Virus genome (UHGV): UHGV-1976995
Origin: a virus
DNA length: 34,204 nt
Reading direction: 5' to 3' (one strand)
Part shown: piece after piece, positions 1-34,204 of the stretch
How positions within the stretch are numbered: the stretch's first letter is position 1
How the letters are laid out: each line of letters begins with the position of its first letter
The notes under the pieces: model-generated
Databases searched by the model: none
What the model was told of the DNA's origin: nothing
What the model saw: the letters and a program-made list of their open reading frames with translations, nothing else
Translations under genes and position numbers: made by a program

Positions 1-68
1 CGGACGTCCAGGCTGCCTATACGCTCTCTGATTTCTTTAATCAGTTCTTTGTCGGTTAAAGTGGTCAT
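1..68 (-). CDS. hypothetical protein, 5' end only (gene continues beyond the left edge)
   Basis: ATG at 68..66 overlaps the TGA stop of the upstream nuclease-like gene (ATGA coupling); open frame reads MTTLTDKELIKEIRERIGSLDV to the window edge. Confidence 0.3.
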   Translation of the reverse strand, partial: MTTLTDKELIKEIRERIGSLDV

Positions 69-580
69 GCTGCGTTTCCTTCTTTCTTATTAACAATTAC
101 ACCGTCATATATTTCATTAAGGTGTCCTCTTAGCTCCATGCGCCTTAATGCAGATAACATGTAATCGCATTCAACCTGCTTATTCCCAGTAAATGGCTTA
201 TCGTCAGGATTACCCCAACAGCAATTACCCCTGGGCCATCCATGTACTTTCCGTACTCTTCCGTTAACAACGTGAAGTAATCCCCAGCCGGGAGGTAAAT
301 CCTCAACTGAAATAATTTCCGGCTCACTAATAAAGAATCGCCAGTCGCCCATGCCAAGTGAGGGATTTTTACGGAAACGCTTTTTTCTATCTGCCAACAA
401 GTCAGCACGAGAACACTTCGCCTCTATCAGGCATGATGCTGAATTTCTGAACCCCATAGCATCTGGCTGTTCTCCGGTACTGGTTACAGCTATAAAGCGG
501 TCATGAAAACAAACCTTGAACCCGTTGCGCTTAAGGAACTTGTACGCAATTTGACAGAGTTCGCGGTGTGTTAACGCCAT
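65..580 (-). CDS. PD-(D/E)XK nuclease-like protein (MmcB-like)
   Basis: Track ORF 65..652 trimmed to the internal ATG at 580, which has an AAGGAGAG RBS 6 nt upstream; D...IEAK motif arrangement typical of PD-(D/E)XK folds; family call from memory. Confidence 0.5.
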   Translation of the reverse strand: MALTHRELCQIAYKFLKRNGFKVCFHDRFIAVTSTGEQPDAMGFRNSASCLIEAKCSRADLLADRKKRFRKNPSLGMGDWRFFISEPEIISVEDLPPGWGLLHVVNGRVRKVHGWPRGNCCWGNPDDKPFTGNKQVECDYMLSALRRMELRGHLNEIYDGVIVNKKEGNAA

Positions 581-581
581 A

Positions 582-770
582 TCACTCTCCTTTAGTGCGC
601 AAATGGTTTTTCCAGCGGTTTTGCGCCGCGCTGGGCTTTTTGCAAAAACCACAATCCATCATCCCGTAATATTTCATCAACCCCATCCGTCGGTTGCTGA
701 GTCTCACCCACTGCCAGACGCCAGGAGCGTTTCTACGAACTAACAGAATCTTTGCTTTACGGTTTTTCAT
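582..770 (-). CDS. small basic hypothetical protein (62 aa), MKNRKAK N-terminus
   Basis: Track ORF; ATG at 770 overlaps the stop of the upstream small ORF (ATGA); its stop lies 2 nt from the next start; contains a CGFC motif. Confidence 0.4.
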   Translation of the reverse strand: MKNRKAKILLVRRNAPGVWQWVRLSNRRMGLMKYYGMMDCGFCKKPSAAQNRWKNHLRTKGE

Positions 771-943
771 CTTACTGCGTACCCTTTCTTCCGCCTGTTC
801 TGTGACGCAGTAGGCTTACGCTTTGCGGCAAAAGCCACCTGACCAAATGGATGGAGTACCGCTATCTTATGGTTGCTAATAACCAGCTCCACCACACGCA
901 CAGGTCGCTGTAAAAAAAGTCGTTTTGCCTTACGGTTTTTCAT
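767..943 (-). CDS. small basic hypothetical protein (58 aa), paralogous N-terminus MKNRKAK
   Basis: Hand-translated (below the track's length cutoff); AGGAGAG RBS upstream of the ATG at 943; first 7 codons nearly identical to the ORF at 582..770. Confidence 0.35.
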   Translation of the reverse strand: MKNRKAKRLFLQRPVRVVELVISNHKIAVLHPFGQVAFAAKRKPTASQNRRKKGYAVR

Positions 944-1116
944 CGCTTTGCTCTCCTGCGTCTCTTTGCTGCTCGTCGTGCCGCTGCAATACCGGTATGG
1001 CGGCGCTTTGGTGCCGGGATGATGTTGTCAGCCATCAGGACATACGGCTTTGCAATTAGCGCAGAAGCCCAAAAACGAGTCGGGTACGGTAACAAGCCGA
1101 TACATGCCACACGCAT
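940..1116 (-). CDS. small arginine-rich hypothetical protein (58 aa)
   Basis: Hand-translated; strong AAAGGAGGTGA RBS; ATG at 1116 abuts the Ea22-like stop; stop overlaps the next start (ATGA). Confidence 0.35.
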   Translation of the reverse strand: MRVACIGLLPYPTRFWASALIAKPYVLMADNIIPAPKRRHTGIAAARRAAKRRRRAKR

Positions 1117-1730
1117 TACTCACCTCCTTTGATGCGAATGCCTGCGGCGCGGATTGCAGCGATGACTTCAGAAACTTTGTATGCCATTACCGTTTGGTAA
1201 TCATCGTGAAAATCTGTTCGATGAAGCATGCTGCTACGTTCCGGGAGCAGTATTTCCCGCTCCTCCAGTTCTGCTATGCGCTTCTCTGATGCTTCAAGTA
1301 ACGCCTGCTTATCGCGTAGCGCTTCTTCCAGTTCAGCAACATGGCACTCACTATCAATAAGGTTGTTCTCTGCGGATTCCAGCTCAACACGCAGCTTCCC
1401 TACCGTTAGCGCAATATCCTCGTTCTCCTGGTCGCGGCGTTTGATGTATTGCTGGTTTCTTTCCCGTTCATCCAGCAGCGTCAGCACAGTAGCCGGACTG
1501 GCTGCGGCGATGAATTCAGCATTGGCCTGCTGTTCCATTTGGAAATCTTCATCGAAACCGCTTTCAGGATGCGCTCCTTCAATTCTGCAAATGGGAAGAT
1601 ATCCAACAACGTCACGATGAATTAGCGCATCATCACAATCAAATCGGCTCTCTCCATATTCGAGCGACCATACACCACACGTTGCTTTTTCTGCCTTGGC
1701 ACGCAGTGCCTGATAGTCAATCTTGCTCAC
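1116..1730 (-). CDS. Ead/Ea22-like protein
   Basis: 204 aa with a central coiled-coil segment and a C-terminus resembling the lambdoid Ea22 family (recollection); GTG start preceded by AGGAGG. Confidence 0.55.
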   Translation of the reverse strand: MSKIDYQALRAKAEKATCGVWSLEYGESRFDCDDALIHRDVVGYLPICRIEGAHPESGFDEDFQMEQQANAEFIAAASPATVLTLLDERERNQQYIKRRDQENEDIALTVGKLRVELESAENNLIDSECHVAELEEALRDKQALLEASEKRIAELEEREILLPERSSMLHRTDFHDDYQTVMAYKVSEVIAAIRAAGIRIKGGE

Positions 1731-1971
1731 TGGTTGCCTCCTGCTTTTCTGCCTTCAACACCATGCGAGAACCATCATCCAGCTCCCACGCGATCTCACC
1801 ACCTTCAGCCATGACCAGTCGCCACACCAATTGAGCAGCCTCATTGGTAACATCACGACCTGGATCATTGCCAACGCGCATACGTCCACCTTCAACATCG
1901 CGCATTTTTGCCAGCATGATAGTTTTTGATAGCGGTGAAAAACCAAGCTGTAGTCGTGCTGAATTACTCAC
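1717..1971 (-). CDS. hypothetical protein (84 aa)
   Basis: Track ORF 1717..1992 trimmed to the GTG at 1971, which sits behind the same AGGAGGCAACCA block used by the next gene; GTGA overlap with the upstream stop. Confidence 0.4.
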
Positions 1972-2168
1972 TGGTTGCCTCCTTTGCGCCACGTCGCATT
2001 CAGATATCTGTTGTCGTTAACAGAACCGAAACTCTTTCTCTTAAGCAATTCCTCTCTCGATGGCATTGGCTTTACGCGTTGGCGAATAATCATTTCTGCC
2101 GGAAGAATGCCGGGATTGTATGCAAGTCCTCTCATGGTAAATTCCTCAGTCATTACTGATAGCGCCAT
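1968..2168 (-). CDS. hypothetical small protein (start uncertain)
   Basis: Track ORF 1968..2288 trimmed to an internal ATG because the upstream part overlaps the 2146..2442 gene; no strong RBS; stop overlaps the next start. Confidence 0.25.
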
Positions 2169-2442
2169 AGCGTGAGCGGTAATTACGCAGGCGCGGGTCG
2201 ATATATTCAGGGAAGTTGGTATATGTGGCTTTGCGGAATGGTCGGATTGATGTCTGGTAAATTCGCTCGCGTTCTTCTTTCTCTGCAAGCCATATACAAT
2301 GGCGAAATTCCTTTTCCTCTTTCGTTTCCTGCGGTAGCGACATTATCCGGTCGTAGTTTTTCCTGAATTTATCCAGCACCTCCGATACGGAATTGCCGGA
2401 ACAGCGGCGCGGGTCATCCGCACCATACTGAGGCGCTGGCAT
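2146..2442 (-). CDS. conserved phage early protein, function unknown
   Basis: 98-aa ORF directly downstream of ssb in the same operon; compact spacing. Confidence 0.45.
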
Positions 2443-2455
2443 GATTTTCTCCTGA

Positions 2456-2962
2456 TTAAATTGCGTGAATAGCGTGACGAGGGAAGGGGAGAGTTACTGG
2501 TGCAAAGGGTATATCGTCGTCAAAATCCATCGGAGGTTCGTTGTGTTGTGCTGGTGATGATTGCTGCTGTGGCTTCTGTGATTGCCTGCTGGCTGCTTGT
2601 TGTTTGCTGTCGCCAATGCTGCCAAGCATTTGCATCACGCCATTAATTCCGACATGAACCTCGGCTGTGTAACGGTCTTGCCCTGACTGGTCTTTCCACT
2701 TTCTGGTTCTCAGCATTCCCTCGAAATAAATCTGATCACCTTTTTTCACATACTGCCCCACGACCTCAGCCAGTTTCCCGGATACAGCAACACGATGCCA
2801 TTCAGTCAATTCCTTTTGCTCGCCAGTATTTTTATCTCGCCATTGTTCTGACGTGGCTATTGTCAGGTTAGCGAACGCTGTTCCTGATGGTGAGTATCGA
2901 ACTTCCGGGTCTTGTCCTACCCGACCAAGGATAATCACCTTATTTACGCCTCTGCTTGCCAT
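2456..2962 (-). CDS. ssb: single-stranded DNA-binding protein
   Basis: N-terminal OB-fold signature ([18 protein letters not shown]...WHRVAV), Gln/Pro-rich linker and acidic C-terminal tail ending DDDIPF. Confidence 0.9.
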
Positions 2963-3670
2963 CTATGCCGCCTGTTTTAGTTCGTTAACTCTGATGTTCA
3001 TTACCTGAATGCATTTAGCCTGCGCCTCCTCGTTGCCAGCCATTAATTGCCAGTCACGCTGATAACGCTCGATGAGTTTTTTCTTGTCAGTTTCTGTTGA
3101 CGCATAATCGCTGAAGTCTTTCAGGATTTGTTCGCAGTCAACCGATGGAGATTTCTGGTTGGTATTTTCTGGTGATGGTTTGTTATCTGATGCTGGGATT
3201 GCCCATCCCGGCAGCGATGGAGGGGACCAGTAAAATCCTGTTCCATCCTTCAGTTTTGCCCTGTGCCACCCCTGCTTTTTATCGAGAGATGTTTGTGCGA
3301 AACCTTCCTCAAGGTTATACAGATACCGACCGATTCCCCACTGAACGGCAGCACGCTTCATTGCACCGGAACGACCACCTTTGACGGCTTCTACCTGCGT
3401 GTTTTCAGCAGCATCCCATTTGGTTACCCATTCGGAATCAATCTTGATTGATATGCCGCATTCAACTCCGCCGTTGTTGGGAATATCGCGGTATTCATTG
3501 CGCCATCCTGCTTTGCCGCAAACATCGTCCAGGCGTTTCATGATTGCCCGGTTCGTGACATAAGCCAGCACCATAGCCCACACCTTGCCATCGCGTGTTT
3601 TACCGCTTTGCTGTATTCGCCATTCGATATCTTCAGGGCTGAATGGCTCATCGAATTTGTTCAAATCCAT
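2963..3670 (-). CDS. single-strand annealing recombinase, Rad52/Erf-type
   Basis: 235-aa protein immediately upstream of ssb in a lambdoid recombination module; start 1 nt from the ssb start; family assignment from memory of Rad52-like phage SSAPs. Confidence 0.55.
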   Translation of the reverse strand: MDLNKFDEPFSPEDIEWRIQQSGKTRDGKVWAMVLAYVTNRAIMKRLDDVCGKAGWRNEYRDIPNNGGVECGISIKIDSEWVTKWDAAENTQVEAVKGGRSGAMKRAAVQWGIGRYLYNLEEGFAQTSLDKKQGWHRAKLKDGTGFYWSPPSLPGWAIPASDNKPSPENTNQKSPSVDCEQILKDFSDYASTETDKKKLIERYQRDWQLMAGNEEAQAKCIQVMNIRVNELKQAA

Positions 3671-3772
3671 AATTCACCTCAGAATGGACACGGCCCAAGG
3701 AAATAACGCTGATTTAATACTTCGACTCGGGACAAATTAAGGCATACCCGCATTCCTTCGCGGTCACCATTA

Positions 3773-3928
3773 TGGCGATACCAGAGAGCTTTCTGCGTGT
3801 ACATGCGTCTCTGTAACTTGCTCTCCTTCACTGTGGTTGCAAGTGACATGAATATCTCCTTCGTTACCGATTAATTCTTTCATCTGACGAATGAATTCTT
3901 CGTCTGACCAGTTATCTGTAAAACTCAT
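3773..3928 (-). CDS. small acidic hypothetical protein (51 aa)
   Basis: Hand-translated; ATG overlaps the stop of the kil-like ORF (ATGA); located directly upstream of the recombinase. Confidence 0.3.
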
Positions 3929-4077
3929 TTCCTGCGATACCACGGAAGGTTGATAGCTGATTTCATCGCTTTATTTGCTTCAAGCCACATTTTTGAATCA
4001 CCAATAAATCTGGCTATTACTGCTTTGTTCTGTGCAGCACGAAGCATCTGGTGATTGATGGCTATTTCATTGCGCAT
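3925..4077 (-). CDS. kil: Kil-like small protein (50 aa)
   Basis: Hand-translated; motif IARFIGDSKMWLEA resembles what I recall of lambda Kil (ATFIGDEKMF...EA); sits downstream of cIII as in lambda. Confidence 0.35.
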   Translation of the reverse strand: MRNEIAINHQMLRAAQNKAVIARFIGDSKMWLEANKAMKSAINLPWYRRK

Positions 4078-4193
4078 AATAAGACCTCAACTCTTTTCCA
4101 TCCGTCACGTAATTTACGGGTGATTCGTTCAAGTAAAGATTCATTTAGTTGGAAGGCACCCATGCGAGCGCCTCCCGCGATTGCGTAAATCAT
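4062..4193 (-). CDS. cIII: CIII-like regulator (FtsH inhibitor), 43 aa
   Basis: Hand-translated MIYAIAGG...ESLLERITRKLRDGWKR, closely matching the lambda CIII core as I recall it; AAGGAA RBS. Confidence 0.6.
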   Translation of the reverse strand: MIYAIAGGARMGAFQLNESLLERITRKLRDGWKRVEVLLCAMK

Positions 4194-4217
4194 GGGTGGT
4201 TCCTTATGTTGGTTTTA

Positions 4218-5186
4218 TTAGTAGGTTATTTTTGTTGCGAATACTTCGCCTTTTACGATGGCTGTTATGATATTTTTAGCAACATCTTCTGATGCGCCAA
4301 CCTTGATAAGGTCAGCAAGTATTTTGTTATTTACTTCTTTCCGGTGATCTTTATCCTTTGCTCTACGCTCTTCTTCGTCCTTGATTCTTTTTTCTTCTGC
4401 TATTCTGGCTTGCTCTTTTGCTTCAGCATCGCGACGGATTTGTTCAGCCTCCTCCTGTGCTTTTCTGCGTTCTGCTTCAATTGCTGCCTGCTTTTCTCTT
4501 TCAGCTCGTTCTGCTGCCTCTTTTGCTTCGCGCTGTGCTCGTTGCTCGGCTTCAATGCGTTCACGCTCTGCACGTTCTGCTGCGGCCTTAGCTTCTGCTT
4601 CTCGCCTTGCTGCTGCTTCAATTTCGGCTTTTGCCTTTGCTTCGGCTTCTGCTCTGGCTTTCTCTTCAGCTTCTCTTTTTAATCGTTCTTCATGCTCTCG
4701 CTTTTCCTGCTCCGCTTTGAGTCTTGCCTCTTCTCTTTGGCGGTCAAATTCGCGATCCATCAAAATCGCTATTTCATGGTCAGACTCAATTTGCTTTGCG
4801 AGAGCTTCAGCTGCTGCCTTAGCTTCTTCTTCGGCTTTAATCCGCGCCTGTTCTTCCTCATAATCAGTAAGAGGCTGGCGTGCCTTGGCTTTCAGCTCAT
4901 CAAGGCGATCACGCACTGTCTTGCGGTTGGCATCAATTAGCTTTGGAATTTCCTTCAGTTCAGCAACAAGGTCTTTGCCAAGACCATCGAGATATGTTTT
5001 CGTCTGCGCAACTTTATACGCCAGAGAAGCGATCTCCTTTCTGCCCTTTGCCGTTGTGATATCAGGCACAAAGGACATAACTTCACGTTCAACCTTTTGA
5101 AGGATTTCTTCAATCTGGTCGGAAGACTGAAATACAGTCATTGCATTTGCTTTTTCAATAACAACTAAATCTGTTACTTCACTCAT
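4218..5186 (-). CDS. coiled-coil protein with long EAKA/RERE charged repeat region (DUF1351-like?)
   Basis: 322 aa; globular N-terminus followed by about 170 aa of Glu/Ala/Lys/Arg-rich predicted helix; strong AAGGAGGA RBS. Confidence 0.6.
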   Translation of the reverse strand: MSEVTDLVVIEKANAMTVFQSSDQIEEILQKVEREVMSFVPDITTAKGRKEIASLAYKVAQTKTYLDGLGKDLVAELKEIPKLIDANRKTVRDRLDELKAKARQPLTDYEEEQARIKAEEEAKAAAEALAKQIESDHEIAILMDREFDRQREEARLKAEQEKREHEERLKREAEEKARAEAEAKAKAEIEAAARREAEAKAAAERAERERIEAEQRAQREAKEAAERAEREKQAAIEAERRKAQEEAEQIRRDAEAKEQARIAEEKRIKDEEERRAKDKDHRKEVNNKILADLIKVGASEDVAKNIITAIVKGEVFATKITY

Positions 5187-5220
5187 ATATCCTCCTTCGT
5201 TGTATTCTTTAAAAACGCTC

Positions 5221-5589
5221 TCAGGCGGCTTTGATAGTCATATCATCTGAATCAAATATTCCTGATGTGTCGATATCGGTAATTCTTATTCCTTCGCTAC
5301 CATCCATTGGAGGCCATCCTTCCTGACCATTTCCATCATCCCAGTCGAACTCACAAACAACACCATATGCATTTAAGTCTTTCGAAATTGCTATAAGCAG
5401 AGCATGTTGCGCCAGCATGATTAATACAGCATTTAATACAGCGCCGTGTTTATTGAGTCGGTATTCAGAGTCTGACCAGAAATTATTAATCTGGTGAAGT
5501 TTTTCCTCTGTCATTACGTCATGGTCGATTTCAATTTCTATTGATGCTTTCCAGTCGTAATCAATGATGTATTTTTTGATGTTTGACAT
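5221..5589 (-). CDS. acidic hypothetical protein (122 aa)
   Basis: Track ORF with GAGGA RBS; Asp/Glu-rich, especially the C-terminal third. Confidence 0.5.
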   Translation of the reverse strand: MSNIKKYIIDYDWKASIEIEIDHDVMTEEKLHQINNFWSDSEYRLNKHGAVLNAVLIMLAQHALLIAISKDLNAYGVVCEFDWDDGNGQEGWPPMDGSEGIRITDIDTSGIFDSDDMTIKAA

Positions 5590-5606
5590 CTGTTCATATC
5601 CTCACA

Positions 5607-5634
5607 GATAAAAAATCGCCCTCACATTGGAGGG
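5607..5634 (-). terminator. intrinsic terminator inside the early-left operon (tL-like)
   Basis: On the minus strand GCCCTC-CAATGT-GAGGGC followed by GATTTTTTAT. Confidence 0.4.
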
Positions 5635-5728
5635 CAAAGAAGATTTCCAATAATCAGAACAAGTCGGCTCCTGTTTAGTTACGAGCGACATTGCTCACAT
5701 AGCAGACTCGTAAATCTGCTATAGGCGC

Positions 5729-5887
5729 TTATTCGCATCGCATGACAACATCAAATTTTTCGAGATTACTTTGTCGCAACAATCCTTCTTCTACGCGGTC
5801 AGCTTTTCTATAATTATCAAATTCGAAATGTTTGATTACTTCTTTCGTTTCTCGCTCTATAACTTCAACAATGTATTTCTTATTCAT
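5729..5887 (-). CDS. small hypothetical protein (52 aa)
   Basis: Hand-translated; tandem ATGATG overlapping the TGA of the upstream gene. Confidence 0.3.
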   Translation of the reverse strand: MNKKYIVEVIERETKEVIKHFEFDNYRKADRVEEGLLRQSNLEKFDVVMRCE

Positions 5888-6183
5888 CATTCTTCCCCAA
5901 GAGCTTTTCTGATTGCTGCAAGACCTTTATTAACAGCTCCATACCATTCTGGATATGTTGTCGTTGTTCTATTTTTGGTTTGCTTAAGTAATAACTGAAG
6001 TGCTTCGAGAAGGTCAGGTGCTGCCGCTATTAGATTGGCATCTTCAATGCATTGAACTTCCTCACAGATTGCAATATACGAACGCCAGCCTGCGCCATTT
6101 TCAAGTGAGTCTGCCTGGATGATTTTAATCTCATCGCCATCCATCATTATTTCCCACTTACCTTCAGTACCTTTAAATTCCAT
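5887..6183 (-). CDS. hypothetical protein (98 aa)
   Basis: Track ORF; AGAGG RBS; acidic. Confidence 0.45.
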   Translation of the reverse strand: MEFKGTEGKWEIMMDGDEIKIIQADSLENGAGWRSYIAICEEVQCIEDANLIAAAPDLLEALQLLLKQTKNRTTTTYPEWYGAVNKGLAAIRKALGEE

Positions 6184-6222
6184 GTTAGCCTCTGTTGTTT
6201 ATGCCAAAAATAAAGGCCACCA

Positions 6223-6474
6223 TCAGGCAGCCTTGTTGTAAATGTTGCAGGTATCAAGTAAGTAATTAGATGGTGCGCCATAAATTATGAATTCATCGTT
6301 TGTCGGGTCCATCTCCATCTCTTGGCCTATTGCCATTCTTGCGTCAGTGTCATCAGCGGCGAAGCATAAAACAGCCCACGCACCCATTGTTTTAAAAAGA
6401 ACTGCAATTGGCTGTGGTTTTACTGAATTTGCGTTAGCGCGAAAATCACAAATCGCACTTTCATGAAATTCCAT
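6223..6474 (-). CDS. hypothetical protein (83 aa)
   Basis: Track ORF; GAGGTGAT RBS; first gene after N. Confidence 0.45.
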   Translation of the reverse strand: MEFHESAICDFRANANSVKPQPIAVLFKTMGAWAVLCFAADDTDARMAIGQEMEMDPTNDEFIIYGAPSNYLLDTCNIYNKAA

Positions 6475-6482
6475 ATATCACC

Positions 6483-6782
6483 TCAAATAAGTGGTTTGCT
6501 GCCTAATTTCATTTTCTGGCGACCAACACAAGTCACACCCATTTCACTGCGTGGCTTGCGGTAGTAAATACGATTCTGTTTACGCTCGACTTCTTCTGCC
6601 TTCTTGCAGCGAAGGCTTCCTAGTGATGCTGCTTTATCTGCTCTGACGCAACCAGAGAGCTTTAGCGCAATTTTTCGCGCCAGTCGCTGCTCTTGCATTG
6701 CCTGTTCACGTTGAGCCTGTCTGCGTGCTCTGCGGCGATTTCTGGCGTTATCGTCAGCCAGATATGTAATGACTACTGTCAT
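6483..6782 (-). CDS. N: N-like transcription antiterminator
   Basis: Arg-rich motif near the N-terminus (NARNRRRARRQAQREQ), the RNA-binding motif type of lambdoid N proteins; resembles phage 21 N from memory; GGAGGT RBS; downstream of nutL. Confidence 0.75.
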   Translation of the reverse strand: MTVVITYLADDNARNRRRARRQAQREQAMQEQRLARKIALKLSGCVRADKAASLGSLRCKKAEEVERKQNRIYYRKPRSEMGVTCVGRQKMKLGSKPLI

Positions 6783-7140
6783 GTTGACCTCCGATGATTG
6801 ACTTTGGCGGTGACGCGCCGGGTGCTTATCTTCCGGTTGCCGTCGTGCAGCTGCACTTCACGTCACCCCAAAGCCAACTACTCTTTGACTCACACTCTCG
6901 CAGTGAGCGCGCTCATGCCCTTGAGTCTCTGTCGCTTATTAGCCGCTGATAACCGGTGCGCGTCTGGCATTCGCGCTGCCTTTCCGGAGCATGTTCCCTT
7001 ATTTACCCTCACATCGGTCTGCTAAACCTGCTCGCCATTACGCGACTCGGGGCAGCATCATTACTGCTGCATTGCCTTTCGGCTGCGGTCTAACCGCGTT
7101 AGTGCACCATTACGGCACCTCCTGTTTGGTTAAACTCAGT

Positions 7141-7181
7141 TCCCGCATTTCGGCGGGACAATCCCATCAATGTTAAAGAGC
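7141..7181 (-). promoter_or_regulatory. nutL (boxA GCTCTTTAACA and boxB hairpin)
   Basis: In leftward-transcript sense: GCTCTTTAACA, spacer, then TCCCGCCGAAATGCGGGA, the same 18-nt hairpin as at nutR. Confidence 0.6.
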
Positions 7182-7224
7182 CTGCCAATCTGTTCCGTTT
7201 GGCTTCCAGCGTCCTGCTGATGGC

Positions 7225-7330
7225 TAAAGAATACTGTAGGTATTTTATTGTGTAAATACCCAAGGTATTTATTTTTGATGAAATAATGATAAACAAATGA
7301 ATACAAAGGATATTTATTTTTTCGCTGTCT
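7225..7330 (-). promoter_or_regulatory. OL/PL region: candidate operators and leftward promoter
   Basis: 17-bp dyads GAATAC-TGTAG-GTATTT (7229..7245) and AAATAC-CCAAG-GTATTT (7254..7270), 25 bp apart; weaker third site 7309..7325; candidate PL TTTACA-N17-TATTCT on the minus strand. Confidence 0.45.
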
Positions 7331-7400
7331 GCTTGTTCAGTGATTTTTATGCGGGATATGTGAAGTGGATCCCGATAGCTATTGCTGCCGGGATTATGGG

Positions 7401-7790
7401 TTAGTCAGCGAAGGTTAAGACGAGAATTACCTTAATGATGTCTGCTACAACAGACACGGCCATAGATAAACCAAAGACGATCCAAGCCACAGTGATGTCT
7501 TCACTACCATCGTATAGAGTTCCGTAATCACTGGTGTAAGGCGTAAATGTCGCGCCTTGATACAATAGGTATAAGCTTGATCCATAGAGGATAAATGCAG
7601 ATATCCCTTGTATTGCTATGATCACAAGAATCATGAAACGAGCTGATCTATGCGCCCAAGCCTGGCTTATTTTTTCTGATAGAGATTTCGCAATAAAAGC
7701 ATGCGCTAAGCCGTAAATTGTCGAGATTGCCAACATCCCAAAAAAGCTTGCTATAGCGGTTACAACCATAATCGCCCCTTGCGTGATCAA
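7401..7790 (-). CDS. integral membrane protein co-transcribed with cI
   Basis: 129 aa with about four hydrophobic helices; start overlaps the cI stop (ATGA); lies between cI and OL/PL, the position of rexA/rexB in lambda. Confidence 0.6.
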   Translation of the reverse strand: MITQGAIMVVTAIASFFGMLAISTIYGLAHAFIAKSLSEKISQAWAHRSARFMILVIIAIQGISAFILYGSSLYLLYQGATFTPYTSDYGTLYDGSEDITVAWIVFGLSMAVSVVADIIKVILVLTFAD

Positions 7791-8503
7791 ACCAGCCTTA
7801 GTTTTGTCTCAATTGCAACGCCTATAATCTTGCAGTTTCCATTGATTGGCACGAGAGGCCATGCAGGATTAAGTCCCTTGAGGTATTTATTTCCGCCGTC
7901 GATTATCAGCTTCTTGAATGTTGCTTCGTTAGAGTCAGAAAGTTTTGCTATGACCAAGCTGCCGTTGATCGCCTCCCTTCCGGTATCGAAAAGAACGAAT
8001 GTTCCCTCTGGAATGCTTAACCCAACCGGTGCCGTCATTGAATCACCTTCCACTTTAAGCCAAAACGCATTACCTTGAATATGCGCGTCAGACTCAAGCC
8101 AAACATCTATGTCTTTAATGGTGTATGGTTCGCATGCTTCACACCACGAGCCAGCCTGGATACTGCTTAACACCGGATACCTCTTTCCTGCTCTGTATTC
8201 CCCTGCATACCTTACGTTGGCATCGCTCTTAAGGCTTTCTGCCTGTTCTGCAACCTTGGCAGCAATTGACTGGCTAAAATCAGCAATTGAGACTTGCAAC
8301 AATCGTGCAAAACCAGATGCAACCTCAACGTTTAGCGCGTTTCTGCCATTAAGATAATGCCCTACCGCTCCTTGGGTGATACCCAGTTCATCAGCGATTG
8401 AGTATTGGGTTATTCCCAATTCTTTCTTTTTTGACTCATACAAAGCCTTAAGCCGCTTAGCGTCTTCGAGCTGTTCTGTCGTCAGTGATTTTTTATTTTC
8501 CAT
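7787..8503 (-). CDS. cI: CI-type prophage repressor (HTH plus LexA-like S24 autocleavage domain)
   Basis: N-terminal HTH (QYSIADELGITQGAVGHYLNG); C-terminal GDSM Ser and downstream Lys typical of S24 self-cleaving repressors; divergent from cro. Confidence 0.85.
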   Translation of the reverse strand: MENKKSLTTEQLEDAKRLKALYESKKKELGITQYSIADELGITQGAVGHYLNGRNALNVEVASGFARLLQVSIADFSQSIAAKVAEQAESLKSDANVRYAGEYRAGKRYPVLSSIQAGSWCEACEPYTIKDIDVWLESDAHIQGNAFWLKVEGDSMTAPVGLSIPEGTFVLFDTGREAINGSLVIAKLSDSNEATFKKLIIDGGNKYLKGLNPAWPLVPINGNCKIIGVAIETKLRLV

Positions 8504-8609
8504 AGCTTAATTCTAATAGCTAAGGTACTTAAACTAAAAATACCCTGAGTATTGATTGCTTTGAATACCTGTAGTATTCTTTGTTCATGGTTAATAACGG
8601 AGAGTGCAT
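8504..8609. promoter_or_regulatory. OR with PR and PRM
   Basis: Dyads AAATAC-CCTGA-GTATTG (8538..8554) and GAATAC-CTGTA-GTATTC (8563..8579); candidate PR TTGATT(8552)-N17-TATTCT(8575); TAGAAT-like -10 about 6 nt before the cI ATG, with no RBS. Confidence 0.5.
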
Positions 8610-8804
8610 ATGATTCGAATGACACTTGCCGATTACGCCAAAATCCATGGACAGGCTAAAGCAGCCAGTGACTTTGGTGTAATCCAGTGCGCTATCAGCA
8701 AGGCCATTCTGGCAGGCCGTAACATCATGGTTACGGTAAAGCCTGATGGCAGTGTGATTGGAGAGGAAGTTCGTCCTTTCCCAAGCAACAAGAAAAACAA
8801 ATAG
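8610..8804 (+). CDS. cro: Cro repressor
   Basis: [11 protein letters not shown]...[19 protein letters not shown]...PFPSNKK is closely similar to lambda Cro as I recall it; start set to the ATG at 8610 behind ACGGAGAG. Confidence 0.85.
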
Positions 8805-8810
8805 TAACAC

Positions 8811-8854
8811 CGCTCTTTAACAGTCATGGTCCTCATTCCCGCCGAAATGCGGGA
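8811..8854 (+). promoter_or_regulatory. nutR (boxA CGCTCTTTAA and boxB hairpin)
   Basis: CGCTCTTTAA at 8811..8820, then TCCCGCCGAAATGCGGGA at 8837..8854, between cro and cII. Confidence 0.65.
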
Positions 8855-8858
8855 ATAC

Positions 8859-8882
8859 AACGCGCATAAGTTGATGCGCATA
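8859..8882 (+). terminator. possible tR1-like hairpin
   Basis: GCGCAT-AAGTTG-ATGCGC hairpin with only a weak T tract, between nutR and cII. Confidence 0.25.
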
Positions 8883-8912
8883 ACTTCTTATTAGTTAAGG
8901 AAATACTTACAT

Positions 8913-9191
8913 ATGCAACTTACAAGTACTCGCAAGAAAGCGAATGCAATTACAAGCAACATCCTGAATCGAATTGCTGTACGTGGTCAGCGAAAGGTGG
9001 CCGACGCATTAGGGATCAATGAATCGCAAATTTCGCGATGGAAAGACAGCTTCATCCCAAAAATGGGAATGCTTCTGGCTGTTCTTGAATGGGGTGTTGA
9101 AGACGAGGAGTTGGCGGAACTGGCTAAGAAAGTAGCCAGAATGCTGACAAAAGAAAAAGCCCCGAAGAACGGCGAATTCTTCGAGGCCTGA
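8913..9191 (+). CDS. cII: CII transcriptional activator
   Basis: Core SQISRWK...IPKMGMLLAVLEWGV matches lambda CII from memory. Confidence 0.85.
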   Translation: MQLTSTRKKANAITSNILNRIAVRGQRKVADALGINESQISRWKDSFIPKMGMLLAVLEWGVEDEELAELAKKVARMLTKEKAPKNGEFFEA

Positions 9192-9225
9192 TGTAGAAAG
9201 ACTGGATCAATCCACAGGAGTAATT

Positions 9226-9387
9226 ATGACAAAACGTCGTAAGAAATACCAGGAAAAAGAAGAGATTCGACACCCTGATTCACCTGAGGGATTAGTGGTA
9301 GCCGCAGCAAATAACAGGGCGTTCGCAGAGCGCCTTGTTGGTGTTTACAGACTAGCCAAAGCAGGAGTGAAACATGGGCGTCGTTAA
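9226..9387 (+). CDS. small basic hypothetical protein (53 aa)
   Basis: Hand-translated MTKRRKKYQEKEE...; AGGAG RBS 7 nt upstream; 3' end overlaps the start of the replication initiator. Confidence 0.3.
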   Translation: MTKRRKKYQEKEEIRHPDSPEGLVVAAANNRAFAERLVGVYRLAKAGVKHGRR

Positions 9388-10264
9388 GTTAGCTGATTAC
9401 AGGCATAACCCTGTACAACATCAGGAGGCATCCAGTATGGGGTATGTCTCTATACACCGCCAGTTTATGGACAGCAGGCTCTATAAGGACTCTCAGGCAG
9501 TACATCTTTGGCTTCACTTAATCCTCAAGGCTAATCACGAATCTACTGTCGTCAATACGGATATCGGTCCGATAACTGTTGATCGCGGTCAGATGATAAC
9601 TGGACGCCCGTCGCTGGTCAGAGAAACATTCATCCCCGACAACAAAGTTCGGAGCTTATTACGGACTTTTGAGTCGAAAGGTATGCTTAATATTTGCTCG
9701 ATGGGGAAGAAATTTAGCCTGTTTACAATCGTTAAATATGACGATTTTCAGGCAAAAAATTGTCCAACGGTTGTCCAACAGTTGTCCAACGCAAACACCA
9801 GTAATGGTGCGGCTCTCAGCGGAGATTGTCCAACGGTTGTCCAACGGTTGTCCATAAACAATAATATAAATAATATCTCTAATACTGACGTATTAGAGAG
9901 TGCCACAGCAGACAAAAAGTCTGACAAGAAAAAACCTTCCGTCAGCTGTCAGGATGTTGTCGATGCTTACCACGAAATCCTTCCTGAAGCGCCAAGAATC
10001 CGCGCACTGAATGACAAGCGTAAAAACCAGATCCGAACGTTCTGGCGCAAAGCCGGAGTGATAACCCGCCAGCTTGACGGGCATGGGTTCACGATGCAGG
10101 ACTGGAGAAATTATTTGAGCTACGTAGGCGAAAATTGTCGATGGATGTTCGAAGAGCGCCCAAACCATCAGCGCGGAACCGTCTGGCACAAAAAGGGATT
10201 TGATTTCCTGCTTAACGACAATACCTACCTGAAAGTTCGTGAGGGTGAACATGATGACCGATAA
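9374..10264 (+). CDS. replication initiation protein (O-like)
   Basis: 296 aa between cII and the helicase; AGGAG RBS; iteron array and AT-rich tract lie inside the coding region, the lambdoid ori arrangement. Confidence 0.7.
   Translation: MGVVKLADYRHNPVQHQEASSMGYVSIHRQFMDSRLYKDSQAVHLWLHLILKANHESTVVNTDIGPITVDRGQMITGRPSLVRETFIPDNKVRSLLRTFESKGMLNICSMGKKFSLFTIVKYDDFQAKNCPTVVQQLSNANTSNGAALSGDCPTVVQRLSINNNINNISNTDVLESATADKKSDKKKPSVSCQDVVDAYHEILPEAPRIRALNDKRKNQIRTFWRKAGVITRQLDGHGFTMQDWRNYLSYVGENCRWMFEERPNHQRGTVWHKKGFDFLLNDNTYLKVREGEHDDR
9760..9900 (+). repeat. origin of replication: six 11-bp iterons (TTGTCCAACGG) in two triplets plus AT-rich tract
   Basis: Iterons at 9760..9792 (three copies) and 9826..9858 (three copies), followed by AATAATATAAATAATATCTCTAATAC. 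Confidence 0.6.
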
Positions 10265-11690
10265 TTTTTATGCGCCGCCCCATAGCATCGAGGCTGAGCA
10301 GGCGGTGATTGGTGGATTGCTTCTGGATGATGACAGCAGTGAGCGCGTCCAGAAAGTTCTGGCGATGCTGAAGCCCGATTCATTTTACAGCCGACCACAC
10401 AAAATCCTTTTCGAAGAAATAACCAGAATGCACCGGGAGCAAAAGCCAGTAGATGGCCTGACGCTTTTCGATGAACTGGAGCGTAAATCGTTAACGGTGT
10501 CTGTTGGCGGTTTTGCTTATATCGCTGAGATCGCAAAGAACACGCCAAGCGCAGCAAACATCGTTGCCTATGCAATGCAGGTTCGTGAAACCGCAATGGA
10601 ACGCTACGCCATCAACCGCATGACTGAAGCGACGGAATTGCTCTATTCCCGCAACGGAATGACTGCAACGCAGAAGTACGAAGCTATTCAGGCGATTTTC
10701 ACGCAACTGACAGACCATGCAAAAACCGGATCGCGTCGCGGCCTTCGCTCATTTGGTGAGGTCATGGAAGACTGGGTTAGCGACCTTGAGAAGAGATTTG
10801 ACCCATCAGGAGAACAACGGGGAATGAGCACAGGGATCCCATCGTTGGACAGGATGCTGTCACCGAAAGGTCTGGTGAAAGGCTCTCTGTTTGTCATTGG
10901 CGCTCGCCCCAAGATGGGGAAAACGACGCTATACAGCCAGATGGCAATCAACTGCGCAGTGCATGAGAAAAAGCCCGCTCTGATGTTCAGCCTTGAAATG
11001 CCAGGTGATCAGATACTGGAAAAACTGGTAGGGCAGAAGTCTGGTGTTAACCCGAATATTTTTTACCTTCCGGCGACAAATGACGCTGATGACGGCTATC
11101 AGGGTGATTACGATGGTGACTTCAACAGGGCGATCGAAACAGCCAATCGCTTGAGTGAAATCGACCTGCTTTACATCGACGACACGCCGGGATTATCTCT
11201 GGCTCAAATCGTCAGCGAAAGCCGTCGAATCAAGCGAGAAAAAGGATGTGTTGGCATGATTCTGGTCGATTACCTGACACTAATGACCGCTGAGAAGGCC
11301 GATCGCAACGACCTTGCCTACGGCATGATCACCAAAGGACTGAAGAACCTTGCCAAAGAGCTTGATTGCGTTGTTGTGCTTCTGACGCAGCTTAACCGCG
11401 CACTGGAAAGCCGAACCAATAAACGCCCATTACCAAGTGACTCACGGGATACAGGGCAGATTGAACAGGATTGCGATTATTGGGTCGGGATCCATCGTGA
11501 AGGCGCTTTTGATGACAGTGTTCCACCTGGTGAAACTGAACTAATCCTTCGTCTCAATCGTCATGGCAATACCGGCACGGTGTATTGCATTCAGGCAAAT
11601 GGCGCTATTTATGACACAGACCAACAGTCTGCTGAAATGCGCCGCCGTGAACGCGAGGAACCGCAGTCCAAGAAGAAAGGAGGATTCTGA
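10251..11690 (+). CDS. replicative DNA helicase, DnaB family
   Basis: DnaB N-terminal domain, Walker A GARPKMGKTTL, Walker B ILVDYL; start set to the ATG at 10251 behind GAGGGTG. Confidence 0.9.
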   Translation: MMTDNFYAPPHSIEAEQAVIGGLLLDDDSSERVQKVLAMLKPDSFYSRPHKILFEEITRMHREQKPVDGLTLFDELERKSLTVSVGGFAYIAEIAKNTPSAANIVAYAMQVRETAMERYAINRMTEATELLYSRNGMTATQKYEAIQAIFTQLTDHAKTGSRRGLRSFGEVMEDWVSDLEKRFDPSGEQRGMSTGIPSLDRMLSPKGLVKGSLFVIGARPKMGKTTLYSQMAINCAVHEKKPALMFSLEMPGDQILEKLVGQKSGVNPNIFYLPATNDADDGYQGDYDGDFNRAIETANRLSEIDLLYIDDTPGLSLAQIVSESRRIKREKGCVGMILVDYLTLMTAEKADRNDLAYGMITKGLKNLAKELDCVVVLLTQLNRALESRTNKRPLPSDSRDTGQIEQDCDYWVGIHREGAFDDSVPPGETELILRLNRHGNTGTVYCIQANGAIYDTDQQSAEMRRREREEPQSKKKGGF

Positions 11691-11718
11691 TGACCATCTA
11701 CATCACTGAGCTAATAAC

Positions 11719-11750
11719 AGGGGCTATTTACACAGTAGCCCTTTTTTATT
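11719..11750 (+). terminator. intrinsic terminator after the replication genes (tR2-like)
   Basis: GGGCTA-(9-nt loop)-TAGCCC followed by TTTTTTATT. Confidence 0.5.
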
Positions 11751-11774
11751 GGATTAAGAACTAGGGGGATCCTG

Positions 11775-11987
11775 ATGGACACCGTTAACGGAATGTGTTC
11801 AGACGCACCGCGTGCCAAAAAATGTAAATGCGGAAAATCACCGACAATATTCGACATGGAGAACGGGTGCCAAATCTACTGCGCTAACCACGCTGCTGTG
11901 GCGGCCGCGAATTATCGCAGTGCGGTAACGGAGTGGAATAACCTGAAATCTGTTAGAGAGGGAAGTCATGAAAAAACTAACCTTTGA
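11775..11987 (+). CDS. Cys-rich small hypothetical protein
   Basis: Track ORF; GGGGGA RBS; CKCG...CQIYCANH suggests a zinc-ribbon-like motif; overlaps the ninB start by 20 nt. Confidence 0.4.
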   Translation: MDTVNGMCSDAPRAKKCKCGKSPTIFDMENGCQIYCANHAAVAAANYRSAVTEWNNLKSVREGSHEKTNL

Positions 11988-12408
11988 AATTCGATCCCCA
12001 GCACATCAGCAAAACGCTATTCACGCGGTACAGCAAATCCTTCCAGACCCGACCAAACCAATCGTAGTAACCATTCAGGAACGCAACCGCAGCTTAGACC
12101 AGAATCGAAAGCTATGGGCCTGCTTAGGTGACGTCTCTCGTCAGGTTGAATGGCATGGTCGCTGGCTGGATGCAGAAAGCTGGAAGTGTGTGTTTACCGC
12201 AGCATTAAAGCAGCAGGATGTTGTTCCTAACCTTGCCGGGAATGGCTTTGTGGTAATAGGCCAGTCAACCAGCAGGATGCGTGTAAGCGAATTTGCGGAG
12301 CTATTAGAGCTTATACAGGCATTCGGTACAGAACGTGGCGTTAAGTGGTCAGACGAAGCGCGACTGGCTCTGGAATGGAAAGCGAGATGGGGAGACAGGG
12401 CTGCATGA
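11968..12408 (+). CDS. ninB: NinB recombination protein
   Basis: Sequence resembles lambda NinB from memory; GAGGGAAG RBS; first gene of a nin-like cluster. Confidence 0.8.
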   Translation: MKKLTFEIRSPAHQQNAIHAVQQILPDPTKPIVVTIQERNRSLDQNRKLWACLGDVSRQVEWHGRWLDAESWKCVFTAALKQQDVVPNLAGNGFVVIGQSTSRMRVSEFAELLELIQAFGTERGVKWSDEARLALEWKARWGDRAA

Positions 12409-12932
12409 CTATCAAATCAAATACGCCAGCACACGACAAGGACTGCTGGCAAACGCCGCTTTGGCTTTTTGATGCACTGGATATTGAGTTTGGATTCTGG
12501 CTGGATTCTGCAGCGAGCGACAAAAATGCTCTGTGTGCTCACTGGCTAACTGAGGCCGACGACGCGCTCAATTCTGAGTGGGTAAGCCACGGTGCAATCT
12601 GGAATAACCCACCGTACAGCAATATCAGGCCGTGGGTGGAAAAAGCCGCTGAGCAGTGCATACAACAGCGACAGACGGTAGTTATGCTTGTGCCAGAGGA
12701 TATGTCAGTCGGATGGTTCAGCAAGGCTCTGGAGAGTGTCGACGAAGTTCGCATTATCACTGATGGACGGATTAATTTTATCGAACCATCGACAGGGCTG
12801 GAGAAGAAGGGAAACAGCAAAGGCTCCATGCTGCTGATTTGGCGACCGTTCATCAGTCCTCGACGGATGTTTACTACCGTATCCAAAGCGGCATTGATGG
12901 CGATCGGGCAGGGCGTCAGGAGGGCGGCATGA
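12405..12932 (+). CDS. DNA N6-adenine methyltransferase (phage Dam type)
   Basis: Track ORF trimmed to the ATG at 12405 (ATGA overlap with ninB); NPPYS catalytic motif. Confidence 0.8.
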
Positions 12933-13111
12933 GGCGACAGCGACGAAGTTTCACCGACATCATCTGCGAAAACTGCAAATACCTTCCAACGAAACGCTCC
13001 AGAAATAAACGCAAGCCAATCCCAAAAGAATCTGACGTAAAAACCTTCAATTACACAGCTCACCTGTGGGATATCCGGTGGCTTAGAGAACGTGCGAGGA
13101 AAACAAGGTGA
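12929..13111 (+). CDS. ninE: NinE
   Basis: [23 protein letters not shown]... closely matches lambda NinE from memory; ATGA overlap with the upstream gene. Confidence 0.8.
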
Positions 13112-13278
13112 TTGACCCAAATCGAAGTTACGAACAAGAAAGCGTCGAGCGGGCTTTAACGTGCGCTAACTGCGGTCAGAAGCTGCATGTGCTGGAAGTT
13201 CACATGTGTGAGCACTGCTGCGCAGAACTGATGAGCGATCCGAATAGCTCAATGTACGAGGAAGAAGACGATGAGTGA
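13108..13278 (+). CDS. ninF: NinF (56 aa)
   Basis: Hand-translated from a GTG overlapping the ninE stop: [32 protein letters not shown]..., matching lambda NinF from memory. Confidence 0.7.
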
Positions 13279-13483
13279 TTACCTGAAATGGTATCTCTGC
13301 CACCGCTGGTTAATTAAGTTTGCTGTAAAAGACTGGATGACAGCGGATGCCAACAAGCTTAAGCAAAGAAAAGACTATTACTACGCCAGAATGAAGGAAA
13401 ACTACTGCTCAATTCGCACTCGCATATTTATTAAAAAAGACCTTCAGTCAATTCTTCAATTGCGAGGGAAGGTAAATGGCTAA
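13271..13483 (+). CDS. hypothetical protein (70 aa)
   Basis: Track ORF with overlapping start; basic; between ninF and the ybcO-like gene. Confidence 0.45.
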   Translation: MSDYLKWYLCHRWLIKFAVKDWMTADANKLKQRKDYYYARMKENYCSIRTRIFIKKDLQSILQLRGKVNG

Positions 13484-13766
13484 CCTACGCAAAGAAGCAC
13501 GCGGCAGAGAATGCCAGGTACGTATTTACGGCGTATGCAATGGCAACCCTGAAACTACAGTTCTGGCACATTACCGGATGGCTGGAATTTGCGGAACGGG
13601 AATGAAGCCTGACGACCTGATCGGCGCATGGGCTTGTAGCGCGTGTCACGATGAAATCGACCGACGCACCCATAACCTCGACAACAAAGACGCCAGACTT
13701 TACCACCTCGAAGGCGTGATCAGGACGCAGGCGGTATTGCTGAAGGAGGGGAAGGTTAAGTCATGA
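13476..13766 (+). CDS. YbcO-like putative nuclease (DUF1364-like)
   Basis: Cys-rich pattern GRECQVRIYGVCNGNPETTVLAH...CSACHDEIDRRTH recalls E. coli DLP12 YbcO. Confidence 0.7.
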   Translation: MANLRKEARGRECQVRIYGVCNGNPETTVLAHYRMAGICGTGMKPDDLIGAWACSACHDEIDRRTHNLDNKDARLYHLEGVIRTQAVLLKEGKVKS

Positions 13767-14125
13767 ATGAATATCGGTTTGTGCTTCCATACCCGCCGTC
13801 GGTGAATACCTACTGGCGAAGAAGGGGAAGCCAATACTACATCAGCGATAAAGGCCAGAAATACCGAAAAGATGTACAGCAAATAATCCGCCAACTCAAG
13901 TTAGACATTTTCACCAAATCACGACTCCGCATCAAAGTCATTGCAGACGTTCCAGACTCCCGCCGCCGCGACCTCGACAACATCCTGAAAGGTTTACTCG
14001 ACTCCCTTATCCACGCCGGATTTGCGGAAGACGACGAGCAATTCGATGACATTCGCGTAATTCGTGGTGTGAAAGTACCAGGTGGAAGGCTTGGAATAAA
14101 AATCACCGAACTGGAGAACGCATGA
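13763..14125 (+). CDS. rusA: Holliday junction resolvase RusA
   Basis: Conserved RusA motifs (PPSVNTYW, RRRDLDN, GGRL) as I recall from E. coli RusA. Confidence 0.85.
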   Translation: MNEYRFVLPYPPSVNTYWRRRGSQYYISDKGQKYRKDVQQIIRQLKLDIFTKSRLRIKVIADVPDSRRRDLDNILKGLLDSLIHAGFAEDDEQFDDIRVIRGVKVPGGRLGIKITELENA

Positions 14126-14310
14126 ACGCCACAATTCAAACGATACCAGAGCTTCTTATCCAGACACGAGGCAATCAGACCGAAGTGGCAAGGATGCTTT
14201 CCTGCGCAAGAGGAACAGTGCTCAAGTACAACCGAGACAGCAAAGGCGAGCGTCACGTAATAGTTAACGGCGTCCTGATGGTCAAACAGGGCAAAAGGGG
14301 AAGGCCATGA
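14122..14310 (+). CDS. ninH: NinH-like protein
   Basis: GNQTEVARML.C.RGTV.KY...NGVLMV pattern matches lambda NinH from memory. Confidence 0.7.
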   Translation: MNATIQTIPELLIQTRGNQTEVARMLSCARGTVLKYNRDSKGERHVIVNGVLMVKQGKRGRP

Positions 14311-14930
14311 GACTCGAAAGCGTAGCTAAATTTCATTCGCCAAAAAGCCCGATGATGAGCGACTCACCACGGGCCACGGCTTCTGACTCTCTTTCCGGTA
14401 CTGATGTGATGGCTGCTATGGGGATGGCGCAATCACAAGCCGGATTCGGAATGGCTGCATTCTGCGGTAAGCATGAACTCAGCCAGAACGACAAACAAAA
14501 GGCTATCAACTATCTGATGCAATTTGCACACAAGGTATCGGGGAAATACCGTGGCGTTGCAAAGCTTGAAGGAAATACTAAGGCAAAGGTACTGCAAGTA
14601 CTCGCAACATTCGCTTATGCGGATTATTGCCGTAGTGCCGCGACGCCGGGCGCAAGATGCAGAGATTGCCACGGTACAGGTCGTGCGGTTGATATAGCAA
14701 AAACAGAGCAGTGGGGGAGAGTTGTTGAGAAAGAGTGCGGAAGATGCAAAGGCGTCGGCTATTCAAGAATGCCAGCAAGCGCCGCATATCGCGCTGTAAC
14801 GATGCTAATCCCAAACCTTACTCAACCCACCTGGTCACGCACTGTTAAGCCGCTGTATGACGCTCTGGTGGTGCAATGCCACAAGGAAGAGTCAATCGCA
14901 GACAACATTTTGAATGCGGTCACACGTTAG
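14307..14930 (+). CDS. late-gene antiterminator Q (zinc-binding Q family)
   Basis: Paired Cys motifs CRDCHGTG and CGRCKG; immediately upstream of a promoter, short transcript and terminator; resembles P22 gp23 from memory. Confidence 0.8.
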   Translation: MRLESVAKFHSPKSPMMSDSPRATASDSLSGTDVMAAMGMAQSQAGFGMAAFCGKHELSQNDKQKAINYLMQFAHKVSGKYRGVAKLEGNTKAKVLQVLATFAYADYCRSAATPGARCRDCHGTGRAVDIAKTEQWGRVVEKECGRCKGVGYSRMPASAAYRAVTMLIPNLTQPTWSRTVKPLYDALVVQCHKEESIADNILNAVTR

Positions 14931-14972
14931 CAGCATGATTGCCACGGATGGCAACATATTAACGGCATGATA

Positions 14973-15001
14973 TTGACTTATTGAATAAAATTGGGTAAAT
15001 T
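14973..15001 (+). promoter_or_regulatory. candidate late promoter PR' (TTGACT-N17-TAAATT)
   Basis: Consensus-like -35 TTGACT at 14973 and -10 TAAATT at 14996, just downstream of the Q gene. Confidence 0.45.
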
Positions 15002-15035
15002 TGACTCAACGATGGATAAATGCACTCGTTAAATA

Positions 15036-15072
15036 AAGCCCTGAGTTAATAGCTCGGGGCTTTTTGCGTTTT
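15036..15072 (+). terminator. tR'-like intrinsic terminator ending a short late-leader RNA
   Basis: GCCCTGAG-loop-CTCGGGGC (one G-U pair) followed by TTTTTGCGTTTT, about 40 to 60 nt downstream of the putative PR' start. Confidence 0.6.
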
Positions 15073-15363
15073 AAGCACGGACTTTCTGAAAGCACATCAA
15101 ACCAAATACCAGACAGACCAAAATAATCACCTTATCCGCTGTGGCTACGGTGTGGTGTGCTTTGCATAAAAGAAAACCAGCGCAATGGCTGGCTTCGTGA
15201 AAGCGGGTGGCAAGAGGCTGCGCTAACAACCTCCTGCCGTTTTGCTCGTGCATATCGGTCACGAACAAATCTGATTACTAAACACAGTAGCCTGGATTTG
15301 TTCTATCAGTAATCGACCTTATTCCTAATTAAATAGAGCAAATCCCCTTATTGGGGGTAAGAC

Positions 15364-15687
15364 ATGAAGATGCCAGAAAAACATGACCTGTTAGCCGCCA
15401 TTCTCGCGGCAAAGGAACAAGGCATCGGGGCAATCCTTGCGTTTGCAATGGCGTACCTTCGCGGCAGATATAATGGCGGTGCGTTTACAAAAACAGTAAT
15501 CGACGCAACGATGTGCGCCATTATCGCCTGGTTCATTCGTGACCTTCTCGACTTCGCCGGACTAAGTAGCAATCTCGCTTATATAACGAGCGTGTTCATC
15601 GGCTACATCGGTACTGACTCGATTGGTTCGCTTATCAAACGCTTCGCTGCTAAAAAAGCCGGAGTAGAAGATGGTGGAAATCAATAA
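15364..15687 (+). CDS. S: class I holin, lambda S type, with dual-start MKM motif
   Basis: 107 aa, near-identical to lambda S as I recall it, including the Met1-Lys2-Met3 dual start. Confidence 0.9.
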
Positions 15688-16147
15688 TCAACGTAAGGCG
15701 TTCCTCGATATGCTGGCGTGGTCAGAGGGAACTGATAACGGACGTCAGAAAACCAGAAATCATGGTTATGACGTCATTGTTGGCGGAGAGCTATTCACTG
15801 ATTACTCCGATCACCCTCGCAAACTTGTCACGCTAAACCCCAAACTCAAATCAACAGCAGCCGGACGTTACCAGCTTCTTTTCCGTTGGTGGGATGCCTA
15901 TCGTAAGCAGCTTGGCCTGAAAGACTTCTCTCCCAAAAGCCAGGACGCTGTGGCATTGCAGCAGATTAAAGAGCGTGGCGCTTTACCGATGATTGATCGC
16001 GGTGATATTCGTCAGGCTATCGACCGTTGCAGCAATATCTGGGCTTCACTTCCGGGGGCTGGTTACGGTCAGTTTGAGCATAAGGCTGATAGCCTGATTG
16101 CAAAATTCAAAGAAGCAGGCGGAACGGTCAGAGAGATTGAGGTATGA
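15671..16147 (+). CDS. R: endolysin, lambda R type lytic transglycosylase
   Basis: 158 aa, near-identical to lambda R from memory; overlaps the holin stop. Confidence 0.9.
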
Positions 16148-16581
16148 GCAGAGTCACCGCGATTATCTCCGCTCTGGTTATCTGCATCATCGTCAGCCTG
16201 TCATGGGCTGTTAATCATTACCGTGATAACGCCATGACCTACAAAGAGCAGCGCGATAAGGCCACATCCACAATCGCTGACATGCAGAAGCGTCAACGTG
16301 ATGTAGCAGAACTTGACGCCAGATACACAAAGGAGCTTGCTGATGCTAACGCGACTATCGAAAGCCTCCGTGCTGATGTTTCTGCTGGGCGTAAGCGCCT
16401 GCAAGTCGCCGCCACCTGTGCAAAGTCAACGACCGGAGCCAGCGGCATGGGCGATGGAGAAAGCCCAAGACTTACAGCAGATGCTGAACTCAATTATTAC
16501 CGTCTCAGAAGTGGAATCGACAGGATAACCGCGCAGGTTAACTACCTGCAGGAATACATCAGGACGCAATGCCTTCGATGA
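16144..16581 (+). CDS. Rz: i-spanin Rz
   Basis: N-terminal transmembrane helix then coiled-coil; N-terminal 30 aa match lambda Rz, the remainder diverges. Confidence 0.8.
16343..16528 (+). CDS. Rz1: o-spanin Rz1 (lipoprotein) embedded in the +1 frame of Rz
   Basis: ATG at 16343 with an AGGAG RBS; signal peptide with lipobox VSAC followed by a Pro-rich segment. Confidence 0.6.
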
Positions 16582-16741
16582 TAGCGATAATTTTACTCAT
16601 CATCCTTCACATCTGGCTCTGTAGACAGGGTGATGATCACTTCTGGAGTGAATCCAGATTAAACATCTCATTGCTGATGCTTGATATTGAGCATATGGCG
16701 CGCGGTAAGGGGCTGCGTTGAGATAAGAGCCAGTTCATTAC

Positions 16742-16778
16742 AAAGCCTATCTACGGGTGGGCTTGATAATGAAACCGG
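16742..16778 (+). repeat. left copy of an imperfect direct repeat (about 35 bp) flanking the Gp49-like gene
   Basis: TTACAAAGCCTATCTACGGGTGGGCTTGATAATG; right copy at about 17345..17385 (TTACAAAAGCCATTCCCTACAGAGTGGCTTTGATAATGG). Confidence 0.4.
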
Positions 16779-16959
16779 AATTTATTCTGGGCAACCAGTT
16801 ACGGCAGTACAGCGAAACAACCCAAGCCAGTAAGTGGGGAAATAACACTGGCAGCCACTGAAAGATGAACCTCCTGCCTTATGGCAAAAAAGATTCTTTG
16901 TGGTGGCGGACTGATGGAAAGACATCCTAATCAAGCAACCACTCCACAGGGTCATAATT

Positions 16960-17340
16960 ATGAACGACCAGCAAATCGAAAAAGAAATCGTTGAGAAAGG
17001 CACAACGGCACCGCGAATCACTCCGCAGCACATCGAAGACGTGATTAAAAGCGAGCATTACTTTACTGCTTATGATGGACGTAATGGTGCCATCTCCAGC
17101 AACGAATATTGTGGCAGGGAAAAACCAGAAGAAGGCGATCGTGATTTATCACCATTGAAGTTGCTCACTTTCTGCGTACTGGTGCTGAAGAATGGCTTCA
17201 CCGTCACCGGAGAGAGTGCCTGTGCAAGCCCGGAAAACTTTGATGCAGAAATTGGTCGGAAGATTGCCCGGCAAAATGCTGTAAACAAAATCTGGATGCT
17301 CGAAGGTTACTTGCTGAAGCAGAAGCTAAGCGAACAGTAG
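16960..17340 (+). CDS. Gp49-like phage protein, function unknown
   Basis: 126-aa ORF between lysis and packaging genes, flanked by imperfect direct repeats; family assignment from memory, low certainty. Confidence 0.45.
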   Translation: MNDQQIEKEIVEKGTTAPRITPQHIEDVIKSEHYFTAYDGRNGAISSNEYCGREKPEEGDRDLSPLKLLTFCVLVLKNGFTVTGESACASPENFDAEIGRKIARQNAVNKIWMLEGYLLKQKLSEQ

Positions 17341-17344
17341 TTAT

Positions 17345-17385
17345 TACAAAAGCCATTCCCTACAGAGTGGCTTTGATAATGGCTT
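17345..17385 (+). repeat. right copy of the direct repeat flanking the Gp49-like gene
   Basis: Shares TTACAAAGCC...GGCTTTGATAATG with the left copy; each copy can fold as AAAGCC/GGCTTT stem-loop. Confidence 0.4.
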
Positions 17386-17443
17386 ATACCCTACACGGGA
17401 TAACTTAACTAATATCCCTTTTAACGGATAAACGGAGCCAACA

Positions 17444-17686
17444 ATGGCAGAGATTATTCCCATGACTGAAGAACAGAAATTCCAGTTAGAGATTTACAAA
17501 CTGGTCATGAACCAGAACGCAGCTGCAGAGGAAGCATTTCAGTTCATTGGCACTGACGAACTGAAGCTTGAGCTATTCAAAATTCACTTCCAGTCAGGCG
17601 GCGCTAATTCGGATATCACGACCCGCACTATCGAAGCGGTGCGTAAATCGAAGGAAGCGTTAGACCTGTTCACCACCGGAGCATGA
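17444..17686 (+). CDS. hypothetical protein (80 aa)
   Basis: Track ORF; AACGGAG RBS; acidic. Confidence 0.45.
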   Translation: MAEIIPMTEEQKFQLEIYKLVMNQNAAAEEAFQFIGTDELKLELFKIHFQSGGANSDITTRTIEAVRKSKEALDLFTTGA

Positions 17687-17687
17687 T

Positions 17688-17867
17688 GTGAGCCGCGTAA
17701 TCAATTTGGGTAAGGAGAAGAAATTCCCAATTACTCAAGAGCTATACGAGCGGCTGGAAAGCGTCATCCATGATTACGATGGTGAAATCAGTTTATGCGA
17801 GGCGATTGGCACACTCGAATTGCTGAAGCAGTCACTGATTGAAGGCGCGAAAGAGTCCTCAGCCTGA
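17688..17867 (+). CDS. small hypothetical protein (59 aa, GTG start)
   Basis: Hand-translated from a GTG 2 nt after the upstream stop; weak GGAG RBS. Confidence 0.25.
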   Translation: MSRVINLGKEKKFPITQELYERLESVIHDYDGEISLCEAIGTLELLKQSLIEGAKESSA

Positions 17868-17890
17868 AATAACAACTAAGTGAGATGAAT

Positions 17891-18379
17891 ATGGCAGCAC
17901 CAAAGGGCAACCGATTTTGGGAGGCCCGCAGTAGTCATGGGCGAAACCCGAAATTCGAATCGCCTGAGGCGCTGTGGGCTGCTTGTTGTGAATACTTCGA
18001 GTGGGCTGATGATAACCCGCTATGGGAGGGTAAGGTATTTTCATATCAGGGAGAAATAATTAAGGCTAATGTCCCTAAGATGCGAGCCATGACTATTTCA
18101 GGATTGTGCACCTTCCTTGATATCACCAGGCAAACATGGGGAACCTTCCGGTCAATGGAAGGTTTTTCTGACGTCACATCACGAGCGGAAGACATCATCT
18201 ACGACCAGAAATTCTCTGGAGCAGCCGCTGACCTTCTCAACGCTAACATCATCGCCCGTGATTTGGGCCTCAAAGAGCAGTCGCAAGTTGAAGACGTGAC
18301 ACCTGATAAGGGAGATCGCGATAAGCGACGCTCTCGTATCAAGGAGCTATTCAACCGTGGAACTGGACGCGATTCTTGA
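17891..18379 (+). CDS. terminase small subunit (P22 gp3-like)
   Basis: N- and C-terminal thirds match P22 gp3 from memory, middle segment differs; start set to the second ATG by RBS spacing. Confidence 0.8.
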
Positions 18380-19856
18380 TAACCTGAGCGACGAAGAGCA
18401 AATCGAGTTGCTCGAGCTACTCGAAGAAGAAGAGAACTACCGGAACACACACCTGCTATATGAATTTACGCCATACAGCAAACAGCGTGAGTTCATCGAC
18501 GCCGGACATGACTATCCAGAGCGATGTTTTATGGCTGGTAACCAGCTTGGTAAGTCATTTACTGGTGCTGCTGAAGTCGCGTTTCACCTTACTGGGCGTT
18601 ATCCGGGAACAAAAGGCTATCCGGCTGATGGTAAATATGGCGGTGAGTGGAAAGGTAAGCGTTTCTGTGAGCCTGTTGTCTTTTGGATTGGTGGCGAGAC
18701 AAACGAGACTGTAACCAAAACGACTCAACGCATCCTGTGCGGTCGTATCGAAGAGAATGGTGAGCCAGGCTATGGTTCCATACCTAAAGAAGACATCATT
18801 AGCTGGAAGAAGTCTCCTTTCTTTCCGAACCTTGTTGATCATCTTCTGGTTAAGCATCACACGGCTGATGGCGTTGAAGATGGCATTTCAATCTGCTACT
18901 TCAAGCCATACTCGCAAGGCCGTGCTCGCTGGCAGGGTGACACAATCCACGGCGTGTGGTTTGACGAAGAGCCACCATACAGCATTTATGGCGAAGGTCT
19001 TACCCGTACCAACAAATACGGGCAATTCTCAATTCTGACGTTTACCCCGCTGATGGGGATGTCTGACGTTGTTACCAAGTTCCTGAAGAATCCAAGCAAG
19101 TCGCAGAAAGTGGTCAACATGACCATCTATGACGCTGAGCACTACACCGACGAGCAGAAAGAGCAAATCATCGCATCCTATCCTGAGCATGAGAGAGAGG
19201 CGCGTGCTCGCGGTATTCCTACGATGGGTAGCGGGCGAATCTTCCAGATACCGGAAGAGACGATTAAGTGTCAGCCGTTTGAGTGCCCTGATCACTTCTA
19301 CGTAATTGGCGGGATGGATTTCGGATGGGATCACCCGCAGGCGCAGGTTCAGCTTTGGTGGGATAAGGACGCAGACACAATCTACGTTTCACGCGTGTGG
19401 AAGGCGAAAGAAAAGACAGCCGTTCAGGCGTGGGGAGCTGTTAAATCATGGGCGCATAAAGTGCCAACCGCATGGCCTCATGACGGAAACCAGCATGAGA
19501 AGGGCGGTGGTGAGCAGCTCAAAGGGCAGTATGCAGACGCTGGATTTATGATGTTGCAGGAGCATGCGACATGGCCTGATGGCGGTAATGCTGTTGAGCC
19601 TGGCATCACTGAATTGCGAGACATGATGCTCGATGGTCGCTTCAAAGTATTCAACACCTGTGAGCCATTCTTTGAGGAGTTCCGCCTCTATCACCGTGAT
19701 GAAAACGGGAAGATCGTCAAGCTTAACGACGACGTGCTATCCGCCGTTCGCTATGCATACATGATGCGCCGCTTCGCAAAAATGATGCGCGACATCAAAA
19801 AACCAAAAGAGAAAAAGATACCAGCCCCAATCAGGCCCATCGCACGGAGAACTTAA
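18357..19856 (+). CDS. terminase large subunit (P22 gp2-like)
   Basis: 499 aa; GTG start behind AAGGAG; N-terminal acidic [20 protein letters not shown] segment and ATPase/nuclease organisation typical of P22-like TerL. Confidence 0.9.
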
Positions 19857-22022
19857 ATGGCCGACGAAAACAGACTCAATTCCATTCTGTGTAAGTTTGA
19901 CGCAGACTGGATGGCGAGCGATGAAGCCAGAACCGAGGCGACAAATGACCTGTATTTTAGCCGAGTGTCGCAATGGGATGACTGGCTATCAAACTACACC
20001 ACCCTGCAGTATCGCGGACAATTCGATGTTGTCCGCCCGGTTGTCAGGAAGTTGGTCGCAGAGATGCGCCGGAACCCTATCGACGTTCTCTTCCGACCAA
20101 AAGACGGTGCTAATCCTGATGCTGCCGATGTGCTGATGGGGATGTATCGTACTGATATGCGCCATAACACGGCAAAAATTGCCGTTAACGTTGGCGTTCG
20201 TGAGCAGATAGAGTCCGGCGTTGGTGCATGGCGTCTGGTCACGCAGTACGAAGACAACGATCCAACAAGCAACAATCAGGTAATCCGACGCCTGCCAATC
20301 CATGAGGCCTGCTCACACGTCATATGGGACGCAAACAGCAAGCAGATGGATAAGAGCGACGCTAAGCACTGCACGGTGATTAACGCTTTGTCACGCAATG
20401 GCTGGAAAGAGTTCGCAGAGGATTACGGTATTGATCCTGACACGCTGCCATCTTTCCAGAATCCGAACGATACATGGCTGTTTCCGTGGGTATCGAATGA
20501 TGTCGTCTACGTCGCTGAGTATTACGAGGTCGAAGAGAAGAAAGAGAAGGTCTTCATCTACCGCGACCCGCTGACAGGTGAGCCGGTCAGCTATTACCAG
20601 CAAGATATCAAAGACGTCATCGACGACCTGGCTAATCGTGGATTCATTAAGGTAGTAGAGCGCAAGGTGAAGCGTCGGCGTGTGTATAAGTCGATCATCA
20701 CCTGCACGCAGATACTGAAAGACCGCGAGAAGATAGCCGGAGAGCATATTCCAATCGTTCCAGTGTATGGCGAATGGTCATTCGCTGGTGACAAGGAGTG
20801 CTACGAAGGAGTGGTAAGGCTGACGAAAGACGGTCAGCGCCTTCGTAACATGATCATGTCATTCAACGCCGATATTGTTGCTCGTTCACCGAAGAAGAAA
20901 CCGACCTTCTTCCCTGAGCAAATCGAAGGCTACGAATACATGTACGGTGGAAATGATGACTATCCGTACTATCTGCAGAACAAGACCGATGAAAACGGTA
21001 ACGACCTGCCGATTGGCCCAATCTCCTACATGGAAAACCCTGAAGTGCCGCAAGCCAACGCTTACATGCTTGAGGCTGCCACCAACGCAGTGAAAGAGGT
21101 GGCTAGTCTTGGTGTGGATGCGCAGGCAGCAAACTCTCAGGTCGCTTTCGATACCGTCAATCAACTGAACATGCGGGCAGACCTTGAGACATACGTGTTT
21201 CAGGATAACCTAGCTACCGCAATGCGACGTGATGGCGAGATTTATGCCTCAATGGTCAACGATATTTATGACGTTCCTCGCCATGTAACGCTGACACTTG
21301 AAGATGGTAGCGAGAAAGACGTTCAACTCTACGCGCAAGTTGTCGATTACCAGTCCGGCAATGTGGTCACACTCAACGACATTCGCGGTCGCTATGAGTG
21401 CTATACAGACGTTGGACCATCCTTCCAGAGTATGAAGGAACAGAACCGCGCAGAGATTCAGGAGTTGCTCACCAAGGTTCCGCAAGGTACTCCAGAGTTC
21501 CAGATGCTGATGCTGCAATACTTCACGCTGCTTGACGGTAAAGGCGTCGAGATGATGCGAGAGTACGCGAACAAGCAACTGGTGATGATGGGGCTGAAGA
21601 AACCAGAAACACCTGAAGAGATGGAGATGGTACAGCAGGCTCAACAGCAGCCGCAGCAGCCATCAGCAGAGCAAATTCAGGCGCAGGGTATCCTTCTGCA
21701 AGGTCAGGCTGAATTGCTCAAGGCAGAGAACCAACAGGCGCAGATTCAGGTTGAAGCCGCCAAGGTTGAAGCCCAAAACCAACTCAACGCCGCGAAGATT
21801 GCAGAAATCTTCAACAATATGGACCTCGACAAGCAGGCAGAACTGCGTGAGTACCTCAAGCTCGTAGGTCAATTCCAGCAACAGCGCAGCAAAGATGCTC
21901 GTGCTAACGCTGAGCTGCTTCTTAAAGATGCAGACCAGACTCATTCACAACGCATGGATTTCGCGAATCTTATGCGTCAAGTTCAAATCCCCTCCGGCGG
22001 AGTAGCCGAGACACCTCAATAA
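19857..22022 (+). CDS. portal protein (P22 gp1-like)
   Basis: 721 aa with long Gln-rich C-terminal helical region; strongly similar to the P22 portal from memory. Confidence 0.9.
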
Positions 22023-22035
22023 GAGAGAGTTAACC

Positions 22036-22947
22036 ATGGACCAAACCACCGACATTCAGGCTTCTGAAGAATTAACCCTGCCCGGCAATCATGCAGCGGC
22101 ATCTGCTGATGGCTTAGTTGTCGATAATGCCAACGACAGTGCAGGTCAGGAAGAAGGCTTTGAGATTGTCCTGAAAGACGATGAGAAACCAAAACAAGAC
22201 CCGGCAACTAATGCTGAATTTGCCCGTCGCCGCATCGAACGCAAACGCCAGCGTGAGCTTGAGCAGCAGATGGAAGCGGTTAAGCGTGGAGAGTTGCCGG
22301 AGCACCTGCGGGTGAACCCTGAGTTACCAAAACAACCAGACCCTAACGATTATCTTTCCGAAGATGCACTGGCTAAGTACGACTATGACCAGAGCCGCGC
22401 ACTGGCTGCCTTCCAGCAGGCAAACAGTGAATGGCAGATCAAGGCTATGGACGCACGAAGCCAGGCTGTCGCCGAGCAGGGTCGCAAAACTCAGGAGTTC
22501 ACCCAGCAATCAGCGCAATACGTCGAGGCAGCCCGTAAGCACTACGACGCAGCGGAAAAGCTCAATATCCCTGACTATCAGGAGAAAGAGGATGCATTCA
22601 TGCAACTGGTGCCGCCAGCAGTCGGTGCCGACATCATGCGCCTCTTCCCGGAGAAATCCGCTGCTCTCATGTATCACCTTGGTGCTAATCCTGAGAAAAC
22701 ACGCCAGTTGCTGGCGATGGACGGGCAATCCGCGCTGATTGAACTCACTCGACTGTCAGAACGTTTAACTCTCAAGCCTCGAGCAAAGCCTGTTTCAGAA
22801 GCCCCGTTACCTGATGAACCCATTCAGGGACACGCTGTTGCTGCAAATATCTCTGCGATTGAAAAGCAGATGGAAGCGGCAGCAAACAAAGGGGATGTAG
22901 AGACGTACCGCAAGCTTAAGGCGCAACTGAATAAAGGAATTCGATAA
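22036..22947 (+). CDS. scaffolding protein (P22 gp8-like)
   Basis: 303 aa, helical, charged, between portal and coat. Confidence 0.8.
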
Positions 22948-24242
22948 TGGCATTAAATGAAGGTCAACTGGTCACATATGCTCTGGATGAAATCATCGAA
23001 ACCGTCCAGAACCTGACGCCAATGGCGTCCAAAGTGACAAAATACACCCCTCCGGCAGAATCAATGCAGCGTTCAAGCAACACCGTGTGGATGCCTGTTG
23101 AGCAGGAAGCGCCAACCCAGACTGGCTGGGATTTAACTGACAACGCAACCGGGATTCTGGAACTCTCCGTGAAATGCAACATGGGCGATCCGGATAACGA
23201 TTTCTTCGAGCTTCGTGCAGATGACCTGCGTGATGAGCGTTCTTACCGTCGCCGCATCCAGGCATCCGCCAAAAAACTGGCGAATAACATTGAGTCAGCA
23301 ATTGCCAAACAGGCAACTGAAATGGGCTCGCTTGTTGTTCACGATACCCGCGCAATTGGTCCATCTACTGGCCTGTCTGGATGGGATTTTGTGTCTGATG
23401 CAGAGCGACTGATGTTCTCCCGTGAGCTAAACCGCGATATGGGCATCAGTTACTTCCTGAATCCTGACGATTACCGCAAAGCAGGCCGCAACCTGGTAGA
23501 TGGTGACATCTTCGGTCGCGTTCCTGAAGAAGCGTATCGCAACGGTACTATTCAGCGTCAGATTGCTGGCTTTGATGAAATTCTTCGCTCACCGAAACTT
23601 CCGGCAGTTACCAAGTCAACCGCTACTGGTGTAACTGTGTCTGGAGCGCAGAAGTTTAAGCCGCAGGCATACACCCTTGATACCGATGGTAACAAGGAGA
23701 ACGTCGACAACCGTGTTGCAACGGTGACCGTATCCTCCACCACCGGATTTAAGCGCGGCGACAAAATCAGCTTCACTGGTGTGAAATTCCTGTCTCAGAT
23801 GGCGAAGAACGTGCTGACTGATGATGCGACTTTCTCAATCACCCGAGTGATCGATAGTACTCACATCGAAATCACGCCGAAGCCGATTGCGCTGGATGAC
23901 GCGTCACTGACAAAAGAAGAGAAGGCTTACGCTAACGTAAACACCTCTCTTGCTAATACCACTCCGGTAAACGTTCTGAACGTGGCAACAACCACCGCTA
24001 ACGTGTTCTGGGCTGATGACTCAATCCGCCTGCTGTCTCAGCCGATTCCGGTAACCCATGAACTGTTTGCTGGCATGAAAACTTCTTCCTTCAGCATTCC
24101 AGGTATTGGTGTTAACGGCATCTTCGCAACGCAGGGTGATATCAACACTCTGTCTGGTAAGTGCCGTATTGCTGTGTGGTATTCAGCATGTGCTGTACGA
24201 CCAGAGGCAATTGGTGTTGGTCTGCCTAACCAGGCTGCGTGA
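22947..24242 (+). CDS. major capsid (coat) protein (P22 gp5-like)
   Basis: 431 aa with high similarity to P22 coat along its length (recollection); followed by a strong terminator. Confidence 0.9.
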
Positions 24243-24249
24243 TAACCAG

Positions 24250-24273
24250 AGGGAGCTTCGGCTCCCTTTTTTA
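24250..24273 (+). terminator. intrinsic terminator after the coat gene
   Basis: GGGAGC-TTCG-GCTCCC followed by TTTTTTAT. Confidence 0.6.
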
Positions 24274-24286
24274 TCTGGAGACAAGC

Positions 24287-24578
<292 letters not shown>

Positions 24579-24601
<23 letters not shown>

Positions 24602-25079
24602 TTTAGTTCTTGCGGCATTACGTAAGCTCGGTGTGGCATCAAATGCCACGTTAACCGATGTCGAACCGCAGTCTATGGAAGACGGCGTCAACGACCTTGA
24701 AATGATGATGGCTGAATGGCTTGGCGGTGATGTGTCACCTGGTATCAACGTTGGCTACATTTTCGCTGATGCAGATGTCGCTCCAGATCCGGGCGATGAG
24801 CACGGTTTATCAAATAACGCTATCAATGCCGTCATTTTCAACCTTGCCTGCCGCATTGCTCCGGATTATGCGCTGGAAGCGTCTGCAAAACTTATAACCA
24901 CTGCCAGATACGGGAAAGAGAGACTCGTCAAACTGTCTGCAATGGACAGAGCAAAAGCCGCTAAATGTAAGTCCGGTTATCCAAACCGTATGCCTGTTGG
25001 TAGTGGTAACCAGTTGGCGAAGTGGAACGGTTGGAATTACTTCCAGCGAAAGGAACCTTGCGATAACGGGAGCGAATAA
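24579..25079 (+). CDS. head completion / tail accessory protein (P22 gp4-like)
   Basis: Track ORF 24423..25079 trimmed to the ATG at 24579; [33 protein letters not shown]... resembles P22 gp4. Confidence 0.8.
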
Positions 25080-26497
25080 TGCCGATTCAGCAACTTCCGC
25101 TTATGAAAGGTGTCGGCAAAGACTTTCGAAACGCCGACTATATCGACTATCTGCCAGTGAATATGCTGGCAACCCCCAAAGAAATCCTCAACAGCAGTGG
25201 ATATCTTCGCTCATTCCCTGGCATTGCCAAACGCTCTGATGTGAATGGTGTATCGCGCGGTGTCGAGTACAACATGGCGCAGAATGCTGTTTATCGCGTT
25301 TGCGGTGGCAAGTTGTATAAGGGCGAAAGCGAGGTCGGTGATGTTGCCGGAAGTGGTCGCGTATCAATGGCGCATGGTCGAACATCTCAGGCGGTAGGCG
25401 TTAATGGTCAACTGGTCGAGTATCGCTATGATGGAACGGTTAAAACAGTCTCAAACTGGCCTACAGACAGCGGATTCACACAGTACGAGTTAGGCTCAGT
25501 CCGCGACATTACGCGCTTACGTGGCCGTTATGCGTGGTCAAAAGACGGCACCGATTCATGGTTTATCACTGACCTTGGAGACGAATCGCATCCTGACCGA
25601 TACAGCGCACAATATCGGGCAGAATCACAGCCTGACGGCATCATCGGCATCGGAACATGGCGAGACTTCATCGTCTGCTTTGGCTCATCGACGATTGAAT
25701 ATTTCTCCCTGACGGGGGCAACCACCGTTGGTGCCGCTTTGTATGTCGCACAGCCATCGCTGATGGTGCAGAAAGGTATTGCCGGGACTTACTGCAAAAC
25801 ACCATTCGCTGATTCTTATGCGTTCATCAGCAATCCGGCAACAGGTGCGCCGTCTGTATACATCATCGGCTCCGGTCAGGTATCACCAATCGCCAGCGCG
25901 AGCATTGAGAAAATCCTCCGCTCCTACACTGCTGATGAACTGGCTGATGGCGTGATGGAATCGTTGCGGTTTGATGCTCATGAGTTGCTGATTATTCACC
26001 TGCCGCGCCATGTTCTGGTGTACGACGCATCTTCAAGCGCCAATGGCCCACAATGGTGTGTGCTGAAAACAGGCTTATATGACGATGCGTACCGCGCTAT
26101 TGACTTCATTTACGAAGGAAATCAGATAACGTGCGGCGATAAGCTGGAGTCCGTGACCGGGAAATTGCAATTCGACATCAGCAGCCAGTACGACAAGCAA
26201 CAGGAACATCTTCTGTTTACTCCGCTGTTCAAAGCGGATAACGCCAGAGTGTTCGACCTTGAGGTTGAATCTTCAACTGGAGTTGCGCAGTATGCTGACC
26301 GCCTTTTTCTCTCTGCAACCACTGACGGCATCAATTACGGGCGTGAGCAGATGATTGAGCAGAATGAACCGTTCGTTTACGACAAACGTGTTTTGTGGAA
26401 GCGAGTAGGGCGCATCAGGAAAAATGTCGGCTTCAAATTGCGCGTTATCACGAAGTCACCTGTCACTCTGTCTGGTTGCCAGATAAGGATTGAGTAA
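25079..26497 (+). CDS. tail accessory protein (P22 gp10-like)
   Basis: 472 aa, high similarity to P22 gp10 from memory; TAATG overlaps at both ends. Confidence 0.85.
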
Positions 26498-27198
26498 TGG
26501 CTGATTCGAATCTCAATGAGCCGGTAACAATTCAGGCGACGCGGCTCGATACATCAATCCTTCCGCGCAATATATTCAGCCAGTCTTACCTACTATATGT
26601 CATAAATCAGGGGGCTGATGTCGGTGCAATTGCCGGGAAGGCAAATCAGGCTGGTCAGGGCGCTTATGATGCCCAAGTAAAAAACGATGAACAGGATGTC
26701 GAACTGGCTGACCACGATGCAAGAATCACCGCAAACACAAAAGCGATAAATCTCCTTGAGGTCAGGTTAACAACCGCCGAAGGGAAGATAGTCGTACTGC
26801 GTAGCGATGTTGATTACTTGCTGGATGAGGTTATCGATATTCAGGCGCATCTGGTCACTGTTGACAAAAGACTGGATGGCGTAGAAAGCGATGTATCTGA
26901 CATTAAGAGTGATTACGTATCGAAAACTGTAACCGAATCGCAGTCTCTTGCGTCACCGCTGGATGTAAAAACATCATATTCAGTTGATGGAATTCAGGTT
27001 GTTGGAGCAAGAAATACCGGATGGACTGCAGCCACAGGTACGCCACTTCTTGGCTCATTCAACGCTAACCAGTCATACACTGTCGGCACTACGTACACAC
27101 AATCCGAAGTCGCAGCTCTCGCTACAGGTTTGCAGCAGGCGCGGCAGCGTATTCTGGCGCTTGAAACGGCACTTAGATTACATGGGCTGATTGACTGA
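26497..27198 (+). CDS. tail needle protein (P22 gp26-like)
   Basis: 233 aa; N-terminal about 60 aa and C-terminal about 70 aa match P22 gp26, central coiled-coil differs. Confidence 0.8.
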
Positions 27199-27653
27199 TG
27201 ATTACATTCAAACCAACGCGAAACATCGACCTGATCGAAGCAGTCGGAAATCACCCTGACATTATTGCCGGAAGCAACAACGGTGATGGATACGACTACA
27301 AGCCTGAATGCCGTTACTTTGAGGTTAACGTGCACGGTCAGTTCGGCGGAATTGTTTACTATCAGGAGATTCAGCCGCTGACCTTTGATTGCCACGCCAT
27401 GTACCTGCCAGAGATTCGCGGATTCAGCAAGGAAATAGGGCTGGCGTTTTGGCGATACATTTTGACCAACACCACCGTTCAGTGCGTCACATCATTTGCT
27501 GCACGCAAATTCCGCCACGGGCAGATGTACTGCGCAATGATTGGCCTTAATCGTGTAGGAACCATCAAGAAATACTTCAAAGGCGTGGATGACGTGACAT
27601 TTTACAGTGCTACACGCGAAGAACTAATCGAATTCCTGAATCACGGGAGATAG
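27198..27653 (+). CDS. gp14-like protein (ejection/assembly associated)
   Basis: 151 aa in the gp14 position between needle and ejection genes; assigned by synteny. Confidence 0.5.
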   Translation: MITFKPTRNIDLIEAVGNHPDIIAGSNNGDGYDYKPECRYFEVNVHGQFGGIVYYQEIQPLTFDCHAMYLPEIRGFSKEIGLAFWRYILTNTTVQCVTSFAARKFRHGQMYCAMIGLNRVGTIKKYFKGVDDVTFYSATREELIEFLNHGR

Positions 27654-27655
27654 CC

Positions 27656-28348
27656 ATGTTATATGCATTTAAGCTGGGCAGAAAACTGCGCGGCGAGGAA
27701 CCTTATTGCCCTGAAAAAGGCGGGAAAGGTGGCAGTTCTGATAAAAGCGCAAAGTATGCAGCAGAAGCCCAGAAGTATGCCGCAGACCTGCAAAATCAGC
27801 AGTTCAACACCATCATGAACAACCTGAAGCCGTTTACTCCTCTGGCTGATAAGTATGTCGGCAGCCTCGAAAACTTATCGTCTCTGGAAGGGCAAGGTCA
27901 GGCACTTAACCAGTATTACAACTCTCAGCAGTACAAAGATCTTGCTGGTCAGGCTCGCTATCAGAGTCTGGCGGCAGCGGAAGCAACAGGTGGATTGGGT
28001 TCCACTGCAACCGGTAATCAGTTAGCAACAATCGCACCAACGCTTGGTCAGCAATGGCTATCTGGTCAGATGAACAACTACCAGAATCTGGCAAATATTG
28101 GTCTTGGCGCACTGCAAGGTCAGGCAAACGCCGGGCAGACATATGCCAACAACATGAGTCAGATTTCGCAGCAAAGTGCGGCTCTTGCAGCGGCAAATGC
28201 CAACAGACCATCAGCAATGCAATCTGCTATTGGCGGAGGTGCGTCTGGTGCTATTGCTGGGGCCGGACTTGCGAAATTAATTGGTTCATCAACTCCGTGG
28301 GGGGCTGCGATCGGCGGCGGTCTTGGTCTGCTTGGCTCGTTGTTTTAA
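27656..28348 (+). CDS. ejection protein (P22 gp7-like)
   Basis: 230 aa, Gln/Ala/Gly-rich with C-terminal hydrophobic Gly-rich segment; synteny. Confidence 0.7.
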   Translation: MLYAFKLGRKLRGEEPYCPEKGGKGGSSDKSAKYAAEAQKYAADLQNQQFNTIMNNLKPFTPLADKYVGSLENLSSLEGQGQALNQYYNSQQYKDLAGQARYQSLAAAEATGGLGSTATGNQLATIAPTLGQQWLSGQMNNYQNLANIGLGALQGQANAGQTYANNMSQISQQSAALAAANANRPSAMQSAIGGGASGAIAGAGLAKLIGSSTPWGAAIGGGLGLLGSLF

Positions 28349-28358
28349 GGGGTAATCA

Positions 28359-29663
28359 ATGGCTACGTGGCAACAGGGTATTAATTCTGGTGGTTTTCTG
28401 GCTGGCATCGGTACGCAAAATGAGAATGCGCCAAAGGCAAACGACATTAACGCAACGCTTGGTCTGATCCGCGAAAACAATGAACTGGCTCGCTCAGGTG
28501 CAAATAACGTTGGTCTGACCGCGTTACGTGGTCTGGCTGGAGTTGCTGATATTTATAAGCAGGAACAGCAACAGAAAGCGATTAATGCGTTCAATAAGGT
28601 TCATGCTGATGCATGGGCTTCTGGTGATCCATCGGGACTATTTAAGTTTGCCAAGGAAAATCCAGCGTTTGTTGCGCAGGCACAACAGGCGTTTTCCGGT
28701 CTTAATGATCAGCAACGCAACGATATGGGCGATTTAGCCATGAGGGCTAACGTCGCTCTTTCTCAGGGACCGGAAGCCTACAGTAAATTCATTACTGACA
28801 ACAAGGACAGGTTAAATCGCGTGGGGGCGAATGCTGACTGGATGATTCAGACAGGTATCCAGAATCCAGAGCAGCTATCACACATGCTGACTACTATGTC
28901 TCTCGGTGCACTTGGACCAGAAAAGGCGTTTGCTGTTCAGGATAAGATGGTTGGTCGTGAGATTGACCGAGGCCAGCTGGCAGAGACAATCCGCAGCAAT
29001 CAGGCAGGAGAAGCACTAACAGCTCGAGGTCAGGACATCCAGATACGTGGACAGAACATCAGCGCACAGAATGCTGCTCTTTCCCGAGAAATACAAAGAG
29101 CAGAATTACAAGAAAAGGCTCTGGACAGACAGATAGCCAGAGAAAGCAATCAGTTAAAGCTTGAAGAGCTAAAACAGAAACAGGCAGATGTTCGGCAAAA
29201 GGCTGACATAGCCCGCGCTGACAGGCAGGCCGCCGCTCAGGGTGCAGTTGATACGTTCAGCACCGCGCTTGATTCTCTCAACGAGATAGAGCAAAGCCCC
29301 GGCCTTTCAAAAGCAGTAGGAATTCGCTCAGCGTTTCCGACAGTTCCTGGCTCTGATGCGGCTAACTTTGAAGCAAGGCTCGACACCTTTAAAGCTCAAA
29401 CATTCCTTCCTATGGTGCAGTCCCTGAAGGGTATGGGCGCTCTTTCAGATGCAGAGGGTAAAAAATTATCCGATGCGGTTGGTGCCCTAAGCCCCAAAAT
29501 GAGTGAAAAGGCTTTTCGTGACTCTATCGGAAAGATTAGAAATCAGCTTGAAAGCAAGTTGAGCACTGTTAAAAAACAGTTTGATTATCAGGAGCCGGTG
29601 CAGAATATGCCAGGGCAACAATCTACTACTGGCAGTAACTTTTCTTCGCTATGGGGTGATTAA
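28359..29663 (+). CDS. ejection protein (P22 gp20-like)
   Basis: 434 aa, helical and Gln-rich; AAGGGG RBS; synteny. Confidence 0.7.
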
Positions 29664-31660
29664 TGGCTAAAGCATGGAAAGATGTTATCGCCTCTCCACA
29701 GTATCAGGCGTTAGCACCAGAACAAAAAGCGCAGGCTCAGGAGCAATACTTCAATGAAGTCGTTGCCCCGCAAGCCGGAGAAAATGCAGAGCAGGCTAAG
29801 CAAGCTTTCTATGCTGCCTATCCATTGCCATCTGTGCAGCCAGTGGAGACACAACAACCAGTATCACAGCAACAACCACAGCAAAGTGGATTTATGTCGG
29901 ATCTTGGTGAAGCCGTGAAAGAAACTGGTCGCGGACTGGTGCAGGCTGGCGTGAACGTGGCAAACATACCTGCATCAGTTGCCGATGCTGTAACAAGCGC
30001 GGCGGCATGGGCTGGCGGTAAACTCGGCATTGGCGATGGTACATATCAACCAGCGCCACGAGTAACAACGCAGGGGTTAGAGCAGGACTTTGGCCTTCAG
30101 CAAGGCGCGCTCACTCCACAAACGACAGAGGGAAGGGTATTTGCTGAAGCATTGCCTTACCTCACTCCTGCTGGCGTTGAGAGAGCGGCAGCACAGGCAC
30201 CAACACTTGCTGGTCGAATTGCTCAGGGGGCAACTCGCCTTCTAGCAGAAAACGCAGTTGGATCACTTGCTGCAAATAGTGCGAAAGATGATGCGGAAGC
30301 ACTCGCCACCGATTTAGGCGTTGGCGTTCTGGCTGGCGGTGCTATTAACGCTGCCGGACGTGGATTAGGTGCTGCTTATCGTGGCGTTCGTGGTGCTATT
30401 GCGCCAGAAGCGCAGCAGGCTATCAGATTTGCAGAGCGTGAAGGAGTTCCTCTGCACACCACAGACCTGTTACAGCCTACTTCCCGCGTCGGAAAAATGG
30501 CGCAAACGACAGCAGAAAATATCCCCCTGGCTGGCACAAGCGGAATGAGAGCAACGCAACAGGAAGCGAGAAGCCAGTTGGTTCAGAGATTTGCTGATAA
30601 ATTCGGTGAGTATGATCCAGCGGTTGTTATTGACAGCCTTAAAGCGAAAACATCAGGAATTCGTCGTGCCGCCGGTAATCGACTGGAGCAGGTTCAGAAT
30701 GCTATGGCGGGAATAAACATTCAGCCTGCAAGAGCAATTCAGCAGATTGATACAGAAATATCTAACCTGCAGAAGCTTGGTAAGGTTGCTGATAACGAGA
30801 CTATTTCAAAACTTCAGTCCTATCGTGATGAGCTTGTTCGCAATGCTGGTCCTGATGGTCCGGTAAATCTGGATTTGAAGCAATTAAGCGATCTGCGCAG
30901 CCAGTTCAGAATGGATGTGAAGGGTGAGCGACCAGTGTTACCAAACCGTTCCGATGCTGCCATTCAGCGCGTTTACAAGGCAATGACCGACGATATCAAT
31001 GGTGCCATTGGTCAGAATCTTGGCAACGATACTCTCCGTAAATATCAGCAGGCCAATGCCGTCTACGCTGACGAAGCGGCGAAACTAAAGAATACCAGGC
31101 TGAAGAATGTTCTCATGAAAGGCGACCTGACGCCGGAAGTTGTCAACAACATGCTATTCAGCAAGAACAAATCGGAAATTAAGACGCTGTATAACTCAGT
31201 TGGTCGTGTTGGCAGGGCGCAAATGCGCAATGGCATCATTGGAAAGGCGATGGAGAAATCAGGTGGTTCCCCTGATCAGTTCCTTCGACAGCTTAACATC
31301 CTGCAAAACCAGACTGGCATCACATTTAAGGGGCAGGACGCTGCTTATCTGAAAGGATTGAAAAACTACCTGCAATCCACGCAGCAGGCTGCAAAAGCGG
31401 CAGTAACAACACCAACAGGGCAGCAAACCATCCCGTTCATTATCGGGTATGGGACAGCAATGAACCCGGCGACAACTGGCGCAGCGGTAAGCTACGGACT
31501 TCTTACTCGCGCCTATGAGAGCGAACCATTCAGAAATGCAATGCTCCGAATGGCAAACACACCACGCGGATCGACAGCGTTTGAGAAAGCCATGCAGCAA
31601 GCGCAAAAAGCGATTAATGCACTGACGCAGGGTGCTAAGTCTGATTCGTTGTCAGAATAG
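29663..31660 (+). CDS. ejection protein (P22 gp16-like)
   Basis: 665 aa; ATGA-type overlap with the gp20-like stop; synteny. Confidence 0.7.
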   Translation: MAKAWKDVIASPQYQALAPEQKAQAQEQYFNEVVAPQAGENAEQAKQAFYAAYPLPSVQPVETQQPVSQQQPQQSGFMSDLGEAVKETGRGLVQAGVNVANIPASVADAVTSAAAWAGGKLGIGDGTYQPAPRVTTQGLEQDFGLQQGALTPQTTEGRVFAEALPYLTPAGVERAAAQAPTLAGRIAQGATRLLAENAVGSLAANSAKDDAEALATDLGVGVLAGGAINAAGRGLGAAYRGVRGAIAPEAQQAIRFAEREGVPLHTTDLLQPTSRVGKMAQTTAENIPLAGTSGMRATQQEARSQLVQRFADKFGEYDPAVVIDSLKAKTSGIRRAAGNRLEQVQNAMAGINIQPARAIQQIDTEISNLQKLGKVADNETISKLQSYRDELVRNAGPDGPVNLDLKQLSDLRSQFRMDVKGERPVLPNRSDAAIQRVYKAMTDDINGAIGQNLGNDTLRKYQQANAVYADEAAKLKNTRLKNVLMKGDLTPEVVNNMLFSKNKSEIKTLYNSVGRVGRAQMRNGIIGKAMEKSGGSPDQFLRQLNILQNQTGITFKGQDAAYLKGLKNYLQSTQQAAKAAVTTPTGQQTIPFIIGYGTAMNPATTGAAVSYGLLTRAYESEPFRNAMLRMANTPRGSTAFEKAMQQAQKAINALTQGAKSDSLSE

Positions 31661-31750
31661 CCTTTCAAACACCAGGAACGTGCAAAAACCAAATATGTAG
31701 AACGCGAGGTTTATCGTATTCCTCTGCATAGGCGATACCTTTGCTGATTG

Positions 31751-32236
31751 TTATCTGATGTTACTGCTACTGTTGCATGTTACCGTGTTTCCAAATCCTG
31801 AATTGCAGTTTGTATATGTGTCAACGCGTGTTGGGTAAGGTTGAGTTATAACAGGCTGGCGCGCTTTTTGCTCGATCGCTTGCATTGTGTTTACAGCCTG
31901 ATAATTCAATAAAGCCTGCTGGAATGCTTGGCTTTGTGCTATTTGTTGGGCTTGTTCTTGGCTTTGTAATTGAACATAAAGATTCTGAAGCTCAAGTCTT
32001 GCCTGTGCGTCACTTATCTTGCCTTCATCGACACCTTGCCCGAGCATCTTTGCAGCAAGGACATACAGCTTAGGTGTTGGTGCTGATGCCATGCGTGAGT
32101 CGTTCTTCACACTGGCATCAAGGCAATTAGCCATATCGCTAAGCTTTTGATAGCGTTGTTCGCAACTTGCTTGATAGTCACTTACTTTTGCGCACCCAGC
32201 CAGCAGAAGCGGGATAATTAACAGTGATTTTTTCAT
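31751..32236 (-). CDS. lipoprotein, cargo gene, candidate superinfection-exclusion factor
   Basis: Track ORF 31751..32287 trimmed to MKKSLLIIPLLLAGC (signal peptide with lipobox LAGC); opposite strand to the flanking structural genes; Gln-rich helical middle and Cys-containing C-terminus. Confidence 0.6.
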   Translation of the reverse strand: MKKSLLIIPLLLAGCAKVSDYQASCEQRYQKLSDMANCLDASVKNDSRMASAPTPKLYVLAAKMLGQGVDEGKISDAQARLELQNLYVQLQSQEQAQQIAQSQAFQQALLNYQAVNTMQAIEQKARQPVITQPYPTRVDTYTNCNSGFGNTVTCNSSSNIR

Positions 32237-32270
32237 ATAATTAACTCTCCTTAGTTTTGCGCAGGATACC

Positions 32271-32636
32271 ATGAAAAAAGTTAACATTGGAAACGTACCA
32301 AAGATGCTCGTTCCGCTCTTTGAGAGCGGTACAATTGTGTTTTGTAGAGACTTTCCAGAATGGCAACGCCTGCATCAAAAACTTGGCGTTGACGTGCATG
32401 ACTCGGACGCCAACGGAGCGTCTCATACAATGAGTAGCGAGAATGGTGTTTTGCATGTGATAGGCGTGTTCAATGGCAAACTATCTACTATTGCCCATGA
32501 GTGCGCTCACATGGCATTCGATATCTGCTCAAGGGTAGGTGTTGATGTTGAACCAGGAAGAGCCAACGAGACTTACTGCTACTTAATGAGCAGGCTTGTT
32601 GAGTTCTGCGAGCGACATATCAAAAAGCCGGAGTGA
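32271..32636 (+). CDS. small HExxH-motif protein (putative metallopeptidase-like), cargo gene
   Basis: 121 aa with HECAH at residues 86 to 90 of the track translation; no strong RBS at either candidate start. Confidence 0.5.
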   Translation: MKKVNIGNVPKMLVPLFESGTIVFCRDFPEWQRLHQKLGVDVHDSDANGASHTMSSENGVLHVIGVFNGKLSTIAHECAHMAFDICSRVGVDVEPGRANETYCYLMSRLVEFCERHIKKPE

Positions 32637-32645
32637 CCCGGCTTG
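32624..32645. terminator. hairpin between convergent cargo genes (possible bidirectional terminator)
   Basis: AAGCCGG-AGTGAC-CCGGCTT with A-rich 5' flank and GATTATTACTTTTT 3' flank; the HExxH gene stop lies in the loop. Confidence 0.45.
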
Positions 32646-32649
32646 ATTA

Positions 32650-32829
32650 TTACTTTTTGCTGTCTGGAGTTCGCTTATCCAATACCCAGCCATGACCTGG
32701 CTTTGTTGTTGGTGGAAGCCTTTCGTTGTCCTTGACGGTTGCAAAATTGTCTTTCTTACCGCCGCGTGGGCCAACTTCTTGGTATATTCCGCCGTTTTTT
32801 CCTGTGTTTTCACCTGGTTTTTTCGCCAT
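32650..32829 (-). CDS. YjzC-like small protein (59 aa), cargo gene
   Basis: Track ORF trimmed to the ATG at 32829 behind GAGGT; pattern GENTGKNGGIYQEVGPRGG...ERLPPTTKPGHGW resembles the YjzC-like family as I remember it. Confidence 0.45.
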   Translation of the reverse strand: MAKKPGENTGKNGGIYQEVGPRGGKKDNFATVKDNERLPPTTKPGHGWVLDKRTPDSKK

Positions 32830-32859
32830 GATATACCTCAACATACACCCGTTATTGGG

Positions 32860-32894
32860 CGATTAAATATTGATCTCATTTTATAAGTAGTCAA
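32860..32894 (-). promoter_or_regulatory. candidate promoter for the YjzC-like gene (TTGACT-N17-AATATT)
   Basis: On the minus strand TTGACT, 17-nt spacer, AATATT, about 40 nt upstream of the ATG. Confidence 0.3.
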
Positions 32895-32919
32895 TATGGC
32901 CCAGGTAAATGCAAAAATT

Positions 32920-32944
32920 AACCCACCTTCAGGTGGGTTTTTTG
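32920..32944. terminator. hairpin overlapping the mnt stop codon; terminator-like in both orientations
   Basis: AACCCACC-TTCA-GGTGGGTT followed by TTTTTTG on the plus strand and AATTTTTGCATTT on the minus strand. Confidence 0.5.
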
Positions 32945-33180
32945 TACAAATCCTTCAGCGTATCAAACACCATCTTCTTAACAAGTTCAGACTGCTCATC
33001 AGCGATGCGTTCCGCATCGTCTCGATAGCCTGAAATTTTGGATGGCTTTGATACAGCATCAGTCACTATCTGAACTAATTCTGAATTAAGAGAGCGGCCA
33101 TTGGATTTGGCTCGCTGTTTTAGTTTTTCCTTTAATTCGTAAGGTAGCCGCAGATTAAATTGCGGGTCATCTCTTCCCAT
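32929..33180 (-). CDS. mnt: Mnt repressor (Arc/MetJ ribbon-helix-helix family)
   Basis: MGRDDPQFNLRLPYELKEKLKQRAKSNGRSLNSELVQIV...DDAERIADEQSELVKKMVFDTLKDLYKK matches P22 Mnt closely from memory. Confidence 0.85.
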   Translation of the reverse strand: MGRDDPQFNLRLPYELKEKLKQRAKSNGRSLNSELVQIVTDAVSKPSKISGYRDDAERIADEQSELVKKMVFDTLKDLYKKPT

Positions 33181-33243
33181 TCTTGATGCCTCGCTTTTGT
33201 GAGTGGATCGGCATCTTATTATCTGCTGGTTGCATCCTCAATA

Positions 33244-33258
33244 AGACCACAGTGGTCT
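33244..33258. promoter_or_regulatory. candidate Mnt operator: 15-bp perfect dyad AGACCAC-A-GTGGTCT
   Basis: Perfect inverted repeat between mnt and the tailspike gene, next to a candidate leftward promoter TTGAGG-N17-TAAGAT; analogous in form to the P22 Mnt operator. Confidence 0.5.
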
Positions 33259-33326
33259 CTTTGTTTGATTAATAATGCATCACTGTGGCAATGCTGCGGC
33301 GATTCCTTGTATCTGGAGCAAATTAA

Positions 33327-34204
33327 ATGACAGACATTACAGCCAATGTTGTAGTGAGTATGCCTTCGCAACTCTTCACTATGGCGCGTTCTTTTAAAGC
33401 CGTAGCCAATGGCAAAATTTATATCGGTAAAATTGACACTGACCCGGTAAATCCTGAAAACCAGATTCAGGTTTATGTAGAGAACGAAGACGGTTCTCAC
33501 GTTCCTGTTTCGCAACCAATCATCATTAACGCTGCTGGATATCCGGTATATAACGGACAGATTGCCAAATTCGTAACCGTGCAAGGCCATTCTATGGTTG
33601 TTTACGATGCTTATGGCACTCAGCAGTTTTATTTTCCAAATGTATTAAAATACGATCCAGATCAGTTTGGCCCAGACTTCAAAGAGCAGTTATCTCAATC
33701 AGGAGCATACATTAATGATGATTCAAAAGGTGATGCATTAATTGGGGTAAGGCAGCCATTTACCGGGGCTGTAACTATAACTCAGCATGAAAACAATGCT
33801 CTTTTCTTAAATGTAAAACAATTTGGAGCAATTGGGGATGGGAAATATCATCCATTATCTGAGTGGTTTTCTTCAATTTCTGAAGCAAAATCCTTATATC
33901 CTTTTGTTGACTCATTATCTCAGTCAATAGACTGGGCCGCGTGGCAAGCTGCCCTTAACACAGGAAAGGTTATTTATGGTACTGATAATGCGTATGTAAT
34001 AACGGATACGTTAACACCTGTTTCTGGTGGTGGGATAATTGGTCTTGGTGTGGGCAAATGGGTCTCTGGATATACTGCAACATTTGCTCCTGATATTACC
34101 ACAGGGACCACATTCCTGATGTACGGTGTAGGAAATAAAAAATATACTGTAGATTGTGTTTCTAATATGGATGTTAGTGGTGGTGTGGTTTCTAATCCAT
34201 CTTC
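33327..34204 (+). CDS. tailspike protein, 5' partial (P22 gp9-type head-binding domain plus a different receptor-binding domain)
   Basis: Hand-translated open frame from the ATG at 33327 (absent from the track because it has no stop in the window); first about 110 aa ([11 protein letters not shown]...[12 protein letters not shown]...VLKYDPDQ) match the P22 gp9 head-binding domain; downstream sequence is unrelated to the P22 endorhamnosidase. Confidence 0.85.

What the first reader, a model, noticed from the sequence alone, without database searches (positions are those of the whole stretch)
582..1116. Three tandem, translationally coupled small basic ORFs, two sharing an MKNRKAK N-terminus
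ORFs of 58, 58 and 62 aa follow the Ea22-like gene, each start overlapping the previous stop. The second and third begin with nearly identical codons (ATGAAAAACCGTAAGGCAAAACGA versus ATGAAAAACCGTAAAGCAAAGATT) and share the upstream motif TTACGGTTTTTCAT, then diverge, suggesting a local duplication. Two are below the ORF-track cutoff and would be missed by standard annotation.
Basis: seen in the sequence. Interest (0 to 1): 0.5.

Follow-up and report, generated by a model that had tools for sequence, protein, structure and literature searches.

The report
Three coupled small basic prophage genes
These are three real, back-to-back small genes of a prophage's early accessory operon, two of them ancient paralogs; public databases already list them as proteins of unknown function, so the finding is correct but ordinary.

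Summary
ORF1 (1116..940, 58 aa), ORF2 (943..767, 58 aa) and ORF3 (770..582, 62 aa) follow an Ea22-like gene. Their stops and starts overlap (TAATG, ATGA, ATGA). All three proteins are very basic (pI 11.3-12).

All three are real genes.
- They match existing PHROG families: ORF1 is phrog_13831; ORF2 and ORF3 are both phrog_1380.
- RefSeq already annotates all three as hypothetical proteins in a 100%-identical record.
- pN/pS is lowest in the proposed frame among the three sense frames (0.23-0.47).
- A 933W homolog of ORF1, X015, was reported as translated by Ribo-seq in E. coli EDL933.

ORF2 and ORF3 are paralogs of an old, narrow enterobacterial-phage family, not a recent local duplication. 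The family has three strongly constrained motifs: MKNRKAK, (R/K)(I/V)SN(R/H)(R/K) and SAAQNRWKNH. Two near-neutral spacers separate them.

The order O1, then an A-type gene, then a B/C/D-type gene recurs in many phages. Whole units are gained or lost by recombination at the 21-nt start repeat.

"TTACGGTTTTTCAT" is only the reverse complement of the start codons. Annotation is inconsistent; the 933W reference record has neither gene.

Function is unknown. No Pfam, PDB or fold match was found. My best guess, at low confidence, is nucleic-acid binding.

The parts
1116..1730 (-). Ead/Ea22-like gene (204 aa). It is the upstream gene of the cassette, and its stop TAA overlaps the ORF1 ATG (TAATG).
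   Evidence: Pfam PF13935 E 1.1e-31. PGAP calls it 'ead/Ea22-like family protein' in identical records.
1121..1130 (-). Shine-Dalgarno AAAGGAGGTG for ORF1, inside the last codons of the Ea22-like gene, about 6 nt before the ATG at 1116.
   Evidence: Read from the sequence. The junction folds into a -24.9 kcal/mol hairpin that pairs the AUG (z -1.9). That fits coupling but is not significant on its own.
940..1116 (-). ORF1, 58 aa, pI 12. The N-terminal half is proline-rich and hydrophobic. The C-terminal tail is arginine-rich (PAPKRRHTGIAAARRAAKRRRRAKR). It belongs to phrog_13831 and is a homolog of the Ribo-seq-supported gene X015 of E. coli EDL933/933W.
   Evidence: phrog_13831 E 1.1e-41 over the full length. 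RefSeq WP_001261538.1. pN/pS 0.41 in frame against 1.9 and 0.7 in the other sense frames; variable sites by codon position 5/7/16. The start is ATG or GTG through the single change TAATG to TAGTG, which keeps both the stop and a start. X015: Ribo-seq RPKM 34.8, coverage 0.84.
767..943 (-). ORF2, 58 aa, pI 12. It is the 'A-type' member of the MKNRKAK family (phrog_1380), with central motif ISNHK and tail KPTASQNRRKKGYAVR. Its start overlaps the ORF1 stop (ATGA), and a GGAGAG Shine-Dalgarno lies 7 nt upstream.
   Evidence: phrog_1380 E 6.5e-23. RefSeq WP_000797289.1. pN/pS 0.29; against the A2 subtype 0.37, with the motifs at 0.05-0.16.
582..770 (-). ORF3, 62 aa, pI 11.3. It is the 'B-type' member of the same family, with central motif LSNRR and tail KPSAAQNRWKNHLRTKGE. 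Its start overlaps the ORF2 stop (ATGA). Its last codons carry the Shine-Dalgarno AAAGGAGAG (593..585) for the next gene.
   Evidence: phrog_1380 E 1e-40. RefSeq WP_000797279.1. pN/pS 0.29. 98% identical to the gene that follows X015 in 933W, VT2-Sakai and Min27.
924..944 (-). Copy 1 of the 21-nt direct repeat (GATGAAAAACCGTAAGGCAAA on the minus strand) at the ORF1/ORF2 junction. It contains the ATG plus stops in both other frames (TGA, TAA).
   Evidence: family D2; 0 expected by chance; recombination between the two copies deletes exactly one 173-nt unit in L096.
751..771 (-). Copy 2 of the 21-nt direct repeat, at the ORF2/ORF3 junction (20/21 identical to copy 1).
65..580 (-). Downstream gene, 171 aa (phrog_631 / phrog_9263, unknown function). 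It starts 1 nt after the ORF3 stop and is context, not part of the family.
   Evidence: Frameshift fusions of ORF3 with this gene exist (234 aa in L065) and explain the 230-aa phrog_9263.

Best explanation
The region holds three genuine protein-coding accessory genes of the early-left (pL-type, 'exo-xis'/ea) operon of a P22-like lambdoid prophage. They are transcribed on the minus strand together with the recombination and anti-RecBCD genes and the Ea22-like gene.

How they are expressed (inferred from anatomy):
- Ribosomes pass from gene to gene by termination-reinitiation at the overlapping junctions TAATG, ATGA and ATGA.
- No internal promoter-like site was found on either strand, and no terminator-like site on the coding strand.
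- The conserved start ATGAAAAACCGTAA carries stops in both other frames. Whatever frame the upstream gene uses, it therefore ends at or next to the start.

What the genes are:
- ORF1 belongs to phrog_13831.
- ORF2 (A-type) and ORF3 (B-type) are old paralogs of one narrow enterobacterial-phage family (phrog_1380).
- That family has three strongly constrained basic/polar motifs: M(K/N)NRKA(K/R), (R/K)(I/V)SN(R/H)(R/K) and SAAQNRWKNH. Two fast-evolving spacers separate them.
- Units are shuffled, lost and gained by homologous recombination at the conserved ends.

What the proteins do (inferred, about 0.35): they are 6.6-7.4 kDa with pI 11-12. I think they most likely act early after infection or induction by binding a polyanionic target. 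Nucleic acid, RNA or DNA, is the most likely such target. The three motifs would form the contact surface; in the AlphaFold model they fall on helix 1, the beta1-beta2 turn and the start of helix 2. In this way they would modulate host or phage gene expression, as proposed for other exo-xis proteins.

My probabilities that the genes are real and translated are about 0.9 for ORF2 and ORF3 and about 0.8 for ORF1.
For: Anatomy:
- ORFs and junctions.
- No sigma-70-like promoter in 1-2500 on either strand, and no terminator-like site on the coding strand.
- No Rfam family in the window.

Known families and annotation:
- phrog_13831 at E 1e-41; phrog_1380 at E 6.5e-23 and 1e-40.
- PGAP proteins WP_001261538.1, WP_000797289.1 and WP_000797279.1 in a 100%-identical record.

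Frame conservation:
- The order O1, A-type, then B/C/D/E/F-type, with -4 overlaps, is seen in most of the 85 sequences tabulated: the 80 IMG/VR loci, four annotated records and this window. 45 of the 85 show exactly O1-A-B.

Selection:
- pN/pS is 0.23-0.47 in the proposed frame for six allele groups, against 0.6-3.6 in the other sense frames. Variation is enriched at third codon positions in five of those six groups.
- Region by region, A against A2: the motifs give 0.05-0.16 despite pS of 0.37-1.57, and the spacers give 0.57-1.0.
- Distant members from Klebsiella and a metagenome keep the motifs through synonymous changes.

Translation:
- X015, the 933W homolog of ORF1 lying between Ea22 and a B-type gene, has Ribo-seq RPKM 34.8, footprint coverage 0.84 and RCV 0.32, and was classified 'real' (PMC4765031).

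Cassette dynamics:
- Exactly one 173-nt unit is deleted between the repeats in L096.
- A B-body/A-tail hybrid exists (B60).
- The 5' and 3' ends are nearly identical between B, C, D and F types with unrelated middles.

Basis for the binding idea:
- pI 11.3-12.
- N/R/K/Q-rich motifs.
- AlphaFold2 alpha-beta3-alpha model at pLDDT 70.6.
- ORF1 is modelled as two helices, the second arginine-rich.
Against: - No functional evidence of any kind exists.
- No Pfam, NCBIfam or PADLOC hit. No PDB sequence hit.
- The structure models are only moderately confident (pLDDT 70.6 and 66; pTM 0.38 and 0.26).
- The antisense frame that shares wobble positions has an equally low pN/pS. That is expected, so dN/dS alone does not fix the strand. 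The strand rests on the complete ORFs, the starts, the Shine-Dalgarno sites and the operon direction.
- A common ORF1 variant has its basic tail frameshifted into an acidic one (P0148, listed in 106 blocks of the collection). Frameshifted or fused family members also occur. These genes therefore decay readily in prophages.
- The Ribo-seq evidence concerns a homolog, at low level, in an uninduced lysogen, with no mass-spectrometry peptides.
- The Shine-Dalgarno site for ORF3 is weak.
Confidence: 0.7

Rival explanations
1. The products are protein-directed host-takeover or counter-defence factors. They would bind a host protein, such as a defence system, RNA polymerase or a division or replication factor, rather than nucleic acid. 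The fast-evolving spacers and the multiple subtypes would reflect an arms race.
For: - They lie in the early accessory operon next to an anti-RecBCD (Abc2-like) gene and other exo-xis-type genes.
- The literature assigns host-directed roles to several exo-xis proteins (PMC8614690).
- Spacers evolve near-neutrally or faster (ratio 1.0 between A and A2, 2.5 within A).
- Many subtypes are exchanged among temperate, P1-like and even lytic phages.
Against: - No match to any anti-defence or defence model that could be tested (PADLOC none). The best Foldseek hits, including Acb4, are insignificant.
- The strongly conserved parts are basic/polar motifs typical of polyanion binding.
- Nothing ties any subtype to a particular host defence system.
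Confidence: 0.25
2. ORF1 is translated mainly as a coupling spacer. Its translation would hand ribosomes from the Ea22-like gene to the MKNRKAK genes, and its peptide would have little function of its own.
For: - The perfect Shine-Dalgarno site and TAATG junction, with the AUG paired in a hairpin.
- The C-terminal 23 codons overlap the initiation region of ORF2.
- A widespread variant has the tail in another frame and ends inside the next gene's start, at CCGTAA.
- Some loci lack ORF1 altogether (L069, L060).
- X015 carries a 7-aa internal deletion.
Against: - pN/pS is 0.44 in the N-terminal part and 0.31 in the C-terminal part, with third-position enrichment.
- The start codon is kept as ATG or GTG.
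- The family is maintained down to 56-70% identity with conserved L8, L9, P10, P24, D30, P34 and the TGIAAARRAAK tail.
Confidence: 0.15
3. The conservation is at DNA level only. The repeated start and end sequences would be recombination 'boundary/linker' sequences of mosaic lambdoid genomes, and the ORFs would be incidental.
For: - The 5' 21 nt and the 3' roughly 50 nt are almost identical in nucleotide sequence between B, C, D and F types whose middles are unrelated.
- Hybrids and precise unit deletions occur at these sequences.
Against: - Between A and A2 the motif codons show abundant synonymous change (pS 0.37-1.57) with pN/pS of 0.05-0.16.
- Klebsiella and metagenome members keep the motif residues while differing at synonymous sites.
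- The central SNR motif is not at a gene boundary.
- ORF lengths of 58-63 aa are kept across all subtypes.
Confidence: 0.05
4. ORF2 and ORF3 are a HicA-like (dsRBD-fold) RNA-cleaving toxin pair, or a toxin-antitoxin-like pair.
For: - Size is about 60 aa and the proteins are basic.
- The predicted topology is alpha-beta-beta-beta-alpha.
- A-type members have S-N-H in the first strand/turn, reminiscent of the G-S-H motif of HicA (my recollection of HicA, a lead only).
- The top Foldseek PDB hit is HicA 6g26_F.
- The genes overlap by ATGA.
Against: - hhalign against E. coli HicA gives probability 0.7%.
- There is no Pfam HicA_toxin hit and no HicB-like neighbour.
- B-type members have Arg in place of the His.
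- Either type occurs alone in many phages.
Confidence: 0.04

Closest known systems
PHROG families phrog_1380 (ORF2, ORF3) and phrog_13831 (ORF1); RefSeq hypothetical proteins WP_000797289.1, WP_000797279.1 and WP_001261538.1
   Same: The sequences are identical or nearly so, with full-length HMM matches. The gene order after an Ea22-like gene is the same in Stx phages, P22-like prophages, phiV10, and P1-like phages RCS47 and D6.
   Different: Nothing differs; this window is simply another copy. The families carry no functional annotation and are absent from Pfam and NCBIfam.
X015, a 'novel gene' of E. coli O157:H7 EDL933 (Neuhaus et al. 2016, BMC Genomics 17:133, PMC4765031)
   Same: It is a homolog of ORF1 in prophage 933W. 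It has the same TAATG junction with Ea22 and the same ATGA junction with a following MKNRKAK gene. It was detected by RNA-seq and Ribo-seq.
   Different: X015 is 51 aa, with a 7-aa internal deletion. In 933W it is followed directly by the B-type gene, with no A-type gene in between.
[quoted passage not shown]
   Same: The position is the same: pL operon, after ea22 and before xis/int. They are small, non-essential early genes, and 'full or partial gene duplication' is noted in Stx phages.
   Different: The characterised exo-xis proteins (Orf60a, Orf63, Orf61, Orf73, Ea22, Ea8.5, Orf55, Gp05) are unrelated in sequence. The MKNRKAK and ORF1 families are not discussed or modelled in the sections of that paper I read (2 and 5) or in the passages my term search returned.
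Arginine-rich / small basic nucleic-acid-binding phage proteins (for example the lambda N ARM) and dsRBD-like alpha-beta3-alpha domains (HicA)
   Same: They share small size, very high pI and N/R/K/Q-rich conserved motifs. For ORF2 and ORF3 the predicted alpha-beta3-alpha order of elements also matches.
   Different: No sequence or fold similarity could be shown. The resemblance is compositional and topological only.

Membership tests
phrog_1380 (MKNRKAK small basic phage protein family) | Full-length match to the family HMM (62 positions) | tested here: met
   ORF3 E 1e-40 (1-62 of 62). ORF2 E 6.5e-23 (1-58 onto 1-60 of 62).
phrog_1380 (MKNRKAK small basic phage protein family) | Three conserved motifs: M(K/N)NRKA(K/R) at the N-terminus, a central (R/K)(I/V)SN(R/H)(R/K), and a C-terminal (S/T)A(A/S)QNR(W/R)K | tested here: met
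   Both ORFs carry all three motifs. The motifs are under strong purifying selection.
phrog_13831 (ORF1 / X015 family) | Full-length HMM match, plus a GLLPYP...D..IP core and a TGIAAARRAAK(K/R)RRR tail | tested here: met
   E 1.1e-41, 1-58 of 58; alignment A5.
Translationally coupled polycistronic cassette | Stop and start codons overlap or abut, with a Shine-Dalgarno site inside the upstream ORF | tested here: met
   TAATG, ATGA, ATGA. Shine-Dalgarno AAGGAGGTGA (ORF1) and GGAGAG (ORF2); weak AAGGG for ORF3. The -4 overlaps are conserved in nearly all related loci.
Translationally coupled polycistronic cassette | Downstream translation depends on upstream translation | not testable with these tools
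   This needs reporter fusions with upstream nonsense mutations. The only hint is a hairpin that pairs the ORF1 AUG (z -1.9).
Lambdoid exo-xis / ea accessory region genes | Location in the early-left operon between the recombination genes and xis/int, on the same strand | tested here: met
   In the window, ssb, a Rad52-like gene, an anti-RecBCD gene and the Ea22-like gene lie upstream on the minus strand. In the 100%-identical L003 a TorI/xis-like gene and the chromosomal junction lie downstream. In Min27, VT2-Sakai and 933W the homologs lie between ea22 and xis.
HicA toxin (dsRBD-like fold) | HicA_toxin HMM or profile similarity | tested here: not met
   No Pfam hit at E up to 1 for ORF2, ORF3 or 27 diverse members. 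hhalign probability 0.7%.
HicA toxin (dsRBD-like fold) | Structural superposition on a HicA/dsRBD fold | tested here: not met
HicA toxin (dsRBD-like fold) | Adjacent HicB antitoxin gene | tested here: not met
   The neighbours are the Ea22-like gene, ORF1, a paralog and a 171-aa phrog_631 protein.
CsrA/RsmA | Profile similarity to CsrA | tested here: not met
   hhalign probability 0.2%. No Pfam CsrA hit.
Arginine-rich-motif RNA-binding peptides (ORF1 tail) | Specific binding of an RNA hairpin by an Arg-rich helix | not testable with these tools
   Only the composition (RRHTGIAAARRAAKRRRRAKR) and a predicted helix 40-57 at pLDDT about 75 are available.

The most novel reading that the evidence does not exclude
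The MKNRKAK proteins would be a previously unrecognised class of miniature nucleic-acid-binding (probably RNA-binding) phage regulators. A three-motif contact surface would be mounted on a freely evolving alpha-beta3-alpha scaffold. The A-type and B-type paralogs, perhaps with the Arg-rich ORF1, would act together as a hetero-oligomer early in infection. They would redirect host or phage gene expression or disable an RNA-based defence. The built-in three-frame stop/start junction would make each unit a 'plug-and-play' module that can be inserted behind any gene, which would explain its spread into lambdoid, P22-like, P1-like and lytic phages.
Probability: 0.12. Interest if true: 0.55.

Novelty: already known. 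Interest (0 to 1): 0.27.

Why it matters
The cassette is widespread. 587 of 5,426 complete E. coli genomes match the 535-bp region, and 126 of those match at least 80% of it. It is also in 307 PLSDB plasmids, mostly P1-like phage-plasmids, and in the clinically important Stx2 phages 933W and VT2-Sakai.

It sits in the exo-xis region, which is reported to influence the lysis-lysogeny decision and hence Shiga-toxin production. Yet annotation is erratic and no function has been proposed.

This analysis contributes three practical things:
- a consistent gene model for all three genes;
- a motif definition that separates constrained from free positions, ready for mutagenesis;
- a link to existing Ribo-seq evidence.

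It does not reveal a new kind of system.

Tried and rejected
- **Pfam, NCBIfam and PADLOC scans** of the three ORFs and of 27 diverse family members gave nothing. There was only a chance-level zf-C2H2_jaz hit at E 0.096.
- **PDB sequence searches** with both family profiles gave nothing.
- **AlphaFold2 models** were moderate: ORF3 pLDDT 70.6, ORF1 pLDDT 66.
- **CsrA lead.** It came from my noticing 'ILLVRR' against the 'LILTRR' of CsrA. hhalign rejected it.
- **HicA/dsRBD lead.** It came from the alpha-beta3-alpha topology and the SNH motif. hhalign, Pfam, the fold searches and the missing HicB neighbour rejected it.
- **Non-coding RNA or regulatory element.** There was no Rfam family in the whole window and no promoter-like site. 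Neither junction upstream of an MKNRKAK start is unusually structured (z +1.4 and -1.4).
- **Pas sRNAs of prophages.** A paper surfaced by the literature search places them in the late/lysis region, so they are unrelated.
- **Literature searches** for the sequences, accession numbers, PHROG ids and locus tags found no paper. A search for a counter-defence screen of enterobacteriophage accessory regions found nothing relevant.
- **The E. coli O157:H7 Sakai Ribo-seq supplements** contain neither family.
- **Exhaustive HMM search of 1.84 billion representatives** returned only 47 clusters, with no link to an annotated family.
Full report
**1. What is in the sequence.**

Three ORFs follow one another on the minus strand: ORF1 1116..940 (58 aa), ORF2 943..767 (58 aa) and ORF3 770..582 (62 aa).

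- The gene immediately upstream (1730..1116) is Ead/Ea22-like (PF13935, E 1.1e-31).
- The Ea22 stop and the ORF1 start share a base (TAATG). A near-consensus Shine-Dalgarno, AAGGAGGTGA, precedes them.
- ORF1/ORF2 and ORF2/ORF3 overlap as ATGA.
- The ORF3 stop is followed after one base by the ATG of a 171-aa gene (580..65). That gene's Shine-Dalgarno, AAAGGAGAG, lies in the last ORF3 codons.
- The two MKNRKAK starts are a 21-nt direct repeat, 20/21 identical. A 20-nt degenerate pattern for it occurs twice in the window against 0 expected.
- The proteins have pI 12.0, 12.0 and 11.3.
- Within 1-2500 there is no promoter-like site on either strand and no terminator-like site on the coding strand. 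The whole window has no Rfam match.
- The surrounding genes (ssb, a Rad52-like recombinase, anti-RecBCD, kil, cIII in an identical RefSeq record) show that this is the early-left operon of a P22-like lambdoid prophage. This is the region called exo-xis in lambda and Stx phages.

**2. Are they genes?**

All three match existing phage protein families. ORF1 is phrog_13831 (E 1e-41). ORF2 and ORF3 are both phrog_1380 (E 6.5e-23 and 1e-40).

A chromosome 100% identical over 400-1300 has all three annotated by PGAP as hypothetical proteins: WP_001261538.1, WP_000797289.1 and WP_000797279.1.

I tabulated 85 sequences: 80 related IMG/VR loci, four annotated records and this window. The same architecture recurs in most of them:
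- an Ea22-like gene, then O1, then an A-type gene (tail QNRRKKGYAVR), then a B/C/D/E/F-type gene (tail QNRWKNHLRTKGE);
- -4 overlaps between neighbours almost everywhere;
- lengths held at 58-63 aa.

Nei-Gojobori counts on the unique alleles give pN/pS of 0.23-0.47 in the proposed frame for six allele groups, against 0.6-3.6 in the other two sense frames. In five of the six groups variable sites concentrate at third codon positions, for example 5/7/16 in ORF1; the C-type group (10/7/9) is the exception.

The antisense frame that shares wobble positions scores as low. That is expected and does not decide the strand. The strand follows from the complete ORFs, the starts, the Shine-Dalgarno sites and the operon direction.

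The ORF1 start is ATG or GTG through TAATG to TAGTG. That single change preserves both the Ea22 stop and an ORF1 start.

There is also experimental evidence. Neuhaus et al. 2016 (PMC4765031) list the 'novel gene' X015 of E. coli O157:H7 EDL933: 156 bp, of phage origin, with RNA-seq RPKM 108.8, Ribo-seq RPKM 34.8, footprint coverage 0.84 and RCV 0.32, classified 'real'. X015 is an ORF1 homolog with a 7-aa deletion. I located it in 933W, VT2-Sakai and Min27 directly after Ea22 (TAATG). Its stop overlaps, as ATGA, a gene 98% identical to ORF3.

**3. The ORF2/ORF3 family.**

ORF2 and ORF3 are 34% identical over their full length. Alignments of close and distant members show three conserved motifs:
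- M(K/N)NRKA(K/R)xL at the N-terminus;
- (R/K)(I/V)SN(R/H)(R/K) in the centre;
- (S/T)A(A/S)QNR(W/R)K(N/K)(H/G) near the C-terminus.

Two variable spacers separate the motifs.

Region-wise pN/pS between the A and A2 subtypes:

| Codons | Region | pN/pS |
|---|---|---|
| 1-8 | N-terminal motif | 0.16 |
| 9-21 | spacer | 1.01 |
| 22-27 | central motif | 0.08 |
| 28-42 | spacer | 0.57 |
| 43-52 | C-terminal motif | 0.15 |
| 53-58 | tail | 0.05 |

Synonymous divergence across these regions is 0.37-1.57. Klebsiella and metagenome members keep the motif residues while differing at synonymous sites. The motifs are therefore constrained as protein, not merely as DNA.

At the same time, B, C, D and F types with unrelated middles share almost identical nucleotide sequence in the first 21 and last roughly 50 nt. 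Three further observations point the same way:
- a hybrid with a B body and an A tail occupies the first position in some loci;
- in L096 exactly one 173-nt unit, the A-type gene, is missing between the two repeats;
- single units sit behind unrelated genes in the lytic phage Av-05 and in siphovirus Sasha.

So recombination at the conserved ends moves, deletes and reshuffles units.

The start sequence ATGAAAAACCGTAA contains stops in both other frames (TGA, TAA). An upstream ORF in either frame therefore ends at the start. The frameshifted ORF1 variant does end at CCGTAA.

The duplication that gave ORF2 and ORF3 is thus old and family-wide, not local to this genome. The annotators of phiV10 had already noted that p50 and p51 resemble each other and VT2-Sap08.

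**4. Distribution and annotation.**

The family is narrow.
- It has 78 clusters in the 5.8-billion-protein search and only 47 representative clusters in 1.84 billion. Every hit that carries an organism name is from Escherichia, Salmonella or Klebsiella, and every source-given name is hypothetical or similarly uninformative.
- ORF1 relatives number 83 clusters; the named ones are all Escherichia.
- The 535-bp region matches 587 of 5,426 complete E. coli genomes, with 126 matching at least 80% of it. There are 289 places on plasmids.
- It also matches 307 PLSDB plasmids, mostly non-mobilizable and about 90-100 kb, consistent with P1-like phage-plasmids such as RCS47.

Annotation is inconsistent.
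- RefSeq RCS47 and TL-2011c list only ORF2.
- One identical plasmid lists ORF2 and ORF3 but not ORF1.
- 933W lists neither the O1 nor the B-type gene.
- VT2-Sakai extends the B-type gene to 155 aa, which is the origin of phrog_12350.
- Frameshift fusions with the downstream gene gave rise to the 230-aa phrog_9263.

**5. What they might do.**

No function can be assigned by homology.
- Pfam, NCBIfam and PADLOC gave nothing.
- PDB sequence searches gave nothing.
- AlphaFold2 with the family alignment gives ORF3 an alpha-beta-beta-beta-alpha arrangement (H4-13, E19-25, E28-33, E38-44, H48-60) at pLDDT 70.6.
- It gives ORF1 two helices, the second arginine-rich, at pLDDT 66.
- Two leads from my own reading of the sequences, CsrA-like and HicA/dsRBD-like, failed profile and fold tests.

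What remains is inference. The proteins are extremely basic. The constrained residues are Asn, Arg, Lys and Gln. In the model they fall on helix 1, the beta1-beta2 turn and the start of helix 2. The genes are expressed with the earliest phage genes, in a region whose other products are thought to modulate host transcription and the lysis-lysogeny decision (PMC8614690).

I therefore favour binding of nucleic acid or another polyanion through a three-motif surface, at about 0.35. A protein-directed host-takeover or counter-defence role is the main functional rival, at about 0.25.

**6. Verdict.**

The coupling and paralogy interpretation is right in outline. The 'local duplication' and 'missed by annotation' parts are only partly right. 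The genes are already catalogued as PHROG families and RefSeq hypothetical proteins, and one homolog has been published as a Ribo-seq-supported gene. They are functionally uncharacterised members of a narrow phage family.

This is an ordinary feature of lambdoid accessory regions, and I score interest low to moderate. The useful products here are a consistent gene model, the three-motif and two-spacer description, and evidence that units are exchanged at their conserved ends.

Noticed in passing
window 65-580 (-): The 171-aa gene immediately downstream (phrog_631/phrog_9263, no Pfam or PDB match) contains a D...E-x-K-like stretch (PDAMGF...CLIEAKCSRAD). It also has a weak hit to a 'DNA repair protein' PHROG (phrog_5429, E 0.0055). 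It may be a PD-(D/E)xK nuclease-like protein. In some contigs (L065) a frameshift fuses it to ORF3 as a 234-aa product.
   Followed up: partly
window 1093-1158 (-): The Ea22/ORF1 junction folds into a -24.9 kcal/mol hairpin. It pairs the ORF1 AUG and leaves most of the Shine-Dalgarno in the loop (z -1.9; 8 of 200 shuffles fold as well). This could enforce translational coupling, but it is not significant on its own.
   Followed up: partly
L096 1480-1900 (E. coli CP077506.1) against window 560-1140: This is a common variant lineage; protein P0148 is listed in 106 blocks of the collection. It combines a 1-nt deletion, which turns the basic tail of ORF1 into an acidic one ending at CCGTAA inside the next start, with a precise loss of the A-type gene.
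   Followed up: yes
P0050, P0068, P0001/P0062: Chimeric and frameshifted family members exist. One has a B-type N-terminal half fused to a DUF4014 C-terminal half. One is a double-frameshift variant that keeps only the terminal motifs. Others are in-frame fusions with truncated Ea22-like N-termini. All point to frequent recombination and decay in this region.
   Followed up: partly
L027 (IMGVR_UViG_2537562191_000021): One contig carries the module twice: O1-A-B, then 569 nt later O1-B.
   Followed up: no
window 2146-3670 (-): The upstream operon genes are, by annotation of an identical RefSeq record, a phage anti-RecBCD protein (Abc2-like), ssb and a Rad52/Rad22-family recombinase. Late genes typical of a P22-like phage (large ORFs at 19.8-24.2 kb) lie on the plus strand. 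The same small-gene cassette also sits in P1-like phage-plasmids, so it crosses between very different phage types.
   Followed up: partly
NC_000924.1 (933W) 3763-4103, L088: The reference annotation of the Stx2 phage 933W has no CDS for either X015 or the MKNRKAK gene. ST933Wp08 (3546-3833) overlaps the 3' end of the latter in another frame. The reference record would benefit from re-annotation.
   Followed up: yes

What the first reader, a model, noticed from the sequence alone, without database searches (positions are those of the whole stretch)
5221..5589. Acidic 122-aa early protein: candidate DNA mimic or anti-defence factor
Strongly Asp/Glu-rich, especially the C-terminal third (DWDDGNGQEGWPPMDGSEGIRITDIDTSGIFDSDDM), and encoded early in the PL operon, where lambdoid phages carry anti-restriction and host-takeover genes. 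A terminator-like hairpin sits just upstream. The neighbouring 98-aa and 83-aa early ORFs (5887..6474) are also acidic.
Basis: inference. Interest (0 to 1): 0.45.

Follow-up and report, generated by a model that had tools for sequence, protein, structure and literature searches.

The report
Phage lambda ea10 gene orthologue
This ORF is the long-known early gene ea10 of phage lambda (Pfam DUF2528), whose function is still unknown: a compact, strongly acidic 122-residue protein present in about four in ten complete E. coli genomes, with real and conserved acidity but no evidence yet that it is a DNA mimic.

Summary
Window 5221..5589(-) encodes a 122-aa protein with pI 4.3 and net charge -14. It lies about 1.6 kb downstream of PL/nutL, with an intrinsic terminator directly upstream.

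- **Hairpin:** it is lambda tL2a, the 3' end of the published Hfq sRNA PreS/LPR1. PreS and ea10 travel together as one ~0.5-kb mosaic block, found in 2242 of 5426 complete E. coli genomes.
- **Function:** no paper in the held library assigns Ea10 a function. It is dispensable for plaque formation and was abundant enough to be mistaken for Kil.
- **Structure:** AlphaFold2 gives a confident compact alpha+beta fold (pLDDT 95). It has no significant relative in the PDB, including known DNA mimics and SSBs.
- **Family:** 591 clusters, all-phage. Acidity is conserved, and so is an almost invariant EGWPxMDGSxGI loop. Distant members sit after MuA-MuB in Mu-like prophages.
- **Legacy "ssb" label:** the same operon encodes a genuine OB-fold SSB, so the label is unconvincing.

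My best guess (about 0.4) is a stoichiometric inhibitor or decoy of a conserved host nucleic-acid-handling protein. The DNA-mimic idea is neither supported nor refuted. This is a known gene of modest interest.

The parts
5221..5589 (-). ea10 orthologue: 122-aa acidic DUF2528 protein
   Evidence: ORF. Pfam PF10800 at E=4e-46 and phrog_646 at E=8e-70. 97.5% aa identity to lambda Ea10 (J02459 33536..33904) and 100% to phage mEpX2. AF2 model pLDDT 95.2.
5599..5603 (-). Shine-Dalgarno GAGGA, 9 nt upstream of the ea10 ATG
   Evidence: Read directly from the sequence. Identical in lambda.
5606..5637 (-). Intrinsic terminator tL2a: GC-rich hairpin 5637..5616 plus U-tract
   Evidence: Terminator scan. 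Identical to lambda except for one loop base. Named tL2a, the 3' end of LPR1/PreS, in bioRxiv 10.1101/2024.10.31.621285.
5606..5696 (-). PreS (LPR1)-like Hfq-dependent sRNA, about 88-91 nt, ending at tL2a
   Evidence: Near-perfect identity to lambda begins 107 nt upstream of the ea10 ATG, which is about where the published ~88-nt PreS species would start. Predicted fold -28.9 kcal/mol, z=-3.7. No Rfam family matches.
7221..7292 (-). PL promoter with operators OL1-OL3
   Evidence: Exact matches to the annotated pL, OL1, OL2 and OL3 of phage HK620.
7141..7182 (-). nutL (N-utilisation site)
   Evidence: Exact match to the annotated nutL of HK620.
6483..6782 (-). Antiterminator N-like gene; its product is needed to read through tL2a into ea10
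   Evidence: phrog_271 at E=5e-37 and a weak Pfam N_peptide hit. 99% DNA identity over the 5' part (window 6782..6591) with HK620 N.

Best explanation
Identity (shown). The ORF is the orthologue of bacteriophage lambda gene ea10, the type member of Pfam DUF2528, carried here by a P22-like E. coli phage. It sits in the PL early-left operon directly behind the tL2a terminator/PreS sRNA. It should therefore be made as a delayed-early protein only after N-mediated antitermination (inferred by homology to lambda and HK620).

Product (predicted). A compact, well-folded alpha+beta domain: a beta hairpin, four helices including a buried hydrophobic helix (residues 51-70), a long conserved loop (88-100) and a third strand. 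It is not a disordered acidic tail.

Mechanism (inferred, about 0.4). Ea10 acts stoichiometrically as a binding inhibitor or decoy of a conserved host protein that handles nucleic acid, either a defence or repair nuclease or a replication/recombination factor. It would dock through its conserved negative surface and the nearly invariant EGWPxMDGSxGI loop together with D22/H23. It is an accessory host-takeover or counter-defence factor, not an SSB.
For: Identity:
- 97.5% aa identity to lambda Ea10, with the flanking non-coding DNA also conserved.
- Full-length DUF2528 match.

Early, N-dependent expression:
- PL, OL and nutL map upstream; tL2a lies 15 nt before the Shine-Dalgarno.

Stoichiometric accessory role:
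- Lambda Ea10 is abundant enough to have been mistaken for Kil (PMC3961180).
- It is dispensable for plaque formation (PMC10695390).
- An IS10 insertion in ea10 is viable (PMC2327257).

Folded binder:
- pLDDT 95.2, pTM 0.86.

Functional charge:
- pI is below 5 in 117 of 120 distant representatives and 4.05-4.79 in A1.

Conserved docking site and conserved target:
- D22, F37, E90, G91, D96, G97 and G100 are at least 90% conserved across 91 diverse members.

Phage-only early accessory gene:
- 591 clusters, almost all single-domain proteins of 110-140 aa.
- In lambdoid phages it sits in PL operons next to kil, cIII, ral and gam. In Mu-like prophages it sits directly after MuA-MuB and before GemA-Mor.
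- It is absent from true plasmids.
Against: - No binding partner is known or predicted here.
- An invariant cluster of polar residues (D22, H23, R44, E90, D96, S98) would fit a ligand- or metal-binding or catalytic site equally well.
- Such strict loop conservation is unusual for proteins that chase fast-evolving defence proteins.
- I could not compute surface electrostatics.
- The legacy 'ssb' label may rest on biochemical data that I could not trace.
Confidence: 0.4

Rival explanations
1. Ea10 is a true DNA mimic: an anti-restriction or anti-nuclease decoy in the manner of Ocr, ArdA or Ugi. Its carboxylates would imitate the phosphate backbone. This is the first reader's specific proposal and a narrower version of my best explanation.
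For: Net charge is -14 and pI 4.3, comparable in density to Ugi-type mimics. Acidity is conserved family-wide. The protein is early and abundant and lies next to ral in lambda.
Against: No fold or sequence match to any solved mimic. Only 9 of 23 acidic positions are at least 80% acidic in A1, and conservation peaks in a W-P-x-M-D-G loop. The gene is not found on genuine plasmids, unlike ArdA-type genes. It coexists with Ral and Gam in lambda and with Abc2 here rather than substituting for them.
Confidence: 0.15
2. Ea10 is a small ligand-binding protein or enzyme, for example a sponge for a nucleotide immune signal or a metal-dependent activity. The invariant polar cluster would be its site.
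For: D22, E90 and D96 are nearly invariant, and H23, R44 and S98 are highly conserved, with a Gly-rich loop, from Enterobacteria to delta-proteobacterial and Gallionella prophages. Abundance would fit a sponge.
Against: No similarity to known sponges (Tad1, Tad2, Acb2) or to any enzyme fold in the PDB. No Pfam match other than DUF2528 among 91 members. I could not check whether the conserved residues cluster in space.
Confidence: 0.15
3. Ea10 is a replication or recombination accessory factor that works alongside PreS, which raises the level of the DnaN clamp. It would act on a host or phage replisome component.
For: PreS and ea10 are inherited as one 0.5-kb block in about 76 of 80 viral loci while both flanks vary. 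PreS supports lambda DNA replication. Distant homologues directly follow MuA-MuB or a Toprim primase.
Against: The linkage may reflect only physical adjacency, since the PreS terminator ends 15 nt before the ea10 Shine-Dalgarno. Every early Mu gene follows A and B. CRISPRi knockdown of ea10 gives no plaque defect.
Confidence: 0.12
4. Ea10 is a single-stranded-DNA-binding protein, as the legacy 'ssb' annotation in lambda and many phage records says.
For: Annotated as 'ea10 (ssb;122)' in J02459 and as an ssDNA-binding protein in many records.
Against: No PF00436 or other SSB family hit. The predicted fold is alpha+beta rather than an OB fold, and no SSB appears among the structural matches. Net -14 with only three conserved basic residues. 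This same operon already encodes a genuine OB-fold SSB at 2456..2962 (E=5.5e-36). NCBI now names the protein only 'DUF2528 family protein'.
Confidence: 0.06
5. Ea10 is a soluble SPFH-like domain that modulates the FtsH/HflKC protease, and so CII/CIII stability and the lysis-lysogeny decision.
Confidence: 0.04

Closest known systems
Bacteriophage lambda Ea10 (gene ea10, 'ssb'; lambdap45; Pfam PF10800 DUF2528; PHROG 646)
   Same: Same length (122 aa) and 97.5% identical. Same Shine-Dalgarno and same upstream tL2a/PreS sequence. Same operon position between the N-proximal accessory genes and cIII-kil.
   Different: Three amino-acid substitutions. The host phage is P22-like, related to IME10, HZ41 and HK620, rather than lambda. 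Upstream, ral/orf28/sieB are replaced by 83-, 98- and 53-aa ORFs. Downstream, a 322-aa coiled-coil gene is inserted before cIII.
DNA-mimic anti-restriction and anti-nuclease proteins (T7 Ocr, ArdA, lambda Gam, PBS2 Ugi)
   Same: Small, very acidic, early-expressed, dispensable phage proteins made in quantity.
   Different: No sequence or structural relationship. Compact alpha+beta fold with an invariant hydrophobic/Gly loop. No demonstrated target. Not found on plasmids.
OB-fold single-stranded DNA-binding proteins (PF00436)
   Same: Only the historical gene label 'ssb'.
   Different: No OB fold, no family match, acidic throughout. A true SSB is encoded separately at 2456..2962.
Lambda PreS/LPR1 sRNA with terminator tL2a (bioRxiv 10.1101/2024.10.31.621285)
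   Same: GC-rich stem plus U-tail.
   Different: One base differs in the terminator loop. Expression and Hfq binding were not tested here. No Rfam model exists.
SPFH/Band-7 domain (HflK, HflC, stomatin)
   Same: Best, though weak, structural resemblance: a two-layer alpha/beta arrangement.

Membership tests
DUF2528 / lambda Ea10 family | Match to Pfam PF10800 above its gathering score, over the whole domain | tested here: met
   156.2 bits against a cutoff of 22, E=4.1e-46, profile positions 1-104 of 104. phrog_646 positions 1-122 of 122.
DUF2528 / lambda Ea10 family | Orthology to lambda ea10: near-identity plus a conserved position in the PL operon | tested here: met
   97.5% aa identity to J02459 33536..33904. 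Non-coding DNA upstream is identical for 107 nt bar one base. N lies upstream and cIII and kil downstream.
DUF2528 / lambda Ea10 family | Family motifs VEIDH, INxFW and EGWPxMDGSxGI | tested here: met
   All are present in the window protein. Conservation was measured in A1 (59 sequences) and A3 (91 sequences).
DNA-mimic proteins (Ocr, ArdA, Ugi, Gam type) | Strong net negative charge | tested here: met
   Net -14, pI 4.31. Conserved in the family.
DNA-mimic proteins (Ocr, ArdA, Ugi, Gam type) | Sequence or fold relationship to a known mimic | tested here: not met
DNA-mimic proteins (Ocr, ArdA, Ugi, Gam type) | Surface carboxylates arranged like a DNA phosphate backbone | not testable with these tools
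   Model coordinates are not exposed, so I could not compute electrostatics or carboxylate spacing.
DNA-mimic proteins (Ocr, ArdA, Ugi, Gam type) | Binds and inhibits a DNA-binding enzyme | not testable with these tools
   Needs biochemistry or genetics. No report exists in the held literature.
Single-stranded DNA-binding proteins (SSB) | OB fold / PF00436 or a related SSB family match | tested here: not met
   No SSB family hit. The predicted fold is beta-beta-alpha4-beta. The genuine SSB is at 2456..2962.
Single-stranded DNA-binding proteins (SSB) | Binds ssDNA | not testable with these tools
   The basis of the legacy 'ssb' label could not be traced in the held library.
SPFH / Band-7 domain | Significant structural or profile similarity to SPFH domains | tested here: inconclusive
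PreS/LPR1 sRNA - tL2a (for the upstream hairpin) | Sequence identity to the lambda ral-ea10 intergenic sRNA, with a GC hairpin plus U-tail | tested here: met
   106/107 identical. Terminator scan. Fold z=-3.7.
PreS/LPR1 sRNA - tL2a (for the upstream hairpin) | Hfq binding and activation of dnaN translation | not testable with these tools
   Shown experimentally only for lambda.

The most novel reading that the evidence does not exclude
Ea10/DUF2528 is the founding member of a new-fold family of abundant, acidic, early inhibitors shared by lambdoid and Mu-like temperate phages. It would neutralise one highly conserved host nucleic-acid-processing or immunity complex through charge mimicry plus insertion of the invariant Trp-Pro-x-Met-Asp-Gly loop. 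That would make it a previously unrecognised, very widespread counter-defence or takeover mechanism, present in about 40% of E. coli genomes.
Probability: 0.25. Interest if true: 0.6.

Novelty: already known. Interest (0 to 1): 0.27.

Why it matters
Ea10 is one of the last abundant early proteins of the best-studied phage that still lacks a function. The PreS-ea10 block is present in 41% of complete E. coli genomes, including Stx prophages.

If Ea10 proves to be an inhibitor of a conserved host enzyme or immune system, it would explain a 50-year-old orphan and add a widespread counter-defence family with a new fold.

There are two practical points. [quoted passage not shown] Classical lambda deletions that remove ea10 also remove the PreS sRNA, so past phenotypes are confounded.

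As a scan finding, however, this is a rediscovery of a known, named gene.

Tried and rejected
- **Foldseek against afdb50:** the library is not installed, so I found no structural neighbours outside the PDB and BFVD. BFVD gave one hit that is probably a family member.
- **Locus scan with the broad alignment A3:** it had no stretch conserved enough, so I used A1 instead.
- **IMG/VR scan:** it returned only near-identical E. coli loci. These were useful for mapping mosaic boundaries but not for distant context.
- **Lambda-host two-hybrid paper (Blasche 2013):** not held. The lambda-lambda interactome paper says only that Ea10 had one interaction and does not name it in the searchable text.
- **Literature searches:** Ea10, DUF2528, PF10800, phrog_646, lambdap45 and the motif string found no functional study. 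One multi-term search returned only noise.
- **Rfam:** no family covers the upstream sRNA.
- **NCBIfam:** no model.
- **Fusion proteins:** rare longer family members (179-217 aa) have N-terminal extensions. I did not scan them against any family library, so they give no domain clue.
- **Rejected motif ideas:** an EF-hand-like reading of DWDDGNGQE, because spacing and conservation do not fit; and mimicry of the SSB C-terminal tip by FDSDDM, because it is not C-terminal and only D116 is conserved.

Full report
**Observation**

Window 5221..5589 (minus strand) is an ATG-initiated ORF of 122 codons, preceded by GAGGA nine bases upstream. It has 23 Asp+Glu against 9 Lys+Arg, giving net -14 and pI 4.31. 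The last 42 residues hold 11 acidic and 2 basic residues. Among 61 non-overlapping ORFs in the window it is third by negative charge density, and the most acidic ORF of 100 aa or more. The neighbouring 98-aa and 83-aa ORFs have pI 4.56 and 4.24. A terminator-like hairpin lies at 5637..5616(-), followed by TTTTTTAT.

**Identity**

The protein matches Pfam DUF2528 over the whole model (E=4e-46, 156 bits against a cutoff of 22). It also matches PHROG 646, annotated "unknown function". tblastn against phage genomes shows 100% identity to phage mEpX2 and 97.5% identity to the lambda gene annotated "ea10 (ssb;122)" at J02459 33536..33904. The same gene occurs in phages 21 and 434 and in about 200 Stx and other lambdoid phages.

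The carrier is a P22-like E. coli phage. Its closest relatives are IME10 and HZ41, with 73% coverage at 97.6% identity.

**Operon context**

Exact matches to annotated HK620 features place the regulatory elements as follows:
- OL3-OL1 and pL at window 7292..7221.
- nutL at 7182..7141.
- The N-like gene at 6483..6782(-).

Downstream of ea10 lie these genes:
- a 322-aa coiled-coil ORF;
- cIII (4062..4193) and kil (3925..4077);
- a Rad52-type annealing protein (2963..3670);
- a genuine OB-fold SSB (2456..2962, PF00436, E=5.5e-36);
- Abc2 anti-RecBCD (2146..2442);
- an Ea22-like gene.

The statement "early in the PL operon" is therefore correct.

**The hairpin**

Aligned with lambda, near-perfect identity begins 107 nt upstream of the ea10 ATG and runs to the stop codon. 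Sequences beyond both ends are unrelated. This upstream segment is the lambda ral-ea10 intergenic region. A 2024 preprint showed that it encodes the Hfq-dependent sRNA LPR1/PreS (about 88 and 68 nt). The sRNA's 3' end is terminator tL2a, and it up-regulates host dnaN and supports lambda replication. The window copy differs by one loop base. It folds with the terminal GC hairpin and U-tail (-28.9 kcal/mol, z=-3.7).

In 80 IMG/VR loci that carry ea10, the shared block is window ~5700..5205. Both flanks are shared by only 4 of the 80. PreS plus ea10 is thus a ~0.5-kb mosaic module. It occurs in 2242 of 5426 complete E. coli genomes, with up to 6 copies per genome.

**What is known about Ea10**

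In the held literature:
- ea10 is dispensable by CRISPRi (PMC10695390).
- It tolerates an IS10 insertion (PMC2327257).
- Its product is abundant enough to have been mistaken for Kil (PMC3961180).
- Its role "is not fully understood".

No paper that mentions Ea10, DUF2528, PF10800, phrog_646 or lambdap45 assigns a function.

**Structure**

With a 59-sequence alignment, AlphaFold2 gives pLDDT 95.2 and pTM 0.86. The elements are strands 4-11 and 15-22; helices 28-37, 41-48, 51-70 and 74-80; a long loop 81-100; and strand 101-107. The protein is a compact domain, and helix 51-70 carries no acidic residue.

Fold and sequence searches found no significant relative:
- Foldseek against the PDB finds nothing below E=3.
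- BFVD gives one likely family member.
- Sequence and profile searches of PDB chains are empty.

No known DNA mimic, sponge, SSB or anti-restriction protein appears in any of these results.

**Family**

A profile search of 1.84 billion representatives finds 591 clusters, almost all single-domain proteins of 110-140 aa. Acidity is conserved: pI 4.05-4.79 in A1, and pI below 5 in 117 of 120 distant representatives. The strongest conservation is not a charge array. It lies in D22, F37, E90, G91, D96, G97 and G100, and in the motifs VEIDH, INxFW, R44 and EGWPxMDGSxGI. All 91 diverse members hit only DUF2528 and phrog_646, with no functional family.

**Wider context**

Distant homologues lie in Mu-like transposable phages and prophages of Salmonella, Citrobacter, Pseudoalteromonas, Burkholderia and Stenotrophomonas, and in delta-proteobacterial MAGs. 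There they sit directly after the rve transposase and AAA_22 (MuA-MuB), often next to DUF3164, and before GemA-Mor. In other loci they follow a Toprim primase. Only 19 of 72,556 plasmid records contain the gene. The two I opened (H78 and its near-twin H79) are a P22-like phage genome; another seven are 47-48.5 kb, the size of lambda (48,502 bp), three of them from non-E. coli hosts; the rest (50 kb to 4.9 Mb, plus one 7-kb fragment) I did not inspect. The family is a phage early-region accessory gene.

**Interpretation**

I consider the identity as lambda ea10 settled. For mechanism, several features fit best with a protein that binds and blocks or redirects a conserved host protein that handles nucleic acid (about 0.4):
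- abundance;
- dispensability in the laboratory;
- N-dependent early expression;
- family-wide negative charge;
- a rigid fold with one nearly invariant loop;
- neighbours that are stoichiometric host-protein inhibitors (Kil, CIII, Gam/Abc2, Ral).

**Verdict**

It is extremely common and is catalogued as a domain of unknown function.

This re-examination adds the following:
- recognition of the ORF as ea10 and of the hairpin as tL2a/PreS;
- a confident fold with no solved relative;
- conserved acidity together with an invariant loop;
- the distribution in Mu-like phages;
- evidence that the "ssb" annotation is probably wrong;
- a warning that classical ea10 deletions also remove PreS.

Noticed in passing
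window 5606..5696 (-): The segment just upstream of ea10 is the lambda PreS/LPR1 Hfq sRNA ending in terminator tL2a (106/107 nt identical). PreS and ea10 are inherited together as a ~0.5-kb mosaic block. Classical lambda alleles such as (sieB-ea10)<>cat therefore delete both, which confounds their phenotypes.
   Followed up: yes
window 2456..2962 (-) and 2146..2442 (-): The same PL operon encodes a genuine OB-fold SSB (PF00436, E=5.5e-36) and the P22-type Abc2 anti-RecBCD protein (PF11043, E=4e-61), next to a Rad52-family annealing protein at 2963..3670. The 'ssb' label carried by Ea10 in many records looks redundant here.
   Followed up: partly
L086-L099, L103, L106, L109 (genome contigs); plasmid hits H83-H85: Copies of ea10 at 96-98% identity turn up in assemblies of Pseudoxanthomonas, Enterococcus, Bradyrhizobium, Tardiphaga, Arthrobacter, Paenibacillus, Shewanella, Kitasatospora, Neobacillus and others. 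Several sit on contigs whose names give coverage of about 1, a few of them about 48.5 kb long, and there are 48.5-kb 'plasmids' of Stenotrophomonas, Paenibacillus and Salmonella. These are almost certainly lambda control-DNA contamination, not real hosts.
   Followed up: partly
window 4218..5186 (-): A 322-aa Glu/Lys/Ala/Arg-rich coiled-coil ORF lies between ea10 and cIII. Records annotate it as TolA-like or 'cell envelope biogenesis protein'. It is present in only 4 of 80 ea10-bearing viral loci, has no Pfam family, and matches phrog_1376 (unknown function).
   Followed up: partly
window 6213..6474 (-): The 83-aa acidic ORF occupies the slot of lambda ral. It shares only ral's last codons and the following terminator-like hairpin (6234..6213) with lambda. 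This short junction is conserved in 29 of 80 loci, while the ORF body is shared by 5, which suggests a recombination boundary sequence.
   Followed up: partly
window 6888..7138 (-): About 250 bp lie between nutL and the N gene that are absent from HK620. The insert is present in mEp213 and some Stx2c phages. Its content was not examined.
   Followed up: no
window 3770..3943 (-) and 13108..13278 (+): Two small ORFs are even more acidic per residue than ea10: 57 aa with net -10, just downstream of kil, and 56 aa with net -11. The 57-aa ORF had no Pfam hit; the 56-aa ORF was not scanned.
   Followed up: no
L113, L116, L108, L117, L002, L003 (Mu-like prophages and phages); L100, L120: In Mu-like elements, DUF2528 homologues sit immediately after the transposase (rve) and MuB-like AAA_22 ATPase, often beside DUF3164, and upstream of GemA and Mor. 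In two enterobacterial loci they follow a Toprim/DUF5906 primase. DUF3164 recurs next to DUF2528 in 4 loci.
   Followed up: partly
L104 ~5960..5990 and L120 ~5910..5945 (upstream of the ea10 homologues): Diverged enterobacterial homologues (58% and 52% identity) also have an unrelated GC-hairpin plus T-run just upstream of the gene. A terminator in front of ea10 therefore recurs with a different sequence.
   Followed up: no

What the first reader, a model, noticed from the sequence alone, without database searches (positions are those of the whole stretch)
7401..7790. Membrane protein translationally coupled to the cI repressor
A 129-aa protein with about four transmembrane helices starts on the cI stop codon (ATGA) and lies between cI and OL/PL, where lambda carries rexA/rexB. 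It would therefore be made in lysogens from PRM, and genes in this slot are classically exclusion or abortive-infection factors. It shows no resemblance to RexB that I can recognise, so it may be an uncharacterised lysogen-expressed defence protein.
Basis: partly seen in the sequence, partly recalled or inferred. Interest (0 to 1): 0.65.

Follow-up and report, generated by a model that had tools for sequence, protein, structure and literature searches.

The report
Repressor-linked small membrane protein HkaS
A real, conserved 122-residue inner-membrane protein gene (hkaS of coliphage HK620) sits 17 bases behind the prophage repressor gene and is almost certainly made in lysogens, but it was already catalogued as 'unknown', belongs to a tiny family with no detectable relatives, and its suspected role in keeping out other phages is still untested.

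Summary
The ORF is real, but the description needs correcting. It is hkaS of phage HK620 (annotated 'unknown' in the HK620 record; PHROG 6534, unknown function).

- **Start codon:** the conserved start is ATG at 7769, with its own Shine-Dalgarno, giving 122 aa. It lies 17 nt after the cI stop. It is not an ATGA overlap: the window has a non-conserved TTGA.
- **Topology:** three transmembrane helices, not four, predicted N-out/C-in, with a small periplasmic β-hairpin (AlphaFold pLDDT 90).
- **Position:** it lies between cI and tIMM/OL/PL, so it can only be transcribed with cI, from the presumed PRM/PRE promoters. This is inferred, not measured.
- **Selection and linkage:** it is under purifying selection (ω≈0.15–0.2). 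It was intact in 89/89 loci and directly behind a cI gene in 88/88. It occurs in 146 of 5,426 complete E. coli genomes.
- **Relatives:** the family is confined to Enterobacterales prophages. It has no match in Pfam, NCBIfam, PADLOC or PDB, and none to RexB, SieA or Hex.

A defence or exclusion role is plausible from the slot's precedents (RexAB, BstA, Stk, Hex, Nun). I favour a Sie-type block of DNA entry, with low confidence. Nothing here tests it.

Separately, a widespread, unannotated ~240-nt structured element lies in the PL leader (6886–7126).

The parts
7401..7769 (-). hkaS coding sequence (122 aa plus TAA stop), predicted three-pass inner-membrane protein
   Evidence: PHROG 6534 E=5e-78 over 122/122 profile positions. 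98% identical to HK620 hkaS. ω≈0.15–0.2. AlphaFold pLDDT 89.9.
7770..7790 (-). 5' extension of the mechanical ORF from TTG 7790 (TTGA overlap with the cI stop); probably untranslated spacer that holds the Shine-Dalgarno AAGGGG at 7775..7780
   Evidence: The TTG is absent from the Salmonella, L007 and Buttiauxella lineages, and an in-frame TAA precedes the ATG in L003. A Shine-Dalgarno-like AAGG(A/G) 5–8 nt before the ATG is conserved.
7787..8503 (-). cI repressor gene (238 aa), first gene of the operon
   Evidence: Peptidase_S24 5e-24 and HTH_3 8e-10. 99.6% identical to HK620 cI.
8510..8515 (-). PRM-like -10 hexamer TAGAAT, 6 nt before the cI ATG (suggests a leaderless cI mRNA as in lambda); inferred only
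   Evidence: Read from the sequence. PRM is not annotated in the HK620 record.
8514..8579 (+). OR3-OR2-OR1 operators and pR, mapped from the HK620 annotation
   Evidence: HK620 features shifted by the offset fixed by cI and hkaS. The region is 99.6% identical.
7369..7394 (-). Hairpin 6 nt after the hkaS stop (AUCCCG-N14-CGGGAU, -13.7 kcal/mol), with no U tract
   Evidence: A different hairpin sits at the same place in each diverged lineage.
7289..7319 (-). tIMM, the terminator of the cI transcript as annotated in HK620
   Evidence: HK620 annotation mapped onto an identical stretch. My simple terminator scan did not flag it.
7221..7292 (-). OL3, OL2, OL1 and pL
   Evidence: HK620 annotation. 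A promoter-like site at 7256..7228 on the minus strand was found independently.
7141..7182 (-). nutL (mapped from HK620)
6483..6782 (-). N antiterminator gene (99 aa), first gene of the PL operon; marks the far edge of the slot
   Evidence: phrog_271 E=5e-37 and N_peptide.
8610..8804 (+). cro, divergent from cI
   Evidence: Pfam Cro 3.6e-26. HK620 annotation.

Best explanation
hkaS encodes a 122-residue, three-pass inner-membrane protein. The N terminus and an acidic, aromatic-rich β-hairpin face the periplasm. A short basic amphipathic helix and the C terminus face the cytoplasm.

The gene is the second cistron of the cI operon. It is therefore transcribed with cI, from the presumed PRM in lysogens and PRE during establishment by analogy with lambda, translated from its own ribosome-binding site, and silent during lytic growth.

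I think it most likely acts alone as a superinfection-exclusion factor at the inner membrane. It would interfere with passage of incoming phage DNA, either by hindering the ejection or tape-measure conduit or by masking an inner-membrane host factor. This is the mode of P22 SieA, T4 Imm and HK97 gp15.

Shown: the gene is real, and it is linked to cI. Predicted: membrane topology. Inferred: lysogen-specific expression and the exclusion function.
For: Gene, operon and topology:
- Family match, purifying selection and intactness.
- A 17–20 nt gap behind cI in 88/88 loci with no promoter-like or terminator-like site in it, and tIMM/OL/pL downstream.
- Three hydrophobic helices. The 28-44 loop carries +4 K/R. 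The 67-96 segment carries 4 acidic and no basic residues. The model is confident.

Function:
- The cI-N slot is a documented hotspot for lysogen-expressed exclusion genes (PMC8585504, PMC3564112).
- A lone small inner-membrane protein with no sensor partner matches the Sie-type precedents. P22 SieA is a three-helix inner-membrane protein that is sufficient on its own to block DNA injection (PMC10883804).
- The distal periplasmic hairpin (residues 79-95) is the most variable part (mean identity 0.39, 1/17 invariant). The recurrent E. coli polymorphism sits at 93-94. Both fit a surface that meets changing invaders.
- The window's P22-like phage has no SieA homologue at the sieA position; a lipoprotein gene sits there instead.
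Against: - There is no experimental evidence of any kind.
- There is no homology to SieA (hhalign 0.3%, and no FxRYPxEAxxFNK motif), and no match in PADLOC, Pfam, NCBIfam or PDB.
- Fold searches return only generic helical bundles.
- SieA is encoded next to the virion ejection-protein genes, and to my knowledge HK97 gp15 lies among tail genes. hkaS instead travels with the immunity module and occurs in phages that, judged from their taxonomy and names, have P22-like, HK97/lambda-like and Stx-type virions. It therefore cannot be tuned to one delivery apparatus.
- The characterised occupants of this slot act after DNA entry: RexAB, BstA and Stk by abortive infection, and (from my knowledge) Nun by blocking transcription.
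- The best-conserved parts are on the cytoplasmic side (C-tail identity 0.86, loop 0.64), which could point to a cytoplasmic partner.
- Loop variability may only reflect weak constraint.
Confidence: 0.3

Rival explanations
1. Membrane effector of abortive infection or premature lysis. HkaS oligomerises into a channel or holin-like lesion that depolarises or lyses the cell when a superinfecting phage perturbs the membrane. This would be like RexB but without a RexA-type sensor.
For: - The same slot and operon position as rexAB, and abortive infection is the commonest function shown for this slot (RexAB, BstA, Stk; PMC8585504, PMC3564112).
- Invariant polar or charged residues lie inside the helices (Q54, S65, S106, D110, K113), as expected for a pore or oligomer interface.
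- The predicted three-helix N-out/C-in topology is that of class I holins (holin topology from my knowledge).
Against: - No similarity to RexB (probability 0.6%).
- No sensor gene: cI is directly upstream in 88/88 loci.
- The soluble parts are too small (about 17 and 20 residues) to recognise a phage product in an obvious way.
- It lacks the charged C-terminal tail of holins.
- PADLOC has no match.
Confidence: 0.22
2. Lysogeny-control accessory. HkaS tunes establishment or stability of lysogeny rather than fighting other phages. It might act on a membrane-bound host factor such as FtsH/HflKC, which degrades CII and CIII, or otherwise change induction frequency. The precedents are 434 Hex and the role proposed for lambda RexAB in the lysogenic-to-lytic transition.
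For: - It co-diverges with one cI lineage and has not been separated from it, while flanking genes are mosaic.
- It would be made from PRE as well as PRM.
- The most conserved parts face the cytoplasm.
- 434 Hex, in the same position, lowers spontaneous induction 30-fold (PMC3564112).
- Thomason et al. 2021 on RexAB is cited in PMC12315714.
Against: - The strict linkage is also explained trivially. The gene lies between cI and its OL operators, so it is locked inside the immunity module.
- Close relatives of this cI carry other cargo or none in the slot, so cI does not need HkaS.
- No similarity to Hex.
- HkaS evolves about 4 times faster than cI at the protein level.
Confidence: 0.15
3. Lysogenic-conversion factor unrelated to phages. 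The membrane protein would change host physiology, for example stress, colicin or antibiotic tolerance, or transport, and so benefit the lysogen.
For: Expression only in lysogens (inferred), purifying selection and presence in 2.7% of E. coli genomes from many sources are all compatible with this.
Against: There is no transporter, enzyme or signalling motif and no family match. The family is confined to one prophage slot and never occurs elsewhere on chromosomes or on plasmids.
Confidence: 0.1
4. A functionless hitchhiker ORF that persists only because it is trapped between cI and OL.
For: Its position inside the immunity module would shield it from replacement by recombination. The family is tiny.
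Against: - pN is far below pS, with synonymous sites saturated between lineages while the protein stays alignable end to end without gaps.
- It was intact in 89/89 loci.
- The Shine-Dalgarno and start codon are conserved.
- The fold is confidently predicted from only 8 sequences.
Confidence: 0.03

Closest known systems
Phage HK620 HkaS (AAK28867 / NP_112052; PHROG 6534)
   Same: The same gene: 98% identical over 120 of 122 residues, with the same position behind cI and before tIMM/OL/pL.
   Different: Two to three residue differences. The HK620 record gives no function.
Lambda RexB (with RexA)
   Same: A small polytopic inner-membrane protein encoded on the cI transcript between cI and OL. Expressed in lysogens (PMC8585504).
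   Different: No sequence similarity. RexB is 144 aa and, from my knowledge, has four helices and needs the sensor RexA. HkaS is predicted to have three helices and has no partner gene.
P22 SieA (types A-C)
   Same: A prophage-expressed inner-membrane protein with three (type A) predicted transmembrane helices, acting alone to block DNA injection (PMC10883804). It is the closest analogue in size and architecture.
   Different: No similarity, and no FxRYPxEAxxFNK motif. sieA has its own promoter beside the ejection-protein genes, not in the cI operon.
Phage 434 Hex
   Same: The second cistron of the PRM transcript, starting at or near the cI stop. It confers heterologous exclusion (PMC3564112).
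   Different: An unrelated sequence with a signal-peptide-like N terminus and no polytopic membrane domain. Its shown activity is inhibition of RecA-stimulated repressor cleavage.
BstA of Salmonella prophage BTP1; Stk of 933W; Nun of HK022
   Same: Occupants of the same cI-N slot, expressed in lysogens, that act against other phages (PMC8585504, PMC3564112; Nun from my knowledge).
   Different: By the papers' descriptions and my knowledge these are soluble proteins with unrelated mechanisms (action at phage replication sites, a kinase, a transcription terminator). No HkaS profile search returned them.
T4 Imm, HK97 gp15, lactococcal Sie2009 (small membrane blockers of DNA entry)
   Same: The same kind of actor: small membrane proteins that stop DNA entry (listed in PMC10883804; details from my knowledge).
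   Different: No homology was detected by the family searches. They have different helix numbers and genomic positions. I did not compare them pairwise here.

Membership tests
HkaS / PHROG 6534 | Full-length sequence match to the family profile | tested here: met
   E=5.4e-78, residues 8-129 of the 129-codon ORF against profile positions 1-122 of 122. 98% identity to HK620 hkaS.
HkaS / PHROG 6534 | Position directly downstream of an HK620-type cI and upstream of OL/pL | tested here: met
   88/88 loci with upstream sequence have cI 17–20 nt upstream. HK620 annotation mapped onto the window.
Lambda RexB | Sequence homology to RexB | tested here: not met
   hhalign probability 0.6%. No RexB family was among the Pfam hits.
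Lambda RexB | Adjacent rexA sensor gene | tested here: not met
   cI is the immediate upstream gene and OL/pL lie immediately downstream.
Lambda RexB | Four transmembrane helices | tested here: not met
   Three helices by hydropathy and by the AlphaFold model.
Lambda RexB | Encoded on the PRM transcript between cI and OL | tested here: met
   By position only. Transcription was not measured.
P22 SieA | Sequence homology, including the cytoplasmic FxRYPxEAxxFNK motif | tested here: not met
   hhalign probability 0.3%. The motif (PMC10883804) is absent from the HkaS sequence.
P22 SieA | Inner-membrane protein with three predicted transmembrane helices | tested here: met
   Prediction only. Localisation was not tested.
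P22 SieA | Blocks DNA injection of superinfecting phage | not testable with these tools
   Needs plating and K+ efflux or DNA-entry assays.
Phage 434 Hex | Sequence homology | tested here: not met
   hhalign probability 0.06%.
Class I holins (lambda S105 type) | Three transmembrane helices, N-out/C-in | tested here: met
   Positive-inside analysis and the model. Prediction only.
Class I holins (lambda S105 type) | Charged, basic C-terminal cytoplasmic tail, and location in the lysis cassette | tested here: not met
   The protein ends ...ILVLTFAD with no basic tail. The gene is in the immunity region.
Known anti-phage defence systems (PADLOC-DB v2) | Match to any defence-protein model | tested here: not met
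   0 families at E≤10.

The most novel reading that the evidence does not exclude
HkaS founds a new, sequence-orphan family of single-gene, membrane-embedded anti-phage proteins that ride inside the immunity module. Because it is inherited with cI rather than with any virion type, it would act on a feature shared by many invaders, either an inner-membrane step of DNA entry or a membrane perturbation that triggers cell death. It would do so with fewer than 40 residues outside the bilayer.
Probability: 0.45. Interest if true: 0.55.

Novelty: new member of a known kind. Interest (0 to 1): 0.35.

Why it matters
If HkaS excludes phages, it would add a minimal, sensor-less membrane protein to the repertoire of prophage-encoded defences. 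It would also show that the rex slot of HK620-immunity prophages is armed. These prophages include Stx2c-converting phages and occur in about 2.7% of complete E. coli genomes. The protein is small (122 aa), confidently modelled and confined to one operon, which makes it an easy test case. A single clone plated against a phage panel would settle it. If it instead tunes lysogeny, it would be a second example after 434 Hex of a cI-operon passenger that controls prophage stability.

Tried and rejected
- Pfam, NCBIfam and PADLOC scans found nothing significant.
- The 5.8-billion-protein word search found 12 clusters, all the same family.
- The exhaustive profile search of 1.84 billion representatives found one full-length cluster and one fragment.
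- The PDB sequence search found nothing.
- Profile comparisons with RexB, SieA and Hex were all negative.
- I looked for an analogous membrane protein behind the nearest other cI genes. Serratia OS31 and Cronobacter ENT39118 have no annotated gene in the slot, and ORF listing showed no comparable membrane-protein ORF. Erwinia phage 49 has an unrelated 200-aa soluble protein there.
- Literature searches for hkaS, HK620p19, NP_112052, mEpX2 and PHROG 6534 found no functional study.
- The 35-aa plus-strand ORF at 7297..7404 was rejected as a partner. It has no obvious Shine-Dalgarno and its region is not conserved in the other lineages.
- I did not try a linker-fused oligomer prediction.

Full report
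**What is at the coordinates**

The mechanical ORF list shows a 129-codon ORF on the minus strand at 7401..7790, starting at TTG. It follows a 238-codon ORF at 7787..8503.

- The upstream ORF is a cI-type repressor (Peptidase_S24 5e-24, HTH_3 8e-10).
- A Cro gene diverges from it (Pfam Cro 4e-26).
- An N-type antiterminator lies at 6483..6782.

The window as a whole is a P22-like coliphage or prophage. Its closest relatives are IME10 and HZ41, with the HK620 immunity region at 99.6% identity.

**Identity of the ORF**

It is hkaS of phage HK620.

- tblastn finds it in 16 phage records at 90–99% identity, annotated 'hkaS: unknown', 'HkaS protein' or 'hypothetical protein'.
- It matches PHROG 6534 ('unknown function') at E=5e-78.
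- The profile has 122 positions and aligns to residues 8-129.
- GenBank and PGAP annotators also aa.

**The start codon**

The junction reads ...CTGGTTTGATCACGCAAGGGGCGATTATGG.... The TTG overlaps the cI stop as TTGA, not ATGA.

Comparison of diverged homologues decides the start.

- The TTG is missing in the Salmonella, L007 and Buttiauxella lineages.
- In the Salmonella lineage an in-frame TAA directly precedes the ATG.
- An AAGG(A/G) Shine-Dalgarno 5–8 nt before the ATG is present in all lineages compared.

The gene is therefore 7401..7769, with 17 nt between the cI stop and the ATG. The two genes are tightly packed and surely co-transcribed. Translation has its own ribosome-binding site, so strict stop-start coupling is not what the sequence shows.

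**Is it a real gene?**

Length alone proves nothing, because the window is full of long antisense ORFs. The evidence is comparative.

- Between E. coli and Hafnia alleles pS=0.44 and pN=0.09 (ω≈0.15).
- Against the Salmonella and other lineages synonymous sites are saturated (pS≈0.8) while pN is 0.27–0.33. The proteins still align without gaps over all 122 residues.
- All 89 loci examined carry an intact 122-codon frame.

**Genomic setting**

The window is identical to HK620 from 7139 to 7450, so I mapped the HK620 annotation onto it.

| Feature | Window coordinates |
|---|---|
| tIMM | 7289-7319 |
| OL3-OL1 | 7229-7292 |
| pL | 7221-7256 |
| nutL | 7141-7182 |

- The independent promoter scan also found pL.
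- A hairpin (-13.7 kcal/mol, no U tract) starts 6 nt after the hkaS stop. Each diverged lineage has a different hairpin at that place.
- The 17-nt spacer holds no promoter-like or terminator-like site.
- pL and pR both point away from the gene.

hkaS can therefore only be transcribed with cI, from PRM and PRE by analogy with lambda. A TAGAAT -10 lies 6 nt before the cI ATG. This is inference; no expression data were available.

**Linkage to cI**

- In 88 of 88 loci with upstream sequence, a cI homologue lies 17–20 nt upstream.
- In the phage collection, exactly 16 records have this cI at ≥99% identity, and 16 records (the same phages in both listings) have hkaS.
- The linkage holds across E. 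coli, Salmonella, Enterobacter, Hafnia and Buttiauxella, while N, the replication genes and the virion types vary.
- cI stays 86–89% identical where HkaS has dropped to 52–60%. The dN of hkaS is about four times that of cI.

The simplest reason for the linkage is positional. The gene lies between cI and the OL operators that cI must recognise, so it is locked inside the immunity module. cI does not need it: the nearest other cI genes (58–71% identity) have different cargo or none in the slot.

**Distribution**

- 146 of 5,426 complete E. coli genomes carry it, always on the chromosome and usually in one copy.
- 115 IMG/VR contigs carry it.
- Only one other species representative was found in GTDB.
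- There are 12 clusters at 90% identity among 5.8 billion proteins.
- A profile search of 1.84 billion representatives returns only its own cluster and a fragment.

It is an Enterobacterales prophage orphan.

**The protein**

Hydropathy shows three hydrophobic stretches. AlphaFold, given only eight sequences, produces a confident model (pLDDT 89.9, pTM 0.76).

- Helices span residues 2-29, 41-73 and 89-121.
- A short helix spans 31-38.
- A β-hairpin lies at about 78-86.
- The 28-44 loop has four K/R and one E, so it should be cytoplasmic.
- The 67-96 segment has four D/E and no K/R, so it should be periplasmic.

The predicted topology is therefore N-out/C-in.

Invariant residues include S8, W38, H40, R44, Q54, S65, Y67-L-L-Y70, T74, F75, W96, S106, D110, K113 and the C-terminal ILVLT-A.

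| Region | Mean pairwise identity across five lineages |
|---|---|
| C-terminal tail | 0.86 |
| Periplasm-proximal YLLYQGATFTPY | 0.68 |
| Cytoplasmic loop | 0.64 |
| Distal hairpin, residues 79-95 | 0.39 |

The common E. coli polymorphism (TV versus SM at 93-94) also lies in the distal hairpin.

**Comparison with known families**

- No significant hit in Pfam, NCBIfam, PADLOC or PDB.
- hhalign probabilities are 0.6% against lambda RexB, 0.3% against P22 SieA and 0.06% against 434 Hex.
- Fold searches return only generic helical bundles.

HkaS is therefore a member of none of these families.

**What the slot suggests**

The literature I could read describes the region between cI and N as a mosaic hotspot.

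- It carries RexAB in lambda and BstA in BTP1, both abortive-infection systems (PMC8585504).
- It carries a kinase in 933W that aborts HK97 infection.
- It carries Hex in 434. Hex gives heterologous exclusion of P22, and also lowers spontaneous induction 30-fold by blocking RecA-stimulated repressor cleavage (PMC3564112).
- P22 SieA shows that a three-helix inner-membrane protein can block DNA injection on its own (PMC10883804).

I found no paper on HkaS function. The library lacks most subscription journals, including the 2001 HK620 paper.

**Most likely mechanism**

I favour a Sie-type block of DNA entry at the inner membrane (confidence about 0.3).

- The protein has no partner.
- It has almost no soluble mass with which to sense a cytoplasmic signal.
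- It exposes a variable periplasmic tip.
- It resembles the known single-protein entry blockers in kind.

The main counter-argument is that hkaS travels with the immunity module through phages that, judged from their taxonomy and names, have P22-like, HK97/lambda-like and Stx-type virions, whereas sieA sits with the ejection-protein genes. The characterised occupants of this slot mostly act after entry.

| Rival | Confidence |
|---|---|
| RexB- or holin-like abortive-infection effector | 0.22 |
| Lysogeny-control role, Hex-like or through FtsH/HflKC | 0.15 |
| Phage-unrelated conversion function | 0.10 |
| Functionless hitchhiker (disfavoured by selection) | 0.03 |

Taken together, some form of phage exclusion has roughly even odds.

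**Verdict**

The gene is not new, having been named in the HK620 record; only its function is open. It is an inexpensive and well-defined candidate, and not a surprise to a specialist. Interest 0.35.

**Seen in passing**

Relative to HK620, the window carries a 251-bp insertion at 6888..7138, between nutL and N. Its transcribed (minus) strand has three parts in order.

- A strong Shine-Dalgarno.
- A start codon and a mini-ORF of one to six codons. In the window this is ATG GTG CAC TAA at 7109..7098.
- About 200 nt of GC-rich (56%) sequence with an invariant CCNGAGUCGC-N6-GCGAGC.

What the searches showed:

Of these, 113 carry the whole element, as 96 distinct sequences.
- It is in 113 of 5,426 E. 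coli genomes, almost always as a single copy, and never annotated as RNA.
- It is in phages of Escherichia, Hafnia, Klebsiella and Providencia.
- In every annotated phage context I examined it is co-oriented with the surrounding operon. Its position varies: the nutL-N leader, the Q-to-tRNA late leader, or between lysis and terminase genes.
- Variation shows no three-base periodicity.
- The start codon varies only among ATG, TTG and GTG.
- RNAalifold finds several hairpins with a few compensatory pairs.
- Rfam has no match, even at E≤10.

I could not assign a function. It may deserve its own investigation.

Noticed in passing
window 6886..7126, minus strand (insertion 6888..7138 relative to HK620): An unannotated ~240-nt element in the PL leader between nutL and N.
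- It has a strong Shine-Dalgarno, a start codon (ATG/TTG/GTG across relatives), a mini-ORF of 1–6 codons, then a GC-rich structured part with an invariant CCNGAGUCGC-N6-GCGAGC.
- The whole element is in 113 of 120 pattern-selected IMG/VR loci (96 distinct sequences), in 113/5,426 E. coli genomes (almost always one copy), and in Escherichia, Hafnia, Klebsiella and Providencia phages.
- In the annotated contexts examined it is co-oriented with the host operon, but in different leaders or intergenic sites.
- Variation shows no codon periodicity. There are a few compensatory base pairs, no Rfam match, and no paper containing its sequence.
   Followed up: partly
window 31751..32287, minus strand: In P22, sieA sits just after ejection-protein gene 16 on the opposite strand. 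At that position this phage has a gene for a lipoprotein-like protein: MKKSLLIIPLLLAGC lipobox, about 161 aa from that Met, PHROG 6067 'unknown function'. It has no similarity to SieA. It is a possible Cor/Llp-style exclusion lipoprotein.
   Followed up: partly
window 7369..7394 minus strand; same position in L003, L007, L008/L009: Every diverged hkaS lineage has a hairpin within about 10–30 nt of the stop codon. The hairpins differ in sequence and none is followed by a U tract. This suggests a conserved RNA 3'-end or stability feature upstream of the annotated tIMM.
   Followed up: partly
L013 2530..3132 (Erwinia phage vB_EhrS_49): A cI that is 65% identical to the window's is followed, 12 nt downstream, by an unrelated 200-aa soluble hypothetical protein in the same slot. 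This is another uncharacterised passenger of a cI operon.
   Followed up: no
window 6483..6590 versus HK620 N 3' end: The N gene is identical to HK620 N over its 5' two-thirds and then diverges completely (99 aa versus 90 aa). A mosaic junction therefore lies inside the N coding sequence.
   Followed up: no
window 7297..7404, plus strand: A 35-codon hydrophobic ORF (MNTKDIYFFAVCLFSDFYAGYVKWIPIAIAAGIMG) is convergent with hkaS and overlaps its stop, tIMM and OL3. It has no obvious Shine-Dalgarno, and the region is not conserved in the other hkaS lineages. It is probably spurious.
   Followed up: partly

What the first reader, a model, noticed from the sequence alone, without database searches (positions are those of the whole stretch)
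16742..17385. Gp49-like gene bracketed by 35 to 40 bp imperfect direct repeats that can fold as stem-loops
The motif TTACAAAGCC...GGCTT(T)GATAATG occurs just upstream (about 16742..16778) and just downstream (about 17345..17385) of the 16960..17340 ORF. Direct repeats flanking a single gene suggest a cassette acquired or exchanged by recombination at these sites, or paired regulatory RNA structures. The 380-bp gap between Rz and this gene has no convincing ORF.
Basis: seen in the sequence. Interest (0 to 1): 0.45.

Follow-up and report, generated by a model that had tools for sequence, protein, structure and literature searches.

The report
Conserved stem-loops bounding phage accessory-gene slots
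The two repeats are real copies of an unannotated, widespread RNA-type stem-loop that sits at the ends of swappable accessory-gene slots between the lysis and packaging genes of lambda-like phages, here beside an anti-defence (Acb4-family) gene.

Summary
The window is an Sf6-like, P22-like phage. The two repeats exist: A at 16733-16774 and B at 17339-17384. They resemble each other far more than chance allows, and both fold into strong hairpins on the sense strand.

They belong to a family of about 40-nt stem-loops. The lower stem is nearly fixed (YCAUUR...YAAUGR), followed by a CA/GA internal loop and a 9-10 bp upper stem. The upper-stem sequence varies (31 distinct versions, 23 distinct 5' arms) but stays paired through compensatory changes and G-U pairs. 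That pattern points to an RNA in the late mRNA. No Rfam family matches, and no phage or E. coli record I read annotates it.

Copies occur only between the lysis and packaging genes. They are present in 146 phage records. The module that carries them matches about 22% of complete E. coli genomes.

Homology between phages breaks at the hairpin bases, often with the upstream stop codon touching the helix. Natural A/B hybrids exist that lack the interval between the copies.

B is the right end of the slot holding the Gp49-like gene (PF13876, the Acb4 anti-CBASS family). The left end of that slot is at 16926/16927, not at A. A closes a separate upstream slot that is empty here.

The RNA's function is inferred, not shown.

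The parts
16144..16581 (+). Rz (i-spanin) gene, last gene of the lysis cassette. Context only: it shows that the + strand is the late-operon sense strand.
   Evidence: ORF list. 97% identical to Sf6 gene 63.
16569..16721 (+). Homologue of Sf6 gene 65: a 50-aa small hydrophobic protein. It is the conserved left anchor of variable slot 1.
   Evidence: PHROG 11822, E = 7e-38.
16733..16774 (+). Stem-loop A. Lower stem CAUUA/UAAUG, CA/GA internal loop, 9-bp upper stem AAGCCUAUC/GGUGGGCUU with two G-U pairs, and a cUACGg tetraloop. It is the right-hand boundary of slot 1, which is empty in this window. The first 9 nt (CATTACAAA, 16736-16744) are the crossover point with cargo-bearing relatives.
   Evidence: Fold -22.4 kcal/mol, z -4.9. 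Covariance-model hit of 60.5 bits, E = 2e-14. Homology breakpoints at 16744 and 16736.
16775..16926 (+). 'Block 2': conserved, apparently non-coding spacer found between hairpins A and B/B' in many lambdoid phages, HK97 included. It is not unusually structured, and its short ORFs are not conserved.
   Evidence: 96-100% identity across phages with different flanks. Fold z = -0.9. The ORF starting at A's AUG is 30 aa here, 3 aa in Sf6 and 21 aa in ST64T.
16927..17340 (+). Cargo of slot 2: a 33-nt leader plus the 126-aa Gp49/Sf6-gene-66-like gene (16960-17340). The gene belongs to PF13876, the Acb4 anti-CBASS sponge family. The whole stretch is absent from Kapi1, HK620, E212, CUS-3, Sf101, epsilon34 and P22.
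   Evidence: Presence/absence boundaries at 16926/16927 and 17339/17340. Pfam E = 3e-35. PF13876 equated with Acb4 in PMC11722364. Weak PDB match to Acb4, 9e4w, E = 0.007.
17339..17384 (+). Stem-loop B. 8-bp lower stem AGUUAUUA/UAAUGGCU that includes the AG of the stop codon, CA/GA internal loop, 10-bp upper stem AAAGCCAUUC/GAGUGGCUUU, and a 6-nt loop. It is the right-hand boundary of slot 2. The B variant travels with occupied slots; B' marks empty ones.
   Evidence: Fold -20.6 kcal/mol, z -4.9. Covariance-model hit of 57.9 bits. Comparison with B' shows 4 compensatory pair changes. B follows 4 different cargos or a bare terminator.
17385..17686 (+). Leader plus the DUF2560 gene (17444-17686; hkbM / P22 orf80 homologue). 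This is the conserved right anchor that I used to collect 80 related loci.
   Evidence: Pfam PF10834, E = 1e-43. Related loci.

Best explanation
The two repeats are two members of a family of about 40-nt stem-loops. The family is conserved in the late operon of P22-like and other lambdoid phages, between the lysis genes and the packaging genes.

Shown:
- The element is a helix of about 20 bp in total. The lower stem and the 2x2 CA/GA internal loop are nearly invariant in sequence. The 9-10 bp upper stem changes sequence freely but stays paired through compensatory substitutions and G-U pairs that work only on the sense strand.
- It lies directly after the stop codon, or the intrinsic terminator, of whatever accessory gene is upstream.
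- Sequence homology between phages starts and stops at its two bases.
- Copies recombine with each other.

Inferred:
- It acts as an RNA hairpin in the late polycistronic mRNA. Most likely it is an intercistronic processing or 3'-end-protecting structure. Its size and internal loop match a substrate of the host's double-strand-specific RNase III, as at the T7 intercistronic sites.
- It is the only conserved sequence amid unrelated cargo. It therefore works as the short homology patch ('boundary sequence') through which accessory-gene cassettes are gained, lost and exchanged by general or phage-recombinase homologous recombination.

In this window, B closes the slot that holds an Acb4-family anti-CBASS gene. 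A closes an upstream slot that is empty here but holds Rha, KilA-N/hkbL, Tad2-like and other genes in relatives (GIY-YIG and some Rha cargos also fill this slot, but those phages lack hairpin A).
For: Structure is selected.
- On 29 distinct variants, 97.7% of cells are paired, against 34-47% when partners are slid.
- 8 of 15 pairs show changes on both sides.
- The covariation score is 0.451 against 0.255 in shuffles, and 0 of 500 shuffles reach it.
- A wider collection gives 52 unique hairpins with 23 distinct 5' arms. 78 of their 494 upper-stem pairs are G-U.
- Control: among unique matches to the fixed frame CCATTACA-N20-32-GATAATGG, 0 of 120 in unrelated bacterial genomes fold this way, against 24 of 72 in viral contigs.

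The sense strand and RNA are favoured.
- RNA folds are -22.4 and -20.6 kcal/mol on the + strand and weaker on the - strand.
- With DNA parameters the folds are only -8.3 and -7.4 kcal/mol.
- All 128 strong covariance-model hits in 630 kb are on the late-gene strand.

Location is specific.
- The window holds only these two copies; the next best hit scores 11 bits.
- Every copy in 84 loci lies between Rz and the DUF2560 gene.
- The same position holds in HK97, ES18 and Stx2 phages.
- Newly found stem classes all lie after the lysis genes, and upstream of a terminase or DUF2560-like gene wherever the downstream gene could be identified.

The hairpins behave as boundaries.
- Homology breakpoints fall at 16744, 16736 and 17339/40.
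- At least 8 different left flanks and at least 20 different right flanks occur.
- The upstream stop codon abuts the helix in 20 of 76 unique contexts and lies within 10 nt in 40 of 76.
- A/B hybrids lacking the interval exist.
- Mixed lower-stem combinations (ATTGCA...GATAATG, ATTACA...GACAATG) indicate crossovers at varied points.

Concept: short conserved boundary sequences in lambdoid phages, attributed to Clark 2001 and to Susskind and Botstein 1978 as cited in PMC3029335.
Against: - No transcript mapping, cleavage or stability data exist for this element, so the RNA function is inferred from covariation and position alone.
- The HK97 copy of A has three mispaired positions (41.6 bits), so the structure is not indispensable everywhere.
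- Lambda and the K-12 DLP12 prophage lack the element.
- Near-identity of the arms could partly reflect recent shared ancestry or gene conversion rather than constraint.
- The left end of the Gp49-like slot (16926/7) is sharp without any hairpin, so hairpins are not required to make a junction.
- Many variants are closely related, so the covariation counts overstate the number of independent events.
Confidence: 0.6

Rival explanations
1. Translational device. The hairpin sequesters a Shine-Dalgarno-like run and a conserved AUG in its 3' arm. A ribosome terminating at the abutting upstream stop codon melts the 5' arm and frees that start. Translation downstream, of a mini-ORF or the next gene, is thereby coupled to translation of the cargo gene.
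For: - The AUG in the 3' arm is invariant.
- It lies 7-8 nt after a G-rich run. The predicted anti-SD pairing is -6.2 to -7.7 kcal/mol for A-type and the L027/L067-type stems. Only 8% of ATGs in the window reach -6 kcal/mol.
- The stop codon touches the helix in 20 of 76 contexts.
- In L111 the mini-ORF ends 1 nt (a single U) before the small-terminase start.
Against: - The ORF opened by the AUG is not conserved: 3 codons in Sf6, 30 here, 21 in ST64T, 9 after B, and 4 and 15 in other classes.
- B and B' have only weak SD-like runs, -2.7 to -3.7 kcal/mol.
- About 15 contexts have a terminator rather than a translated ORF directly upstream.
- The AUG may be conserved simply because it pairs with CAU in the lower stem.
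Confidence: 0.17
2. Structure-specific DNA recombination site, analogous to integron attC. The + strand folds when single-stranded, and a recombinase exchanges ORF-plus-hairpin cassettes at a fixed point.
For: - The architecture parallels attC: conserved ends, a variable paired centre, strand-specific folding, and a position at the 3' end of promoterless ORFs that share one orientation.
- Junctions fall exactly at the hairpin base in dozens of unrelated contexts.
Against: - No recombinase gene is linked to the locus.
- Copies occur at one locus only, not in arrays elsewhere.
- Crossovers fall at several positions: after CATTACAAA in the 5' arm, inside the 3' arm, and at either base.
- Slot 2's left junction has no hairpin.
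- DNA folds are weak, about -8 kcal/mol.
- The arm sequences are unlike the attC core sites (from my own knowledge of attC).
Confidence: 0.07
3. No present function. The hairpins are relics, for example decayed terminators or a duplicated fragment, that persist by descent. Palindromes are mechanical hot spots for template switching and deletion, which would place junctions at their bases.
For: - The HK97 copy of A is decaying.
- Lambda and DLP12 do without the element.
- Most copies are near-identical, consistent with recent spread.
- Palindrome-associated deletion endpoints are well known (from my own knowledge).
Against: - 31 distinct upper stems (23 distinct 5' arms) are all perfectly paired, with compensatory changes and only sense-strand-compatible wobbles.
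- The hairpins are kept even when the adjacent cargo is deleted down to its last 30 nt, as in ST64T.
- There is no U-tract, so they are not recognisable decayed terminators.
Confidence: 0.1
4. Atypical transcription terminators or insulators for the accessory genes, acting on either strand.
For: - They sit at the 3' ends of genes.
- On the - strand a short UUUGU follows the stem.
- Antisense accessory genes of the 'moron' type (P22 pid, the DUF3950 gene in Stx2 phages) lie to the right in some phages.
Against: - There is no U-tract on the + strand (GAUAAUG follows the stem), and the terminator scan does not call them.
- On the - strand the stems carry A-C mismatches and B' has no U run.
- Genuine intrinsic terminators occur immediately next to the hairpins in several phages, which would make the hairpins redundant as terminators.
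Confidence: 0.05

Closest known systems
Short conserved 'boundary sequences' (bsq) of lambdoid phages. Concept from Clark et al. 2001 (HK620) and the Susskind-Botstein linker idea, as cited in PMC3029335. bsq features are annotated in the Sf6 and CUS-3 records.
   Same: - A short sequence is conserved among phages whose flanking DNA is unrelated.
- Mosaic breakpoints coincide with it.
- It plausibly serves homologous recombination between modules.
   Different: - These two hairpins are not among the annotated bsq features of the stretches of the Sf6, HK620 and CUS-3 records that I read.
- They are structured, with covariation, which implies a function of their own beyond providing homology.
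RNase III processing hairpins between cistrons of phage T7 mRNAs (R1.1 type). From my own knowledge.
   Same: - A helix of about 20 bp split by an internal loop into upper and lower stems.
- A position between cistrons of a long phage transcript.
- Sequence conserved around the internal loop, while the upper stem varies.
   Different: - No cleavage data exist for these hairpins.
- The internal loop here is a symmetric 2x2 CA/GA.
- The phages and sequences are unrelated.
- Only one or two copies occur per genome.
REP/BIME intergenic palindromes of enterobacteria. From my own knowledge.
   Same: - Imperfect palindromes directly downstream of stop codons.
- They can stabilise upstream mRNA or affect termination of translation.
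- They act as recombination substrates.
   Different: - The sequence is different.
- REP elements occur in hundreds of chromosomal copies.
- This element is confined to one prophage locus, with a median of one place per E. coli genome that has it.
Integron attC sites. From my own knowledge.
   Same: - Conserved ends, a variable but paired centre, and folding on one strand.
- Placement at the 3' end of each promoterless cassette ORF.
   Different: - No linked integrase or attI.
- No cassette arrays.
- Crossover points vary.
- Different core sequences.
- Weak DNA folding.
Phage 'morons' (Juhala et al. 2000, as described in PMC2629481 and PMC3029335)
   Same: The Gp49-like/Acb4-family gene is present in some relatives and absent from others at exactly the same site in the late operon.
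   Different: - No sigma-70-like promoter and no intrinsic terminator flank it here, so it is probably read from the late transcript.
- Neighbouring cargos in relatives (57-aa ORF, DUF551) do carry terminators.

Membership tests
Lambdoid boundary sequence | A short sequence conserved between phages whose DNA on one or both sides is unrelated | tested here: met
   At least 8 different left flanks and at least 20 different right flanks surround a conserved hairpin of about 40 nt.
Lambdoid boundary sequence | Homology breakpoints coincide with the sequence | tested here: met
   Breakpoints fall at window positions 16744, 16736 and 17339/40 in 12 reference phages.
Lambdoid boundary sequence | Recombination actually takes place within it | tested here: met
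   Natural hybrids (A hairpin joined to B's flank) occur in L039, L073, Stx2a_WGPS8 and 15 IMG/VR loci, and mixed lower stems occur. This is inferred from sequences, not observed in crosses.
Intrinsic (Rho-independent) terminator | A G+C-rich stem followed directly by a U-tract | tested here: not met
   GAUAAUG follows both stems, and the terminator scan does not call either hairpin.
RNase III processing site (T7 type) | A helix of about 20 bp with an internal loop, located between cistrons | tested here: met
   5-8 bp lower stem, 2x2 loop, 9-10 bp upper stem, positioned between the cargo stop codon and the next ribosome-binding site.
RNase III processing site (T7 type) | Cleavage by RNase III in vivo or in vitro | not testable with these tools
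   No transcript-end or rnc-mutant data are available. The literature searches found none for this locus.
Integron attC | A linked integron integrase and attI, with cassettes in arrays | tested here: not met
   No recombinase lies among the annotated genes of 16 reference loci. Copies occur only at this one locus.
Integron attC | A single fixed crossover point in the 3' core site | tested here: not met
   Junctions are seen after CATTACAAA in the 5' arm, inside the 3' arm, and at both bases.
Moron | A gene present in some and absent from other related phages at the same site | tested here: met
   Window 16927-17340 is absent from Kapi1, HK620, E212, CUS-3, Sf101, epsilon34 and P22.
Moron | Its own promoter and terminator | tested here: not met
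   No sigma-70-like promoter or terminator on the + strand in 16000-18200. This was a consensus scan only.
Any Rfam family | Covariance-model match | tested here: not met
   No match to either hairpin at E <= 10. The only hit is an insignificant Proteo-phage-1 match in block 2 (16.8 bits against a 42-bit threshold).
Acb4 / PF13876 (the cargo gene) | Match to the Pfam model above its gathering score | tested here: met
   120.9 bits against a 27-bit cut-off, E = 3e-35. PF13876 is the Acb4 family according to PMC11722364.
Acb4 / PF13876 (the cargo gene) | Binds cyclic nucleotide immune signals and blocks CBASS | not testable with these tools
   The only direct link to the solved SPO1 Acb4 structure is a weak sequence match (9e4w, E = 0.007).

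The most novel reading that the evidence does not exclude
The hairpins are not just passive homology patches. They would be the recognition sites of a structure-directed exchange mechanism, attC-like or based on template switching at the folded sense strand. That mechanism would actively assemble and shuffle anti-defence gene cassettes (Acb4-family, Tad2-like and others) at the lysis-packaging junction of lambdoid phages. This would amount to a phage counterpart of the integron.
Probability: 0.07. Interest if true: 0.85.

Novelty: new member of a known kind. Interest (0 to 1): 0.5.

Why it matters
- Mosaicism. Whether phage mosaicism arises at short conserved boundary sequences or by illegitimate recombination is a long-standing question, and clear boundary sequences are rarely identifiable (PMC3029335). 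This is an unusually clean example: a conserved island of about 40 nt with both flanks variable, natural recombinants between copies, and independent evidence from covariation that the island is kept for a function of its own.
- Gene discovery. The element marks a hot spot whose cargo includes known counter-defence families (Acb4/PF13876, Tad2-like). The hairpin could therefore serve as an anchor for finding new anti-defence genes among the small unknown ORFs that abut it.
- Annotation. The module that carries the hairpins matches about 22% of complete E. coli genomes, and the hairpins occur in model phages (P22, Sf6, HK97, HK620, Stx2 phages). No Rfam family matches them, and no record I read annotates them.

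Tried and rejected
- Rfam search of 16400-17900 at E <= 10: nothing for either hairpin.
- Promoter and terminator scan: neither hairpin is called.
- Promoter reading. ATTACA and GATAAT resemble -35 and -10 hexamers, but they are 22-26 bp apart, outside sigma-70 spacing. Rejected.
- Small-protein reading. The ORF opened by the hairpin AUG and the MAKKILCGGG... ORF in block 2 are not conserved. ST64T 'orf118' is an ORF that happens to read through hairpin B' into the DUF2560 gene.
- Block 2 as a structured RNA: z = -0.9 on the + strand and -0.7 on the - strand, not significant.
- Transposable-element reading. The 9-bp CATTACAAA at both ends of slot-1 inserts looks like a target duplication. It is better explained as the crossover patch, because what follows it is a conserved terminator and then at least 5 different cargos.
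- Search for a copy in well-studied systems, to borrow transcript data: none in lambda or in K-12 DLP12.
- Genome-contig scan with the frame pattern. It was useful only as a negative control, with 0 of 120 folding.
- Literature searches found no description of this hairpin. They did locate P22 pid as a neighbouring antisense moron (PMC8835761).
Full report
**What the window is.** The region belongs to an Sf6-like member of the P22-like phages (Lederbergvirus). Window 16500-17900 is 97% identical to Shigella phage Sf6 over 99% of its length. The gene order on the + strand is as follows:

| Feature | Coordinates |
|---|---|
| Holin | 15364 (start) |
| Endolysin | 15671 (start) |
| Rz | 16144-16581 |
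| 50-codon homologue of Sf6 gene 65 | 16569-16721 |
| Gp49-like gene (Sf6 gene 66, PF13876) | 16960-17340 |
| DUF2560 gene (hkbM / P22 orf80) | 17444-17686 |
| Small ORF | 17688-17867 |
| Small terminase | 17885 (start) |
| Large terminase | 18357 (start) |

The finding therefore lies in the late operon, in the variable stretch between the lysis and packaging modules.

**Checking the observation.** Both copies are present.
- A is CATTACAAAGCCTATCTACGGGTGGGCTTGATAATG, with its core at 16736-16771.
- B is TTATTACAAAAGCCATTCCCTACAGAGTGGCTTTGATAATGG, at 17341-17382. Its lowest pairs use the AG of the TAG stop.
- Their local alignment scores 19. Dinucleotide shuffles give 7.0 +/- 1.3, and 0 of 5000 reach 19. 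B is the best non-self match to A in the whole window.
- As sense-strand RNA they fold at -22.4 and -20.6 kcal/mol (z about -4.9, 0 of 200 shuffles). The antisense strand folds less well.
- One correction: the 'gap without a convincing ORF' contains the conserved gene-65 homologue (PHROG 11822, E = 7e-38).

**Anatomy and evidence for selection on structure.** A and B share one architecture with a third variant, B', which occupies B's position in phages that lack the Gp49-like gene. B' reads TTATTGCAGAGRCCATTCAATGAGTGGTCTCGAYAATGG.
- The architecture is a lower stem (Y)CAUUR / YAAUG(R), a symmetric CA/GA internal loop, a 9-10 bp upper stem, and a loop of 3-6 nt. In A the loop is cUACGg.
- B and B' differ by four double, pair-preserving changes. 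Other variants differ by G-U wobbles.
- I collected 80 related loci from the IMG/VR viral-contig collection, anchored on the DUF2560 gene, and aligned 29 distinct variants.
- On that alignment, 97.7% of cells form pairs, against 34-47% when the 3' partners are slid by 1-3 columns. 8 of 15 pairs show changes on both sides. The covariation score is 0.451 against 0.255 in shuffles, with 0 of 500 reaching it.
- A scan of IMG/VR for the fixed frame CCATTACA-N20-32-GATAATGG brought in many new upper stems. Examples are AAGCGUCC/GGGCGCUU, GAGGCUGUU/AGCAGCUUC and GCAGGCAUUC/GAGUGCCUGC.
- In total I found 52 unique hairpins with 23 distinct 5' arms. 78 of their 494 upper-stem pairs are G-U.
- As a negative control, the same frame pattern in unrelated bacterial genomes gave 120 unique chance matches, none of which folds this way. 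In viral contigs 24 of 72 do.
- Caveat: many variants are close relatives, so these counts overstate the number of independent events.

**Which strand, and RNA or DNA.** Sense-strand RNA is the favoured form; this is an inference.
- The wobble pairs are G-U on the sense strand and would be A-C mismatches on the other strand.
- All 128 strong covariance-model hits in 630 kb of related loci lie on the late-gene strand.
- With DNA parameters the folds are only -8.3 and -7.4 kcal/mol on the + strand, and -6.6 and -6.2 on the - strand.
- A double-stranded palindrome or a cruciform is therefore disfavoured. Sense-strand single-stranded DNA cannot be excluded.

**Where the element occurs.**
- In this window there are only the two copies, at 60.5 and 57.9 bits. 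The next best hit scores 11 bits.
- In the 84 related loci, every copy lies between Rz and the DUF2560 gene.
- Hairpin A is also present in 146 phage records and is never annotated in them. These include siphoviral lambdoids such as HK97, HK022, mEp213, ES18 and Stx2-converting phages.
- HK97 has A (partly decayed, 41.6 bits) and B' (62 bits) 195 nt apart. They are followed by the HNH gene gp74 rather than DUF2560.
- The A-spacer-B' module, or part of it, matches 1196 of 5426 complete E. coli genomes (345 over at least 80% of its length). In 9 of the 12 hits listed, no feature is annotated under the match.
- Lambda and the K-12 DLP12 prophage lack it.
- No Rfam family matches it.

**The mosaic map.** I compared the window with 12 reference phages by BLAST; the breakpoints are sharp.
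- The left block (Rz end plus gene 65) ends at 16744, inside CATTACAAA.
- The next block starts at 16736, at the same 9 nt.
- That block ends at 16926.
- The next conserved block starts at 17340, the base of B.

Slot 1 lies between gene 65 and hairpin A.
- It is empty here and in Sf6.
- Elsewhere, CATYACAAA is followed by a genuine intrinsic terminator (AGCCTCGCATTCGCGGGGCTTTTTTAT), then one of at least five different sequences, and then hairpin A.
- Cargos seen upstream of A:
  - KilA-N plus hkbL
  - Rha-type proteins
  - a Tad2-like protein (PF11195)
  - ORFs of 62, 80-91 and 95 aa
- GIY-YIG (epsilon34) and the Rha genes of Sf101, CUS-3 and P22 occupy the same slot, but those phages lack hairpin A and rejoin block 2 at 16794-16801.

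Slot 2 has a fixed left junction...GGAAAGACATC| at 16926. It is followed by one of these:
- B' directly, which is the empty state
- the Gp49-like gene
- a 56-57-aa ORF
- a 71-aa DUF551 gene
- another short ORF

All occupied versions end in the B variant.

Among 74 usable loci the arrangements are:

| Arrangement | Loci |
|---|---|
| A + B' | 22 |
| A + B | 20 |
| B' only | 17 |
| B only | 8 |
| Other | 3 |
| A only | 2 |
| A-hairpin / B-flank hybrid | 1-2 |

**Evidence that the hairpins are recombination joints.**
- Across 76 unique upstream contexts, the stop codon of an unrelated upstream ORF lies exactly 2 nt before ATTACA in 20 cases. That means it touches the 6-bp lower stem. It lies within 10 nt in 40 cases.
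- About 15 further contexts have a terminator T-tract plus ATTGCC directly before the hairpin.
- A-type hairpins also have at least 20 different right flanks. The 40-nt element is thus a conserved island with both sides variable.
- Hybrids in which an A-type hairpin is joined to B's right flank, with everything between lost, occur in L039, L073, Stx2a_WGPS8 and 15 IMG/VR loci.
- In L073 the switch from A-type to B'-type sequence lies inside the 3' arm.
- Mixed lower stems also occur, such as ATTGCA...GATAATG and ATTACA...GACAATG.
- Crossovers at several positions fit homologous recombination or gene conversion within a short patch, not a fixed site-specific cut.

**Most likely mechanism.**
- Shown: a structure-constrained, sense-strand stem-loop family. 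It is confined to the lysis-packaging junction and sits at the 3' end of accessory genes. It coincides with mosaic breakpoints, and its copies recombine with each other.
- Inferred: the hairpin works in the late mRNA as an intercistronic element.
- The helix of about 20 bp with an internal loop, and the sequence conservation concentrated around that loop rather than in the upper stem, are what T7's RNase III sites look like (my own knowledge). Cleavage there would leave the upstream cistron capped by a protective 3' hairpin.
- A plain 3'-exonuclease barrier of the REP type is the simpler variant of the same idea.
- The hairpin is retained whatever the cargo, so it provides the homology through which cassettes are exchanged. 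This is the 'boundary sequence' idea of Clark et al. and of Susskind and Botstein (as cited in PMC3029335).

**Rivals.**
- Translational coupling or occlusion. It is supported by the invariant AUG and by an SD-like run in A-type stems (-6.4 kcal/mol), together with the abutting stop codons. It is weakened by the non-conserved downstream ORFs and by the weak SD-like runs in B and B'.
- An attC-like DNA site. The resemblance in architecture is real. However, there is no linked recombinase, copies occur at a single locus, crossover points vary, and slot 2 has a hairpin-less left junction.
- A functionless relic. The compensatory changes argue against it.
- A terminator. There is no U-tract, and real terminators sit beside the hairpins.

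**The cargo.** The Gp49-like protein is a confident PF13876 member.
- PF13876 has been defined as the Acb4 family of anti-CBASS nucleotide sponges (PMC11722364).
- The direct match to the solved SPO1 Acb4 structure is weak (9e4w, E = 0.007).
- Relatives carry a Tad2-like gene in slot 1, and P22 carries the antisense gene pid immediately to the right of B' (PMC8835761; sequence).
- The locus is therefore an accessory, counter-defence hot spot.
- No promoter or terminator flanks the gene here, so it is probably expressed from the late transcript.

**Verdict.**
- The cassette interpretation is partly supported. The hairpins are real boundary elements with alternative cargo between and beside them. 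They are the right-hand ends of two adjacent slots, not the two ends of one cassette.
- The element is an undescribed member of a known kind: a lambdoid boundary sequence that is also an intercistronic stem-loop. Its molecular function is still untested.

Noticed in passing
window 16960-17340: The 'Gp49-like' gene belongs to PF13876, which a 2024 preprint defines as the Acb4 family of anti-CBASS nucleotide-sponge proteins. Alleles in related phages range from 112 to 126 aa, and their N-terminal sequences differ. Sf6 gene 66 is still annotated as hypothetical.
   Followed up: partly
L002 (phage Huey) 1804-2304; also Kapi1, IME10, L019, L087: Slot 1 upstream of hairpin A holds a 159-173-aa protein with a Tad2-like (Thoeris anti-defence 2) domain, PF11195, E = 2e-24. 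PHROG 9467 matches both this protein's N-terminus and the Acb4-family C-terminus. That suggests fused or related sponge proteins.
   Followed up: partly
window 16569-16721: A conserved 50-aa hydrophobic ORF (Sf6 gene 65 homologue) overlaps the end of Rz by 13 nt. Its function is unknown. Read-through of its TGA would end at the TGA TAA inside hairpin A.
   Followed up: no
L001 (Sf6) 1786-1842, between window 16784 and 16786: Sf6, HK620 and IME10 carry an extra segment of about 57 nt right after hairpin A. It contains its own inverted repeat (TTTACAT...ATGTAAA) and is absent from this window.
   Followed up: no
L219 (ST64T) 1647-2003: ST64T 'orf118' starts in the conserved spacer, reads through hairpin B', and runs in frame into the DUF2560 gene. 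It looks like an annotation artefact caused by a leader deletion. The same record keeps only the last 30 nt or so of hkbL before hairpin A.
   Followed up: partly
L004 (P22) about 2505-3155: In P22 the antisense ORFan gene pid, with its terminator, is inserted immediately to the right of hairpin B' (junction GGCTTATACC|ATCGACTGG). This gives a third variable slot at the same locus.
   Followed up: partly
L041/L082 3850-3900; L034, L070 3880-3900: Several phages have an intrinsic terminator whose T-tract runs straight into TTATTGCC plus the hairpin. In L041 the whole interval between gene 65 and hairpin B is just this terminator.
   Followed up: no
window 32619-32651: A G+C-rich hairpin, AAAAAGCCGGAGTGACCCGGCTTGATTATT, superficially resembles the motif. 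The covariance model gives this interval no hit at E <= 10, so it is not a family member. It is probably an ordinary terminator.
   Followed up: partly
window 16821-16856: A weak, insignificant Rfam match to Proteo-phage-1 RNA (16.8 bits against a 42-bit threshold, E = 5) lies in the conserved spacer between the hairpins.
   Followed up: no

What the first reader, a model, noticed from the sequence alone, without database searches (positions are those of the whole stretch)
31751..33326. Cargo island between ejection genes and tailspike: lipoprotein, HExxH protein, YjzC-like protein and an orphan mnt
In P22 this slot holds the immI region (sieA, mnt, arc, ant). Here only mnt is recognisable. 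arc and ant are absent and three unrelated small genes sit in mixed orientation, each with its own apparent start and separated by terminator-like hairpins. This reads as a small autonomous accessory system carried in a structural operon, and it is the most likely place in the window for an undescribed exclusion or defence function expressed from the prophage.
Basis: partly seen in the sequence, partly recalled or inferred. Interest (0 to 1): 0.75.

Follow-up and report, generated by a model that had tools for sequence, protein, structure and literature searches.

The report
Swappable lipoprotein gene in P22 sieA slot
This is the ordinary, mosaic immI region of a P22-like E. coli prophage: two of the three "foreign" genes are P22's own, and only an uncharacterised lipoprotein gene replaces the known exclusion gene sieA, which makes it a testable candidate for a new way of blocking incoming phages.

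Summary
The four ORFs, two terminator hairpins and the lack of arc/ant are real. The reading as a three-gene cargo island is wrong.

- **Not foreign:** window 32243-33027 (HExxH gene = hkcC, YjzC-like gene = orf59a, part of mnt) is 97% identical to phage P22 itself.
- **Not a unit:** the lipoprotein occurs without hkcC/orf59a in most loci, and they occur without it in P22, HK620 and hundreds of E. coli genomes.
- **The lipoprotein (31751-32236, -)** is the only replaced part. It sits where sieA (P22) or hkcB (HK620) sit, behind the same putative PsieA promoter and Shine-Dalgarno sequence. The junction falls between the Shine-Dalgarno sequence and the start codon.
- **A cassette slot:** at least 13 unrelated genes occupy this position in P22-like contigs, and 12 have a hydrophobic N-terminus.
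- **Distribution:** the family (phrog_6067, no Pfam) lay between genes 16 and 9 of a P22-like prophage wherever flanking genes were identifiable. It is in 186 of 5426 complete E. coli genomes.
- **Most likely function (inferred, untested):** a prophage-expressed outer-membrane lipoprotein that excludes superinfecting phages.
- **hkcC** is a minimal HExxH…E zincin-like protein, usually paired with convergent orf59a, also in siphovirus prophages.

Modest interest.

The parts
29663..31660 (+). Gene 16 homologue (ejection / DNA transfer protein, 665 aa). It forms the left border of the slot.
   Evidence: ORF. It is 33.5% identical to P22 gp16 over 582 aa. PGAP annotates it as a lytic transglycosylase domain protein next to 'phage DNA ejection protein'.
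31751..32236 (-). Lipoprotein cassette, 161 aa. It has the signal peptide MKKSLLIIPLLLAG|C and Ala at +2. The mature part is a helical domain, a Gln-rich long helix, a Pro-rich linker and a Cys-bracketed C-terminal beta-hairpin.
   Evidence: - Matches phrog_6067 at E 2.8e-110, function unknown. No Pfam, NCBIfam or PADLOC family.
- 94 homologues found; those with source names are all Enterobacterales, nearly all called hypothetical.
- G14 is nearly invariant; C15, C25, C38 and C154 are invariant.
- AF2 model: pLDDT 63 overall, about 80 for residues 18-100.
- pN 0.09 against pS about 0.8 versus the Citrobacter copy.
- No relation to SieA or HkcB by hhalign.
32247..32301 (-). Conserved expression segment upstream of the lipoprotein gene. 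It contains the Shine-Dalgarno sequence CTAAGGAG, a TGnTATCCT extended -10-like element, and the stretch annotated in P22 as the putative promoter PsieA (TTGGTA-17-TTTCAT). It overlaps the 5' end of hkcC on the other strand.
   Evidence: - One mismatch to P22 from the Shine-Dalgarno sequence upstream, over the roughly 90 nt compared, in the stretch where P22-pbi annotates PsieA.
- The junction with the cassette lies between the Shine-Dalgarno sequence and the start codon.
- In P22, 85 bp upstream of sieA is enough for SieA function (PMC10883804).
32271..32636 (+). hkcC, 121 aa: a minimal HExxH...E zincin-like protein, in the same orientation as the late operon.
   Evidence: - Same gene as HK620 hkcC and 97% identical at the DNA level to P22.
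- phrog_1365, function unknown.
- G49, H76, E77, H80 and E100 are invariant in 63 divergent relatives. None of the 63 has a Pfam hit.
- AF2 model with pLDDT 89.
- Foldseek hits to many uncharacterised phage proteins, a few labelled SprT-like or metalloprotease.
32625..32644 (.). Bidirectional intrinsic terminator between the convergent genes hkcC and orf59a. It corresponds to 't mnt' in the P22-pbi record and 'tORF59A' in HK620.
   Evidence: -12.1 and -12.6 kcal/mol, z -3.2 and -2.5. Annotated as a terminator.
32650..32829 (-). orf59a, a 59-aa Gly/Lys-rich protein of the YjzC type.
   Evidence: - 98% identical to P22 orf59a. phrog_3202.
- Pfam YjzC scores 19.4 bits, below the 25-bit cut-off.
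- More distant homologues carry PF14168, and UniRef names some 'YjzC family protein'.
32866..32894 (-). Promoter-like site (TTGACT-17-AATATT) upstream of orf59a.
   Evidence: Consensus scan only, 9 of 12 matches. Not evidence of function.
32920..32939 (.). Bidirectional terminator that overlaps the mnt stop codon. It corresponds to 'tMNT' in the HK620 annotation.
   Evidence: -16.9 and -14.8 kcal/mol, z -4.5 and -2.7. Annotation.
32929..33180 (-). mnt, an 83-aa Arc-fold repressor with the Mnt C-terminal tetramerisation domain. This is the Gln6 variant.
   Evidence: Pfam Arc at 2.8e-22 and Repressor_Mnt at 2.2e-18. 64 of 83 residues are identical to P22 Mnt.
33213..33258 (-). Pmnt-like promoter (TTGAGG-17-TAAGAT, 33213-41) next to the palindromic operator AGACCACAGTGGTCT (33244-58). 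The rightward Pant hexamers are degraded here.
   Evidence: - Positional alignment with the P22 Pant/Pmnt/Omnt region. The hexamers were read directly from the sequence.
- Operator and repressor covary across loci.
33327..34204 (+). Tailspike gene (gene 9 homologue; the head-binding domain is at the start). It forms the right border and runs off the window.

Best explanation
The interval is the immI region of a P22-like (Lederbergvirus) prophage of E. coli, built from three independent modules rather than one system.

**1. A backbone shared with P22 and HK620.** It consists of hkcC, orf59a and mnt with its operator. Here arc, sar and ant are cleanly absent.

**2. A single-gene cassette in the sieA slot.**
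- A 161-aa lipoprotein gene is joined, between the Shine-Dalgarno sequence and the start codon, to the same leftward expression segment (putative PsieA) that precedes sieA in P22 and hkcB in HK620.
- Proposed mechanism:
  - The gene is transcribed from the prophage, against the late operon.
  - The product is exported and lipidated at Cys15.
  - With Ala at +2 it is sorted to the inner leaflet of the outer membrane.
  - Its helical domain and long helix reach into the periplasm.
  - There it stops superinfecting P22-like phages at DNA delivery, acting on the needle, secondary-receptor or gp7/gp20/gp16 conduit step. It would be a functional analogue of inner-membrane SieA, working from the outer-membrane side.

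**3. hkcC and orf59a.**
- hkcC is a small cytoplasmic zinc-metallopeptidase-like protein read in the late-operon direction.
- The convergent orf59a (YjzC-like) is read in the prophage direction.
- The two share a bidirectional terminator and often travel together. Their function is unknown.

**Shown:** gene structures, homologies, junctions, distribution, and independence of the modules.

**Inferred:** expression in the lysogen, lipidation and sorting, and the exclusion function.
For: **Modules and junctions**
- Window 32243-33027 is 97% identical to P22.
- In a four-way alignment, identity with P22 and HK620 starts at the Shine-Dalgarno sequence. To the left lie three unrelated genes.
- The upstream segment differs from P22 by one base from the Shine-Dalgarno sequence upstream, over the roughly 90 nt compared.
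- 85 bp upstream of sieA suffices for SieA-mediated exclusion (PMC10883804, read).

**The slot is a cassette site**
- 79 hkcC-bearing contigs carry 12 unrelated leftward genes.
- A search with the 22-nt junction gave 105 distinct contexts and 13 families. Twelve of these have a hydrophobic N-terminus.

**The lipoprotein is an autonomous module**
- It has at least four kinds of right-hand neighbour and at least two gp16 types on its left.
- It is the only gene between gene 16 and the tailspike gene in Yersinia ruckeri and Morganella prophages.
- Where flanking genes could be identified, the context was always a P22-like prophage. Leavitt et al. report the same restriction for sieA.
- No type A sieA was detected in any of the 85 lipoprotein loci.

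**It is a real envelope protein**
- The lipobox is conserved, and two further conserved Cys pairs fit an oxidising compartment.
- Selection is strongly purifying.

**The slot is used for exclusion in relatives**
- P22 carries SieA there.
- BTP1 carries the antisense RNA STnc6030 at the gene 16/tailspike junction (PMC7067206).

**hkcC**
- H76, E77, H80 and E100 are invariant.
- The AF2 model is confident.
- The weak fold and sequence hits are dominated by zinc proteases.
Against: - There are no expression data for this prophage, and PsieA itself is only 'putative' in P22.
- In the commonest lipoprotein context (38 loci) only the TGnTATCCT element and the Shine-Dalgarno sequence are kept, not the annotated -35/-10 hexamers.
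- The lipoprotein has no detectable similarity to SieA or HkcB. Its profile hits, apart from phrog_6067 and one weak coiled-coil match, include no family with an annotated exclusion function, and it has no PADLOC hit.
- Position in a slot is circumstantial evidence. Other prophage lipoproteins, such as lambda Bor, serve host fitness rather than phage exclusion.
Confidence: 0.6

Rival explanations
1. One reading: the lipoprotein, the HExxH protein and the YjzC-like protein together form one autonomous accessory (defence) system that has displaced the immI genes.
For: The three genes are adjacent, compact and separated by terminators. None has a known function.
Against: - hkcC and orf59a are present in P22 and HK620 at 97% identity alongside sieA or hkcB.
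- Only 17 of 85 lipoprotein loci carry hkcC and orf59a.
- The lipoprotein stands alone in Yersinia and Morganella prophages.
- Only 13 of 5426 E. coli genomes match at least 80% of the interval in one place, against 186 with the lipoprotein gene and 888 with some part of the interval.
- There are no PADLOC hits.
Confidence: 0.03
2. The lipoprotein is a lysogenic-conversion factor that benefits the host in ways unrelated to phage exclusion, for example serum resistance, envelope robustness or adhesion, as with lambda Bor. The slot is simply a permissive site for morons.
For: - The slot holds many unrelated small envelope proteins.
- The gene is found in clinical E. coli, including an O25b:H4-ST131 strain.
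- It has no similarity to SieA or HkcB, and no profile hit to a family annotated with an exclusion function.
Against: - Wherever flanking genes were identifiable, the family lay in the gene 16/gene 9 interval of a P22-like prophage. A general fitness factor would be expected to spread to other prophage types.
- The only characterised occupants of this interval, SieA and BTP1 STnc6030, act against phages.
Confidence: 0.2
3. The lipoprotein serves the phage's own lytic cycle, for example by helping lysis or release, or by preventing progeny virions from wasting their DNA on lysing cells or debris. It would not be a prophage-expressed function.
For: It lies next to the ejection genes. Its architecture, a lipid anchor followed by a long helix and a Pro-rich linker, loosely recalls periplasm-spanning proteins. 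According to PMC10883804, sieA itself is upregulated during induction.
Against: - The gene is antisense to the late operon, so late transcription would oppose it.
- Many P22-like phages lack it or carry unrelated genes there, so it is not a core lytic function.
- The window has ORFs of the size and arrangement of a separate lysis cassette near 15364-16581 (I did not annotate them).
Confidence: 0.1
4. hkcC and orf59a form a two-gene antagonistic module. orf59a is made in the lysogen, and the hkcC zincin is made from late transcripts and neutralises it or its target, giving a state-dependent exclusion or anti-defence switch.
For: - The convergent pair with a shared bidirectional terminator is conserved down to 43% hkcC identity.
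- It recurs inside the tail operons of siphovirus-type prophages.
- It was found at 206 of 234 (redundant) hkcC sites.
- The catalytic residues of hkcC are invariant.
Against: - Each gene also occurs alone. The hkcC relative P0142 lies between terminase genes.
- orf59a relatives lie near holin genes without a zincin.
- In L093 orf59a is replaced by other small genes.
- In P22, sieA alone accounts for the exclusion that was first seen with a sieA-orf59a-mnt plasmid.
- There are no functional data at all.
Confidence: 0.12

Closest known systems
Phage P22 immI region (sieA - hkcC-like ORF - orf59a - mnt - arc - sar - ant), between genes 16 and 9
   Same: - Same position and the same flanking genes.
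- hkcC, orf59a and the first part of mnt are 97% identical in DNA.
- The same putative PsieA segment, Shine-Dalgarno sequence and terminators are present.
   Different: - sieA is replaced by an unrelated lipoprotein gene.
- arc, sar and ant are absent, and the Pant hexamers are degraded.
- Mnt is only 64/83 identical and pairs a Gln6 residue with a different operator.
SieA superinfection exclusion protein (types A, B, C; Leavitt et al. 2024, PMC10883804)
   Same: - Same slot, same orientation against the late operon, and the same upstream expression segment.
- Where context could be determined, the gene lay in P22-like prophages of several Enterobacterales genera.
- It is an envelope protein of about 160 aa.
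   Different: - No sequence relation (hhalign probability 0.2%).
- It has a lipobox signal peptide rather than three or four transmembrane helices, so it is predicted to be an outer-membrane lipoprotein, not an inner-membrane protein.
- The FxRYPxEAxxFNK motif is absent (read directly from the sequence).
- Its function is untested.
Coliphage HK620 hkcB-hkcC-'hkcD' region (AF335538)
   Same: hkcC, the orf59a-type ORF and the terminators are essentially identical. HK620 also lacks arc and ant.
   Different: HK620 carries hkcB, a 109-aa protein with an N-terminal hydrophobic segment, in the slot, and only a remnant of mnt. The window has the lipoprotein and an intact mnt.
Escherichia phages Gally (OV696608) and vB_EcoP-720R6, and Salmonella phage VSe13
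   Same: They carry the same lipoprotein (96-98% identical) after the same type of gene 16. Gally and 720R6 also have mnt before the tailspike gene.
   Different: In Gally, hkcC and orf59a are replaced by a single 139-aa gene with a lipoprotein-like N-terminus, GALLYPH_14. All of these genes are annotated only as hypothetical.
Phage-encoded exclusion lipoproteins (T5 Llp, phi80/N15 Cor, S. thermophilus Ltp); named from my own knowledge, plus the reference list of PMC10883804
   Same: The general logic is the same: a phage- or prophage-encoded lipoprotein in the envelope blocks entry of incoming phage DNA.
   Different: The profile searches gave no hit to a family with an annotated exclusion function; I did not align these three proteins directly. 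The targets of those proteins (FhuA, or the tape measure protein) do not exist for P22-like podoviruses.
Minimal zincin / SprT-like HExxH metallopeptidases (for hkcC)
   Same: - HExxH plus an invariant Glu 20 residues downstream.
- A beta-sheet followed by the active-site helix and a second helix.
- Weak hits to zinc proteases, and Foldseek hits to viral proteins labelled SprT-like.

Membership tests
P22-type immI region (locus) | Lies between the gene 16 and gene 9 homologues of a P22-like genome | tested here: met
P22-type immI region (locus) | mnt with a palindromic operator next to a leftward promoter | tested here: met
   Pfam Arc and Repressor_Mnt. Operator at 33244-33258 and a Pmnt-like TTGAGG-17-TAAGAT.
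P22-type immI region (locus) | arc, sar RNA and ant (the antirepressor circuit) | tested here: not met
   No Ant or Arc gene in the window. No sar match in Rfam. Mnt's operator joins the gene 9 upstream region directly.
SieA superinfection exclusion proteins | Sequence homology to SieA types A/B/C, including the FxRYPxEAxxFNK motif | tested here: not met
   hhalign against P22 SieA gave probability 0.2%. No SieA hit in the window. The motif is absent on direct reading. Types B and C were not tested by sequence.
SieA superinfection exclusion proteins | Polytopic inner-membrane protein (three or four transmembrane helices) | tested here: not met
   The only hydrophobic stretch is the N-terminal signal peptide with its lipobox. 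The rest is polar and helical.
SieA superinfection exclusion proteins | Encoded in the gene 16/gene 9 interval of P22-like prophages, read leftwards from PsieA | tested here: met
SieA superinfection exclusion proteins | Blocks DNA injection by P22-like phages | not testable with these tools
   This needs plating, K+ efflux and DNA-entry assays.
Bacterial lipoproteins (signal peptidase II substrates) | A basic n-region, a hydrophobic h-region and the lipobox [LVI][ASTVI][GAS]C, conserved across the family | tested here: met
   The window protein reads MKKSLLIIPLLLAG|C. C15 is invariant and G14 nearly invariant in 32 sequences.
Bacterial lipoproteins (signal peptidase II substrates) | Lipidation and outer-membrane sorting (no Asp at +2) | not testable with these tools
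   The +2 residue is Ala, Val or Thr in the family. Outer-membrane sorting is inferred from the E. coli +2 rule (my knowledge).
Known anti-phage defence systems (PADLOC) and PHROG families annotated as superinfection exclusion | Profile match to any model | tested here: not met
   No PADLOC hit for any of the four proteins. The three unknown proteins match PHROG families of unknown function, apart from one weak lipoprotein match to a minor tail protein family (E 0.0093).
Zincin (gluzincin-type) metallopeptidases, for hkcC | HExxH motif plus a third zinc ligand (Glu) on the following helix, conserved across the family | tested here: met
   H76, E77, H80 and E100 are invariant in 63 relatives at 23-44% identity.
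Zincin (gluzincin-type) metallopeptidases, for hkcC | Zincin fold, or membership of a curated peptidase family | tested here: inconclusive
   - AF2 pLDDT 89.
- PDB profile hits to myroilysin and astacins at E 0.04-0.8.
- Foldseek hits to SprT-like viral proteins at E of about 1e-4.
- No Pfam hit.
YjzC family (PF14168), for orf59a | Score above the Pfam gathering threshold | tested here: not met
   19.4 bits against a cut-off of 25.
YjzC family (PF14168), for orf59a | Linked to bona fide members through intermediate sequences | tested here: met
   A phmmer search reaches proteins with precomputed PF14168 hits, and some homologues are named 'YjzC family protein' by UniRef.

The most novel reading that the evidence does not exclude
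The conserved promoter and Shine-Dalgarno junction next to hkcC is a cassette-exchange site. P22-like phages use it to swap at least 13 unrelated small envelope proteins, each a distinct superinfection-exclusion device. The lipoprotein was the most frequent cassette in my (lipoprotein-enriched) samples and is in 3.4% of complete E. coli genomes. It would block DNA delivery from the outer-membrane/periplasmic side, a mechanism different from inner-membrane SieA. The neighbouring hkcC/orf59a pair would be a second, mobile module (a late-expressed zincin against a lysogen-expressed YjzC-like protein) that moves between podovirus and siphovirus structural operons.
Probability: 0.3. Interest if true: 0.55.

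Novelty: new member of a known kind. Interest (0 to 1): 0.33.

Why it matters
If the lipoprotein excludes phages, it adds a second, mechanistically different blocker of the P22-type ejection pathway. That pathway's trans-envelope conduit (gp7/gp20/gp16) is still poorly understood, and escape mutants would map the step that is blocked.

The slot survey also gives a ready-made list of about a dozen small envelope proteins expressed from one conserved signal. This is a compact test set for how prophages diversify exclusion, and it bears on phage therapy against E. coli, Salmonella and their relatives.

For annotation, the result is corrective. hkcC and orf59a are part of the canonical P22 immI backbone, not cargo.

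Tried and rejected
**Profile searches.** Pfam, NCBIfam and PADLOC gave nothing above threshold for the lipoprotein, hkcC or orf59a. The weak GspK, lantibiotic and DUF2802 hits are compositional noise.

**Solved structures.** A PDB profile search found nothing for hkcC with the 19-sequence profile, and only coiled-coil noise for the lipoprotein.

**Fold searches.**
- The afdb50 fold library was not available.

**Literature.** Full-text searches for 'hkcC' returned only unrelated acronyms. Searches for 'orf59a' returned only the SieA paper. I found no paper on the lipoprotein.

**Other hypotheses tested and dropped.**
- The lipoprotein as a divergent SieA or HkcB: rejected by hhalign.
- Linkage of the lipoprotein to one gp16 type, which would have suggested co-adaptation: not seen. 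At least two gp16 C-terminal types flank it.
- A hidden non-coding RNA: Rfam found only a sub-threshold terminator-like hit.
- Fused domains in longer hkcC relatives: none found.

**Sampling limits.**
- A second IMG/VR scan seeded with a siphovirus-type hkcC returned almost only P22-like contigs again. I therefore could not measure how common the hkcC/orf59a pair is outside P22-like phages.
- The cassette counts are biased, because many loci were fetched using the lipoprotein itself and some contigs were fetched twice. Only the number of distinct families is robust.


Full report
**1. What is in the sequence**

Four small ORFs lie between the gene 16 homologue (29663-31660, +) and the tailspike gene (ATG at 33327):
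- 31751-32236 (-), 161 aa from the MKKSLL start, with the lipobox LLAG|C.
- 32271-32636 (+), 121 aa, containing HECAH.
- 32650-32829 (-), 59 aa.
- 32929-33180 (-), 83 aa, Mnt.

NCBI's PGAP annotation calls exactly these genes in E. coli CH10508, whose chromosome matches the interval at 100% identity. The integrase gene intS follows the tailspike gene, so the window is a P22-like prophage.

Two hairpins with T-runs on both strands (32625-32644 and 32920-32939) are more stable than shuffled sequence. The interval between gene 16 and the lipoprotein gene has no such structure.

No arc, ant or sieA exists anywhere in the window.

**2. Two of the three 'foreign' genes are P22's own**

- A megablast search against the phage records shows that window 32243-33027 is 97.1% identical to P22, P22-pbi and many relatives.
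- In the P22-pbi record this stretch holds PsieA, an unannotated ORF, the terminator 't mnt', orf59a and the 3' part of mnt.
- In HK620 the same ORFs are named hkcC and 'hkcD', and the hairpins are annotated as tORF59A and tMNT.
- The junction of mnt with gene 9 without arc or ant is also present, at about 93% identity, in Salmonella phages ST160, SE1 and others.
- Some part of the interval matches in 888 of 5426 complete E. coli genomes.

The statement that only mnt is recognisable is therefore wrong.

**3. The lipoprotein is a single-gene cassette in the sieA slot**

*The junction.*
- A four-way alignment shows that the window, P22 and HK620 are nearly identical from the Shine-Dalgarno sequence of the leftward gene onwards to the right (CTAAGGAG on the minus strand, + strand 32247-32254).
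- To the left they carry three unrelated genes: sieA, hkcB and the lipoprotein gene.
- The upstream segment differs from P22 by one base from the Shine-Dalgarno sequence upstream, over the roughly 90 nt compared. It includes the stretch annotated as PsieA and a TGnTATCCT extended -10-like element.
- Leavitt et al. showed that sieA with 85 bp of upstream DNA is sufficient for exclusion (PMC10883804).

*The protein.*
- It has no relation to SieA or HkcB.
- It matches only phrog_6067, of unknown function.
- It is annotated only as hypothetical in phages Gally, vB_EcoP-720R6 and VSe13.

*The family.*
- I found 94 homologues; those with source names are all Enterobacterales: Escherichia, Citrobacter, Serratia, Cronobacter, Klebsiella, Pectobacterium, Yersinia, Morganella, Providencia and Tatumella.
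- The lipobox Cys is invariant, and so are Cys25, Cys38 and Cys154.
- Non-synonymous divergence from a Citrobacter copy is 0.09, while synonymous sites are saturated.

*Independence from its neighbours.*
- In 85 loci fetched with the family profile, the nearest recognisable right-hand neighbour was:

| Nearest recognisable right-hand neighbour | Loci |
|---|---|
| an mnt-like gene | 44 |
| hkcC plus orf59a | 17 |
| a Gally-type 139-aa gene | 8 |
| ant, or arc/mnt genes on the opposite strand | 11 |
| nothing recognised | 5 |

- At least two gp16 C-terminal types flank it on the left.
- In Yersinia ruckeri and Morganella prophages it is the only gene between gene 16 and the tailspike gene.
- It is in 186 of 5426 complete E. 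coli genomes, always on the chromosome. Only 13 of the 5426 genomes match at least 80% of the 1667-bp interval in one place.

**4. The slot is a cassette hot-spot**

- Among 79 IMG/VR contigs carrying hkcC, the leftward gene behind the conserved junction falls into 12 mutually unrelated families.
- Searching the 22-nt junction TATCCTGYGMAAAACTAAGGAG gave 105 distinct contexts and 13 families: the lipoprotein, SieA type A, HkcB and ten others.
- Twelve of the 13 have a hydrophobic N-terminus, either a lipobox or another hydrophobic N-terminal segment.
- The counts are biased by how the loci were fetched. The number of families is not.
- In BTP1 the same gene 16/tailspike junction encodes an antisense RNA that gives immunity to BTP1 (PMC7067206).

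**5. hkcC**

- The AF2 model is confident (pLDDT 89): a small beta-sheet followed by two helices.
- An exhaustive profile search found 514 representative clusters of proteins of about 120 aa.
- In 63 divergent members, only G49, H76, E77, H80 and E100 are invariant. This is the HExxH...E signature of gluzincins. None of the 63 hits Pfam.
- A PDB profile search gives sub-threshold hits, mostly to zinc proteases.
- Foldseek against viral models finds many uncharacterised phage proteins, a few of them labelled SprT-like or metalloprotease.

I therefore call it a zincin-like protein, not a member of any curated peptidase family. It is read in the direction of the late operon, and its first codons overlap the leftward promoter segment.

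**6. orf59a and its link to hkcC**

- orf59a scores below the Pfam YjzC threshold. It connects to true PF14168 members through intermediates.
- hkcC homologues at 57-63% identity in Klebsiella oxytoca, Rosenbergiella and a metagenome sit in siphovirus-type prophages, between the tail-tube genes and the tape-measure gene.
- Each is followed within 13 nt by a convergent 59-aa ORF that is 76-81% identical to orf59a.
- Relatives at 43-44% identity also keep this partner.
- In the loci I hold, 206 of 234 (redundant) hkcC sites have the convergent partner.
- The link is not obligate:
  - A 34% relative of hkcC lies alone between terminase genes.
  - orf59a relatives lie near holin genes with no zincin.
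  - In L093 other small genes replace orf59a.

The pair is a frequently linked, mobile module of unknown function. It is not specific to this window.

**7. mnt**

- The protein has both the Arc fold and the Mnt C-terminal domain.
- The palindrome AGACCACAGTGGTCT (33244-33258) stands where P22 has its operator GGTCCACGGTGGACC, next to a Pmnt-like TTGAGG-17-TAAGAT. The rightward Pant hexamers are degraded (read directly from the sequence).
- Across the loci, Gln6-type Mnt always goes with the (A/C)GACCAC half-site and His6-type Mnt with GGTCCAC (or GGTTCAC).
- With no ant to control, this Mnt can only autoregulate or act in trans on the ant genes of incoming phages that carry the matching operator. 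This is an inference.

**8. Mechanism and rivals**

- **Best supported.** The lipoprotein is transcribed from the prophage through the conserved segment, lipidated, and sorted to the outer membrane (Ala at +2; the E. coli sorting rule is from my own knowledge). It acts in the periplasm against DNA delivery by superinfecting P22-like phages.
- **Basis.** The support is positional and comparative: the same slot, orientation and expression signal as sieA; a P22-like prophage context wherever flanks were identifiable; an envelope location; and no type A sieA detected in any of the 85 lipoprotein loci.
- **Caveat.** There is no direct evidence of expression or function, and the fold is uninformative.
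- **Rivals.**
  - A host-fitness lipoprotein of the Bor type.
  - A role in the phage's own lytic cycle.
  - For hkcC/orf59a, an antagonistic module that depends on the state of the prophage.

**9. Verdict**

The region is a known kind of locus with a known logic. The new elements are:
- an uncharacterised lipoprotein family as an alternative occupant of the sieA slot;
- the finding that this slot exchanges many unrelated envelope-protein genes at a junction between the Shine-Dalgarno sequence and the start codon;
- the mobility of the hkcC/orf59a pair.

These give testable hypotheses rather than surprises, so interest is modest.

Noticed in passing
window 32247-32268 (- strand motif TATCCTGCGCAAAACTAAGGAG); loci L089-L168 and L170-L287: At least 13 mutually unrelated genes sit behind the same 22-nt promoter/Shine-Dalgarno junction in P22-like contigs: the lipoprotein, SieA, HkcB and ten others of 62-149 aa. 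The junction falls between the Shine-Dalgarno sequence and the start codon. Twelve of the 13 products have a hydrophobic N-terminus.
   Followed up: yes
window 32271-32829; L288, L290, L294-L296, L291-L293, L298-L300: hkcC and orf59a form a convergent pair with a shared bidirectional terminator. The pair is also found in siphovirus-type prophages of Klebsiella oxytoca and Rosenbergiella, between the tail-tube and tape-measure genes. orf59a is better conserved (76-81%) than hkcC (57-63%). Each gene can also occur alone.
   Followed up: partly
window 33166-33180 (Mnt N-terminus) and 33244-33258 (operator); mnt loci among L001-L169: Mnt and its operator come in two covarying types. Gln6 (MGRDDPQFNLRL) goes with AGACCAC-N-GTGGTCT, and His6 (MARDDPHFNFRM) goes with GGTCCAC-N-GTGGACC. 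No mixed combinations were seen among about 37 loci with a clear palindrome. The 'terminator-like' hairpin at 33244-33258 is this operator.
   Followed up: partly
window 32271-32636: hkcC belongs to a large family with no Pfam model: 514 cluster representatives at E below 1e-3. The proteins are about 120 aa, and only G49, H76, E77, H80 and E100 are invariant. Some members carry Lys/Glu-rich C-terminal tails or a 166-aa N-terminal extension (P0191), none with a known domain.
   Followed up: partly
L002 2271-2690 (phage Gally GALLYPH_14); L059, L072 and similar loci: In Gally-type genomes, hkcC and orf59a are replaced by a single 139-aa gene with a lipoprotein-like N-terminus (MKRIIGVVAGAILLSGC...). 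Those phages therefore carry two divergently transcribed lipoprotein-type genes between gene 16 and mnt.
   Followed up: no
L093 4380-5390: In some P22-like contigs the position of orf59a is taken by other genes: a 74-aa membrane protein, a 61-aa coiled-coil ORF, a 105-aa secreted protein and a different Arc/Mnt-like repressor. The right side of hkcC is therefore variable as well.
   Followed up: no
L001 4640-4870 (P22) versus window 33270-33326: Upstream of gene 9, P22 has the motif AAAATTCACCGTAGCCA twice, bracketing about 110 bp that the window and HK620 lack. This looks like an insertion or duplication specific to P22.
   Followed up: no
L013-type loci (38 of the lipoprotein loci), 120 nt upstream of the lipoprotein start: In the commonest lipoprotein context, an mnt-like gene ending ...FDTLKTMYSNNK and a hairpin (GGAAAC...GTTTCC) lie directly upstream. 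Only the TGATATCCT element and the Shine-Dalgarno sequence are shared with the window. This suggests that the extended -10-like element, rather than the annotated PsieA hexamers, may be the functional promoter.
   Followed up: no

What the first reader, a model, noticed from the sequence alone, without database searches (positions are those of the whole stretch)
31751..32236. Opposite-strand lipoprotein gene in the sieA position
The product has a signal peptide with lipobox LAGC, a Gln-rich helical middle and a Cys-containing C-terminal region. It sits where P22 encodes SieA but is a lipoprotein rather than an inner-membrane protein. Lipoproteins encoded by lambdoid morons (Cor, Llp, Bor) typically block receptor use or modify the envelope.
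Basis: partly seen in the sequence, partly recalled or inferred. Interest (0 to 1): 0.6.

Follow-up and report, generated by a model that had tools for sequence, protein, structure and literature searches.

The report
Prophage lipoprotein replacing P22 sieA
A P22-like prophage of E. coli carries, in the slot and behind the promoter where phage P22 keeps its superinfection-exclusion gene sieA, a conserved and lysogen-expressed gene for an outer-membrane-anchored periplasmic lipoprotein of an uncharacterised family, which most likely protects the lysogen's envelope against incoming phages, though this has not been tested.

Summary
Window 31751-32236 (-) encodes a 161-aa protein with a canonical lipoprotein signal (LAGC, Cys15, +2 Ala), a compact helical domain, a roughly 50-residue Gln-rich helix and a C-terminal hairpin containing two Cys.

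It is a one-gene cassette. The DNA is identical to P22 and HK620 through the annotated PsieA promoter and the AAGGAG ribosome site. It then diverges where P22 has sieA and HK620 has hkcB. The other junction lies at the stop codon.

The gene is under strong purifying selection (dN/dS 0.04-0.08). It is present in 186 of 5426 complete E. coli genomes. In every P22-like locus examined it lies convergent with gene 16, whatever the gene 16 type. It never co-occurs with sieA or hkcB, and it usually lies downstream of mnt on the same strand.

Published RNA-seq of the LF82 prophage Gally shows the ortholog transcribed in lysogens. It belongs to PHROG 6067 (unknown function). That family extends to about 256 clusters across metagenomes, often on mobile elements. 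It shows no homology to SieA or Cor, and no Pfam family (which would include Bor and TraT) matched; no specific fold match was found.

The best reading is a prophage-expressed envelope exclusion factor, but the function is inferred. I rate it a new variant of a known kind, of moderate interest.

The parts
31751..32236 (-). Lipoprotein CDS (161 aa plus stop); PHROG 6067
32192..32236 (-). Signal peptide (residues 1-14) with lipobox LAGC and the lipid-modified Cys15 codon (32194-32192); the +2 residue is Ala
   Evidence: 78 of 78 homologs have a lipobox; the +2 residue is A in 72, V in 4 and T in 2, never D.
31937..32191 (-). Conserved N-terminal helical domain (residues 16-100) with invariant Q22, C25, C38 and A79
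   Evidence: AF2 pLDDT 95-98 in this region.
31856..31987 (-). Gln-rich part (residues 84-127, 34% Gln) of a predicted continuous helix spanning residues 76-125. This stalk is absent or short in the roughly 128-aa relatives.
31763..31819 (-). C-terminal beta-hairpin (residues 140-158) with conserved Cys144 and Cys154
32245..32252 (-). Shine-Dalgarno sequence AAGGAGAG, 8 nt before the ATG. The upstream cassette junction with P22 and HK620 lies just after AAGGAG.
32270..32300 (-). Equivalent of the annotated P22 PsieA promoter (AF527608 13861..13891), identical in sequence here
31661..31750 (.). 90-bp spacer to the convergent gene 16; no intrinsic terminator predicted
29663..31660 (+). Gene 16-type ejection protein (665 aa), convergent neighbour
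32271..32636 (+). hkcC-like ORF (121 aa, PHROG 1365), divergent neighbour that overlaps the promoter region
32650..32844 (-). orf59a/HkcD-like ORF
32929..33180 (-). mnt (Arc plus Repressor_Mnt domains), upstream on the same strand as the lipoprotein gene
33327..34204 (+). Tailspike gene, 5' part (P22-type head-binding domain); runs off the window

Best explanation
The gene encodes a Sec/Lgt/LspA-processed lipoprotein that the Lol pathway sends to the inner leaflet of the outer membrane. From there a conserved helical domain, a Gln-rich helical stalk and a hairpin containing two conserved Cys project into the periplasm. It is a self-contained moron cassette that replaces sieA (P22) or hkcB (HK620) behind the same promoter and ribosome-binding site. 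It is transcribed from the prophage while the late genes are silent. Its most likely job is superinfection exclusion at the envelope. It would do this by interfering, from the outer-membrane side of the periplasm, with genome delivery by incoming phages. The primary targets would be P22-like phages, whose gp7/gp20/gp16 ejection proteins must build a trans-periplasmic conduit. Shown here: gene reality, lipobox, cassette boundaries, shared promoter, lysogen transcription of the ortholog, and linkage to P22-like prophages. Inferred: lipidation, outer-membrane location, disulfides, oligomeric stalk, and the exclusion function with its target.
For: Lipobox and +2 rule.
Four further conserved Cys, fitting an oxidising periplasm.
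The DNA is identical to P22 and HK620 through the annotated PsieA and AAGGAG, then diverges. The 3' junction is at the stop codon.
In 13 loci from 8 genera and in 80 IMG/VR loci, the gene lies between a gene 16 homolog (convergent, 20-97 bp away) and the tailspike.
A protein that is at least 98% identical sits next to gene 16 types that are only 34% identical to each other.
0 of 80 loci also carry SieA or HkcB.
In 74 of 80 loci mnt is upstream on the same strand, with tight operons mnt -> (small envelope protein) -> lipoprotein.
LF82 Gally ortholog (98% aa identity): 70 versus a background of 15.6 normalised reads in LB. Its log2fpkm is 7.9-10.3 in the other conditions, versus 3-4 for structural genes (PMC9928086 tables S1/S4).
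Both characterised occupants of this slot are exclusion factors: SieA (PMC10883804) and the BTP1 STnc6030 RNA (PMC7067206).
Distant family members sit on a satellite-like integrative element, in phage contigs, next to ThsB-TIR/SLATT genes, and convergent with a polyvalent MuF_C protein.
dN/dS is 0.04-0.08.
Against: No functional test exists for any member. There was no match in PADLOC, Pfam or NCBIfam and no informative fold match. Slot sharing could reflect only a recombination hot spot for any moron; other envelope proteins of unknown role share the region. Strong purifying selection and near-identity across prophages is not the pattern expected for a protein in an arms race with the highly variable gp16 and gp20. 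Two distant relatives lie in ordinary chromosomal neighbourhoods. Misson et al. did not score the Gally ortholog as a moron in LB; it was 4.5-fold above background against a 5-fold cut-off.
Confidence: 0.45

Rival explanations
1. Host-fitness or virulence conversion factor, of the kind represented by lambda Bor or plasmid TraT. In this reading the lipoprotein alters envelope properties (serum, macrophage or stress survival) rather than phage entry.
For: The Gally ortholog is up 2.55 log2-fold in macrophages (q = 4.7e-27) and also higher in the B1/B6 non-macrophage samples than in overnight LB. The gene is present in pathogenic lineages, including O104:H4 2011C-3493 and an ST131 strain. Very strong purifying selection suggests a conserved host partner. 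Some distant relatives lie in ordinary chromosomal contexts.
Against: There is no homology to Bor or TraT. The close family is confined to P22-like prophages at one slot across at least 8 genera with very different lifestyles, including Pectobacterium, Tatumella and Proteus. All five rightmost Gally genes, including the tailspike, rise in macrophages, so the induction is not specific to this gene.
Confidence: 0.2
2. Cor/Llp-type receptor masking. In this reading the lipoprotein binds the periplasmic face of an outer-membrane protein (for example OmpA, OmpC or a TonB-dependent transporter) and inactivates it as a receptor for heterologous phages.
For: It shares the cellular address and size class of known Gram-negative exclusion lipoproteins. 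A conserved host protein as target would explain the low dN/dS. Faint PHROG Cor hits were seen.
Against: The Cor similarity covers only the signal peptide (residues 1-31, E = 0.03). The architecture is different: a helical domain plus stalk plus hairpin, about twice the size of the 78-position Cor profile. Cor-type morons, from my own knowledge, occur in lambdoid siphophages that themselves use FhuA. This family instead tracks P22-like podophages, which adsorb to O-antigen.
Confidence: 0.15
3. A function in the phage's own cycle. Examples would be preventing progeny from ejecting DNA into the lysing or induced mother cell and its debris, or modulating lysis or the envelope during induction.
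For: sieA itself is reported to be up-regulated on induction (PMC10883804). The gene sits at the end of the virion gene cluster.
Against: It is transcribed opposite to the late operon and is expressed in uninduced lysogens. The o-spanin role is already filled by Rz/Rz1 in the lysis cassette at 16144-16581 and 16313-16528. Many P22-like phages lack the gene: only about 186 of about 1250 E. coli genomes with a gp7 homolog carry it.
Confidence: 0.1

Closest known systems
P22 SieA (inner-membrane superinfection exclusion protein; types A-C)
   Same: It occupies the same genomic slot between gene 16 and the tailspike. It has the same upstream DNA, including the annotated PsieA promoter and AAGGAG site. 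It is prophage-expressed, confined to P22-like prophages of Enterobacterales, about 160 aa, and envelope-located.
   Different: There is no sequence similarity (BLASTP found nothing at E<=100). SieA has 3-4 transmembrane helices and a cytoplasmic FxRYPxEAxxFNK motif. This protein has a cleavable lipoprotein signal, no transmembrane helix, and should sit on the outer membrane facing the periplasm.
Cor (phi80/N15/HK022) and Llp (T5) exclusion lipoproteins
   Same: These are phage-encoded outer-membrane lipoproteins that protect the cell from superinfection (from my own knowledge of these families).
   Different: They are not homologous: the PHROG 1119 hit covers only the signal peptide. The Cor profile has 78 positions, about half the size of this protein. 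They target FhuA-dependent phages and are not linked to P22-like ejection genes.
Ltp of Streptococcus phage TP-J34
   Same: It is a prophage lipoprotein that blocks DNA injection by binding a component of the incoming phage's delivery apparatus, the tape measure (cited in PMC10883804 ref. 9; PMC3952083). It is the closest mechanistic analogy to what is proposed here.
   Different: It comes from a Gram-positive host, is surface-exposed on the cytoplasmic membrane, and no sequence similarity was detected in any library search.
HK620 HkcB
   Same: It is an alternative cassette at the identical junctions behind the same promoter and Shine-Dalgarno site. It is also membrane-anchored with a helical, coiled-coil-like ectodomain.
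   Different: It has an N-terminal transmembrane anchor instead of a lipid anchor, is 109 aa, and shows no similarity. Its function is also unknown.
Lambda Bor / plasmid TraT
   Same: These are mobile-element-encoded outer-membrane lipoproteins expressed in the carrier state.
   Different: No Pfam match was found. They have a different fold class, and their documented role is serum resistance or surface exclusion.
Braun lipoprotein Lpp
   Different: The match is a generic single helix among hundreds of coiled coils. Lpp has no N-terminal globular domain and no Cys hairpin. This protein has no C-terminal Lys for peptidoglycan linkage; its C-terminus is R or Y.

Membership tests
Bacterial lipoproteins (Lgt/LspA substrates; PROSITE PS51257-type signal) | Positively charged n-region, uncharged h-region, lipobox [LVI][ASTVI][GAS]C, with the Cys within the first ~35 residues | tested here: met
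   MKKSLLIIPLLLAGC matches. The regular expression matches this protein and 78 of 78 full-length homologs.
Bacterial lipoproteins (Lgt/LspA substrates; PROSITE PS51257-type signal) | Actual diacylglyceryl modification and signal peptidase II cleavage | not testable with these tools
   Needs globomycin sensitivity, palmitate labelling or mass spectrometry.
Outer-membrane-sorted lipoproteins (Lol pathway, +2 rule of Enterobacterales) | No Asp at position +2 after the lipid Cys | tested here: met
   The +2 residue is Ala here. Across homologs it is A in 72, V in 4 and T in 2, never D. Localisation itself was not tested.
SieA family | Sequence homology to SieA types A-C, including the FxRYPxEAxxFNK motif | tested here: not met
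   BLASTP found no alignment at E<=100. The motif is absent from the sequence. Motif taken from PMC10883804.
SieA family | Polytopic inner-membrane protein with 3-4 transmembrane helices | tested here: not met
   The only hydrophobic segment is the cleavable signal peptide. The rest is polar and helical.
SieA family | Location between genes 16 and 9 of a P22-like prophage, expressed from the prophage | tested here: met
Cor superinfection exclusion proteins (PHROG 1119) | Profile match over the mature protein | tested here: not met
   E=0.03, and only residues 1-31 (the signal peptide) are aligned.
Bor (Lambda_Bor), TraT and any other Pfam-defined lipoprotein family | Pfam profile match | tested here: not met
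   The only Pfam hit at E<=1 is DUF2802, E=0.36, below its cut-off.
o-spanin (Rz1) | Short Pro-rich lipoprotein gene embedded in or adjacent to the i-spanin gene in the lysis cassette, on the late transcript | tested here: not met
   Rz is at 16144-16581, with Rz1 embedded at 16313-16528. This gene is 15 kb away on the opposite strand.
PHROG 6067 (unknown function) | Full-length profile match | tested here: met
   E=2.8e-110, residues 1-161 aligned to profile positions 1-161 of 161. Distant relatives also hit only this PHROG.
Known anti-phage defence systems (PADLOC-DB 2.0) | Match to any model | tested here: not met
   0 families at E<=1.

The most novel reading that the evidence does not exclude
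The protein is the founding member of a widespread, uncharacterised family of lipoproteins borne on mobile elements (PHROG 6067; about 256 clusters at 50% identity across Proteobacteria-type metagenomes). In this reading the family blocks phage genome delivery from the outer-membrane side of the periplasm. It would use a conserved helical head, a stalk of adjustable length and a Cys-containing hairpin to jam or mis-assemble the ejection-protein conduit, or its outer-membrane exit. That would be a second, non-homologous solution to the problem SieA solves at the inner membrane.
Probability: 0.3. Interest if true: 0.7.

Novelty: new variant of a known kind. Interest (0 to 1): 0.5.

Why it matters
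Only about a third of P22-like phages carry sieA (PMC10883804), and what the others put in that slot has not been described. This cassette fills the slot in about 15% of E. coli genomes that have a P22-like gp7 gene (186 of about 1250), including O104:H4 and ST131 strains.

If it excludes phages, it would be a new protein family for envelope-level defence in Gram-negative bacteria. It would also be a handle on the poorly understood outer-membrane and periplasmic steps of podophage DNA delivery, and a factor to consider when choosing therapeutic phages against lysogens.

If it instead affects host physiology, as its up-regulation in macrophages might suggest, it would be an unrecognised lysogenic-conversion gene in pathogenic E. 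coli.

Either way, the experiment is simple. It needs one 486-bp gene, its native promoter, and existing phage panels and hybrids.

Tried and rejected
- **Family libraries.** Pfam, NCBIfam and PADLOC scans of the protein, and Pfam and NCBIfam scans of 10 distant relatives, gave nothing above threshold.
- **Solved structures.** A profile search of PDB sequences returned only chance hits, E>1.
- **Fold searches.**
  - Foldseek against BFVD found nothing at E<=0.001.
  - The afdb50 library was unavailable.
- **Spanin role.** Rejected, because Rz/Rz1 are present elsewhere in the window.
- **Lysozyme or transglycosylase inhibitor.** I considered this because PGAP labels the neighbouring gp16 'lytic transglycosylase domain-containing'. 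Pfam finds no such domain in gp16. The same lipoprotein also sits beside gp16 types that are not so labelled. I dropped the idea.
- **Linkage to a particular gp16 or gp20 type.** Rejected.
- **Longer ORF from 32287.** Rejected.
- **Collection scans.** Pattern scans of viral contigs with the diverse alignments A3 and A4 failed for lack of conserved stretches. The genome-contig scan returned only 5 loci.
- **Other searches.** Rfam found nothing in the window. Literature searches for accession numbers or the PHROG id found nothing. The LF82 CRISPRi gut screen does not mention this gene.

Full report
**What is there**

The window is a P22-like (Lederbergvirus) prophage. It is 100% identical over the region examined to the chromosome of E. 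coli CH10508.

On the minus strand, 31751-32236 encodes a 161-aa protein. It is preceded by AAGGAGAG 8 nt upstream of the ATG. A longer ORF from 32287 is listed mechanically. However, every homolog begins at MKK, and the extension is not conserved where the upstream DNA differs, as in Gally.

The N-terminus MKKSLLIIPLLLAGC satisfies the PROSITE-type lipoprotein rule. So do 78 of 78 full-length homologs. The residue after the lipid Cys is A (72), V (4) or T (2), never Asp. By the established Lol-avoidance rule of Enterobacterales, this predicts outer-membrane sorting.

Of the 78 homologs, 75 keep four further Cys: C25, C38, C144 and C154. These are conserved even in relatives of 25-40% identity. 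That fits two disulfides in the periplasm, but this is an inference.

Orthologs with dS of 0.09-0.62 have dN/dS of 0.04-0.08. This is a real, constrained protein-coding gene.

**Structure**

A 29-sequence alignment of close homologs gave a mediocre AF2 model (pLDDT 64). A 60-sequence alignment that included distant relatives gave pLDDT 91 and pTM 0.66. The model has four parts:
- short helices at 18-28, 32-45, 47-50 and 53-70, forming a compact domain;
- one continuous helix at 76-125, whose second half is 34% Gln;
- a Pro-containing linker;
- a beta-hairpin at 140-158 that carries C144 and C154.

Shorter relatives of about 128 aa keep the head domain and the hairpin but have only a 15-20-residue linker. 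The Gln-rich stalk is therefore an insertion of variable length.

**The slot**

Megablast shows two blocks. Window 31400-32260 matches phages Gally, vB_EcoP-720R6 and VSe13. The sequence from 32243 onward matches HK620, P22 and many Salmonella P22-like phages at 98%.

Annotated records show that P22 has sieA, and HK620 has hkcB, exactly between gene 16 and this conserved block. A four-way alignment shows the window is identical to P22 and HK620 from hkcC through the region annotated as PsieA in AF527608 (which maps to window 32270-32300) and up to AAGGAG. After that the three sequences diverge.

At the other end, E. coli hits that carry a different gene 16 begin to match at window 31752, the stop codon.

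The lipoprotein gene is therefore a precise one-gene cassette that shares promoter and ribosome-binding site with sieA. It has no similarity to SieA or HkcB. All three are membrane-anchored: SieA is polytopic, and HkcB has an N-terminal transmembrane helix plus a coiled-coil-like region.

**Distribution and linkage**

The close family has 94 cluster representatives, all in Enterobacterales: Escherichia, Salmonella, Citrobacter, Serratia, Cronobacter, Klebsiella aerogenes, Yersinia, Pectobacterium, Morganella, Providencia, Proteus and Tatumella. It is PHROG 6067, of unknown function.

In all 13 loci with enough flank, and in 77 of 80 IMG/VR loci, a gene 16 homolog lies convergent 20-97 bp downstream. 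In 78 of 80, a P22-type tailspike head-binding domain lies upstream.

Proteins at least 98% identical sit beside at least three gene 16 types: 36 of the 665-aa type, 24 of a 614-aa type that is only 34% identical, and 16 that are HK620-like. Their gp20 neighbours are 44-50% identical. The cassette is therefore not tied to a particular ejection-protein allele.

None of the 80 loci also encodes SieA or HkcB.

The gene is in 186 of 5426 complete E. coli genomes. A gp7 homolog is in about 1250. Carriers include O104:H4 2011C-3493 and an ST131 isolate. RefSeq calls it 'hypothetical protein' or 'lipoprotein'.

**Expression**

In 74 of 80 loci, mnt is upstream on the same strand. Several arrangements occur:
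- In about half of the loci, the arrangement is an mnt-like gene, then an 81-aa two-transmembrane protein, then the lipoprotein, with overlapping or 4-nt junctions.
- O104:H4 has mnt, then a 104-aa secreted protein, then the lipoprotein.
- Proteus phage Brookers and a Yersinia prophage have mnt followed by the lipoprotein with 15-17-bp gaps.

From established P22 biology, mnt is a lysogen-expressed gene.

There is also direct evidence. In LF82, the Gally ortholog (LF82_138 / GALLYPH_13, 98% identical) gives 70 normalised reads in overnight LB. The prophage median is 15.6, and the neighbouring gene 16 gives 13.7. This is just under the authors' 5-fold moron cut-off of 78. In the other conditions its log2(fpkm+5) is 7.9-10.3, versus about 3-4 for structural genes. 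It is up 2.55 log2-fold in macrophages (PMC9928086 tables S1 and S4).

One caveat applies: Gally has different upstream DNA from this window. Transcription from the PsieA-type promoter here is therefore inferred from sequence identity with P22. No intrinsic terminator follows the gene.

**A wider family**

A profile search of 1.84 billion representatives found 256 clusters at E<=0.001. Most are proteins of 125-180 aa with the same plan: a lipobox, QxxCE, a second Cys, KLYxLKA, DARxELQ, and a C-terminal TxC...G...C. They match only PHROG 6067 and no Pfam or NCBIfam model.

I could read eight contexts:
- two ordinary chromosomal neighbourhoods;
- one beside ThsB-TIR, SLATT and QueC genes;
- one phage contig with a small terminase;
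- one as cargo of an integrase-AlpA-primase element next to a T5orf172 protein;
- one convergent with a 4839-aa polyvalent MuF_C protein;
- one in an integrase/DnaB/LPD37 element.

The sample is small, but it leans towards mobile elements and conflict loci.

**Interpretation**

The following points are shown:
- the gene is a lipoprotein gene by sequence criteria;
- it is a cassette in the sieA slot behind the sieA promoter;
- its close ortholog is expressed in lysogens;
- it is strictly associated with the ejection-gene/tailspike junction of P22-like prophages;
- it is mutually exclusive with sieA.

The function is inferred. SieA blocks DNA injection and its escape mutations map to gp16 and gp20 (PMC10883804). 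In BTP1 the same junction encodes an exclusion RNA (PMC7067206). I therefore think the most likely role is envelope-level superinfection exclusion, acting from the outer-membrane side of the periplasm on the incoming conduit. I put this at about 0.45.

Three things argue for caution. First, selection is very strongly purifying, although gp16 and gp20 are hypervariable. This would fit better with a conserved target such as gp7, the tail tip or a host envelope protein. Second, other envelope morons of unknown role occupy the same region. Third, there is the macrophage induction.

The rivals are host-fitness conversion (0.2), Cor/Llp-type receptor masking (0.15) and a role in the phage's own cycle (0.1).

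**Comparison with known systems and novelty**

The protein works most like SieA in slot, regulation and phage group. It may work like Ltp, a lipoprotein that blocks injection. It has the cellular address of Cor and Llp. It is a member of none of these families. The SieA membership tests for homology and topology failed, and so did the profile tests for Cor and for all Pfam families (which would include Bor and TraT).

The family itself is already catalogued (PHROG 6067) but uncharacterised. I found no paper that mentions it.

I rate it a new variant of a known kind, namely a prophage-encoded envelope moron or exclusion factor. Interest is moderate (0.5), because it is readily testable and frequent in clinically relevant E. 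coli.

Noticed in passing
window 32271-32636 (+): The hkcC-like ORF (121 aa, PHROG 1365, unknown function) contains an HExxH motif (IAHECAHM), which suggests a small metallopeptidase-like protein. Its start codon overlaps the PsieA-equivalent promoter of the divergent lipoprotein gene.
   Followed up: partly
window 32929-33327: The immI region is reduced to mnt alone. There is no arc, ant or sar. The tailspike ATG (33327) follows mnt by about 147 bp, as in Gally. This raises the question of what Mnt represses here.
   Followed up: no
L001 3972-4391 (Gally GALLYPH_14): In Gally, the divergent neighbour of the lipoprotein gene is a second, unrelated lipoprotein (MKRIIGVVAGAILLSGC..., 139 aa). 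In non-LB samples of LF82 lysogens its expression is even higher, with log2fpkm up to 11.
   Followed up: partly
L024 5889-6134: In about half of 80 IMG/VR E. coli prophage loci, an 81-aa protein with two predicted transmembrane segments sits between an mnt-like gene and the lipoprotein gene, with overlapping junctions. It may be a functional partner in a two-component envelope system.
   Followed up: partly
window 31661-31750: No intrinsic terminator is predicted between the lipoprotein gene and the convergent gene 16. Read-through would give RNA antisense to the 3' end of gene 16. This recalls the BTP1 exclusion RNA STnc6030, which maps to the same junction.
   Followed up: partly
L104 212-589 and 590-9589: A distant family member (P0120) lies convergent and directly adjacent to a 4839-aa polyvalent protein (ddrB-ParB, Eco57I, helicase, MuF_C). 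Such proteins are presumably packaged and injected, so this echoes the adjacency to gene 16.
   Followed up: no
window 16144-16581 and 16313-16528: A canonical Rz gene with an embedded Rz1 lipoprotein (LGVSAC lipobox, Pro-rich) is present in the lysis cassette.
   Followed up: yes
P0093: A 167-aa E. coli protein labelled 'recombinase' (ERF domain PF04404) matches profile positions 1-54 of the lipoprotein. It is possibly a chimeric or mis-called ORF.
   Followed up: no
L016 5511-5825 (O104:H4 2011C-3493): In the O104:H4 outbreak strain, the lipoprotein gene is preceded in the mnt operon by a 104-aa protein with a cleavable-looking signal peptide (MKRIAILLILFFSTIVFA...). It is another uncharacterised periplasmic moron.
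   Followed up: no

What the first reader, a model, noticed from the sequence alone, without database searches (positions are those of the whole stretch)
32271..32636. Small HExxH protein divergent from the lipoprotein gene
The 121-aa protein carries a single HECAH motif, the minimal zinc-metallopeptidase signature. Small HExxH proteins in phages often act as regulatory proteases of repressors (ImmA-like) or envelope factors. Its start lies only about 34 bp from the lipoprotein gene start, so promoters must overlap coding sequence, implying tight co-regulation.
Basis: partly seen in the sequence, partly recalled or inferred. Interest (0 to 1): 0.55.

Follow-up and report, generated by a model that had tools for sequence, protein, structure and literature searches.

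The report
Small phage zinc-protease-like gene hkcC
This is a real, strongly conserved phage gene (hkcC, also present in the model phage P22, whose main GenBank records checked here do not annotate it) that almost certainly encodes a tiny zinc protease of a family nobody has characterised; what it cuts is unknown, and it is not a repressor-cleaving ImmA-type enzyme.

Summary
The ORF at 32271-32636 (+) is real: 121 aa, one HECAH motif, 34 bp from the divergent lipoprotein gene. The motif is at H76-E77-C78-A79-H80, not 86/87/90. It is hkcC, a named gene of unknown function in the "ant moron" of P22-like phages (99% identical in HK620 and P22). Purifying selection is clear: 37 DNA alleles give 4 proteins, and 26 of 28 variable sites are at codon position 3. 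It belongs to a large unannotated phage family (546 clusters at 50% identity). H76, E77, H80 and E100 are 99-100% conserved, which is thermolysin-like HExxH+Glu spacing. The AlphaFold model (pLDDT 89) has a zincin-like layout. Matches to solved zincins are weak, and membership of ImmA/IrrE and of SprT was tested and failed.

Three context points:
- hkcC points the same way as the late operon and shows no promoter of its own.
- It forms a conserved convergent pair with orf59a (YjzC-like) in 11 lineages.
- Its 5' end carries the shared leader, and the putative PsieA promoter, of a leftward slot holding at least 11 unrelated cargo genes; the lipoprotein is one of them.

Best reading: an accessory cytoplasmic zinc endopeptidase made during lytic growth, substrate unknown. 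Interest is moderate.

The parts
32271..32636 (+). hkcC coding sequence (121 aa), a minimal zincin-like protein
   Evidence: ORF. 99% identical to HK620 hkcC and to the P22 ORF. phrog_1365 at E 1.7e-39. Purifying selection. AF2 model pLDDT 89.
32263..32266 (+). AGGA Shine-Dalgarno-like motif 4 nt upstream of the hkcC ATG
   Evidence: Read directly from the sequence. Conserved in P22 and in all 11 upstream-cluster representatives.
32496..32510 (+). Codons for H76-E77-C78-A79-H80, the proposed zinc-binding and catalytic motif on helix 71-88
   Evidence: H76 100%, E77 99% and H80 99% conserved in 137 family representatives; H76 and H80 invariant in alignment A3.
32565..32570 (+). Codons for N99-E100; E100 is the proposed third zinc ligand and the first residue of helix 100-116
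   Evidence: E100 99% and N99 74% conserved. E100 lies 20 residues after H80. Helix boundaries.
32271..32301 (-). Stretch equivalent to the promoter annotated as 'P sieA' in P22. It lies inside hkcC codons 1-10 and would drive the leftward cargo gene
   Evidence: P22-pbi annotation 13861-13891, aligned to the window. The promoter is putative: the simple sigma-70 scan did not call it.
32237..32270 (-). Shared leader and ribosome-binding site (AAGGAG, complement of 32247-32252) of the leftward cargo gene; also the homology breakpoint of the cargo slot
   Evidence: The same leader, GGTATCCTGCGCAAAACTAAGGAGG..., precedes 11 unrelated cargo genes. Homology with P22 begins at about 32243-32247.
31751..32236 (-). 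Lipoprotein gene (161 aa, phrog_6067), the current occupant of the cargo slot that holds sieA in P22
   Evidence: Replaced by sieA or other genes in other phages.
32625..32644 (.). GC-rich hairpin with the hkcC stop codon in its loop. It is the terminator of the convergent orf59a transcript (T-run on the minus strand); the T-run on the plus strand is poor
   Evidence: Annotated 't mnt' in P22. A hairpin with different stem sequences is kept at the same place in L088, L089, L091, L095 and L096.
32650..32829 (-). orf59a (HkcD, weakly YjzC-like, 59 aa), the convergent partner gene of hkcC
   Evidence: Pair conserved in 11 lineages. Homology shown.
32866..32894 (-). Sigma-70-like promoter (TTGACT-17-AATATT) of orf59a
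   Evidence: The only promoter-like site called in 31600-33400. The -35/-10 elements are conserved upstream of orf59a in unrelated contexts.
32920..32939 (.). Bidirectional hairpin terminator between mnt and the orf59a promoter
32929..33180 (-). mnt (Arc/Mnt-type ribbon-helix-helix repressor). A neighbour, not functionally tied to hkcC by any evidence here
   Evidence: Pfam Arc 2.7e-22 and Repressor_Mnt 2.2e-18. Annotation.

Best explanation
The ORF is hkcC, a conserved accessory gene of P22-like and other phages.

Shown: it is a real protein-coding gene under purifying selection. It belongs to a large, uncurated, phage-specific family of stand-alone proteins of about 120 aa. The family keeps HExxH plus a Glu 20 residues downstream almost invariantly. 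The predicted fold places those residues on two consecutive helices that follow a beta-hairpin. The protein has no signal peptide or membrane segment.

Inferred: HkcC is a cytoplasmic zinc endopeptidase of the gluzincin type. H76, H80 and E100 would bind zinc, E77 would be the general base, and the strand at 59-66 would dock the substrate.

Inferred from gene orientation and the lack of an own promoter: it is transcribed as a passenger of the anti-terminated lytic (late) operon that runs from gene 16 to the tailspike. It would therefore be made during lytic growth rather than in the lysogen.

Most likely role (inference, not shown): it cuts one specific protein, most probably a host protein, as a dispensable host-takeover or counter-defence function. 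This fits its place among early or DNA-metabolism genes in virulent phages and in accessory-gene hot-spots in temperate ones.

Two further features are structural facts. Its 3' end is fused through a shared terminator hairpin to a convergent small gene, orf59a, which has its own promoter. Its 5' end doubles as the leader, and as the annotated but putative promoter, for a swappable leftward cargo gene.
For: - Real gene: (37 alleles give 4 proteins; 26 of 28 variable sites at codon position 3; 81 of 81 intact; synonymous sites saturated against relatives while pN stays at 0.13-0.41).
- Family size: 546 clusters at E<=1e-3, nearly all 100-140 aa.
- Catalytic-type residues: H76 100%, E77/H80/E100 99%, G49 99%, Y104 96%; H76, H80 and E100 invariant in 126 sequences.
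- Fold: AF2 pLDDT 89, pTM 0.83, order strand-strand-helix-strand-strand-helix(71-88)-helix(100-116).
- Weak sequence matches that name a peptidase family are all to zincins: SprT-like in 18 of 126 members, DUF5700, DUF4344, M48, reprolysin, myroilysin and astacins.
- Cytoplasmic: the longest hydrophobic run is 4 residues.
- Lytic-operon passenger: all structural genes, hkcC and the tailspike are on the + strand. No promoter-like site lies upstream of hkcC. In two siphovirus contexts an intrinsic terminator ends 8-10 nt before the hkcC ribosome-binding site, which leaves no room for a promoter. In the contexts inspected (ST64T, mEp021, siphovirus tail clusters, a Pasteurellaceae early operon), the gene points the same way as the surrounding lytic operon.
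- Presence in virulent phages: early region of N4-like phages, and next to DNA polymerase or RNA polymerase in Autographiviridae.
Against: - No enzymatic, metal-binding or expression data exist, and no paper assigns a function.
- Transcription from the late promoter is inferred, not observed. A perfect TATAAT at 32236-32241 with a poor -35 cannot be excluded as a weak own promoter.
- The substrate is unknown. The strong linkage to orf59a in one clade hints at a phage-internal target rather than a host one.
- No match in PADLOC.
Confidence: 0.45

Rival explanations
1. HkcC and Orf59a form a two-gene module. Orf59a is made in the lysogen from its own promoter. HkcC is made only when lytic transcription runs through the cassette, which also silences orf59a by convergent transcription. 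HkcC would then cleave or neutralise Orf59a, acting as a self-immunity or antidote protease.
For: - The convergent hkcC/orf59a pair, with a terminator hairpin between the genes, is kept in 11 independent lineages: P22-like, Rosenbergiella, Klebsiella, Xenorhabdus, Proteus, Pasteurellaceae and metagenomes.
- These lie in different genomic settings, down to 43-46% HkcC identity.
- The two proteins diverge in step: hkcC 63/60/57/43% against orf59a 81/76/78/61%.
- orf59a has its own conserved promoter and is always antisense to the surrounding operon.
Against: - Most of the wider family lacks orf59a: ST64T-type paralogues, mEp021, N4-like phages, Autographiviridae and terminase-adjacent members.
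- One 78%-identical relative also lacks it.
- YjzC-like genes occur alone in Gram-positive phages.
- Co-inheritance as a mobile cassette could explain the linkage without any biochemical link.
Confidence: 0.15
2. An ImmA/IrrE-like regulatory protease that cleaves a phage repressor (Mnt, or C2/CI) to control the immunity I or lysis-lysogeny switch.
For: - HExxH plus a downstream Glu is also the ImmA/IrrE pattern.
- mnt lies 290 bp away.
- BFVD 'IrrE' hits at E about 0.03.
Against: - None of 126 family members matches Peptidase_M78 at E<=0.1.
- Mnt is a ribbon-helix-helix protein, not an HTH repressor, and is separated from hkcC by orf59a and a terminator.
- The cassette occurs in tail-gene clusters with no repressor nearby.
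- Relatives sit in virulent phages that have no repressor.
Confidence: 0.06
3. A SprT/Wss1/Spartan-like DNA-associated protease that removes proteins stuck on phage DNA during replication or packaging.
For: - 18 of 126 members give weak Pfam SprT-like hits, best E 1e-4.
- In Autographiviridae the gene overlaps the start of the DNA polymerase or RNA polymerase gene and follows the helicase or ligase gene.
- Some members sit beside the terminase gene.
- Several members carry Lys/Arg-rich C-terminal tails.
Against: - The SprT-like matches cover only the 17-residue HExxH helix.
- hhalign of the family profile against E. coli SprT (YggI) gives 4% probability.
- Six residues after H80, where from background knowledge this class has a third His, the family has Leu or Cys. 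The conserved third ligand is instead a Glu 20 residues on.
- There is no zinc ribbon. The window's protein has no basic tail.
Confidence: 0.1
4. Not a functional enzyme. The ORF is kept because the DNA carries the PsieA promoter, the cargo leader and a terminator, or the protein is a catalytically dead zincin-like binder.
For: - The 5' end overlaps an annotated promoter and the 3' end overlaps a terminator.
- hkcC DNA is unusually uniform (97-100%) among otherwise mosaic phages and acts as the fixed anchor next to a hypervariable slot.
Against: - The variation is almost purely synonymous.
- Protein homologues at 25-45% identity keep HExxH...E in genomes with quite different DNA and neighbours.
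- The middle of the gene carries no known DNA signal.
Confidence: 0.04

Closest known systems
hkcC of coliphage HK620, and the equivalent ORF between sieA and orf59a of Salmonella phage P22
   Same: 99% identical protein in the same position in the 'ant moron' between gene 16 and mnt/tailspike. Listed as a gene of unknown function in PMC2629481.
   Different: Essentially nothing differs. The left neighbour here is a lipoprotein gene instead of sieA. The P22 records AF527608, BK000583 and AB362338 do not annotate the ORF at all.
Gluzincin metallopeptidases (thermolysin-type HExxH+E; M3 oligopeptidases were the best structural match)
ImmA/IrrE (Peptidase_M78) anti-repressor proteases, including CapP of CBASS
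   Same: Small cytoplasmic HExxH+Glu zincins on mobile elements. Weak structural hits to CapP and PrpR.
   Different: No profile match, no cognate HTH repressor gene, and presence in virulent phages.
SprT-like / Wss1 / Spartan proteases
   Same: Small zincin; weak Pfam hits over the HExxH helix.
   Different: hhalign probability is 4%. The third ligand is Glu, not His. No zinc ribbon.
Minigluzincins (proabylysin, projannalysin), named from my own knowledge and not tested here
   Same: Stand-alone zincin catalytic cores of about 100-110 residues.

Membership tests
hkcC / PHROG 1365 | Full-length profile match, and near-identity to the named gene | tested here: met
   phrog_1365 E 1.7e-39 over residues 1-121. 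99.2% identity to HK620 hkcC.
Zincin (gluzincin) metallopeptidases | HExxH motif on an alpha-helix, conserved across the family | tested here: met
   H76 100%, E77 99%, H80 99% in 137 representatives. The motif lies within predicted helix 71-88.
Zincin (gluzincin) metallopeptidases | Third zinc ligand is a Glu on the next helix, about 18 or more residues after the second His | tested here: met
   E100 is 99% conserved, lies 20 residues after H80, and starts helix 100-116. This holds at sequence and secondary-structure level only; the geometry was not checked.
Zincin (gluzincin) metallopeptidases | Beta-sheet whose edge strand directly precedes the active-site helix | tested here: met
   Strands 49-56 and 59-66 precede helix 71-88 in the model. 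The GVF(D/N) strand is conserved.
Zincin (gluzincin) metallopeptidases | Significant structural similarity to solved zincins | tested here: inconclusive
Zincin (gluzincin) metallopeptidases | Zinc binding and peptide-bond hydrolysis | not testable with these tools
   Needs purified protein.
ImmA/IrrE (Peptidase_M78, PF06114) | Profile match to PF06114 | tested here: not met
   PF06114 is absent from the Pfam hits of the query and of all 126 members at E<=0.1.
ImmA/IrrE (Peptidase_M78, PF06114) | Genetic linkage to the cognate HTH repressor it cleaves | tested here: not met
   The neighbours are orf59a and the RHH protein Mnt. The cassette is found without any repressor and in virulent phages.
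SprT-like (PF10263) / Wss1 / Spartan | Domain-length profile match | tested here: not met
   Matches cover profile positions 62-79 only and fall below the cut-off. hhalign against E. coli SprT gives probability 4%.
SprT-like (PF10263) / Wss1 / Spartan | Third His shortly after HExxH, and (for SprT) a C-terminal zinc ribbon | tested here: not met
   Position 86 is Leu 57% / Cys 30%. No Zn_ribbon_SprT hit, whereas E. coli SprT has one. That the His defines the class is from my own knowledge.
Known anti-phage defence proteins (PADLOC) | Match to any PADLOC model | tested here: not met
   No hit at E<=1 for HkcC, the lipoprotein or Orf59a.

The most novel reading that the evidence does not exclude
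hkcC and orf59a are a self-contained, mobile lysogeny/lysis toggle.

The prophage would express the small YjzC-like Orf59a from its own promoter, as an exclusion, defence or host-modulating factor. Once anti-terminated lytic transcription runs through the cassette, two things would happen. It would shut off orf59a by convergent transcription, and it would produce the HkcC protease, which removes existing Orf59a so that the phage does not harm its own lytic growth.

This would be a protease-based self-immunity device, and a first function for both the YjzC family and this zincin family.
Probability: 0.12. Interest if true: 0.7.

Novelty: new member of a known kind. Interest (0 to 1): 0.4.

Why it matters
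P22 is one of the best-studied phages, yet this conserved gene is missing from the three P22 GenBank records checked here (AF527608, BK000583, AB362338) and has no known function. The analysis gives it a concrete, testable biochemical identity: a minimal HExxH+Glu zinc peptidase.

It also shows that the family is large (546 clusters at 50% identity), phage-specific, absent from Pfam and NCBIfam, and present in virulent as well as temperate phages. If the substrate is a host immune or housekeeping protein, this would add a protease class to the list of phage host-takeover or counter-defence tools.

The conserved pairing with orf59a gives two immediate experimental handles. So does the fixed hkcC anchor next to a hypervariable slot that mostly holds small proteins with hydrophobic N-termini (SieA among them). 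The practical stakes are modest: about 2.4% of complete E. coli genomes carry the gene.

Tried and rejected
- **pid ORFan.** I checked whether the locus is the P22 'pid' ORFan, described as a previously unannotated moron in the late region. It is not; pid lies between orf25 and orf80.
- **ImmA/IrrE and SprT membership.** Both rejected.
- **Sequence searches.** Pfam, NCBIfam, PADLOC and PDB sequence searches with the single protein and with profiles gave nothing significant.
- **Fold searches.** Foldseek against PDB gave nothing. The AFDB library was unavailable.
- **Rfam.** A scan of 31600-33400 found only a chance-level hit.
- **Paralogue in the window.** A second paralogue between the lysis genes and terminase, as in ST64T, is absent; the 126-aa ORF there is unrelated.
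- **Locus fetching.** Fetching diverse family loci with alignments A3 and A7 failed because no stretch was conserved enough. The accepted pattern returned 4 contigs, of which only one carried a family member.
- **Literature.** Searches for hkcC, the accession numbers, YjzC and phage HExxH anti-defence proteins found no functional study. The P22 deletion study PMC11016777 did not delete hkcC separately.
- **Zincin next to YjzC in Gram-positive phages.** None found.
- **Second profile search of the 5.8-billion-protein set.** It added no annotated relatives.

Full report
**1. Observation**

The window is a P22-like (Lederbergvirus) prophage, 100% identical over the stretch searched (window 31600-34204) to one in E. 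coli CH10508. The ORF at 32271-32636 (+) exists as described: ATG start, 121 aa, TGA stop. It holds one HExxH, HECAH.

The divergent lipoprotein gene (31751-32236, minus strand, MKKSLLIIPLLLAGC...) starts 34 bp away. The motif alone is weak evidence, because 2.6% of shuffles of this His/Glu-rich protein contain HExxH.

**2. It is a real gene, and a named one**

The protein is 99% identical to hkcC of coliphage HK620 and to an intact ORF in P22 itself. It matches PHROG 1365 at E 1.7e-39, and PGAP calls it hypothetical protein WP_000757525.1. Casjens and colleagues list hkcC and 59a as the two genes of unknown function in the P22 'ant moron' (PMC2629481). The P22 records AF527608, BK000583 and AB362338 do not annotate it; they show only 'P sieA' and 't mnt' features there.

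Evidence for purifying selection comes from 81 loci (the window plus 80 IMG/VR contigs):
- The ORF is intact in all 81.
- 37 nucleotide alleles encode only 4 protein variants.
- 26 of 28 variable sites are at codon position 3.
- Against relatives at 43-78% identity, synonymous sites are saturated while pN is 0.13-0.41.

The gene is in 131 of 5426 complete E. coli genomes. No paper in the searchable library assigns it a function. It is not the P22 pid ORFan, which lies between orf25 and orf80.

**3. What the protein looks like**

An exhaustive profile search found 546 clusters (50% identity level) at E<=1e-3. Nearly all are stand-alone proteins of 100-140 aa. Conservation in 137 aligned representatives:
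- H76: 100%
- E77, H80, E100 and G49: 99% each
- Y104: 96%

H76, H80 and E100 are invariant in a 126-sequence alignment with 21% mean column identity. E100 lies 20 residues after H80 in an N-E-x context. From background knowledge, this is the spacing of the third zinc ligand in thermolysin-type gluzincins.

The AlphaFold2 model is confident (pLDDT 89, pTM 0.83). Its order is strand 11-13, strand 21-25, helix 28-37, beta-hairpin 49-56/59-66, helix 71-88 (carrying HExxH), helix 100-116 (starting at E100). That is the order of elements of a zincin core. The longest hydrophobic run is 4 residues, so the protein is cytoplasmic.

Structural searches gave mixed results:
- Foldseek against PDB found nothing significant.
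- BFVD holds 26 phage proteins of the same fold at E<=0.001, from very different phages (Ralstonia, Erwinia, Achromobacter and Eggerthella phages; a crAss-like virus and Acinetobacter phage Loki rank just below that cut-off). In the top 50 rows, a few are labelled SprT-like, Metalloprotease or IrrE.

No curated family matches: Pfam, NCBIfam, PADLOC and PDB sequence searches were all negative. The sub-threshold hits that name a peptidase family are all to zincins.

**4. Family membership tests**

ImmA/IrrE:
- None of 126 members hits Peptidase_M78.
- There is no cognate HTH repressor.
- The family occurs in virulent phages.

SprT:
- The weak Pfam hits cover only the 17-residue HExxH helix.
- hhalign of the family profile against E. 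coli SprT (YggI, fetched) gives 4% probability.
- Six residues after H80, where this class is known to have a third His, the family has Leu or Cys.
- There is no zinc ribbon.

So this is a distinct, uncurated family of minimal gluzincin-like proteins.

**5. Context 1: orientation and expression**

All head, tail and injection genes, hkcC and the tailspike are on the + strand. The lipoprotein gene, orf59a and mnt are on the - strand. The promoter scan finds no sigma-70-like site upstream of hkcC. The only site called in 31600-33400 is on the minus strand at 32894-32866, upstream of orf59a.

In two siphovirus prophages an intrinsic terminator ends 8-10 nt before the hkcC ribosome-binding site, which leaves no room for a promoter. 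In the contexts inspected, the gene points the same way as the surrounding lytic operon:
- between Rz and the small terminase gene in ST64T, and in the same slot in mEp021;
- between the tail chaperone and tape-measure genes in Rosenbergiella, Klebsiella and metagenomic prophages;
- after replication genes in a Pasteurellaceae prophage.

In P22-like phages the late transcript has to cross this region to reach the tailspike gene; this is established P22 biology, cited from my own knowledge. I therefore infer that hkcC is read as a passenger of the anti-terminated lytic transcript.

In virulent phages the family sits in the early region of N4-like phages. In Autographiviridae it lies directly before, and overlaps, the DNA polymerase or RNA polymerase gene.

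**6. Context 2: a conserved convergent partner**

Thirteen bases after the hkcC stop codon lies the stop codon of orf59a (32650-32829, minus strand; HkcD in HK620). This 59-aa protein is weakly YjzC-like (Pfam E 0.0013). A GC-rich hairpin (32625-32644) holds the hkcC stop codon in its loop. It has a good T-run only on the minus strand, so it terminates orf59a.

The same arrangement, hkcC followed by a hairpin and a convergent orf59a, recurs in 11 independent lineages and several genomic settings:
- P22-like phages (81 of 81 loci);
- Rosenbergiella, Klebsiella oxytoca, Xenorhabdus, Proteus penneri and a Pasteurellaceae genome;
- several metagenomic contigs.

It persists down to 43-46% HkcC identity, and the two proteins diverge in step. 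The hairpin is kept with different stem sequences.

orf59a has its own conserved promoter (TTGACT-17-AATATT). It also has a small leader hairpin with modest covariation: 81% of cells paired, and 6 of 500 shuffles as good.

The pairing is not universal. It is missing in one 78%-identical relative, in one pseudogene, in a Moraxella copy, and in all more distant subfamilies. YjzC-like genes stand alone in Gram-positive phages with no zincin next to them. The linkage is therefore strong within one clade, but it could reflect a mobile cassette rather than a biochemical partnership.

**7. Context 3: the divergent neighbour is a swappable cargo**

Across the 81 near-identical hkcC loci the downstream side (orf59a plus mnt) forms a single sequence cluster. 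The upstream side falls into at least 11 unrelated clusters.

In each, the leftward gene starts at or near the same point, directly after a shared leader, GGTATCCTGCGCAAAACTAAGGAGGTTGGTGTG. That leader supplies the ribosome-binding site and usually the GTG start codon. The cargo genes include sieA (P22), the lipoprotein of this window, a YobH-like protein and several small proteins with hydrophobic N-termini. More distant relatives carry a Rap1a-like and a ClpP-like protein.

P22's annotated PsieA promoter corresponds to hkcC codons 1-10. However, the lipoprotein has no specific link to hkcC. hkcC is the fixed anchor beside a hypervariable expression slot.

**8. Mechanism**

Shown: a real gene, a conserved HExxH...E, a zincin-like predicted fold, a cytoplasmic protein, and the contexts above.

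Inferred: zinc is bound by H76, H80 and E100, with E77 as catalytic base. The gene is expressed with the lytic operon. The protein cleaves one specific protein.

I consider a host target most likely, that is, host takeover or counter-defence. The family is dispensable, sits in accessory-gene hot-spots, and is placed among early or DNA-metabolism genes in virulent phages. Confidence in the whole statement is about 0.45. Confidence that it is a metal-dependent zincin-type hydrolase is about 0.75.

Rivals:
- a protease/partner module with Orf59a (0.15);
- a SprT-like DNA-associated protease (0.10);
- an ImmA-like repressor protease (0.06);
- a non-enzymatic or DNA-constraint explanation (0.04).

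**9. Novelty and verdict**

The gene is already catalogued as hkcC, so the feature itself is not new. Three things are new:
- the assignment to a distinct, widespread and uncurated family of minimal gluzincin-like proteins;
- the exclusion of ImmA and SprT membership;
- the cassette anatomy, namely the convergent orf59a partner and the cargo slot anchored on hkcC.

This is a new member (a new family) of a known kind of enzyme. Interest is moderate, at 0.4. It is an uncharacterised, conserved, probably catalytic gene in a paradigm phage, with clear experiments available, but nothing yet points to an unprecedented mechanism.

Noticed in passing
window 32237-32301 (leader plus hkcC codons 1-10); compare L008-L087: Hypervariable leftward cargo slot. 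At least 11 unrelated genes start at or near the same point behind an identical leader and ribosome-binding site, next to the invariant hkcC-orf59a-mnt block. They include sieA, this lipoprotein, a YobH-like protein, and proteins with hydrophobic N-termini. More distant relatives carry Rap1a-like and ClpP-like cargo. It looks like an expression dock for small envelope or exclusion proteins.
   Followed up: partly
window 32650-32894 (-): orf59a (HkcD, weakly YjzC-like, 59 aa) is a self-contained unit with its own conserved promoter (TTGACT-17-AATATT), a short GC stem-loop with a CAATA-type loop at the start of the leader, and its own terminator. Covariation in the stem is modest: one pair with compensatory changes, and 6 of 500 shuffles as good. 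YjzC-like genes also sit antisense inside late operons of Gram-positive phages, for example phiCT9441A.
   Followed up: partly
L001 2516-2893 (P22-pbi 13849-14226): The P22 records AF527608, BK000583 and AB362338 do not annotate hkcC although the ORF is intact and 99% identical. Some records instead extend sieA to 236 aa across the hkcC start (UAB_Phi20), which is probably an over-long call.
   Followed up: partly
window 32929-33330: This prophage, like phage Gally, has mnt followed directly by the tailspike gene (start about 33327), with no arc, sar or ant. It is unclear what the orphan Mnt repressor controls here.
   Followed up: no
L099 2983-3339; L100 2851-3165: In Autographiviridae the family member overlaps the start codon of the DNA polymerase gene (Klebsiella phage P1010) or the RNA polymerase gene (Pseudomonas phage Kurepalu-1). 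This suggests translational coupling with replication or transcription genes.
   Followed up: no
proteins P0063, P0067, P0116, P0133, P0150, P0170: Several family members carry long C-terminal extensions rich in Lys, Glu and Ala, ending in basic motifs such as ...PRIARYKRG and ...PRVMSFKRW. This is a possible nucleic-acid or partner-binding tail that the window's protein lacks.
   Followed up: no
records Phi75, UAB_Phi20, ST160, SE1; L004 3001-3390: Some P22-like phages carry two family members: hkcC in the ant moron, and a second match elsewhere in the record. The second place was not located in those records. In ST64T a paralogue about 38% identical lies between the Rz gene and the small terminase gene. 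The window has only hkcC.
   Followed up: partly
L108 147-749 and L096 1330-1968: Metagenomic relatives sit next to a 'Sequestin' (PF21825) gene and a 'PhageMetallopep' (PF18894) gene respectively. These neighbours were not examined.
   Followed up: no
window 29663-31660 (+): The gene 16-type injection protein of this prophage is annotated by PGAP as 'lytic transglycosylase domain-containing protein'. It is of the Gally/HK620 type rather than the P22 type.
   Followed up: no
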